Source: a virus
Lineage: Duplodnaviria > Heunggongvirae > Uroviricota > Caudoviricetes
Direction: 5' to 3' (one strand)
Virus record (IMG/VR): IMGVR_UViG_2695420793_000012
DNA length: 3,444 bases
In this document: positions 1 to 3,444 of the stretch, piece after piece
How the letters are laid out: every line of letters starts with the position of its first letter
Numbering within the stretch: position 1 is the stretch's first letter
Position numbers and translations under genes: made by a program
The notes under the pieces: model-generated
What the model was told of the DNA's origin: nothing
Databases searched by the model: none
The model's input: the letters and a program-made list of their open reading frames with translations, nothing else

Positions 1-393
1 ATCGTCTGCGCGGAAATGGACGAACAGTGGGGATACGTCGGGGCTAAATCGCGCCAGCGCTGGCTGTTTTACGCGTATGACAGGCTCCGGAAGACGGTTG
101 TTGCGCACGTATTCGGTGAACGCACTATGGCGACGCTGGGGCGTCTTATGAGCCTGCTGTCACCCTTTGACGTGGTGATATGGATGACGGATGGCTGGCC
201 GCTGTATGAATCCCGCCTGAAGGGAAAGCTGCACGTAATCAGCAAGCGATATACGCAGCGAATTGAGCGGCATAACCTGAATCTGAGGCAGCACCTGGCA
301 CGGCTGGGACGGAAGTCGCTGTCGTTTTCAAAATCGGTGGAGCTGCATGACAAAGTCATCGGGCATTATCTGAACATAAAACACTATCAATAA
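1..393 (+). CDS. insB: IS1 transposase InsB, C-terminal part (5'-partial at window edge)
   Basis: Frame 1 open from base 1 ([31 protein letters not shown]...[15 protein letters not shown]), stop TAA 391-393; matches recalled InsB C-terminal sequence. Confidence 0.95.
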
Positions 394-408
394 GTTGGAG
401 TCATTACC
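386..408. repeat. IS1 right terminal inverted repeat (about 23 bp)
   Basis: Reverse complement of 386-408 reads GGTAATGACTCCAACTTATTGAT, the canonical IS1 end. Confidence 0.9.
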
Positions 409-784
409 TATTTTTCTTACCTGATTCGGGTAATGTTGACCATTCACTGACCACATTATTAATGCCGGTATTCCGCCCGCTCTGAATAAAAATCCCACGC
501 TTTACCAGAACACTTTTTGCAGCAGAACACTTGTGCGGCAATATCCCGGTTAATTCGGAAAGTTGCTCGTTGCTAACCCAATCCAGTTTTTTATTAAAGC
601 CATATGTTTTGCGCATGACAGCCAGAAAGACCAGAAGCTGGTGCTGTGTTAATCCGGCCAGCATCACAGCTTCCAGCAACTCATTTGCAATGCGCGTATA
701 ACCATCATCGAGATCTGCCACGCGCGGCTCCTTTTGTGCCGCATCCGGCACTGGAAAATTGAATATCTCAGCAGTGTTTGCCAT
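404..784 (-). pseudogene. Lambda O-like replication initiator, N-terminal DNA-binding domain only (126 aa); C-terminal part removed by IS1, stop codon supplied by the IS1 end
   Basis: ATG at 784-782 with GGAGG 4 nt upstream; MANTAEIFNF...RVADLDDGYTRIANELLEA...LLVFLAVMRKTYGFNKK...SEWSTLPESGKKNR resembles recalled lambda O N-terminus (MTNTAKILNF...NVADLDDGYARL...LRKTYGWNK). Frame runs into the IS1 IR, stop TAA at 406-404. The listed ORF start at 874 would overlap the upstream gene. Confidence 0.8.
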
Positions 785-870
785 AATTCCTCCCGCAATG
801 AGTGTGTTACGATTTGCACCTGAAAGTCGGTTCTGTTCCAGCAGACCGGCTTTCGCCATTTCTGAACCTG

Positions 871-1410
871 TCATATCGCCCCCAGCATGGTAGTAACCAT
901 CGCCATCAATGGACCAGCCAGATCTGGGTCCACACGAAACATCGACACAATACCTTCACTAATTTCCTTCAGTTTCTGGTGGCGTGGTGCGTTGAGAATG
1001 ACAGCCTGTTTTGCCTCACTGAGTTCCTTTTCCATTTCAGCCAACCTAGCCATGAAGCTATCCTGCTCAACCAGGTAACCGCGATATTCCAGCGGTAGTA
1101 CCGCCAGAATTGCCGGGGTCAGTTCACGCACGTTATTTCGGTATTTTTCAGAATCGAATTTGTTATCGAGGAAGCGGAACAGCTTCTGGCGTGCACGGCT
1201 GACATCATCAGGGAAATCGATGGTGCCGCCGCCCTGCTCCCGATACTCATTCACAATGAGTGTGGCAACGACATCCTGATTATCTACAGCCGACCAGGCG
1301 CGGACGGCATCACGGATTTTTTCGTGGCCTGGCACCTGTTTTGTTTGAGAACGATTTATCACCGCAGTCGGGCTAAATCCGCTAGTCTGTTGGTATGTAA
1401 GTGGTTGCAT
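871..1410 (-). CDS. ydaT: YdaT-family protein (proposed functional analog of phage CII; historically annotated as putative toxin), 179 aa
   Basis: Strong RBS AAGGAG 6 nt upstream of ATG (1410-1408). Motifs NEYREQGGG and LTPAILAVLPLEYRGYL match recalled E. coli YdaT (EEYLRQGGG, LIPAILAILPRELRHRL). Sits in the cII position between cro-like and O-like genes. Confidence 0.75.
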   Translation of the reverse strand: MQPLTYQQTSGFSPTAVINRSQTKQVPGHEKIRDAVRAWSAVDNQDVVATLIVNEYREQGGGTIDFPDDVSRARQKLFRFLDNKFDSEKYRNNVRELTPAILAVLPLEYRGYLVEQDSFMARLAEMEKELSEAKQAVILNAPRHQKLKEISEGIVSMFRVDPDLAGPLMAMVTTMLGAI

Positions 1411-1429
1411 AATTGACTCCTTTAGTTTG

Positions 1430-1449
1430 AATTGACTGTTAAGTTGATT
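1430..1449 (+). promoter_or_regulatory. Direct repeats TTGACT-N6-TTGATT (AATTGACT also at 1411-1418); candidate binding site for the CII-like activator / PRE-like establishment promoter reading toward the repressor gene
   Basis: Seen in sequence: ttgactgttaagttgatt; position (cro/cII-analog junction) and direct-repeat-N6 geometry parallel lambda CII sites TTGC-N6-TTGC at PRE. Function is inferred. Confidence 0.25.
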
Positions 1450-1454
1450 GCTTA

Positions 1455-1467
1455 TTGTTAAAGAGCG
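1455..1467 (-). promoter_or_regulatory. boxA-like element (nutR-like position), CGCTCTTTAACAA on minus strand
   Basis: Reverse complement of 1455-1467 is CGCTCTTTAACAA, matching the boxA consensus CGCTCTT(T)A and the rrn boxA core GCTCTTTAACAA; lies 12 nt downstream of the cro-like stop. No convincing boxB hairpin follows. Confidence 0.4.
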
Positions 1468-1479
1468 TGAAATGGAAAT

Positions 1480-1710
1480 TTAAGCTGCGTTCTTTTCGGT
1501 GTGTGGAAACAACTTCGGAAGATCCGGGCGAATCTGGTATGCCTTCACTACTCCACCAGTAGCCGTAACAATGCTGCCGACATGTTCAGGGGATACCTTT
1601 GCTTTGTTGTGAAGCCACTTATAGACGGCCTGCTGTGAAACTTCGCAAGCAGCGCCCAGTTTCTTTTGTGAACCAACGATATTGATCGCTGTTTTGATAG
1701 CTGGGTTCAT
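1480..1710 (-). CDS. ydaS: Cro-like HTH regulator, YdaS family, 76 aa
   Basis: ATG 1710-1708 with GGAGG 5 nt upstream; divergent from the repressor gene; pattern IVGSQKKLGAACEVSQQAVYKW...ATGGVV...IRPDL resembles recalled YdaS (VVGGQSAMARLLGVS...W...ATRGEV...LRPDI). Confidence 0.75.
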   Translation of the reverse strand: MNPAIKTAINIVGSQKKLGAACEVSQQAVYKWLHNKAKVSPEHVGSIVTATGGVVKAYQIRPDLPKLFPHTEKNAA

Positions 1711-1737
1711 AACAACCTCCGTGGTTAATTTGAATCA

Positions 1738-1766
1738 AGATTAAAACTATGGTTGTTTTTAGTCAA
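1738..1766 (-). promoter_or_regulatory. PR-like sigma70 promoter for the cro-like operon (-35 TTGACT at 1766-1761, 17-bp spacer, -10 TAATCT at 1743-1738)
   Basis: Minus strand reads GGTTGTTGACTAAAAACAACCATAGTTTTAATCTTG; -35 overlaps the operator palindrome; near-identical to the module downstream of the repressor gene (2790-2823). Confidence 0.5.
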
Positions 1767-1773
1767 CAACCAT
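1749..1773. promoter_or_regulatory. Operator palindrome ATGGTTGTT-N7-AACAACCAT (OR-like); further half-sites AACAAC(C) at 1711-1717 and GGTTGT at 1798-1803
   Basis: Perfect 9-bp inverted-repeat arms seen directly in sequence, centred between the divergent cro-like and repressor genes and overlapping the PR -35. Confidence 0.55.
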
Positions 1774-1779
1774 TTTCGT

Positions 1780-1808
1780 TTGATGGAATAAAACCTTGGT
1801 TGTACATT
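1780..1808 (+). promoter_or_regulatory. PRM-like promoter candidate for the repressor gene (-35 TTGATG 1780-1785, 17-bp spacer, -10 TACATT 1803-1808), giving a leaderless or near-leaderless transcript
   Basis: Hexamers are weak matches; no usable Shine-Dalgarno before ATG 1815, as for lambda cI from PRM. Confidence 0.3.
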
Positions 1809-1814
1809 TGGACT

Positions 1815-2504
1815 ATGAAAACAACACTCTCAGAAAGACTTAAAGAAGCCAGATTAGCGCGAGGCCTTACACAAAAGGCGCTTGGGGATTTGGTCGGGGT
1901 TAGCCAGGCTGCTATTCAGAAAATCGAAACAGGGAAAGCTAATCAAACAACTAAAATCGTGGAGATCGCGAACGCTTTGGGTGTGCGCGCAGAATGGTTA
2001 TCTTCTGGCGTTGGAAATATGTCAGACAGTACAGTGCAACCAATACAATCAACTGTCAGCCATTCCAAATACTTCAAGATTGACGTTCTTGATATAGAAG
2101 TCAGTGCTGGGCCGGGAGTCATCAACCGTGAGTTTGTAGAAGTTCTACGCTCGGTTGAGTACTCGTTTGACGATGCTCGTCACATGTTCGATGGTAGGAA
2201 GGCGGAAAATATCCGCATCATTAACGTGCGTGGTGACAGCATGTCAGGAACGATCGAACCAGGTGATCTGCTGTTCGTTGATATCACAGTTAAATCTTTC
2301 GACGGTGATGGTATCTATGCGTTTCTGTACGACGACACAGCCCATGTAAAGCGCCTGCAAATGATGAAGGATAAGCTGCTGGTCATCTCTGATAACAAAA
2401 GCTACTCACCGTGGGACCCGATCGAGAAAGACGAGATGAACCGGGTGTTCATCTTCGGTAAGGTTATTGGGAGCATGCCGCAGACATATAGGAAGCATGG
2501 GTAG
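1815..2504 (+). CDS. cI-like phage repressor: N-terminal XRE-type HTH plus C-terminal LexA/S24 autopeptidase domain (229 aa from ATG 1815)
   Basis: HTH LTQKALGDLVGVSQAAIQKIE; putative Ala-Gly cleavage site in DIEVSAGPG; catalytic Ser in VRGDSMSGTIEPGDLLFVD and Lys in AHVKRL. The upstream in-frame ATG at 1749 lies inside the operator palindrome, so 1815 is preferred. Confidence 0.9.
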   Translation: MKTTLSERLKEARLARGLTQKALGDLVGVSQAAIQKIETGKANQTTKIVEIANALGVRAEWLSSGVGNMSDSTVQPIQSTVSHSKYFKIDVLDIEVSAGPGVINREFVEVLRSVEYSFDDARHMFDGRKAENIRIINVRGDSMSGTIEPGDLLFVDITVKSFDGDGIYAFLYDDTAHVKRLQMMKDKLLVISDNKSYSPWDPIEKDEMNRVFIFGKVIGSMPQTYRKHG

Positions 2505-2625
2505 TACCAATTAAAAATTATCAACTGGGCATTGTGCTCATTCAGTAAAGAACTAATTCCTATCTTTGCTCTAGGTAATAATATTAAACCACCGCAATAA
2601 TATCTTTACCTAACGGCGTAAGAAT

Positions 2626-2652
2626 CCCGGTCACCGTGCCGGGTTTTCTTTT
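2626..2652 (+). terminator. Intrinsic terminator downstream of the repressor gene
   Basis: GC stem CCCGG(2626-2630)/CCGGG(2639-2643) with short loop, followed by TTTTCTTTT (2644-2652). Confidence 0.6.
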
Positions 2653-2779
2653 GCCCTCCCCTCATCACACACACCGTTAAAAAAACCACCATAACCTCGC
2701 TTCAGTTATCGCTATGCGATTCAAGTCACAAAATAAATCCATCCTAAATACAACCAGTTATATCTAAAACAACCAATAA

Positions 2780-2823
2780 AACAACTTTTGTTGTTGACGA
2801 TAAAACAACTATAGTTTTAAATA
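2780..2823 (+). promoter_or_regulatory. PL/OL-like promoter-operator module: palindromes AACAAC-TTTT-GTTGTT (2780-2795) and GTTGTT-N8-AACAAC (2790-2809); -35 TTGACG 2794-2799; -10 TTAAAT/TAAATA 2817-2823
   Basis: GTTGTTGACGATAAAACAACTATAGTTTTAAATAAG is near-identical to the PR module on the opposite strand at 1733-1768; downstream of repressor gene and terminator, oriented away from the repressor as lambda PL is. Confidence 0.5.
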
Positions 2824-3254
2824 AGTTCATCGCAACAACACAACGATACGGCAACTACCTGATTCACCGTTGCGATGACCGCTTAGATCCGCAGTTTGAA
2901 TTTCAGCAGGCTTCGGGGAGTGCGAGGGGTGAAACGGACGCGTGAACGTCGGTGTGACCAGCTGAAATTAACTCAACATTTCATACCTTAGTCGCTTCAA
3001 CGAGGCGGCTTAGTTATGACAACCGGCGGCCATCCACCGCCTGAATACGCGCAGAAGTCTCTATATGTTCAGCAGCCCAGCTTACGGGCAGGAGTTTTTA
3101 TGGTTCATCAACATTATGGAACGCAGACCGTTAATCGAGGTGCGGTCATGCCAGGAATGCTGGTCAAACACAAAGATGGTACCTGGACTGCATCAGCTAA
3201 TTTACGCGGACGGCTTTATCTGCATCGCGGCATCGAGCGCACTTATACCCGTGA

Positions 3255-3444
3255 TTTGCTCGTGGAAGTTTTTCTCGACGGACGCGGTACTCCGTTACGA
3301 AGCGAGGCTGGGTATTTCCCGGCCTTTCTGTTATCCGAAAGATGCGCATCGACAGCAAGACATCATGGCTATCAGCTTGTCGTCGTGCAGGAATTGAAGA
3401 TTTCCGTTTCCATGACCTCAGACACACCTGGGCAAGCTGGCTGA
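3255..3444 (+). pseudogene. Tyrosine recombinase (phage integrase) 3' fragment, 5'-truncated and apparently frameshifted; continues past window end
   Basis: Frame 0 from 3255 reads ...[46 protein letters not shown], containing the integrase box II motif HDLRHT. In-frame stops at 3198 and 3252; no room for an N-terminal domain; possible continuation in frame 2 ([12 protein letters not shown], 3278-3313) implies a frameshift near 3305. Confidence 0.7.

Follow-up and report, generated by a model that had tools for sequence, protein, structure and literature searches.

What became of a lambdoid replication initiator gene that runs straight into the end of an insertion sequence, and could the locus still replicate, or interfere with the replication of other phages? 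The question is raised by the window, a stretch of 3,444 nucleotides of tailed-phage DNA (IMGVR_UViG_2695420793_000012) that matches the chromosome of E. coli strain 165, and 18 other complete genomes, at 100% identity. The site of the prophage, at tRNA-Arg and next to fimZ/sfm, is the DLP12 locus. The features of the window on which the argument rests are the following.

1-408, plus strand: the 3' part of an IS1 (IS1B-type), 408 bp of the 768-bp element.
16-393 (ORF), plus strand: the insB part of the IS1 transposase (DDE_Tnp_IS1, E=2.9e-74).
386-408, plus strand: right terminal inverted repeat of IS1 (reverse complement GGTAATGACTCCAACTTATTGAT), which pairs with the left repeat GGTGATGCTGCCAACTTACTGAT.
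409-417: the first 9 bp of target DNA beside IS1, TATTTTTCT, a would-be target-site duplication with no copy at the other IS1 end.
417-433: sole surviving origin iteron, TTACCTGATTCGGGTAA, number 5 of 5, closest to the part that codes for the N-terminal domain, with LPESGK as its translation.
404-784, minus strand: O', a truncated O-like replication initiator of 125 native codons fused in frame to the junction codon AGG (arginine) and a TAA stop from IS1.
785-874, minus strand: open upstream extension of the O frame, with the PGAP start at ATG 874 overlapping the stop of the YdaT-like gene (ATGA).
871-1410, minus strand: YdaT-domain protein of 179 aa, encoded at the place of cII in the early right operon (Pfam YdaT_toxin, E=8.5e-30; called cII in PhiR34_1).
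1480-1710, minus strand: Cro-like HTH protein of 76 aa (YdaS/P22_Cro families; called Cro in PhiR34_1).
1815-2504, plus strand: cI-like repressor, intact, with HTH and S24 autopeptidase domains (HTH_3, E=5.4e-13; Peptidase_S24, E=1.2e-18).
3333-3444, plus strand: start of an integrase C-terminal fragment beside tRNA-Arg (RefSeq: L001 15333-15635 in strain 165; the same fragment is present in strain H3).

The element is IS1 by its length of 768 bp, its imperfect terminal inverted repeats and its frameshifted insA/insB transposase, as judged from the strain 165 locus and from Pfam. All 768 bp, with both inverted repeats, are found in strain 165 (L001 11641-12408), where RefSeq labels the element an IS1B family transposase and annotates the programmed frameshift. 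On sequence reading, the last base of the right inverted repeat (...GGAGTCATTACC) is 408, and from 409 onward the target DNA reads TATTTTTCT. A preliminary description of this DNA had the minus-strand O-like frame meet the inverted repeat at 408/409, its last codon lie across the junction and its stop codon come from IS1, and on each point it was right: the ORF listing and the sequence reading agree on the place of meeting, AGG is the reverse complement of 407-409 (two IS1 bases and one target base), and TAA is the reverse complement of 404-406, within IS1. Of 5,426 complete E. coli genomes, 19 match a 160-nt probe across the junction (329-488) over its full length with 100% identity, and the junction is therefore not an assembly quirk.

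The minus-strand frame as listed runs from 874 to 404 and, counted from the ATG at 784, has 126 codons ending in ...LPESGKKNR*. Codon 126 of the intact allele is AAA (K), so that 125 native residues are left in O'. The 126-aa product aligns with Phage_rep_O (PF04492) over model positions 1-95 of 95 (residues 21-115; E=1.4e-34; 118.9 bits, the cutoff being 28.7), which bears out the earlier equation of these ~126 residues with the iteron-binding N-terminal domain: the entire model is covered and the cut falls just after the domain. The C-terminal domain that recruits P-DnaB is absent from O', residues 127-309 of the intact allele being missing. On its domain content O' is a fragment of a Phage_rep_O family member and not a functional member, and its RefSeq label is 'replication protein, incomplete, missing C-terminus', a partial pseudogene beside IS1. 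(PGAP begins this pseudogene at the ATG at 874, which gives 156 codons, 30 residues more than from 784, and the PhiR34_1 record likewise starts upstream. The ATG at 784 is probably the true start and that at 874 is not, because the alignment with lambda O puts M1 at 784, MANTAEIFNF vs MTNTAKILNF, and GGAGG is located 4 nt upstream of it.) A search by sequence for solved structures matching O found none.

What the gene looked like before truncation can be read from IS1-free genomes, of which strain H3 is an example: these are 100% identical to 409-3444 of the window, and their O gene runs for 309 codons. The intact protein is 99.4% identical to the O protein of PhiR34_1 and 66-67% identical to lambda O along its full length; the figure of 67% over the full length of the intact allele substantiates the earlier identification of the gene as a true lambda-O homologue. 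The resemblance to lambda is that of a mosaic, with an N-terminal domain 47% identical and a C-terminal half almost identical. A P gene of the lambda-P family (PF06992, E=7e-62) follows O directly in strain H3.

Lambdoid origins consist of iterons and an AT-rich tract within the O gene (PMC7466680, PMC5043065). The preliminary description had assumed as much here, and the intact allele does carry mid-gene five palindromic 17-mers of the TTACCTGATTCGGGTAA type (L002 11914-12025 in strain H3) and then an AT-rich stretch. Comparison with intact O, the search that had been suggested for the breakpoint, places it in the 12-bp AT-rich spacer that separates iterons 4 and 5. The origin content of the window is accordingly one iteron (one site, against 0.01 expected by chance) and no AT-rich tract, four iterons having been lost. 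[quoted passage not shown] The intact iteron array of this origin type is common, being present in 2,386 of 5,426 complete E. coli genomes (~44%).

The locus is thus predicted to be incapable of replication, because it has no P, no C-terminal domain of O, a single iteron and no AT-rich tract. The earlier judgement, 'very probably replication-defective', holds as far as it goes but understates the case, since P is gone too and the prophage was dead before the IS1 event. In the IS1-free relatives the integrase is truncated, the left arm (N to int) is gone, and tail and lysis genes survive as fragments; decay this advanced in the relatives implies that the IS1 event struck an already dead prophage.

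The left-arm loss is visible in the window itself. Between the repressor and the integrase fragment, 2505-3332 are 830 bp without an annotated gene, containing a terminator-like hairpin (2626-2643) and OL-like sites. The segment has the look of a scar from an earlier deletion in which the entire left arm, N to int, was lost; the IS1-free genomes that fully match 409-3444, strain H3 among them, share it. Near-palindromes of 17 bp, AAAACAACYATAGTTTT, occur at 1743-1759 between the cro-like and cI-like genes and at 2802-2818 downstream of cI, with a weaker one at 2778-2794 (three sites, against 0.02 expected by chance); in this immunity type they probably serve as the operators OR and OL. The genes at 871-1710 on the minus strand carry the Pfam and PGAP names 'toxin YdaT' and 'toxin YdaS' and fill the positions of cII and cro; YdaT is equivalent in function to CII (PMC9986795), and YdaT and YdaS have been argued to be regulators rather than toxins (PMC9986795, PMC5917428). 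A search of the window against the Rfam families is empty at E<=1, leaving an oop-like RNA unsupported, and a promoter and terminator scan of the window is at or near background.

The decisive evidence on the origin of the junction comes from the other end of IS1, which lies outside the window. To the left of IS1 in strain 165 stands nucleotide 816 of a truncated alpha/beta-hydrolase gene, followed by ompT, envY, ybcH and nfrA. The 9-mers that flank the element, AGAGATAAG on the left and TATTTTTCT on the right, differ, which means that the element lacks a target-site duplication. Both flanks are collinear with strain H3 (99.93% and 99.99% identity), which has 15,028 bp at the place where strain 165 has IS1. 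(What this means for the genes is that IS1 joins O codon 126 to hydrolase nucleotide 816, two points that are 15 kb apart in the IS1-free relatives.) Read from the O side, the segment in H3 comprises the 3' half of O, P, a SIR2-family gene, ybcN, ninE, ybcO, rusA and quuD of the nin/Q region, then a porin gene, holin, J and tail-fibre fragments, a pin-type recombinase gene and ydfK, a methyltransferase gene, and the last 669 bp of the hydrolase gene. [quoted passage not shown] Relocation of the O 3' half in the same genome, by inversion or translocation, was considered and rejected: adding the O 3' half to the query brought no extra match in strain 165 (6 places either way, at megablast sensitivity), so that the 15-kb segment is deleted and not moved.

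These observations change the reading of the junction. The preliminary description had taken it for a simple IS1 insertion, which should have left a copy of 409-417 at the other IS1 end and the 3' half of O beyond it. The copy was looked for in strain 165 and is absent, AGAGATAAG standing where TATTTTTCT was expected, and past that end come the truncated hydrolase gene and ompT and not the rest of O. The comparison with IS1-free strains that had also been proposed comes out in two parts: O is indeed intact at 309 aa there and truncated only together with IS1, but the difference is the loss of 15,028 bp and no simple interruption. We therefore regard 386-784 as the scar left on the right-hand side when a cryptic lambdoid prophage underwent an IS1-associated deletion, and O' as a pseudogene remnant, with a probability of roughly 0.9.

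The SIR2-domain gene of the lost segment deserves a separate remark. In strain H3 it encodes 643 aa (L002 8658-10589) and is situated between P and the nin region; by its domain it is a candidate anti-phage defence moron. Other cargo is found at the same spot elsewhere, namely an inverse autotransporter gene with a hydrolase gene in AH21C062, and ren-emrE-ybcK in STEC388 and PhiR34_1.

How the deletion arose is a separate matter, on which the 19 genomes that share the junction are informative. They fall into three groups by left flank (hydrolase, n=10; ISAs1, n=6; cusF, n=3), with one genome per class assigned at the sequence level and the rest by match start and annotation.

Class A, 10 genomes: the left end of IS1 lies directly against the hydrolase gene.
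Class B, 6 genomes: the left IS1 end (L009 6000/6001) is at an ISAs1 transposase remnant, 9,929 bp further out (L001 1712-11640); ompT, envY, ybcH, nfrA and nfrB are additionally missing.
Class C, 3 genomes: the left IS1 end (L010 6001/6002) is at cusF, another 7,601 bp out; vgrG, cusS, cusR, cusC and most of cusF are missing as well.

In three genomes checked by sequence, one for each class, IS1 is byte-identical and the right junction is identical. This identity argues for a single ancestral event behind the junction in all 19 genomes. The same three genomes, at the sequence level, have a fixed right IS1 end, nested left endpoints and a single retained IS. A fixed IS end with nested endpoints opposite it is the classical signature of transposase-promoted adjacent deletion. 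Adjacent deletions are reportedly a classical activity of IS1 (Reif and Saedler are said to have described them in 1975).

The sequence of events that we propose begins with insertion of IS1 into the AT-rich spacer between iterons 4 and 5, at TATTTTTCT. A transposase-promoted adjacent deletion would then have run outward from the left IS1 end and removed the duplicated 9-mer together with everything up to the hydrolase gene, and in sub-lineages deletion would have continued to ISAs1 and then to cusF. The order of these events is conjectural, in the sense that a first insertion in the hydrolase gene and a rightward deletion would yield the same product. Among the matches listed for complete E. 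coli genomes, none has the simple insertion at TATTTTTCT that this history postulates.

Lost target duplications are typically the result either of adjacent deletion or of recombination between IS copies (PMC11708052), and the latter is the strongest alternative to the route just described. Two direct copies of IS1, one in O at TATTTTTCT and one in the hydrolase gene at AGAGATAAG, would have recombined, deleting the 15 kb between them and leaving one hybrid IS1. The end product, a single IS1 with unmatched flanks, would be the same, the process is a recognised cause of missing duplications (PMC11708052), and its substrates are plentiful, with 3-32 matching places per record that are mostly IS1 copies. 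Against it, class A would need two independent insertions as well as the recombination, and classes B and C further insertions in ISAs1 and cusF; neither single-insertion intermediate is among the matches listed for complete genomes; and the nesting of endpoints opposite a fixed IS end is the pattern expected of adjacent deletion. Reciprocal junctions were sought in the 5,426 complete E. coli genomes, as the best 40 pieces per record in 365-379 IS1-rich records, where a full-length junction match would presumably rank above pieces of IS1 alone, and among the matches listed there is neither a junction of the O 3' half and TATTTTTCT with the left IS1 end (CAGGTAAACTTTATTTTTCT joined to GGTGATGCTGCC) nor one of the right IS1 end with AGAGATAAG and the 3' part of the hydrolase gene; since neither is among them, these searches do not separate the two deletion routes. 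On balance adjacent deletion is the route that we favour, if only with moderate confidence, and recombination between IS1 copies appears unlikely; the odds between the two are roughly 2:1.

A different kind of alternative accepts the deletion and disputes that O' is a mere remnant. O' would be a retained functional gene, whose free N-terminal domain sits on the iterons of phages with the same origin type, whether incoming or co-resident, and blocks their replication, a dominant-negative form of exclusion; its putative expression would come from the early right promoter once the cI-like repressor is inactivated or leaky. The DNA-binding domain is complete and the ribosome-binding site intact, as are the upstream cro-like and YdaT genes and the repressor; the cognate origin type, carried by 2,386 of 5,426 genomes, offers no shortage of targets; and pieces of the lambda replication region are able to confer exclusion of lambda-type phages (PMC3349717). 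That exclusion (the 'inhibition phenotype'), however, depends on oop RNA and iterons 3-4 and not on the O protein (PMC3349717). Furthermore, there is no sign of selection on O', the 19 copies being identical by descent, its endpoint was set by IS1 and its fusion end is arbitrary, and PGAP flags it as a pseudogene. We consider a functional O' very improbable, and would give a shade less credence still to the version in which the orphan O' domain and its one cognate iteron, under intact cI and cro, constitute a domesticated dominant-negative inhibitor. Were it true, expression of O', for instance once the S24 repressor has been cleaved in an SOS response, would block replication of superinfecting or co-resident lambdoid phages with the TTACCTGATTCGGGTAA origin type.

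The least probable reading, that IS1 merely interrupted O and that the rest of O, the origin and P continue past its other end behind a 9-bp duplication of TATTTTTCT, can draw on a right junction that has exactly the look of an insertion junction and on an IS1 that did just this to the same type of gene in AH21C062, but it is contradicted by a left flank that is a hydrolase fragment ending in AGAGATAAG and not O, by the 15,028 bp absent relative to the collinear strain H3, and by the reciprocal junction that is absent among the matches listed for the 5,426 genomes. A simple insertion at TATTTTTCT survives only as a possible first historical step in the deletion that we prefer.

The AH21C062 prophage, which is located at icd, is a positive control for simple insertion. 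Its IS1 is independent and of a different variant (L003 8316-9083), lies in the same O type 108 bp from the breakpoint of the window, on the AT-rich side of the iteron array, and has a perfect 9-bp duplication, TTGTTAGTT, on both sides and both halves of O. With this one further independent IS1 in the O type we do not claim the lambdoid origin as an IS1 hot spot. Other IS1 candidates (L011, L013, L014 and L015) have IS1 elsewhere in or beside the prophage. In one of these, E. coli isolate 58 (NZ_OW968011; L015 1501-2270), IS1 joins cusS to the gene just downstream of P at the same locus, from which it follows that IS1-bounded erosion of this region happened more than once.

At least three of the 19 junction genomes come from the ST101 hospital lineage: MS6192 and MS6193 (bioRxiv 10.1101/860726) and CREC-591 (PMC5884925) are ST101 carbapenemase producers. 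The exact junction of IS1 with O', carried by 19 of the 5,426 complete genomes, marks a clone cleanly, which gives it a modest practical value. The host genes lost in the sub-lineages, which concern the OmpT protease, adsorption of phage N4 (nfrA/nfrB) and Cu/Ag efflux (cus), are a likelier source of phenotype than the truncated O. IS1-bounded prophage decay is an ordinary event of a known kind and RefSeq already flags the truncated gene; the general biological weight of the locus is small, that of a textbook case of insertion sequences eroding cryptic prophages.

Comparison with known systems places each part of the locus. The deletion has the properties of IS-adjacent and IS-recombination deletions (mechanism: PMC11708052), that is, one IS at the junction, no duplication and endpoints nested on one side, and mechanistically there is nothing new in the window. 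PhiR34_1 (PV340559, deposited as a DLP12-like lambdoid phage) has the same order of cI, cro, YdaT-type 'cII', O and P, and an O that is 99.4% identical, but its O is full-length, all its iterons are there and P is present, where the window has a remnant truncated by IS1. With lambda O and ori-lambda the intact allele shares collinearity, the almost identical C-terminal half, a lambda-P-family gene next to it and an origin in mid-gene; it differs in the N-terminal domain (47% identical) and in having five TTACCTGATTCGGGTAA iterons in place of lambda's four 19-mers, and of all this the window keeps only residues 1-125 and one iteron. DLP12 of E. coli K-12, at argU, occupies the same locus, bounded by tRNA-Arg with fimZ/sfm at one end and by ompT-envY-ybcH-nfrA at the other. 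Each of the two prophages is a lambdoid remnant in decay, and the nin-region genes ybcN, ninE, ybcO, rusA and quuD are common to them. The K-12 prophage presumably keeps int-xis and the nin-lysis region and has no O; the variant in the window, in contrast, has kept the block of cI, cro, YdaT and O' and lost the rest.

Follow-up and report, generated by a model that had tools for sequence, protein, structure and literature searches.

The window, the whole stretch of 3,444 nucleotides that was analysed, covers the immunity region of an Escherichia coli prophage remnant that lies beside a tRNA-Arg gene and is bounded by an integrase fragment and ompT. From the K-12 gene order we take this locus to be the argU/DLP12 attachment site. 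The following features were assigned:

1-408, plus strand: 3' part of IS1, with the insB' reading frame at 16-393 (PF03400 DDE_Tnp_IS1, E = 2.9e-74; IS1B transposase in RefSeq); its right end, ...GTTGGAGTCATTACC, ends at 408, where the phage O gene is truncated.
409-874, minus strand: O', a lambda-O-type replication initiator gene reduced to its N-terminal 155 codons (PF04492 Phage_rep_O, 2.3e-34; TIGR01610, 7e-24).
871-1410, minus strand: ydaT-family gene, a phi80-type cII, 179 aa (PF06254, 8.5e-30; phrog_163, 3.9e-67).
1345-1362, minus strand: candidate YdaT box within cII codons 17-22, GTGATAAATCGTTCTCAA.
1383-1388, plus strand: speculative -10 hexamer TAGTCT of a leftward PRE-like promoter, from a homolog consensus.
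1411-1479, minus strand: cro-cII spacer, 69 bp, including an earlier-proposed promoter at 1430-1449.
1480-1710, minus strand: ydaS-family cro-like gene, 76 aa, gene 1 of the rightward operon (PF15943, 4.1e-17).
1711-1814, no strand assigned: divergent control region (OR with candidate PR and PRM), with operator repeats common to the PL region.
1815-2504, plus strand: cI-type repressor (HTH_3 and Peptidase_S24; PF00717, 1.5e-18; PF01381, 6.5e-13; phrog_4, 5e-73).
2626-2653, plus strand: terminator-like hairpin and T run 3' of cI.
2794-2822, plus strand: candidate PL with operator AAAACAACTATAGTTTTAA (2802-2820), arranged as PR.
3100-3289, plus strand: kil', a KilR-type FtsZ inhibitor gene of 68 codons that retains the first 63 (NF008465, 5.4e-18).
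3333-3444, plus strand: integrase 3' fragment, a RefSeq pseudogene ("site-specific integrase, missing N-terminus") that runs past the window end and adjoins the tRNA-Arg gene in the RefSeq annotation.

Between the IS1 end and the broken end of kil (409-3289), the window matches the deposited complete genome of phage PhiR34_1 at 99.93% identity, with at most 2 substitutions, and homology begins at 409, directly past IS1. That phage is annotated cI/Cro/cII/O/P/Ren, and identical genes occur in deposited complete phage genomes annotated cI/Cro/cII/O. The comparison also defines the damage. IS1 has left O with 155 of its 339 codons (the full gene is present in PhiR34_1, and RefSeq enters the remainder as a pseudogene, "replication protein, missing C-terminus"), and kil', whose counterpart in related phages is annotated "Kil", breaks off at codon 63 of 68 and is fused out of frame to downstream debris, so that its reading frame extends to 3444. 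A 45-bp filler (3288-3332) 5' of the integrase fragment derives by BLAST from elsewhere in the phage left arm. The earlier note had described flanking genes destroyed around an intact ydaS and ydaT, and this description holds. ydaT and O overlap in an ATGA at 871-874. The repressor may start at ATG 1815 (229 aa, RefSeq) or at ATG 1749 (251 aa, phage record). Searched against Rfam at E<=1, the full window gave no match and thus no oop-like, KilS-like or put-like RNA, and folding of the PL leader (2822-2960) gave no structure signal (z = -0.21).

The two intact minus-strand reading frames encode proteins of 76 and 179 aa, as had been reported from the sequence, and the strong Shine-Dalgarno sites proposed for them can be read directly on that strand (ccacGGAGGttgttATG for ydaS and ctaAAGGAGtcaattATG for ydaT). 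Their assignment to the YdaS and YdaT families is likewise far past chance in profile searches. The 76-aa protein scores 62 bits against the YdaS_toxin model (cut-off 30), reaches phrog_35 at 1.5e-27, and matches P22_Cro at 8e-5 (22.8 bits, under the family cut-off). It resembles the solved Cro proteins in PDB entries 3bd1 (E = 7e-4) and 5w8y. Its gene is the first of the operon and is divergent from the repressor gene, a position confirmed in the window, in RefSeq and in the PhiR34_1 annotation, which names it Cro.

The 179-aa protein scores 103.5 bits against YdaT_toxin (cut-off 21), and its best PHROG is phrog_163, "CII-like transcriptional activator", with the whole profile covered. Among Pfam hits of the window proteins at E<=0.1 there was no match to lambda Cro (PF09048) or to Phage_CII, the lambda CII family; because neither sequence family is matched, we regard the two proteins as functional analogs of lambda Cro and CII and not as members of those families. 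In a monomer model of the 179-aa protein, the N-terminal 27 residues are predicted to be disordered, and these are followed by a POU-like helix-turn-helix domain (helices 28-109, recognition helix about 69-81, SRARQKLFRFLDN), a long helix at 118-137 and two more C-terminal helices. The model thus has the N-terminal all-alpha POU-like domain and the long oligomerising-type helix of the family. Foldseek returned no significant match to the PDB for the full-length model; sequence profile and fold point to the solved CP-933P YdaT (PDB 8bt1). QKLFRFLD in the window protein aligns with QKIFRWLD of 8bt1, with Phe in the place of Trp after the recognition-helix Arg, and that Arg (R78; R60 in CP-933P and R57 in Rac) is invariant in 60 homologs. 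The protein is longer than the 140-aa K-12 YdaT, as the earlier note had suggested, but not mainly at its C-terminus: anchoring K-12 H5 on window H29 gives about 24 extra N-terminal and about 15 extra C-terminal residues. Both extensions are conserved across a subfamily of 178-183 aa, so 179 aa is the normal length for the phi80 CII subfamily.

The CII of phage phi80 is 66% identical to the 179-aa protein over the full 179/180 aa (E = 7e-93), with matching extensions at the N- and C-termini. Both loci have the order cI, OR, small helix-turn-helix gene, cII, O-like gene, the phi80 GenBank records listing the Cro-like gene 30, then cII, then the O-like gene 15. The two cII genes also share an embedded ATGATAAACCGCGCTCAA at codons 17-22. 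The cro partner differs, phi80 gp30 having weak similarity to the window YdaS (E = 0.003), as does repressor specificity, and phi80 has an 85-nt spacer encoding the oop-like M3 RNA between cII and gene 15 where the window has the cII/O overlap. More widely, 50 phage records contain a relative, and the majority name it cII. In 33 non-redundant loci sampled from other Enterobacteriaceae, a small helix-turn-helix gene always precedes the YdaT-type gene (33/33), Phage_rep_O follows it in 20, and a divergent helix-turn-helix repressor is present in 26 of 28 loci, with an S24 domain in 17. In the window, a repressor with HTH and Peptidase_S24 domains stands on one side and an O-type gene on the other. 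Here, as in the 33 loci, the ydaT-type gene is second in the rightward operon, between the cro-like and replication genes.

We conclude that the two genes very probably encode the Cro-type and CII-type regulators in an immunity switch like those of phi80 and lambda. The earlier note had preferred Cro and CII analogs to a toxin-antitoxin pair, and its preference is sustained by the phi80 cII orthology, the PHROG assignment, the phage annotations, the gene order, the near-identity to phage genomes, the varied partners and the selection described below, the 8bt1 structure and the literature. The genes and this reading of them have already been published (Casjens 2003; Jobling 2018; Jurenas 2021; Prolic-Kalinsek 2023; Wons 2025), and the Cro/CII conclusion was reached earlier by experiment (PMC5917428, PMC8630535, PMC9986795, PMC11879457). 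In such a switch, the S24 repressor would bind the repeated operators at OR and OL and silence PR and PL. Transcription from PR would yield the 76-aa protein first, and this would act as Cro, repressing cI maintenance transcription; the 179-aa protein, the phi80 CII ortholog, would be the second product. By analogy with its homologs, the latter may form a tetramer through its POU-like domain and oligomerising long helix, bind a site of the (T/A)TGAT-N-ATCA type close to the start of its own gene, and activate leftward transcription, antisense to cro and toward cI, which would favour establishment of repression. These DNA-binding and activation steps are carried over from the CP-933P and Rac proteins, about 25-35% identical over the aligned N-terminal region; in experiments on those homologs, YdaT bound (T/A)TGATT-N6-AATCAA in tetrameric form and switched on a reverse promoter that reads toward the repressor gene (PMC8630535, PMC9986795, PMC11879457).

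The characterised systems differ from the window in several respects. CP-933P YdaT of E. coli O157:H7, a DNA-binding "CII functional analog" of 141 aa (8bt1; PMC8630535, PMC9986795), is about 25-30% identical to the window protein and lacks its 24-residue N-terminal extension and two extra C-terminal helices; it is paired with the repressor PaaR2 and a ParE toxin-antitoxin system instead of with an S24 cI, and its strong operator lies at the end of ydaS. In the Rac prophage of K-12, YdaT (140 aa) is 35% identical over 96 aa and YdaS (98 aa) 30% identical over 63 aa, RacR has no S24 domain, and the downstream replication genes are ydaU/ydaV and not O/P. In a point of resemblance, the YdaT box of Rac overlaps the start of ydaT and sits a few bases ahead of the HEH codons (PMC11879457); our candidate box is 19 nt ahead of the HEK codons that align with them. 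The repeat recognised by lambda CII is direct, and that recognised by the characterised YdaT proteins is inverted (PMC9986795).

Operator repeats occur on both sides of the repressor gene. A 19-bp operator, AAAACAACCATAGTTTTAA, lies at 1741-1759 on the minus strand, between the -35 (TTGACT, 1766-1761) and -10 (TAATCT, 1743-1738) hexamers of a candidate PR picked by eye, and related repeats occur in OR at 1786-1803 and 1749-1773. The same pattern is present in both the PR and PL regions (2 sites, with 0.01 expected), the latter with candidate hexamers, also by eye, of TTGACG-17-TTAAAT and more operator-like repeats at 2744-2796. A consensus sigma-70 scan called none of the candidate PR, PL, PRM or PRE hexamers.

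In lambda, Cro and CII hold the same circuit positions as the window pair, and in both systems the target of the activator apparently lies inside the 5' end of its own gene: TTGC-N6-TTGC is in lambda cII codons 3-8, and the window candidate is in codons 17-22. Scanning the window for the published box TTGATT-N6-AATCAA (PMC9986795, PMC11879457) gave 5 matches with at most 3 mismatches where 2.6 are expected, which is not above chance, and the site at 1345-1362 differs from that consensus at 4 positions. Across 34 non-redundant homologs, however, a TTGATT-N6-AATCAA-like site recurs at codons 17-22 only (31/34, against a background of 0.14 per offset), in the subfamily form nTGAT(A/T)-N6-nnTCA(A/G). 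Changes in the encoded amino acids have not removed it, and all 34 homologs have T at the third position of codon 21. On the opposite strand, the three fixed positions of T-A-n-n-n-T (1383-1388) are kept in at least 85% of the same homologs while the encoded residues vary; no promoter was called there by the consensus scan. If this were a -10 element, a speculation from sequence, the proposed geometry would put the box centre at about -41.5. Third codon positions at the 5' end of cII are more conserved than the gene mean (0.73 vs 0.585), which is suggestive only, since codons 140-151 are equally high. These patterns hint that 1345-1362 is a better candidate CII target than 1430-1449, where the earlier note had placed a promoter. 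That promoter was not called by the sigma-70 scan, the spacer containing it is replaced in relatives with the same ydaT, and the AATTGACT direct repeats there are not conserved. We tentatively suggest, as one possibility, that the N-terminal 24-residue extension of the subfamily, conserved although predicted to be disordered, may exist for the DNA signals in it and not for a function of the protein: the box and, 29.5 bp from its centre, the possible -10 would make up a class-II-type (-41.5) CII-dependent leftward promoter embedded in the gene of its own activator.

Whether the switch still works in this remnant is a separate matter. The IS1/O' junction is present in 19 of 5,426 complete genomes, and the 19 carriers, E. 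coli 165 (NZ_CP020509) being an example, are 100% identical over all 3,444 bases. A larger count of about 1,460 genomes with the remnant was rejected, because full prophages colinear over 409-3289 also pass the 80% coverage threshold. Since the carriers are identical, their intact genes are uninformative on selection, and we discarded them as a sign of it. Selection was read instead from 80 IMG/VR copies, every one without the IS1 junction: ydaS is intact in 70/70 close copies (pN/pS 0.11), ydaT in 86/86 (0.11) and cI in 68/68 (0.015), and these genes are under purifying selection in intact prophages. With O cut and P, Q, lysis and structural genes absent, the remnant module is unable to drive a lytic cycle; the activities plausibly left to it are cI immunity and repression of cro, cII and kil'. 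It is possible, if somewhat doubtful, that the pair is by now functionless and intact only because the deletion is recent, as the truncation of O, int and kil and the few identical carriers, with no time for decay, would allow. Yet the cI, operators, cro and cII are within 2 substitutions of a complete phage, so the circuit should still be expressed and cI should confer immunity, and without cI, repression of cro, cII and an almost complete kil would be lifted. That possibility in any case concerns present use in the remnant and not gene identity, and is compatible with the genes being switch regulators.

A different role for the YdaT-type protein, mainly as a repressor or host-gene regulator and not as a CII-like activator, we consider improbable. 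It has precedents: between racR and ydaS, Rac YdaT occupies DNA over the ydaS promoter, and it also activates rcsA of the host (PMC11879457), and CP-933P YdaT has been termed a "repressor", with its main site downstream of PRE933P (PMC9986795). In the window, the best match to the published consensus (1721-1738, 2 mismatches) falls just downstream of the candidate PR -10, but it is within chance expectation. Moreover, in vivo both characterised homologs act as activators of leftward transcription in the direction of the repressor gene (PMC8630535, PMC11879457), and phage records, including that of phi80, annotate the subfamily as cII.

Finally, the names attached to these genes, "Bacterial toxin YdaS" and "Bacterial toxin ydaT" in Pfam and "toxin YdaT domain-containing protein" in RefSeq, imply a type II toxin-antitoxin (or toxin-toxin) module in which the partner or the neighbouring repressor neutralises the toxin and the locus is stabilised; silencing of racR or ectopic expression of Rac ydaS/ydaT is indeed lethal (PMC5700377, PMC5700373, PMC11879457). 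A toxin-antitoxin pair should be cognate, and here the partner is not fixed: the upstream gene is YdaS-type in only 23 of the 33 loci and lambda Cro (PF09048) in 2, with P22_Cro or generic HTH families matching others (the families overlap). In E. coli the same ydaT has recombined onto a different cro with the boundary exactly at the ydaT start codon, and in the phage 4A7 type a different cro and, after it, an unrelated spacer of 30 bp precede a 97%-identical ydaT. Profile and fold both identify the two proteins as HTH DNA-binding proteins, and PADLOC gave zero matches for YdaS, YdaT and Kil, with generic HTH matches only for cI. Tests for toxin-antitoxin behaviour came out negative and CP-933P YdaT was non-toxic (PMC8630535, citing Christensen-Dalsgaard 2010), and over-produced lambda CII is toxic too (PMC5917428). 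The toxicity of Rac YdaT depends on its DNA-binding function and on effects on the host regulon, and is lost in the recognition-helix mutant H56A/R57A (PMC11879457). Over-expression of YdaS and YdaT from Rac is toxic (PMC5700377, PMC11879457), so de-repression does real harm even if neither protein is a toxin of a toxin-antitoxin system. We think it very unlikely that the window pair forms such a system.

The toxin labels in RefSeq and Pfam can mislead surveys of toxin-antitoxin and defence systems, and this window is a clean example in which context, phi80 cII orthology and mosaic reassortment point to switch regulators. It adds no new biology past the published Cro/CII reading; the one element that looks ahead is the candidate cis site in the cII 5' coding region. 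If that site is what we suggest, the establishment promoter of the large phi80-type subfamily would be located and its N-terminal extension perhaps explained, and recombination that exchanges cro and cI would move regulator and target together as a unit.

The two minus-strand genes that the earlier note had assigned to the YdaS and YdaT families are confirmed as such, because family matches, Shine-Dalgarno sites, and gene context all agree. The 76-aa protein matched PF15943 (4.1e-17) and the 179-aa protein matched PF06254 (8.5e-30), both well over the curated cut-offs; strong Shine-Dalgarno sequences (GGAGG and AAGGAG) lie 5-6 nt upstream of the ATGs; and the divergent repressor, the O-type gene, and its truncation by IS1 were all found.

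Features of the window, in plus-strand coordinates
1-408: IS1, 3' part
409-874 (-): O gene, truncated
871-1410 (-): 179-aa ORF (ydaT)
Between the 179-aa and 76-aa ORFs: spacer, 69 bp
1480-1710 (-): 76-aa ORF (ydaS)
Between the 76-aa ORF and the repressor gene: divergent control region, 104 bp
1815-2504 (+): repressor gene (cI), HTH plus S24
2626-2653: terminator-like hairpin
About 2744-2822: second putative operator cluster
3100-3289: kil-type gene, first 63 of 68 codons
After the kil-type gene: 45 bp of filler, then the integrase 3' end from 3333

The extra length of the 179-aa protein, which had been thought mainly C-terminal, proved otherwise: pairwise and multiple alignments with the 140-aa K-12 YdaT (NC_000913) show an N-terminal extension of approximately 24 residues and a C-terminal one of only about 15. 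Because all of approximately 50 homologous genes in other Enterobacteriaceae open with the same M(Q/H)SL(T/A)YQ motif, each preceded by a ribosome-binding site of its own, 179 aa is the standard length of the subfamily; by this comparison the ATG at 1410 is the true ydaT start.

For the identity of the 179-aa protein we regard the sequence comparison with phage phi80 as decisive. The phi80 cII product is 66% identical to it across all 179/180 residues (E=7e-93), and the phi80 records place cII after the Cro-like gene 30 and before the O-like gene 15. The protein also falls in phrog_163 of PHROGs, "CII-like transcriptional activator" (3.9e-67), and most of the 50 phage records with a relative, mEp237, HK225, HK639, and several Klebsiella phages among them, call it cII. 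A profile built from 60 homologs matched only two PDB entries, both YdaT proteins (8bt1, 3.5e-8; 3c4r, 3.4e-7), and the 76-aa protein resembles solved Cro proteins (3bd1, E=7e-4).

The alternative reading, that the pair is a toxin-antitoxin module, was weighed against the neighborhoods of YdaT-type genes in 33 non-redundant loci from other genera (<90% nucleotide identity). A small same-strand gene lay upstream in 33/33; with overlap among families, it matched YdaS in 23, P22_Cro in 5, lambda Cro (PF09048) in 2, HTH_3 in 10, HTH_23 in 7, and further HTH families in 1-4 each. The downstream gene was Phage_rep_O in 20 of the 33, and the divergent gene encoded an HTH repressor in 26 of 28, with an S24 domain in 17 of 28. 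Within E. coli, ydaT alone (query 871-1411) is present in approximately 700 more genomes than the ydaS-ydaT pair; these genomes and phage 4A7 have a 97%-identical ydaT whose start codon marks the junction with an unrelated 30-bp spacer and a different cro and cI. Such free exchange of partners would be expected of lambdoid switch modules, not of a cognate toxin-antitoxin pair.

Published experiments agree with this argument. The case for Cro and CII was argued from context by Casjens (2003) and Jobling (2018) (PMC5917428), and Jurenas et al. (2021) reported that the CP-933P proteins YdaS and YdaT function as analogs of Cro and CII, with YdaT activating a promoter located between ydaS and ydaT (PMC8630535). 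Prolic-Kalinsek et al. (2023) solved the YdaT structure and mapped a TTGATT-N6-AATCAA site (PMC9986795), and Wons et al. (2025) described a reverse promoter toward racR activated via the Rac YdaT box (PMC11879457). The proposed interpretation as Cro and CII analogs is therefore supported by phi80 orthology, synteny, partner exchange, and experiments on homologs, and was already known.

Two oddities were seen in passing. In E. coli M7638 (L004 3071-3293), a 4A7-type cro is frameshifted beside an intact ydaT, the sole disrupted switch gene among the loci inspected. Two database proteins of approximately 240 aa (P0002 and P0006) combine the YdaS and YdaT Pfam domains in a single chain; rather than real fusions, they are probably artefacts of read-through or of assembly over the short spacer.

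A segment 100% identical to the window is carried by the chromosome of E. coli strain 165 and 18 further complete genomes. In strain 165 (NZ_CP020509 3557390-3584833) the window is flanked by ompT/envY/nfrA on one side and tRNA-Arg and fimZ on the other, and the remnant lies between the tRNA-Arg/int fragment and IS1/ompT. By the gene order of K-12, we take the insertion site to be argU, where lambdoid prophages of the DLP12 type attach. The deposited Escherichia phage PhiR34_1 (complete genome, host K-12 MG1655, annotated with cI, Cro, cII, O, P, and Ren) differs from window 409-3289 at 2 of 2,881 positions. By gene content PhiR34_1 looks like an intact DLP12-type phage, because it carries Ren, an SMR (emrE-like) gene, and ybcK/L/M/N-like genes, the set retained by DLP12 of K-12. 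DLP12 of K-12 is not known to carry the immunity part, which the strain 165 remnant keeps.

The immunity region (409-3289) is present in about 1,460-1,500 genomes. The IS1-cut remnant, searched for with a query spanning its IS1/O' junction (window 385-435), is in only 19 of 5,426 complete E. coli genomes, and these are 100% identical along the entire window. The remnant is a recent clonal event. The open reading frames are intact in all close copies (ydaT, n=86; ydaS, n=70; cI, n=68), with pairwise pN/pS of 0.11, 0.11, and 0.015, respectively. Because the IS1/O' junction is absent from all 80 IMG/VR copies of the pN/pS set, these figures reflect selection outside the remnant, most likely in working prophages. 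The contrast drawn earlier between intact switch genes and destroyed flanks is, with 19 identical genomes, uninformative on selection in the remnant.

One copy of a 19-bp sequence, AAAACAAC(C/T)ATAGTTTTAA, lies in the control region next to cro (1741-1759) and a second lies downstream of cI (2802-2820), making 2 sites versus 0.01 expected. Both copies lie, in identical arrangement, between TTGAC-type and AT-rich hexamers and are flanked by related repeats. We infer that the repeats are the OR and OL operators of the S24 repressor and the hexamers PR and PL, the latter not called by a simple promoter scan of the window. By homology, YdaS would act at OR in the role of Cro, and YdaT would activate a leftward establishment promoter.

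Annotations of the cI start differ: the phage record places it at ATG 1749, inside the operator region (251 aa), and RefSeq at ATG 1815 (229 aa). The latter has no Shine-Dalgarno sequence, lies 7 nt downstream of a TACATT hexamer, and would fit a leaderless PRM transcript, by analogy with lambda cI and CP-933P paaR2. The truncated kil gene (3100-3444) encodes a KilR-type FtsZ inhibitor up to codon 63 of 68, then continues through 51 out-of-frame codons to a stop at 3442-3444. Its place behind the candidate PL and OL is preserved, so a division inhibitor that may still be active might be de-repressed on loss of cI, along with cro and cII. One of only two sigma-70-like sites called by the scan (759-787(+), TTGAAT-17-CATAAT with TG) runs antisense through the O start toward the ydaT 3' end, reminiscent of lambda oop and phi80 M3 RNA; no terminator behind it and no Rfam hit were found. 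Just downstream of cI, in a rexAB-like position, relatives carry varied cargo: a SIR2-family protein, a HipA-family kinase plus DUF3037, or DUF7946 (L004 4209->, L005 4224-5541, L006 4168-5031). The position has the look of a slot for variable defence genes or morons; in the window it holds only the terminator and OL.

A scan of the window did not find the YdaT box in its published form, and characterised homologs also use other geometries. A box-like pattern, nTGAT(A/T)-N6-nnTCA(A/G), nonetheless lies at coding positions +49 to +66 of ydaT (window 1345-1362) across 34 non-redundant subfamily genes. This was the sole recurring offset in a 1,060-nt span (31/34 sequences versus a background of 0.14 per offset), in a sample whose members are related and whose conserved peptide motifs partly dictate the DNA. 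Matches to the box with at most 2 mismatches were enriched, numbering 6 where shuffled sequences gave 1.1 ± 1.0; this offset accounts for 4 of them. The site is kept across peptide changes (MINRAQ, LIFENQ (TTGATTTTTGAAAATCAG), LISQNQ, LIKLNQ, VISNYQ, MIYQNR); codon 21 ends in T in 34/34, whether it encodes Ala, Ser, Asn, Phe, Asp, or Tyr; and the rare ATA makes up 88% of Ile codons at codon 18. Third-position conservation at the ydaT 5' end is 0.73 versus a mean of 0.585, a value equalled by one other gene region. The other strand shows T-A-n-n-n-T (reverse complement of +23 to +28), with these three positions kept in at least 85% of sequences while the encoded residues vary; at that spacing, the centre of the box would fall at about -41.5 relative to a leftward start near window 1395. 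Disorder is predicted for the 27 N-terminal residues that span both signals. Because the experimentally defined Rac box overlaps the ydaT ATG, directly before the aligned HEH codons (PMC11879457), the two positions are roughly homologous. We put forward this candidate box inside the coding sequence as a hypothesis only.

Codons 2-8 of ydaT (1387-1407, minus strand; consensus ATGCAnTCACTTaCnTntCAaCA) are near-invariant in nucleotide sequence between genera, the rare codons TCA and CTT included, and their reverse complement holds two (T/G)TGAT(A/T)-like units 11 bp apart. This stretch could be a second YdaT site, a leftward initial transcribed region, a translation-initiation constraint, or a mosaic-boundary recombination linker.

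The module is ordinary and well understood, and the earlier note read it correctly. Its value lies in annotation hygiene, given that the "toxin" labels mislead, and in a modest lead, open to testing, to the site of phi80-type CII action.

Follow-up and report, generated by a model that had tools for sequence, protein, structure and literature searches.

Early gene expression in lambdoid phages depends on the N protein and its nut sites or, in HK022-like phages, on put RNAs. The nutR sites of lambda, P22, and phage 21 lie between the cro stop codon and the cII-type gene and consist of boxA, a spacer, and boxB, where N acts together with NusA, NusB, NusE, and NusG. The put phages HK022 and HK639 are likewise lambdoid and possess cI, cro, and a CII-like gene. 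They lack N and use the protein-independent put element, a two-stem RNA of ~70 nt that binds the beta' zinc-binding domain and is recognized by the motif series GAACGGC...GUCGG...GGCGGG.UCAGGA just downstream of PL or cro. BoxA elements that stand alone and require no phage protein occur in rrn leaders and at non-rRNA targets, namely in the suhB 5' UTR and in the CRISPR leaders of Salmonella and Vibrio (PMC7665894, PMC5725501). BoxA alone nucleates NusB-NusE and, with NusA, NusG, and SuhB, forms a Rho-resistant RNA polymerase complex, also at non-rRNA targets, whereas single substitutions of C4 in boxA abolish both SuhB/Nus recruitment and the block of Rho (PMC7665894, PMC5725501).

The DNA stretch analyzed in this study (3444 bases; referred to as the window) is 100% identical to a chromosomal segment common to many E. 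coli genomes, and at least 80% of its length is present in 1459 of 5426 complete E. coli genomes. It is located between ompT/envY and the argU tRNA-Arg gene, which is the DLP12 attachment region, and represents what is left of a lambdoid prophage of the DLP12 type at argU. The prophage in the source genome is defective, with O cut by IS1 and the PL operon deleted. The 3' end of IS1 (positions 1 to about 403) is followed by the truncated 5' part of an O-like replication gene (404–874, minus strand; Pfam Phage_rep_O, 2.3e-34), and the RefSeq annotation adjoining IS1B likewise lists a replication protein without its C-terminus. The second gene of the PR operon, which overlaps O, encodes a CII-like regulator of 179 amino acids with a YdaT domain (871–1410, minus strand; Pfam YdaT_toxin, 8.5e-30; phrog_163, CII-like transcriptional activator, 3.9e-67). 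The first early-right (PR) gene is a cro-like gene for a YdaS/Cro-type HTH protein of 76 amino acids (1480–1710, minus strand), which matched Pfam YdaS_toxin (4e-17), phrog_35 (transcriptional repressor, 1.5e-27) and, weakly, Pfam P22_Cro, is labelled Cro in phage records, and ends with a TAA stop codon at 1482–1480. The PR/PRM operator region (1711–1814, with a palindrome at 1749–1773) separates it from a divergent cI-like repressor gene with HTH and S24 peptidase domains (1815–2504, plus strand; Pfam HTH_3 and Peptidase_S24, and annotation). A terminator (2626–2652) is followed by a PL-like promoter/operator and a leader of ~190 nt (2794–3015, plus strand). This promoter assignment is a probable one, based on TTGACG at 2794–2799 and on a sequence that parallels the PR region. 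The first PL gene is kil, of which the first 274 nt are present (3016–3289, plus strand; the intact homologue matched phrog_294 Kil, 1.2e-38). Homology of the window to intact phages stops at 3289/3290, the deletion junction seen in the comparison with phage PhiR34_1, and the 3' fragment of an integrase gene is annotated from 3333.

In the 69-nt spacer between the cro-like and cII-like genes, the minus strand at 1467–1455 reads CGCTCTTTAACAA, an exact boxA match that is predicted to be bound by NusB-NusE (S10) in the PR transcript. It is in the sense orientation relative to cro and lies downstream of PR, a promoter assigned from the divergent cI/cro architecture. A first-pass annotation of this DNA had placed a boxA here, 12 nt after the cro-like stop codon, and direct reading of the letters confirmed the position and the 12-nt spacer (1468–1479, minus strand). 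The core GCTCTTTAACA at 1466–1456 (minus strand) fits the experimentally derived functional boxA consensus GYTCTTTAANA (PMC5725501) exactly, including C4, and the 13-mer is identical to the boxA of the rrnB leader (TGCTCTTTAACAA) at 12 of 13 positions; the agreement with the consensus and the rrn core that had been claimed is therefore real. The element is a boxA of the consensus (P22/21/rrn) type and nearer to the consensus than the boxA of lambda nutR (CGCTCTTA). Its assignment to the nutR position also holds, with the lambda boxA starting 9 nt and the boxA of the window 12 nt after the cro stop codon. GYTCTTTAANA occurs once in the window, compared with 0.02 expected matches and its presence in 4 of 200 shuffled sequences. 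On both strands of the 44.6-kb genome of PhiR34_1 there is exactly one match, which is the boxA after cro. As the match is unique and sits in sense orientation within the 69-nt spacer, a chance origin is not plausible. The boxA RNA is predicted by folding to be unpaired or weakly paired. For the E. coli genomes shown in the published boxA list (Baniulyte 2017), this locus does not appear to be included.

Between boxA and the start of the cII-like gene lie 44 nt (1411–1454, minus strand; 45 nt from the end of boxA to the ATG at 1410) that contain no hairpin according to RNA folding. No stable hairpin was predicted between boxA and the next ATG (60 nt, −3.6 kcal/mol, z = −0.26), nor in wider folds comprising a 91-nt region (−5 kcal/mol, z = +0.31) and another context (z = −0.93). 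With folding this close to background, the earlier observation that boxA is not followed by a boxB hairpin was upheld. The Shine-Dalgarno sequence AAGGAG of the cII-like gene is located at 1422–1417, ~32 nt past boxA, and is not predicted to pair with boxA.

The segment from cro to boxA is carried at 98–100% identity by six isolated phages (PhiR34_1, IdasGreatGrand, Turner, PhiR5_1, PhiR47_2, and PhiR26_1), whose immunity regions match that of the window at 99–100% identity. The left operon, inspected in PhiR34_1 and IdasGreatGrand, consists of PL, a leader of ~190 nt, kil, gam, bet, and exo in both phages, and contains no N gene, neither between PL and kil nor elsewhere in the operon. When small ORFs of PhiR34_1 were screened for an arginine-rich N-terminus, none turned up in the early operons; matches to the arginine-rich motif were confined to out-of-frame ORFs in structural genes and a YlcI-like ORF near bor. 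With regard to nutL, the window contains no second boxA within two mismatches, the PL leader included, and the PL transcript of PhiR34_1 has no match to GYTCTTTAANA. The first-pass annotation had noted the lack of an N gene in the window, which is correct (the first PL gene is kil, phrog_294), and had explained it by a deletion of the region downstream of PL. This explanation did not hold: PL, the leader, and the 5' part of kil are all retained in the window, the local deletion does not start before 3289/3290, and the N-like gene for which related intact phages had seemed the place to look is present neither in PhiR34_1 nor in IdasGreatGrand. Hence, the lineage, as represented by the two intact phages inspected, is N-less by design and not by deletion. 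Since the cro-boxA module is found in isolated phages without N, it works in viable phages that lack this protein.

To search for put elements, we built a covariance model from HK022 putL, HK022 putR, and HK639 putL, with training sequences scoring 80–93 bits. The model detected no put at 1411–1479 or in the PL leader, and none in PhiR34_1, IdasGreatGrand, or the loci L158, L159, L095, L157, and L092. A candidate inside O (683–760) scored 16.8 bits, lacked the invariant put motifs, and was judged a chance match. In one relative of the window, L160, the same model identified an HK639-type putL in the PL leader with 93 bits; this relative thus combines putL on the left with a boxA-plus-hairpin site on the right. 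A search of the whole window against Rfam (E-value mode) yielded only chance-level microRNA and ctRNA matches and none at boxA or the PL leader, and the PL leader could not be meaningfully aligned with the RNA upstream of KilS/kilR of Rac.

These results allow the element to be compared with the described systems. It occupies the same slot as the nutR of lambda, P22, and phage 21; unlike these sites, it has only one of the four features of a lambda-type nut site, namely boxA, and lacks boxB, N, and nutL, as do the intact relatives. It should not be classed as a nut site and cannot act as an N-utilization site. Neither is it a put RNA: the put phages share its N-less lambdoid setting, and the cro gene of HK639 is related and its cII YdaT-like, but put is a two-stem RNA whereas the boxA of the window is a 13-nt linear protein-binding motif. 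With the BoxA elements of rrn leaders, suhB, and CRISPR leaders, it shares a stand-alone position without a phage protein. It differs from them in context, as the rrn and CRISPR elements precede long untranslated RNAs and the suhB element acts on translation, whereas the boxA of the window is situated inside a translated polycistronic phage operon. In motif and setting the element agrees with a host Nus-factor BoxA element, whose function here is putative. The closest counterparts are boxA sites with a 6-bp hairpin in uncharacterized prophages (L153 to L160, and L095), which have the same type of immunity module, the boxA, and the same slot; the hairpin is missing from the window.

The nearest Cro relatives comprise L153/L160 and L154–L156/L158/L159, in which Cro is 82–84% identical to that of the window, as well as L095. 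All of these relatives keep CGCTCTTTAA[A/C]AA exactly after cro. The stretch between the cro stop codon and boxA is wholly different in these relatives and cannot be aligned with the window, blastn similarity ends inside cro, and boxA is the sole contiguous invariant block in the alignment with the diverged relatives. On the PL side, the promoter/operator string TTGTTGACGATAAAACAACTATAG is common to the window and the relatives L158, L159, and L160. No recognizable N was found in the left arms of the three lineages checked (L095; L158/L159; L160), and L095, L158, and L159 have no N-like ORF between PL and kil. The conservation of boxA amid diverged flanks, in a clade without recognizable N, provides the best computational argument for a putative N-independent role of the element.

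The distance from boxA to the next ATG ranges from 45 to about 105 nt among the relatives, and the gene after boxA is of the YdaT type, of the lambda CII type, or of unknown type. Because the downstream gene varies, boxA goes with the cro/immunity module and not with the cII-type gene. Near-identical cII-like genes were also found with two unrelated upstream segments, and this junction at the ATG of the cII-like gene assigns the entire spacer to the cro/immunity module. Two broader distributions were considered and rejected. YdaT-type cII genes do not generally come with a boxA: of 59 loci analyzed from other Enterobacteriaceae, only 2 have it, both with hairpins. Nor is boxA general to the Cro family, as 80 IMG/VR loci of another branch as well as HK639 lack it; in these, a GCCGC...GCGGC hairpin spans the stop codon, and the spacer measures 25–35 nt. 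The 13-mer, whose conservation in related prophages the first-pass annotation had named as a test, is kept in four lineages of relatives and is absent from phage 4A7, HK639, and the 80-locus Cro branch.

All of the diverged Cro relatives that keep boxA (L153/L160, L154–L156/L158/L159, and L095) possess a 6-bp hairpin, GGCUGA-(AUUA/GGAA/GAAA/GUAA)-UCAGCC, located 18–19 nt after boxA; a named phage matching this boxA-plus-hairpin region was not found. In the alignment with these relatives, the window has a gap of ~10 nt at the place of the 5' arm of the hairpin, while AGTCAATTCAAAC (1437–1425) corresponds to the 3' arm and the adjoining flank. The alignment is short and suggestive, and the element of the window looks like a boxA-plus-hairpin site that may have lost its hairpin.

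Based on these data, the reading that we favor, with confidence about evenly balanced, is that the element is a genuine boxA inherited with the immunity module, which would recruit NusB/S10 and confer a modest, dispensable, and N-independent protection from Rho. The boxA would then be the half of a nutR-type site at which NusB-NusE (S10) is loaded, inherited together with the cI-cro immunity module in a lineage that lacks N. Upon derepression of PR, it would be present in the transcript as an unstructured stretch, 12 nt past the cro stop codon, that is predicted to bind NusB-S10. NusA, NusG, and SuhB would join, and this host-only complex, for which rrn leaders, suhB, and CRISPR leaders serve as the model, would be tethered to the elongating polymerase. 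Across the cII-like, O, and P genes, the nin-like region, and beyond, Rho-dependent termination and polarity would be expected to decrease. This effect would be independent of N and modest, and lambda-type read-through of intrinsic terminators would not be expected. Complexes of the rrn type cope poorly with intrinsic terminators, and in PhiR34_1 the path to Q probably includes an intrinsic terminator behind the emrE moron. As a counterpoint, the tightly packed and translated downstream genes should already limit Rho. Since the source prophage is defective, a function would matter in the intact phages that have this module. E. coli K-12, the host of the published SuhB ChIP, lacks this immunity region.

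The dispensability is indicated by the Bievrevirus phage 4A7 and its kin, whose right operon, starting with the first codon of the cII-like gene, is 96.8% identical to that of PhiR34_1. These viable phages have a different cI/cro and a 30-nt spacer, and their early region contains neither a boxA consensus nor a one-mismatch variant and no annotated N. The viability of 4A7 demonstrates that the right operon can be expressed without boxA. Within the lineage of the window, 117 of 119 flank-anchored copies were identical, one had an A-to-G change inside boxA, and one had a change just upstream. Because this population is near-clonal, selection within the lineage cannot be measured and a polymorphism test has no power.

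The main rival explanation, which we consider possible but somewhat unlikely, is that boxA is an inert relic, i.e., the surviving half of an ancestral boxA-plus-hairpin site whose hairpin and reading factor were lost too recently for boxA to decay, and which may still bind NusB/S10 without consequence. The gap at the 5' arm and the aligned remnant of the 3' arm are what such a history would leave behind, and the absence of a boxA consensus from the early region of the sibling 4A7, which has the same right operon, points in the same direction, as do the single boxA-mutant copy in the near-clonal set of 119 and the lack of a second boxA in the PL transcript. However, the 13-mer is perfect and not degraded, and its status as the sole invariant block across lineages with diverged flanks, including lineages without recognizable N, argues for selection on boxA at the level of the clade. 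Moreover, Nus factors would be expected to assemble in any case on a strongly transcribed RNA that contains a consensus boxA (PMC7665894). A second kind of nut-related explanation, a conventional nutR that works with an N-like protein either unrecognized or supplied in trans, is the most improbable of those considered here. Given their small size and diversity, N proteins could be overlooked, and E. coli strains carry several lambdoid prophages, but this explanation conflicts with the lack of a boxB-like hairpin and of nutL, with the lack of an arginine-rich ORF in the early operons of PhiR34_1, and with kil being the first PL gene. The first-pass annotation had left the choice between an orphan nut site and a boxA-only, Nus-dependent antitermination of the early-right operon. 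Of that interpretation, the boxA at the nutR position without boxB and without N stands and the loss of N by local deletion does not; its two alternatives are both compatible with the tests that we ran, and the sequence alone does not separate them.

Two further explanations shift the attention from elongation over the whole operon to the cII-like gene. In a suhB-like attenuator, Nus factors assembled at boxA would repress translation of the cII-like gene and thereby cause Rho termination, which would tune the YdaT regulator and the decision between lysis and lysogeny. The next gene encodes a CII-like regulator, boxA lies inside the 50-nt range that has been used for target prediction (PMC5725501), and boxA sequences adjoining cII/C1 genes occur in the published list (PMC5725501). 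Nevertheless, we regard an attenuator as improbable: the Shine-Dalgarno sequence is as far as ~32 nt past boxA and has no predicted pairing with it, termination would also silence the replication genes because O overlaps the cII-like gene, and a distance between boxA and ATG that varies from 45 to about 105 nt among the relatives does not fit such a mechanism. Very improbable is the explanation that the 13-mer is constrained at the DNA level, as an operator or PRE-like region for the YdaT-type CII-like protein, and not as RNA. It derives from four direct TTGA[ACT]T hexamers on the plus (cI-sense) strand, which start at 1413, 1427, 1432, and 1444, lie within 40 nt (1413–1449), and adjoin boxA, whose plus strand starts with TTGTTA. 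The window contains seven such hexamers on the plus strand, of which four fall in this 40-nt cluster. The YdaT protein of CP-933P binds TTGATT-N6-AATCAA at the ydaS/ydaT junction, which is the site of a PRE-like promoter, with a footprint of ~95 bp (PMC9986795). While the hexamers at 1413–1449 are thus possible operator half-sites of the YdaT-type CII-like protein or part of a PRE-like region, the 13-mer itself is kept where the downstream gene is a lambda-type CII gene or an unrelated ORF, and its agreement with the RNA boxA consensus spans 13 nt, much more than a hexameric half-site.

To our knowledge, no N-less lambdoid phage has been described whose early operon carries a boxA on its own; a limited literature search found no such case. 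The immunity module of the window has neither N/nut nor put, yet numerous E. coli genomes and several isolated phages carry it. If its boxA is functional as we propose, phage early operons would join rRNA, suhB, and CRISPR arrays as targets of a Nus antitermination that needs no phage protein, and this would help to explain delayed-early expression in N-less lambda-like phages, for example in the Bievrevirus/DLP12 group. If the boxA is a relic, it documents the decay of a nut site after the loss of N. In either case, the practical consequence for this defective prophage is small.

The left operon may be served by a different RNA. The PL leader (~2829–2990) is 94–100% conserved among 16 phages that represent at least two different immunities, comprises 54 sequence variants, and occupies the slot where the relative L160 has put. 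It could be a different cis-acting antiterminator RNA that is neither put-like nor represented in Rfam. We consider it unlikely, albeit conceivable, that the N-less coliphage clade of PhiR34_1, IdasGreatGrand, and DLP12-type prophages uses a third, hybrid route of antitermination, in which the host-only boxA/Nus complex would serve the right operon and the leader RNA in the put slot would serve the left one. Downstream of the leader, the left operon of PhiR34_1 contains intrinsic terminator-like hairpins.

The leader between PL and kil (~190 nt; window 2829-3015 on the plus strand, 4816-4980 in the intact 44.6-kb phage PhiR34_1, and 11900-12098 in locus L004) was 94-100% conserved across 16 isolated phages representing at least two immunity types, and 54 variants of its sequence were collected. 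Its position in the window corresponds to that of the HK639-type put RNA in the related prophage L160, and the window leader and the put-bearing leader of L160 share the 3' end TTCATACCT(T/C)AGTCGCTTCA(A/T)CGAGGCGGCTTAGTT. The put covariance model, which was built from HK022 putL and putR and HK639 putL, detected no put-like RNA in the PL leader, and a comparison of the leader with Rfam gave no match. The left operon of PhiR34_1 contains intrinsic terminator-like hairpins at 2599-2577 and 2002-1984 (minus strand). We regard the PL leader as a possible new antiterminator RNA that acts in cis. Elsewhere in the window, the put model produced a weak match of 16.8 bits within the O-like gene (683-760, minus strand); its E-value is roughly 4e-4 when calculated for the window and 0.009 when calculated for the five sources. 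This match is in sense orientation to PR, lacks the invariant put motifs, and probably occurred by chance.

Among the 119 flank-anchored IMG/VR copies of the window's lineage, the boxA variant CGCTCTTTGACAA, with an A-to-G change inside the element, and a C-to-A change two bases 5' of boxA were each found in one copy. Related prophages contain a 6-bp hairpin, GGCUGA-(AUUA/GGAA/GAAA/GUAA)-UCAGCC, which is located 18-19 nt 3' of boxA (L153, 3279-3294; L154 and L156, both 3280-3295; L095, 4952-4967), and no N-like gene was found in the three left arms that were examined (L095, L158/L159, and L160). The PL leaders of L158, L159, L160, and L095 begin with a similar hairpin, AGCUGA-GCGAAG-UUAGCC, and the loop of this hairpin type is GGGAAG in HK639. 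In the PL leaders of L158 and L159 (~6810-6780, minus strand) and L095 (~3260-3240, minus strand), the hairpin is followed by CCTGCTTTTTAACAA, a boxA with C4 replaced by T, in an rrn-like boxB-boxA order (compare GCCGCTGAGAAAAAGCGAAGCGGCACTGCTCTTTAACAA of rrnB). It is doubtful that this boxA-like string would be functional, because changes of C4 inactivate boxA according to published work (PMC7665894, PMC5725501). The long PL leader of L158 also contains a 17-codon arginine-rich mini-ORF (MPVKQRERQTRTGYERR; ~6480-6430, minus strand) that resembles an arginine-rich RNA-binding motif. No recognizable N was found in L158, and the mini-ORF is probably a chance occurrence.

Most Cro/YdaT-type modules share a conserved GC hairpin, GCCGC(T/C)TAAC(C)GGCGGC, which spans the cro stop codon and is followed on its 3' side by CCTAACCACGAAAGGGAAAGCAATG or a variant thereof. 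It was observed in HK639 (3575-3600), in the 80 IMG/VR loci of the other Cro branch (L161-L240), and in many of the loci L088-L149, and is not present in the window. Adjoining boxA in the spacer between the cro-like and cII-like genes, the window contains a cluster (1413-1449, plus strand) of four direct TTGA[ACT]T hexamers starting at 1413, 1427, 1432, and 1444. These hexamers are similar to the TTGATT half-site of YdaT from CP-933P; this protein binds at the junction of ydaS and ydaT, which is also the site of a PRE-like promoter (PMC9986795). The cluster could represent a CII-like operator or a PRE region.

The kil gene of the window is cut off at 3289 (junction 3289/3290). The segment after this break contains the terminator-like hairpin GAGGCTGGGTATTTCCCGGCCTT (3304-3326), which sits downstream of exo in PhiR34_1, and is followed by a 3' fragment of an integrase gene (3333-3444). 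From this serial arrangement we infer that the left arm was removed through one or more internal deletions. On the other side, O is truncated by IS1 at ~403/404. At least 80% of the window, comprising the cI-cro-cII-like remnant, was found in 1459 of 5426 complete E. coli genomes. The repressor gene of this very widespread remnant is intact, which may indicate that the remnant has been retained for superinfection immunity.

Follow-up and report, generated by a model that had tools for sequence, protein, structure and literature searches.

In lambdoid phages and prophages, a left control region (PL/OL) that mirrors the right one (PR/OR) is textbook design, and this arrangement has been shown experimentally for prophage CP-933P. 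There, the -35 and -10 elements of PL are identical to those of PR, the operators are similar to those of OR, regulation has been shown, and the repressor mRNA is leaderless (PMC8630535). The operators of phage 434 are 14 bp long (ACAATNNNNATTGT); the five outer bases on each side are contacted and the central four are free (PMC1636474). In the Rac prophage RacR is essential, and a repressor over ydaS/ydaT-family genes and kil is kept in a prophage that is otherwise defective (PMC5700373). RdgA orthologues, too, are reported to be essential in Pectobacterium (PMC13566846).

The locus that we analysed, a stretch of 3,444 nt (the window, by which we mean the whole of this DNA), is a lambdoid prophage remnant at the argU site of E. 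coli. In E. coli strain 165 the remnant lies between ompT/IS1 and the tRNA-Arg gene argU, the site occupied by DLP12 in K-12. Like CP-933P (PaaR2/YdaS/YdaT, with promoters PR933P, PRM933P and PL933P), it is a cryptic E. coli lambdoid prophage with a Cro-like YdaS and a CII-like YdaT. The two differ in that the repressor of CP-933P is PaaR2 and its 18-bp operator consensus, GTTTAGTAA, was footprinted experimentally, whereas the window is known from its sequence. Rac of E. coli K-12 differs as well, since RacR has no S24 domain and uses other operators.

We observed that positions 409-3289 match the isolated phage PhiR34_1, whose host on record is K-12 MG1655, over 2881 nt with two mismatches (2578 and 2588) and no gaps (99.93% identity). 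Gene order is the same in both, reading O'-ydaT(cII-like)-cro <- OR -> cI-terminator-OL/PL-kil. Because only these two mismatches separate the two, the cro-OR-cI-OL/PL module has kept an intact sequence; the prophage itself is dead, and its immunity region matches that of a live phage base for base but for the two exceptions. This bears out the original prediction of an intact switch in an otherwise dead prophage. After 3289 one loss begins inside kil and spares only the ~45 bases at the end of exo, and a further one reaches the integrase 3' end. As a result of the deletion, kil lacks its final five codons and its reading frame continues into integrase-derived sequence. Of 5426 complete E. coli genomes, 1514 contain the cro-OR-cI segment and only 20 the IS1-truncated form of the remnant; six deposited phage genomes share this CI DNA-binding domain. 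The features of the window are collected in Table 1. The counterpart of the gene at 1480-1710 is annotated as Cro in phages, and the terminator behind cI, a 6-bp stem with five G-C pairs followed by TTTTCTTTT, is kept in phage IdasGreatGrand.

Table 1 Features of the window, including predicted promoters and candidate operators.
Feature	Position	Strand	Description
IS1 3' end	1-408		Window start
Phage O replication gene, truncated	404-874	minus	
YdaT-family gene at the CII position	871-1410	minus	
cro-like gene, 76 aa, YdaS/Cro family	1480-1710	minus	First in PR operon; ORF list; Pfam YdaS_toxin 4e-17, P22_Cro 8e-5
Possible fourth operator-like site ACAACCTCCGTGGT	1712-1725		Over cro Shine-Dalgarno (CCTCC), abuts cro start codon; one mismatch to AMAACNNNNGTTKT
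PR (predicted)	1738-1766	minus	-35 TTGACT (1766-1761), 17-bp spacer, -10 TAATCT (1743-1738); read from sequence
OR1 (candidate) AAAACTATGGTTGT (ACAACCATAGTTTT in PR direction)	1743-1756		In PR spacer, touches -10; perfect match
OR2 (candidate) ACAACCATTTTCGT	1766-1779		Abuts PR -35 and PRM -35; two mismatches
PRM (predicted)	1780-1808	plus	-35 TTGATG (1780-1785), 17-bp spacer, -10 TACATT (1803-1808); read from sequence
OR3 (candidate) AAAACCTTGGTTGT	1790-1803		Overlaps PRM spacer and -10; perfect match
cI repressor gene, 229 aa	1815-2504	plus	HTH + S24
Intrinsic terminator (predicted)	2626-2650	plus	Closes cI transcript, upstream of OL; terminator scan
Unpaired same-strand half-sites	2750-2774	plus	ACAACC at 2750, AAAACAACC at 2766; upstream of OL2
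OL2 (candidate) ACAACTTTTGTTGT	2781-2794		Perfect dyad; final base overlaps PL -35
PL (predicted)	2794-2823	plus	-35 TTGACG (2794-2799); -10 TAAATA (2818-2823, 18-bp spacer) or TTAAAT (2817-2822, 17-bp spacer)
OL1 (candidate) ACAACTATAGTTTT	2805-2818		In PL spacer, overlaps -10; perfect match
PL leader, ~187 nt	2829-3015	plus	No N gene, no boxA
kil	3016-3289	plus	First PL-operon gene; annotated Kil in IdasGreatGrand; PhiR34_1 colinearity stops at 3289
Integrase 3' end	Right end of window, after kil		

The immunity region combines divergent cI and cro genes separated by a 104-bp gap, a repressor with HTH and S24 domains, repeated dyads over PR and PRM, and a second set of dyads beyond cI. We therefore favour, with a probability of roughly 80%, a lambdoid switch in which 2780-2823 represents OL/PL and 1738-1808 represents OR with PR and PRM, and in which CI dimers would sit on 14-bp dyads. 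The CI protein is 100% identical to the cI product of phage PhiR26_1 and matches the Pfam families HTH_3 (5e-13) and Peptidase_S24 (1e-18). The presence of Ala98-Gly99, Ser142 and Lys179 makes RecA-stimulated self-cleavage plausible. Residues 5-67 of CI align without gaps to residues 2-64 of the 434 repressor (6e-10), and both Gln17 and Gln28 of the 434 protein are conserved, as CI Gln20 and Gln31. Gln28 of 434 helix 3 reads base pair 1. The C-terminal domains are unrelated in detail, and helix 3 itself (SQAAIQK in CI versus TQQSIEQ in 434) differs at five of seven positions.

The operators are most likely 14-bp dyads of the 434 style, A(A/C)AAC-N4-GTT(G/T)T. Searched as AMAACNNNNGTTKT, this pattern has only four perfect matches in the window, namely OR1, OR3, OL2 and OL1; with up to two mismatches allowed there are 14 matches against 6.85 expected, a number reached in none of 200 shuffles. 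The remaining site, OR2, has a strong left half but a degenerate right one (TTCGT), and the sequence alone does not fix its register. The distance from OR1 to OR2 is 23 bp and that from OR2 to OR3 is 24 bp; the positions are conserved across genera, and OL2 and OL1 are likewise 24 bp apart. A spacing of 23-24 bp resembles that of lambda. We found no enrichment in the window for the YdaT-type site TTGATT-N6-AATCAA (5 matches versus 2.6 expected).

Compared with 434, whose operators read ACAA-N6-TTGT over 14 bp, the putative CI motif is of equal length and symmetry, with its half-sites oriented alike; its outer bases are conserved and its central four vary, and bases 1, 3 and 4 (A.AA) are those of the 434 ACAA. 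The divergent PR and PRM and the position of PL downstream of cI are also shared. In contrast, the CI half-site is A(C/A)AAC, in which base 5 is C and base 2 either C or A, where 434 has ACAA(G/T); the gaps between operators are 9-10 bp here (23-24 bp centre to centre), and there are two clear OL sites compared to three in 434. The motif does not fit the 434 consensus ACAA(G/T)-N4-(A/C)TTGT. Since both the operator and helix 3 differ from those of 434, these data suggest another specificity, outside the 434 immunity group.

A strict consensus promoter scan missed PR, PRM and PL because their -10 hexamers score only 3-4 of 6, and we infer all three promoters from the sequence together with its conservation. 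At the positions of PR, the Klebsiella and Providencia relatives carry TTGACT/TATTCT and TTGATT/TATTAT, and TTGNNN and TANNNT are retained at the positions of PRM in other genera (TAAATT, TATCTT, TAGATT). The -10 element of PL is non-canonical in both registers; at 2818-2823 relatives have TATAAT (L117), TATACT (L113) or TATATT (L105), and base 2823 is variable among E. coli copies. The start of PRM is predicted at or next to the cI ATG (1815), so that PRM would yield a leaderless cI mRNA, as in lambda. The centre of OR2 lies ~42 bp upstream of this predicted start. Lambda CI activates PRM from a site centred at about the same distance, ~42 bp upstream of the start.

In the proposed switch, OR1 and OR2, 23 bp apart, would together shut PR, with OR2 standing beside the PRM -35, and OR3 over PRM may serve negative autoregulation or Cro. 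On the left, OL1 would fill the spacer and -10 of PL while OL2 abuts the -35, so that two dimers could shut the promoter. We infer binding, cooperativity, activation, transcription starts and SOS induction, and a literature search returned no binding, footprint or transcription-start data for this repressor, nor anything on this specificity, the six phages carrying the CI domain or the operator strings. The likeness to lambda extends to the tripartite OR (a site in the PR spacer, a site beside both -35 elements and a site over PRM), to a repressor that by sequence is of the S24 self-cleaving type, and to OL1 and OL2 mirroring OR1 and OR2. Lambda differs in its operators, which are 17 bp long and of another sequence, in its HTH family, and at the cII position, which is taken here by a YdaT-family protein. 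The lambda-like layout of the original prediction was thus well founded, although "two-operator" undercounts the sites, with three (perhaps four) at OR and two at OL. Its placement of a PL/OL counterpart beyond the repressor gene also agrees with the position found here, in the orientation of cI, after the terminator and, in intact phages, leading into kil-gam-bet-exo.

Parts of the locus do not follow known schemes as closely. The possible fourth site has counterparts elsewhere: of 40 loci compared across genera (see below), 21 carry a site with 0-1 mismatch at this position, -94 to -106 relative to the cI ATG. The match at 1712-1725 could instead stem from ribosome-binding-site constraint. 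No OL3 was found: only two OL dyads are present in 38 of the 40 loci, and further upstream there are solely unpaired half-sites on the same strand. These forward half-sites upstream of OL2 occur at 3.05 per 70 nt in the 38 loci, compared to a background of 0.25 and to 0.26 on the other strand. Neither these half-sites nor the match over the cro Shine-Dalgarno sequence fits a plain 434 or lambda scheme.

The sequence behind PL is another difference. Lambda has N and nut after PL, whereas the window has neither an N gene nor a boxA: no N-like gene lies between PL and kil, and boxA (GCTCTTTAACA) is absent from 2829-3015, while many relatives in other genera carry it. Rfam gave no match in the window at E <= 1, and the leader folds no better than its shuffles (z-score 0.18). 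About 60 nt of the leader form an almost invariant core; folding of the leader alignment gave one compensated pair of 53, with variation too low for covariation. The put antiterminator of HK022 is a ~70-nt RNA with two stem-loops that lies directly behind PL. Neither side of HK022 (putL, putR) aligned significantly to the leader by BLAST or local alignment, and the likeness is confined to a short stretch (TCGGGGAGTGCGAGGGGT versus TCGGGAGCGCGGCGGGT). It is unlikely, but a real possibility, that the switch departs from the textbook at several points, with an operator over the cro ribosome-binding site, unpaired half-sites replacing OL3, and the core of a leader without N or boxA acting in cis as an antiterminator or regulatory RNA.

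We also compared the two control regions with each other. The reverse complement of 1741-1770 (GTTGTTGACTA-AAAACAACCATAGTTTTAA) and the plus strand of 2790-2820 (GTTGTTGACGATAAAACAACTATAGTTTTAA) align over 30 bases with 28 identities and a single 1-base gap (minus 1770-1741 versus plus 2790-2820), and the likeness ends past ...TTTTAA. The local alignment scores 45, compared to a mean of 21.9 (sd 2.3, maximum 33) for 300 dinucleotide shuffles, and a repeat finder independently picked the shared core (I4, 19 nt, 95% complementary). The likeness reported by the original prediction is therefore real, but its count of ~30 of 33 positions was generous, and of its coordinates (about 1733-1768 and 2790-2823), at which the sequences are present, the first were some two bases off. 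Identities between the modules fall on the inner half of O2, TTGAC, the halves of O1 and the start of the -10, and the differences on the spacer (TA-A versus GATA) and N4 (CATA versus TATA). PL/OL resembles PR/OR because both regions have a TTGAC -35 and the same pair of operators, arranged in the same order. We do not follow the description of the module as duplicated, since the identities lie almost all on half-sites, -35 and -10 while unconstrained positions differ; as judged from these alignments, the likeness is one of common design under common constraints and not evidence of recent duplication. Both modules are kept in related loci (OR, n = 82; OL, n = 78; 80 of these are IMG/VR contigs), and 38 of 40 loci from other genera also have the left/right design.

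The window contains two copies of the repeat GTTGTT-N7/8-AACAAC (1752-1770 and 2790-2809) and no others, where 0 would be expected; as originally described, the repeat encloses TTGAC in both copies. It could be taken as one long operator per promoter (in its 20-bp form, GTTGTTGACGATAAAACAAC), with the -35 inside and bound by one repressor dimer. The inverted repeat is indeed exact and confined to these two places in the window, and at OR its arms extend to 9 bp (ATGGTTGTT/AACAACCAT). We nevertheless consider this reading quite improbable. Its spacing changes from N7 to N8 between the copies, and likewise in other genera, its centre consists of the -35 plus variable bases, and its half-site orientation is opposite to that of the homologous 434 repressor. 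It also leaves unaccounted for the outer halves of OL2 and OL1 as well as OR3, which is the best conserved site (perfect in 35 of 40 loci). What stays constant from genus to genus is ACAAC-N4-GTTGT, whereas both N4 and the -35 spacer change. The long repeat therefore bridges two neighbouring operators: it consists of the inner half of the first, the spacer with the -35, and the inner half of the second. This explains why TTGAC lies "inside", why the repeat is silent on OR3, and why the two copies differ in spacing (N7 versus N8), because the 1-base indel falls between operators and each operator retains its N4. The operator could thus be read from the sequence as far as the half-site letters ACAAC/GTTGT are concerned, but not as the dyad GTTGTT-N7/8-AACAAC.

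Conservation of the 14-bp dyads was followed in a wider set of loci. With the N-terminal domain alone as query we retrieved a Klebsiella phage, a Providencia phage and 44 chromosomal loci from one-genome-per-species data. The footprint set comprised 40 loci including the window, from many Enterobacterales genera, with the recognition helix (S/T)QA(A/S)IQK (SQAAIQK in the window); many of the 40 are related by descent, so that counts are not independent events. Of the 40 loci, 35 have a perfect site at the OR3 position (-25 to -27 from the cI ATG); the information there is close to 2 bits in the half-sites and to 0 in N4. At the OR1 position (-72/-73), a position count gives a site in 24 of the 40 loci; a search from -68 to -76 gives 22 loci with a perfect site and 27 with at most one mismatch (n = 40). 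At the OR2 position (~-49/-50) the left half is conserved and the right weak, with the near-consensus AACACTTTAGTTGT in four loci (L114, L115, L120 and L128). Downstream of cI, 38 of the 40 loci contain exactly one site pair. Its two members are 24 bp apart in 37 of these loci, and the sequence between them is TTGAC in 33 and TTGAT or TTGGC in the other five. OL1 is perfect in 37 of 38 loci; OL2 was found in 38 of 40, and its N4 is free to vary. Overall, the information profile of the 40 loci is high at the 5+5 outer bases and low at N4 and the flanks. Half-site conservation alone does not tell whether CI, Cro or both proteins read the sites.

Eight control loci with a different CI helix had no such site within 130 nt upstream of cI. 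Three loci (L003-L005) encode CIs that are 82%, 75% and 72% identical, but the likeness is confined to the C-terminal domain and their operators are unrelated; for this reason they were used only as a control. In all 80 IMG/VR loci the DNA-binding domain is essentially identical, which makes them suitable for population variation and not for deep footprinting. Among the 82 OR and 78 OL copies, recurrent substitutions fall between the sites (1785-1787, 1811-1813, 2775-2777, 2800-2801 and 2823-2826), and the rare changes read inside the 14-mers are at N4 or at the G/T position.

The chromosomal loci include those of Pectobacterium RdgA, which has the same recognition helix, GVSQAAIQKIE, and 72-75% identity over residues 1-69. 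These loci carry an OR3-type site at -25 and an OL2-TTGAC-OL1 module before rdgB; the P. atrosepticum 'regulator of pectin lyase production' is a member of the cluster, and a Mor-family gene lies downstream. Since these loci are rdgA-rdgB, the RdgA circuit appears, from sequence, to use the same operator module. It differs in being a chromosomal, domesticated two-gene circuit for pectin lyase and carotovoricin, with a different C-terminal domain and no cro on the left.

These loci also bear on whether Cro (YdaS family) or a different phage protein is the chief reader of the sites, with CI recognising another target. Cro and CI share operators in lambdoid switches, so conservation cannot separate them, and in CP-933P the footprints of YdaS and the repressor overlap (PMC8630535). 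However, the motif tracks the CI helix even where cro is not the left neighbour, the Pectobacterium rdgA loci retain OR3 and the OL pair, and the motif geometry suits the 434-type HTH of CI. We regard such a division of roles as very unlikely.

The same alignments speak against lambda-sized dyads of 19 bp, TAAAAC-N7-GTTTTA, which can be drawn at 1742-1760, 1765-1783, 1789-1807, 2777-2795 and 2801-2819. Such dyads have the identical 23/24-bp periodicity, and no stretch is better conserved between left and right than the OR1/OL1 19-mers (I4). In other genera, Klebsiella and Providencia among them, the outer bases nevertheless vary (GTACAT, GTAAAT, GTATCT) around a constant inner GTTGT, and the outermost T (2777, 2801) varies even within E. 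coli copies, which makes these dyads extremely unlikely as operators. Finally, the chance that the likeness is a by-product of A+T-rich promoter DNA or hairpin terminators without repressor sites is close to negligible: both regions are A+T rich and a terminator scan flags 1749-1773 on both strands, but the alignment score lies ~10 sd above shuffles, the stems have only three G-C pairs, and the half-sites are conserved at fixed distances from cI and TTGAC across many genera, tracking the repressor helix.

With the 14-bp dyads as the preferred reading, what appears to be new in this well-known design is an apparently uncharacterised, 434-like operator specificity. It comes with a testable operator definition, ACAAC-N4-GTTGT, and five putative sites at exact coordinates. 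This immunity type is common in E. coli, and its recognition helix and operator module link it to RdgA/rdgB of Pectobacterium. The retained repressor and operators could give the host of the dead prophage immunity to homoimmune phages. By analogy with RacR and RdgA, cI may also be kept for silencing kil and the ydaS/ydaT-family genes.

We compared the repressor gene and its surroundings in the window with related loci and found that the repressor is a mosaic (relative loci L003-L005, L086, L087, L097, L112 and L114). Among these loci, the window-type DNA-binding domain is found with C-terminal domains of at least three kinds that are unrelated to one another. In the reverse arrangement, other phages join the window's C-terminal domain to a different DNA-binding domain with an AQPTIWRL helix, and repressors of this kind have different operators, of the ATACGC/GCGTAT type. 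The gap between the repressor gene cI and the terminator and left operators (OL) is a cargo slot, spanning 2505-2625 in the window and 5097-6600 in the relative locus L002. Deposited phages carry two-gene inserts here, annotated as GevT/GevA, HipD/HipA and RexA/RexB-like, and the distance between the right operators and OL ranges from 921 to 3115 nt across 78 related loci, almost all of them IMG/VR contigs. The window holds the empty form of the gap, as does the isolated phage PhiR34_1.

The position of an OL3 dyad (2750-2774) contains A(A/C)AACC half-sites instead, which are unpaired and lie on one strand only, 5' of OL2. Across 38 loci, half-sites on this strand 5' of OL2 occur at 3.05 per 70 nt, compared to a background of 0.25 and to 0.26 on the opposite strand. 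Farther 5' there is a conserved stretch resembling AAAAATAAAT. Separately, a single IMG/VR relative carries an exact 24-bp deletion with the ATAAAACAACT direct repeats of OL2 and OL1 as endpoints. In this relative the -35 of PL, the predicted left promoter, is lost and OL2 and OL1 are fused.

In the PL leader of the window, we found neither an N gene nor a boxA; outside this genus, by contrast, GCTCTTTAACA is present at the leader position in many of the relatives. The leader core (~2915-2975) is nearly unchanged across 28 sequence variants. Rfam gave no match for the leader, its fold was no better than those of shuffles, and HK022 putL shares only a short likeness with it.

Features of the PL leader and the cro-cII side of the window
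Feature	Position	Remarks
PL leader	2829-3015	~187 nt ahead of kil
Annotated 31-aa ORF	2896-2991	TTG start; within PL leader
Operator-like 14-mer no. 4, ACAACCTCCGTGGT	1712-1725	overlaps cro Shine-Dalgarno complement (CCTCC); adjoins cro start codon
cro position	1480-1710	YdaS-family protein (Pfam 'toxin' name)
cII position	871-1410	YdaT-family protein (Pfam 'toxin' name)

The 14-mer at the cro start could be a post-promoter operator, or it could simply reflect ribosome-binding-site context. The equivalent position holds a site with 0-1 mismatch in 21 of 40 loci in other genera, and a perfect one in nine, for example in Providencia (L087), Morganella (L109-L111), Xenorhabdus (L112) and Arsenophonus (L117). 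For the published YdaT site, TTGATT-N6-AATCAA, the window showed no enrichment: a loose search gave 5 matches, with 2.6 expected.

Phage colinearity ends at 3289, within kil, which lacks its last 5 codons; the kil reading frame runs on into out-of-frame integrase sequence through to 3444. Past 3289 (junction 3289-3340), 45 nt from the 3' end of exo remain, followed by the 3' end of integrase. At the other side, the O gene is cut by IS1 at ~408 (junction 404-408). Among 5426 complete E. coli genomes, the IS1/O' junction is present in 20 and the kil/int junction in 26.

In Pectobacterium (L090-L100), the repressor of the rdgA-rdgB DNA-damage circuit has the same recognition helix as that of the window, and rdgA has an OR3-type site at -25. 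An OL2-TTGAC-OL1 module as in the window lies immediately 5' of the Mor-family gene rdgB; counted from the start of the repressor, this is ~1050-1450 nt downstream. The rdgA-rdgB circuit of Pectobacterium looks like a domesticated fragment of the window's immunity type.

Follow-up and report, generated by a model that had tools for sequence, protein, structure and literature searches.

The DNA analyzed here, a window of 3,444 nucleotides, contains a CI-type repressor gene, a PL-like promoter behind it and, at the far end, a C-terminal integrase fragment whose orientation, confirmed in our analysis, is that of the repressor gene and the promoter. This arrangement raises the question of what once lay between promoter and integrase and how it was lost. 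The initial annotation answered with one large deletion followed by point decay. Our results lead instead to the conclusion that the window is very probably the end nearest int of a lambdoid prophage of the DLP12 family (PhiR34_1-like), located at argU and disabled by deletions.

The window is 100% identical to a segment of Escherichia coli strain 165 (NZ_CP020509.1; locus L001, 5502-8945) at the argU/DLP12 prophage site, where the annotated gene order is nfrA, ybcH, envY, ompT, a truncated alpha/beta hydrolase gene, IS1, truncated O, ydaT, cro, cI, truncated int, argU and fimZ. The tRNA-Arg(UCU) gene, argU, was located by ARAGORN on the minus strand at L001 9152-9228 (3651-3727 in window numbering). 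The 3' region of argU is repeated exactly and in direct orientation over 47 bp, with one copy at L001 9150-9196 (window 3649-3695) and the far copy, between envY and ompT, at L001 2717-2763. The attachment junction and tRNA that had been expected shortly past the window end are thus present, about 205 bp beyond it. For DLP12, the cryptic K-12 prophage at argU-intD (Lindsey et al. 1989, as cited in PMC6379469), a 47-bp argU-like repeat is reported at the far end (PMC6379469). Since the repeat and the tRNA found here agree with that report, we assign the locus to the DLP12/argU prophage site. Both marks of the family are therefore seen, namely a prophage inserted at the tRNA-Arg(UCU) 3' end with a 47-bp direct repeat on its far side and intD-type integrase sequence beside argU (100% to K-12 intD over window 3339-3444). 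DLP12-like prophages, named for comparison at the outset, were the right choice. A duplicated core was also looked for at the ends of the PhiR34_1 record and none was seen, so the att site is not definable from those ends and was defined by the 47-bp repeat of strain 165.

The window up to the end of the PL leader contains the following features.

1-408, plus strand: right end of IS1, comprising the 3' part of insB and the terminal inverted repeat; annotated as IS1B in strain 165 (L001) and truncating O.

409-874, minus strand: 5' part of replication gene O, a pseudogene (PF04492 Phage_rep_O, E = 2.3e-34; partial replication protein in PGAP).

871-1410, minus strand: YdaT-domain gene at the position of lambda cII (PF06254, E = 8.5e-30; same protein accession in strain 64).

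1480-1710, minus strand: cro-like regulator gene, with annotation and protein accession as in intact relatives.

1815-2504, plus strand: intact gene for a CI-type repressor with HTH and S24 peptidase domain (WP_000858975.1 in strains 165, 64 and H3).

2626-2652, plus strand: terminator-like hairpin with a T run, 3' of cI and 5' of PL, seen in a consensus scan only.

2742-2822, plus strand: putative OL/PL-like promoter-operator, with TTGACG at 2794-2799, a 17-nt spacer, TTAAAT at 2817-2822, repeated AAAACAAC motifs and homology to the cro-side block.

2823-3099, plus strand: PL leader without an N-like open reading frame, according to ORF scan, annotation of relatives, Rfam and folding.

The 3' end of O was removed at the IS1 junction, and homology to intact phage begins at 409. 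The YdaT-domain gene, whose Pfam family (PF06254) bears the name 'toxin YdaT', is labelled cII in the PhiR34_1 record. The start of cI is ambiguous within 1749-1815: PGAP places it at 1815 (229 aa), and in the PhiR34_1 record the gene begins at the upstream ATG at 1749, giving 251 aa and an overlap with the operator region. Just after cI, positions 2505-2546 form an apparent insertion spot for accessory genes, occupied by the GevT/GevA toxin-antitoxin pair in PhiR47_2 and by two hypothetical genes in EC2641, and empty in the window and in PhiR34_1.

A consensus scan called no plus-strand promoter at PL, the sole call there being a minus-strand site at 2835-2808, and the PL assignment therefore rests on homology to the cro side. 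The block at 2742-2822 aligns over about 80 bp with the cro-side promoter/operator read on the other strand, including a 31-bp stretch at 90%, and the core common to both blocks is GTTGTTGAC(G/T)A..AAAACAAC(T/C)ATAGTTTTAA. This homology supports the original call of a PL-like promoter, and we accept the block as putative OL/PL.

The PL transcript had been expected to pass an N gene before reaching the recombination genes. Our scan found no plus-strand open reading frame longer than 31 aa in 2505-3015 or 2823-3099, no N gene is annotated there in intact relatives, and nothing at all is annotated between cI and kil in those relatives except the GevT/GevA insertion in PhiR47_2. The N gene is absent from this PhiR34_1-like phage group, and the expectation fails on intact relatives that have no N between PL and kil. 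Furthermore, a search of the whole window against Rfam (E <= 1) gave no match, so that no known nut, put or other RNA lies in the PL leader, and the leader, folded as 271 nt, had a z-score of -0.13 against shuffled sequences, indicating no unusual structure. The leader is 90-99% conserved across many lambdoid phages.

To the right of the leader, the origin of the DNA was mapped in blocks by comparing 2830-3444 with 5,426 complete E. coli genomes (megablast) and with phages (blastn). The interval splits into three, a kil side, a piece of orf60a and intD, which comprise the following features.

3100-3289, plus strand: kil, a cell-division inhibitor gene, first 63 of 68 codons (PHROG 294; RefSeq gene at 6271-6477 of L006, the argU prophage locus of strain 64).

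3100-3444, plus strand: chimeric open reading frame of 114 aa, made of Kil residues 1-63 and a 51-aa tail running through the orf60a piece and the int remnant.

3288-3289, no strand: junction 1, with TA microhomology, from the kil end (codon 63) to the orf60a interior, placed by three-way alignment and L006 coordinates.

3288-3340, plus strand: internal piece of orf60a/DUF1317, 53 bp, codons 17-33/34, 100% identical to 5001-5053 of the O157 allele (L005).

3339-3340, no strand: junction 2, with AA microhomology, from orf60a to intD codon 290, placed in the same way.

3339-3444, plus strand, continuing past the window to a stop at 3635: 3' remnant of intD, 100% identical to intD of strain 64 (L006), PhiR34_1 and K-12, in a single in-frame HSP (PF00589).

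For the open reading frame that starts at 3100, the PHROG match is family 294, "Kil protein for bacterial septation inhibition" (E = 1.5e-38, profile positions 4-81 of 83), and in intact relatives window 3100-3306 corresponds to a gene that RefSeq names "phage encoded cell division inhibitor protein". A native kil with its own stop is not present; the 51-aa out-of-frame tail takes the place of its 5 final codons and stop codon, and the stop of the chimeric frame is the final triplet of the window, 3442-3444. A gene for a cell division inhibitor is annotated in this stretch in one RefSeq record, NZ_CM188248.1. Neither open reading frame over 3016-3444 gave a match to Pfam. We also considered a frame-2 open reading frame at 3065-3397, which corresponds to a 'hypothetical protein' of PhiR34_1 (PV340559.1 4508-4741). 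Because it overlies kil in another frame with neither PHROG nor Pfam support, whereas the kil frame matches PHROG 294, we rejected it as a gene and regard the entry as a probable frame miscall in the PhiR34_1 record.

The middle block derives from orf60a, which lies just downstream of exo in relatives. The O157 gene that holds L005 5001-5053 matches PF07026 at E = 1.3e-38, whereas the identity of the 53-bp piece falls to 96% for strain 64 (L006 8362-8414) and to 93% for PhiR34_1. The full 60-aa DUF1317 domain (lambda orf60a family, PF07026) is not retained, since only these 53 bp are left. They are joined in frame to integrase codon 290, so that 17 DUF1317 residues run directly into KMRIDSK of the integrase. 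A terminator-like hairpin lies within the fragment at 3304-3336, with 9 pairs (6 of them G-C) and a weak T tract, as a match to consensus.

Integrase homology begins at 3339/3340, codon 290 of 387, and codons 290-387 are kept. When the 387-aa integrase of PhiR34_1 was compared by tblastn with the window extended to argU, a single HSP was obtained, covering about residues 287/288-387 at window 3330/3333-3632, ungapped and in one frame with 99/101 identities; all other matches had E >= 0.03, and none lay in 2830-3329. At the DNA level, identity to intD from 3339 is 100% over 314 bp for PhiR34_1 (3339-3652) and over 561 bp for strain 64 (3339-3899). The PF00589 match (E = 9.3e-21) is limited to profile positions 104-171 of 172. 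The HDLRHT box is encoded at 3411-3428, exactly where it had been placed, in the frame starting at 2832, and H314, R317 and Y349 are retained. Neither the complete catalytic set nor the N-terminal DNA-binding domains are present, as R215 (in ATGLR) and all N-terminal parts are gone; the roles of these four residues are those general to tyrosine recombinases, with R215 as the first catalytic Arg. With the sequence downstream of the window included, the fragment comes to only 100 integrase codons and not to a full-length in-frame integrase, in keeping with the original view of a truncated gene. PGAP already annotates a partial "site-specific integrase" lacking its N-terminus. With the DNA-binding domains and R215 missing, the piece is a pseudogene fragment and should be inactive.

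The same comparisons do not support the description of the remnant as frameshifted and degraded by point mutations. The retained part of the integrase contains no frameshift or premature stop, as judged by the ungapped HSP and the 100% identity of 3339-3652 to intact intD, and the segment to its left, window 409-3289, is 99.93% identical to intact phage PhiR34_1 (PV340559.1 7397-4517) and to the apparently intact argU prophage of strain 64 (L006 3580-6460). The proposed frame switch near 3305 does not exist, and the place given for it lies outside integrase sequence.

What is missing can be read against strain 64. At junction 1, L006 6461-8361 (1,901 bp) is gone, a stretch that begins with the 5 terminal codons of kil, spans gam, bet and exo and ends 48 nt into orf60a. 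At junction 2, L006 8415-10660 (2,246 bp) is gone; it comprises the remainder of orf60a, the DUF1382 gene, an orf61-like gene, traR, the DUF4222 gene and an HTH/xis-like fragment, and extends 867 nt into intD. These sizes are estimates, because a 53-bp piece identical to the O157 allele and only 96% and 93% identical to the intact comparators indicates that the true ancestor was a slightly different mosaic. The deletion postulated between PL and the integrase thus stands insofar as the genes for recombination and excision have been lost, along with 75% of int at its 5' side; it has two breakpoints flanking the 53-bp piece, however, and not one. Nor is the distance from promoter to integrase fragment about 400 bp, as first estimated, since about 515 bp separate the fragment from the PL -10 element (near 2822), and the gap is occupied by the leader of about 270 nt, 63 of the 68 kil codons and the 53 bp of orf60a/DUF1317. 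No IS ends or long repeats were found at either junction. From the sequence of the breakpoints, the deletions probably arose by illegitimate recombination at the level of microhomology, in two events or in one complex event.

The identical double junction is present in 26 of the 5,426 complete E. coli genomes, all 26 copies being 100% identical over 3230-3400 and occupying one chromosomal site. As these are 26 independent complete assemblies, it is unlikely that the junctions are assembly errors. No genome with junction 1 or junction 2 alone was found among the matches listed from the 5,426 genomes, and in the absence of such an intermediate two events are not separable from one complex event. 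EC2641 was considered as a single-junction intermediate and rejected, since its breakpoints differ.

The IS1/O junction (window 408/409) is found in 19-20 genomes. Strain H3 (NZ_CP010167.1; L009) has the same int-side scar, O and P at full length, and a prophage longer by about 15 kb, including a SIR2-family gene, ybcN, ninE, ybcO, rusA, quuD, a porin gene and late-gene fragments. Compared with H3, strain 165 carries IS1 with 15,027 bp missing beside it, from mid-O to the middle of the alpha/beta hydrolase gene, and the two are otherwise 99.99-100% identical. Because the int-side scar occurs in more genomes (26) than the IS1/O junction, the scar most likely preceded the IS1-linked deletion. 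A sub-lineage later lost the further 15 kb beside IS1, leaving the 3.2-kb immunity island seen in the window. The SIR2-family gene of H3 (L009 13837-15768) lies between P and ybcN, where ren, emrE and ybcK are found in PhiR34_1, strain 64 and PhiR47_2, and may represent a defence-gene swap.

Comparison with known prophages places the scar in context. The argU prophage of strain 64 and PhiR34_1 (PV340559.1), for which a literature search found no paper, share the gene order of the window, with the same 99.93% identity throughout O-ydaT-cro-cI-PL-kil and 100% identity at the int 3' end. Unlike the window, both have, from kil to att, the genes gam, bet, exo, orf60a, orf63/DUF1382, orf61, traR and a DUF4222 gene, followed by one for a full integrase of 387 aa. 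DLP12 of K-12 has the same integration site, the 47-bp argU 3' att repeat and an identical 3' part of intD, and both it and the prophage described here are lambdoid, defective and eroded by deletions and IS elements. In contrast to the window, K-12 has a full-length intD and no match to the cI-PL-kil part. In the lineage of the window, cI, cro, PL and kil survive, and xis is gone together with 75% of int, whereas DLP12 of K-12 probably keeps xisD and has lost its immunity region. Strain EC2641 (L007, NZ_JALDNN010000001.1 4871-5945) likewise shows decay of the PL operon at the argU site, with a 3' int fragment beside argU, but there one breakpoint links gam with DUF1317 and another links DUF1382 with an int remnant of 234 bp, and the immunity region is a different one. 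Since both breakpoints and immunity region differ, EC2641 decayed independently, and loss of the kil-int interval is therefore recurrent at argU.

The lambda PL operon (N, cIII, kil, gam, bet, exo, xis, int) is similar to that of the intact relatives in that an order of kil-gam-bet-exo-orf60a and on to xis-int stands behind a repressor-controlled leftward promoter. It differs in that the relatives have no N gene or recognisable nut/put RNA between PL and kil and encode a YdaT-domain protein at the cII position, as the Rac prophage presumably also does.

These results bear on the other ways in which the closeness of cI, PL and int could be explained. The initial annotation envisaged a single large deletion that left PL about 400 bp from an integrase fragment starting near 3200, which later acquired stops and a frameshift. 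The stops at 3198 (TAA) and 3252 (TGA) do share the frame of HDLRHT, as stated, but they are positioned in kil DNA read out of frame and lie outside the integrase. Similarly, "WVFPG" (3309-3323) gave its reader the impression of a common integrase motif, a resemblance that probably led to the upstream extension of the fragment, whereas it is DUF1317's own sequence. The supposed upstream integrase residues are encoded by 3100-3289, which is kil, and 3288-3340, which is DUF1317; tblastn similarity to integrase begins only at about 3330 in any frame and DNA identity at 3339, and the remnant itself matches intact intD at 100%. We therefore consider a single deletion with later decay highly improbable. 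Even less credible is a native compact arrangement, in which repressor and int would be neighbors in a small integrative element that had lost nothing. The occurrence of the arrangement in 26 genomes could be cited in its favor, yet the copies are 100% identical at one chromosomal site, int lacks 289 codons, orf60a is represented by 53 bp from mid-gene and kil has no stop. Moreover, the intact relatives at the same site hold the missing 4.1 kb, with repressor and int about that far apart and not natively adjacent.

A harder choice concerns the number of events. Instead of sequential deletions, one complex event may have produced both junctions, for instance template switching in the course of replication or repair that captured the 53 bp as filler; we regard this as possible though unlikely. 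It is favored by the lack of a one-junction genome among the matches listed and by the 2-bp microhomology at both junctions, but missing intermediates are weak evidence for a lineage that is small and clonal, and the 53 bp keep their native orientation and order, as sequential deletions would leave them. Whether by two events or by one, kil codon 63 was joined to the orf60a interior with the removal of 1,901 bp, and the 53-bp orf60a piece was joined in frame to intD codon 290 with the removal of 2,246 bp.

The prophage so altered would be unable to excise, since its integrase piece is predicted to be inactive and xis is gone. Because its CI, Cro and YdaT-domain proteins share accessions with those of an intact prophage, repression of PL and homoimmunity are plausible. 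The intact cI, cro and OR/OL-PL module thus probably still represses PL and may confer immunity to homoimmune phages. Upon derepression, PL would be expected to transcribe the Kil fusion frame and to continue towards argU. We also considered that the cI-cro-PL-Kil-fusion island is a selected module that combines CI immunity to PhiR34_1-like phages with an SOS-inducible Kil variant bearing the 51-aa tail. This we find very doubtful; if it were true, the kil-int losses in this lineage and in EC2641 would reflect selection for grounding with immunity kept.

Overall, the locus is an ordinary prophage deletion scar, its partial integrase already flagged by PGAP. The main value of the results lies in correct annotation, in that the remnant is resolved into kil and two gene fragments, one of orf60a and one of int. 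Additionally, the locus provides one more case of the stepwise grounding of prophages at the argU hotspot, and the exact double junction could mark the lineage of 26 genomes in which it is found.
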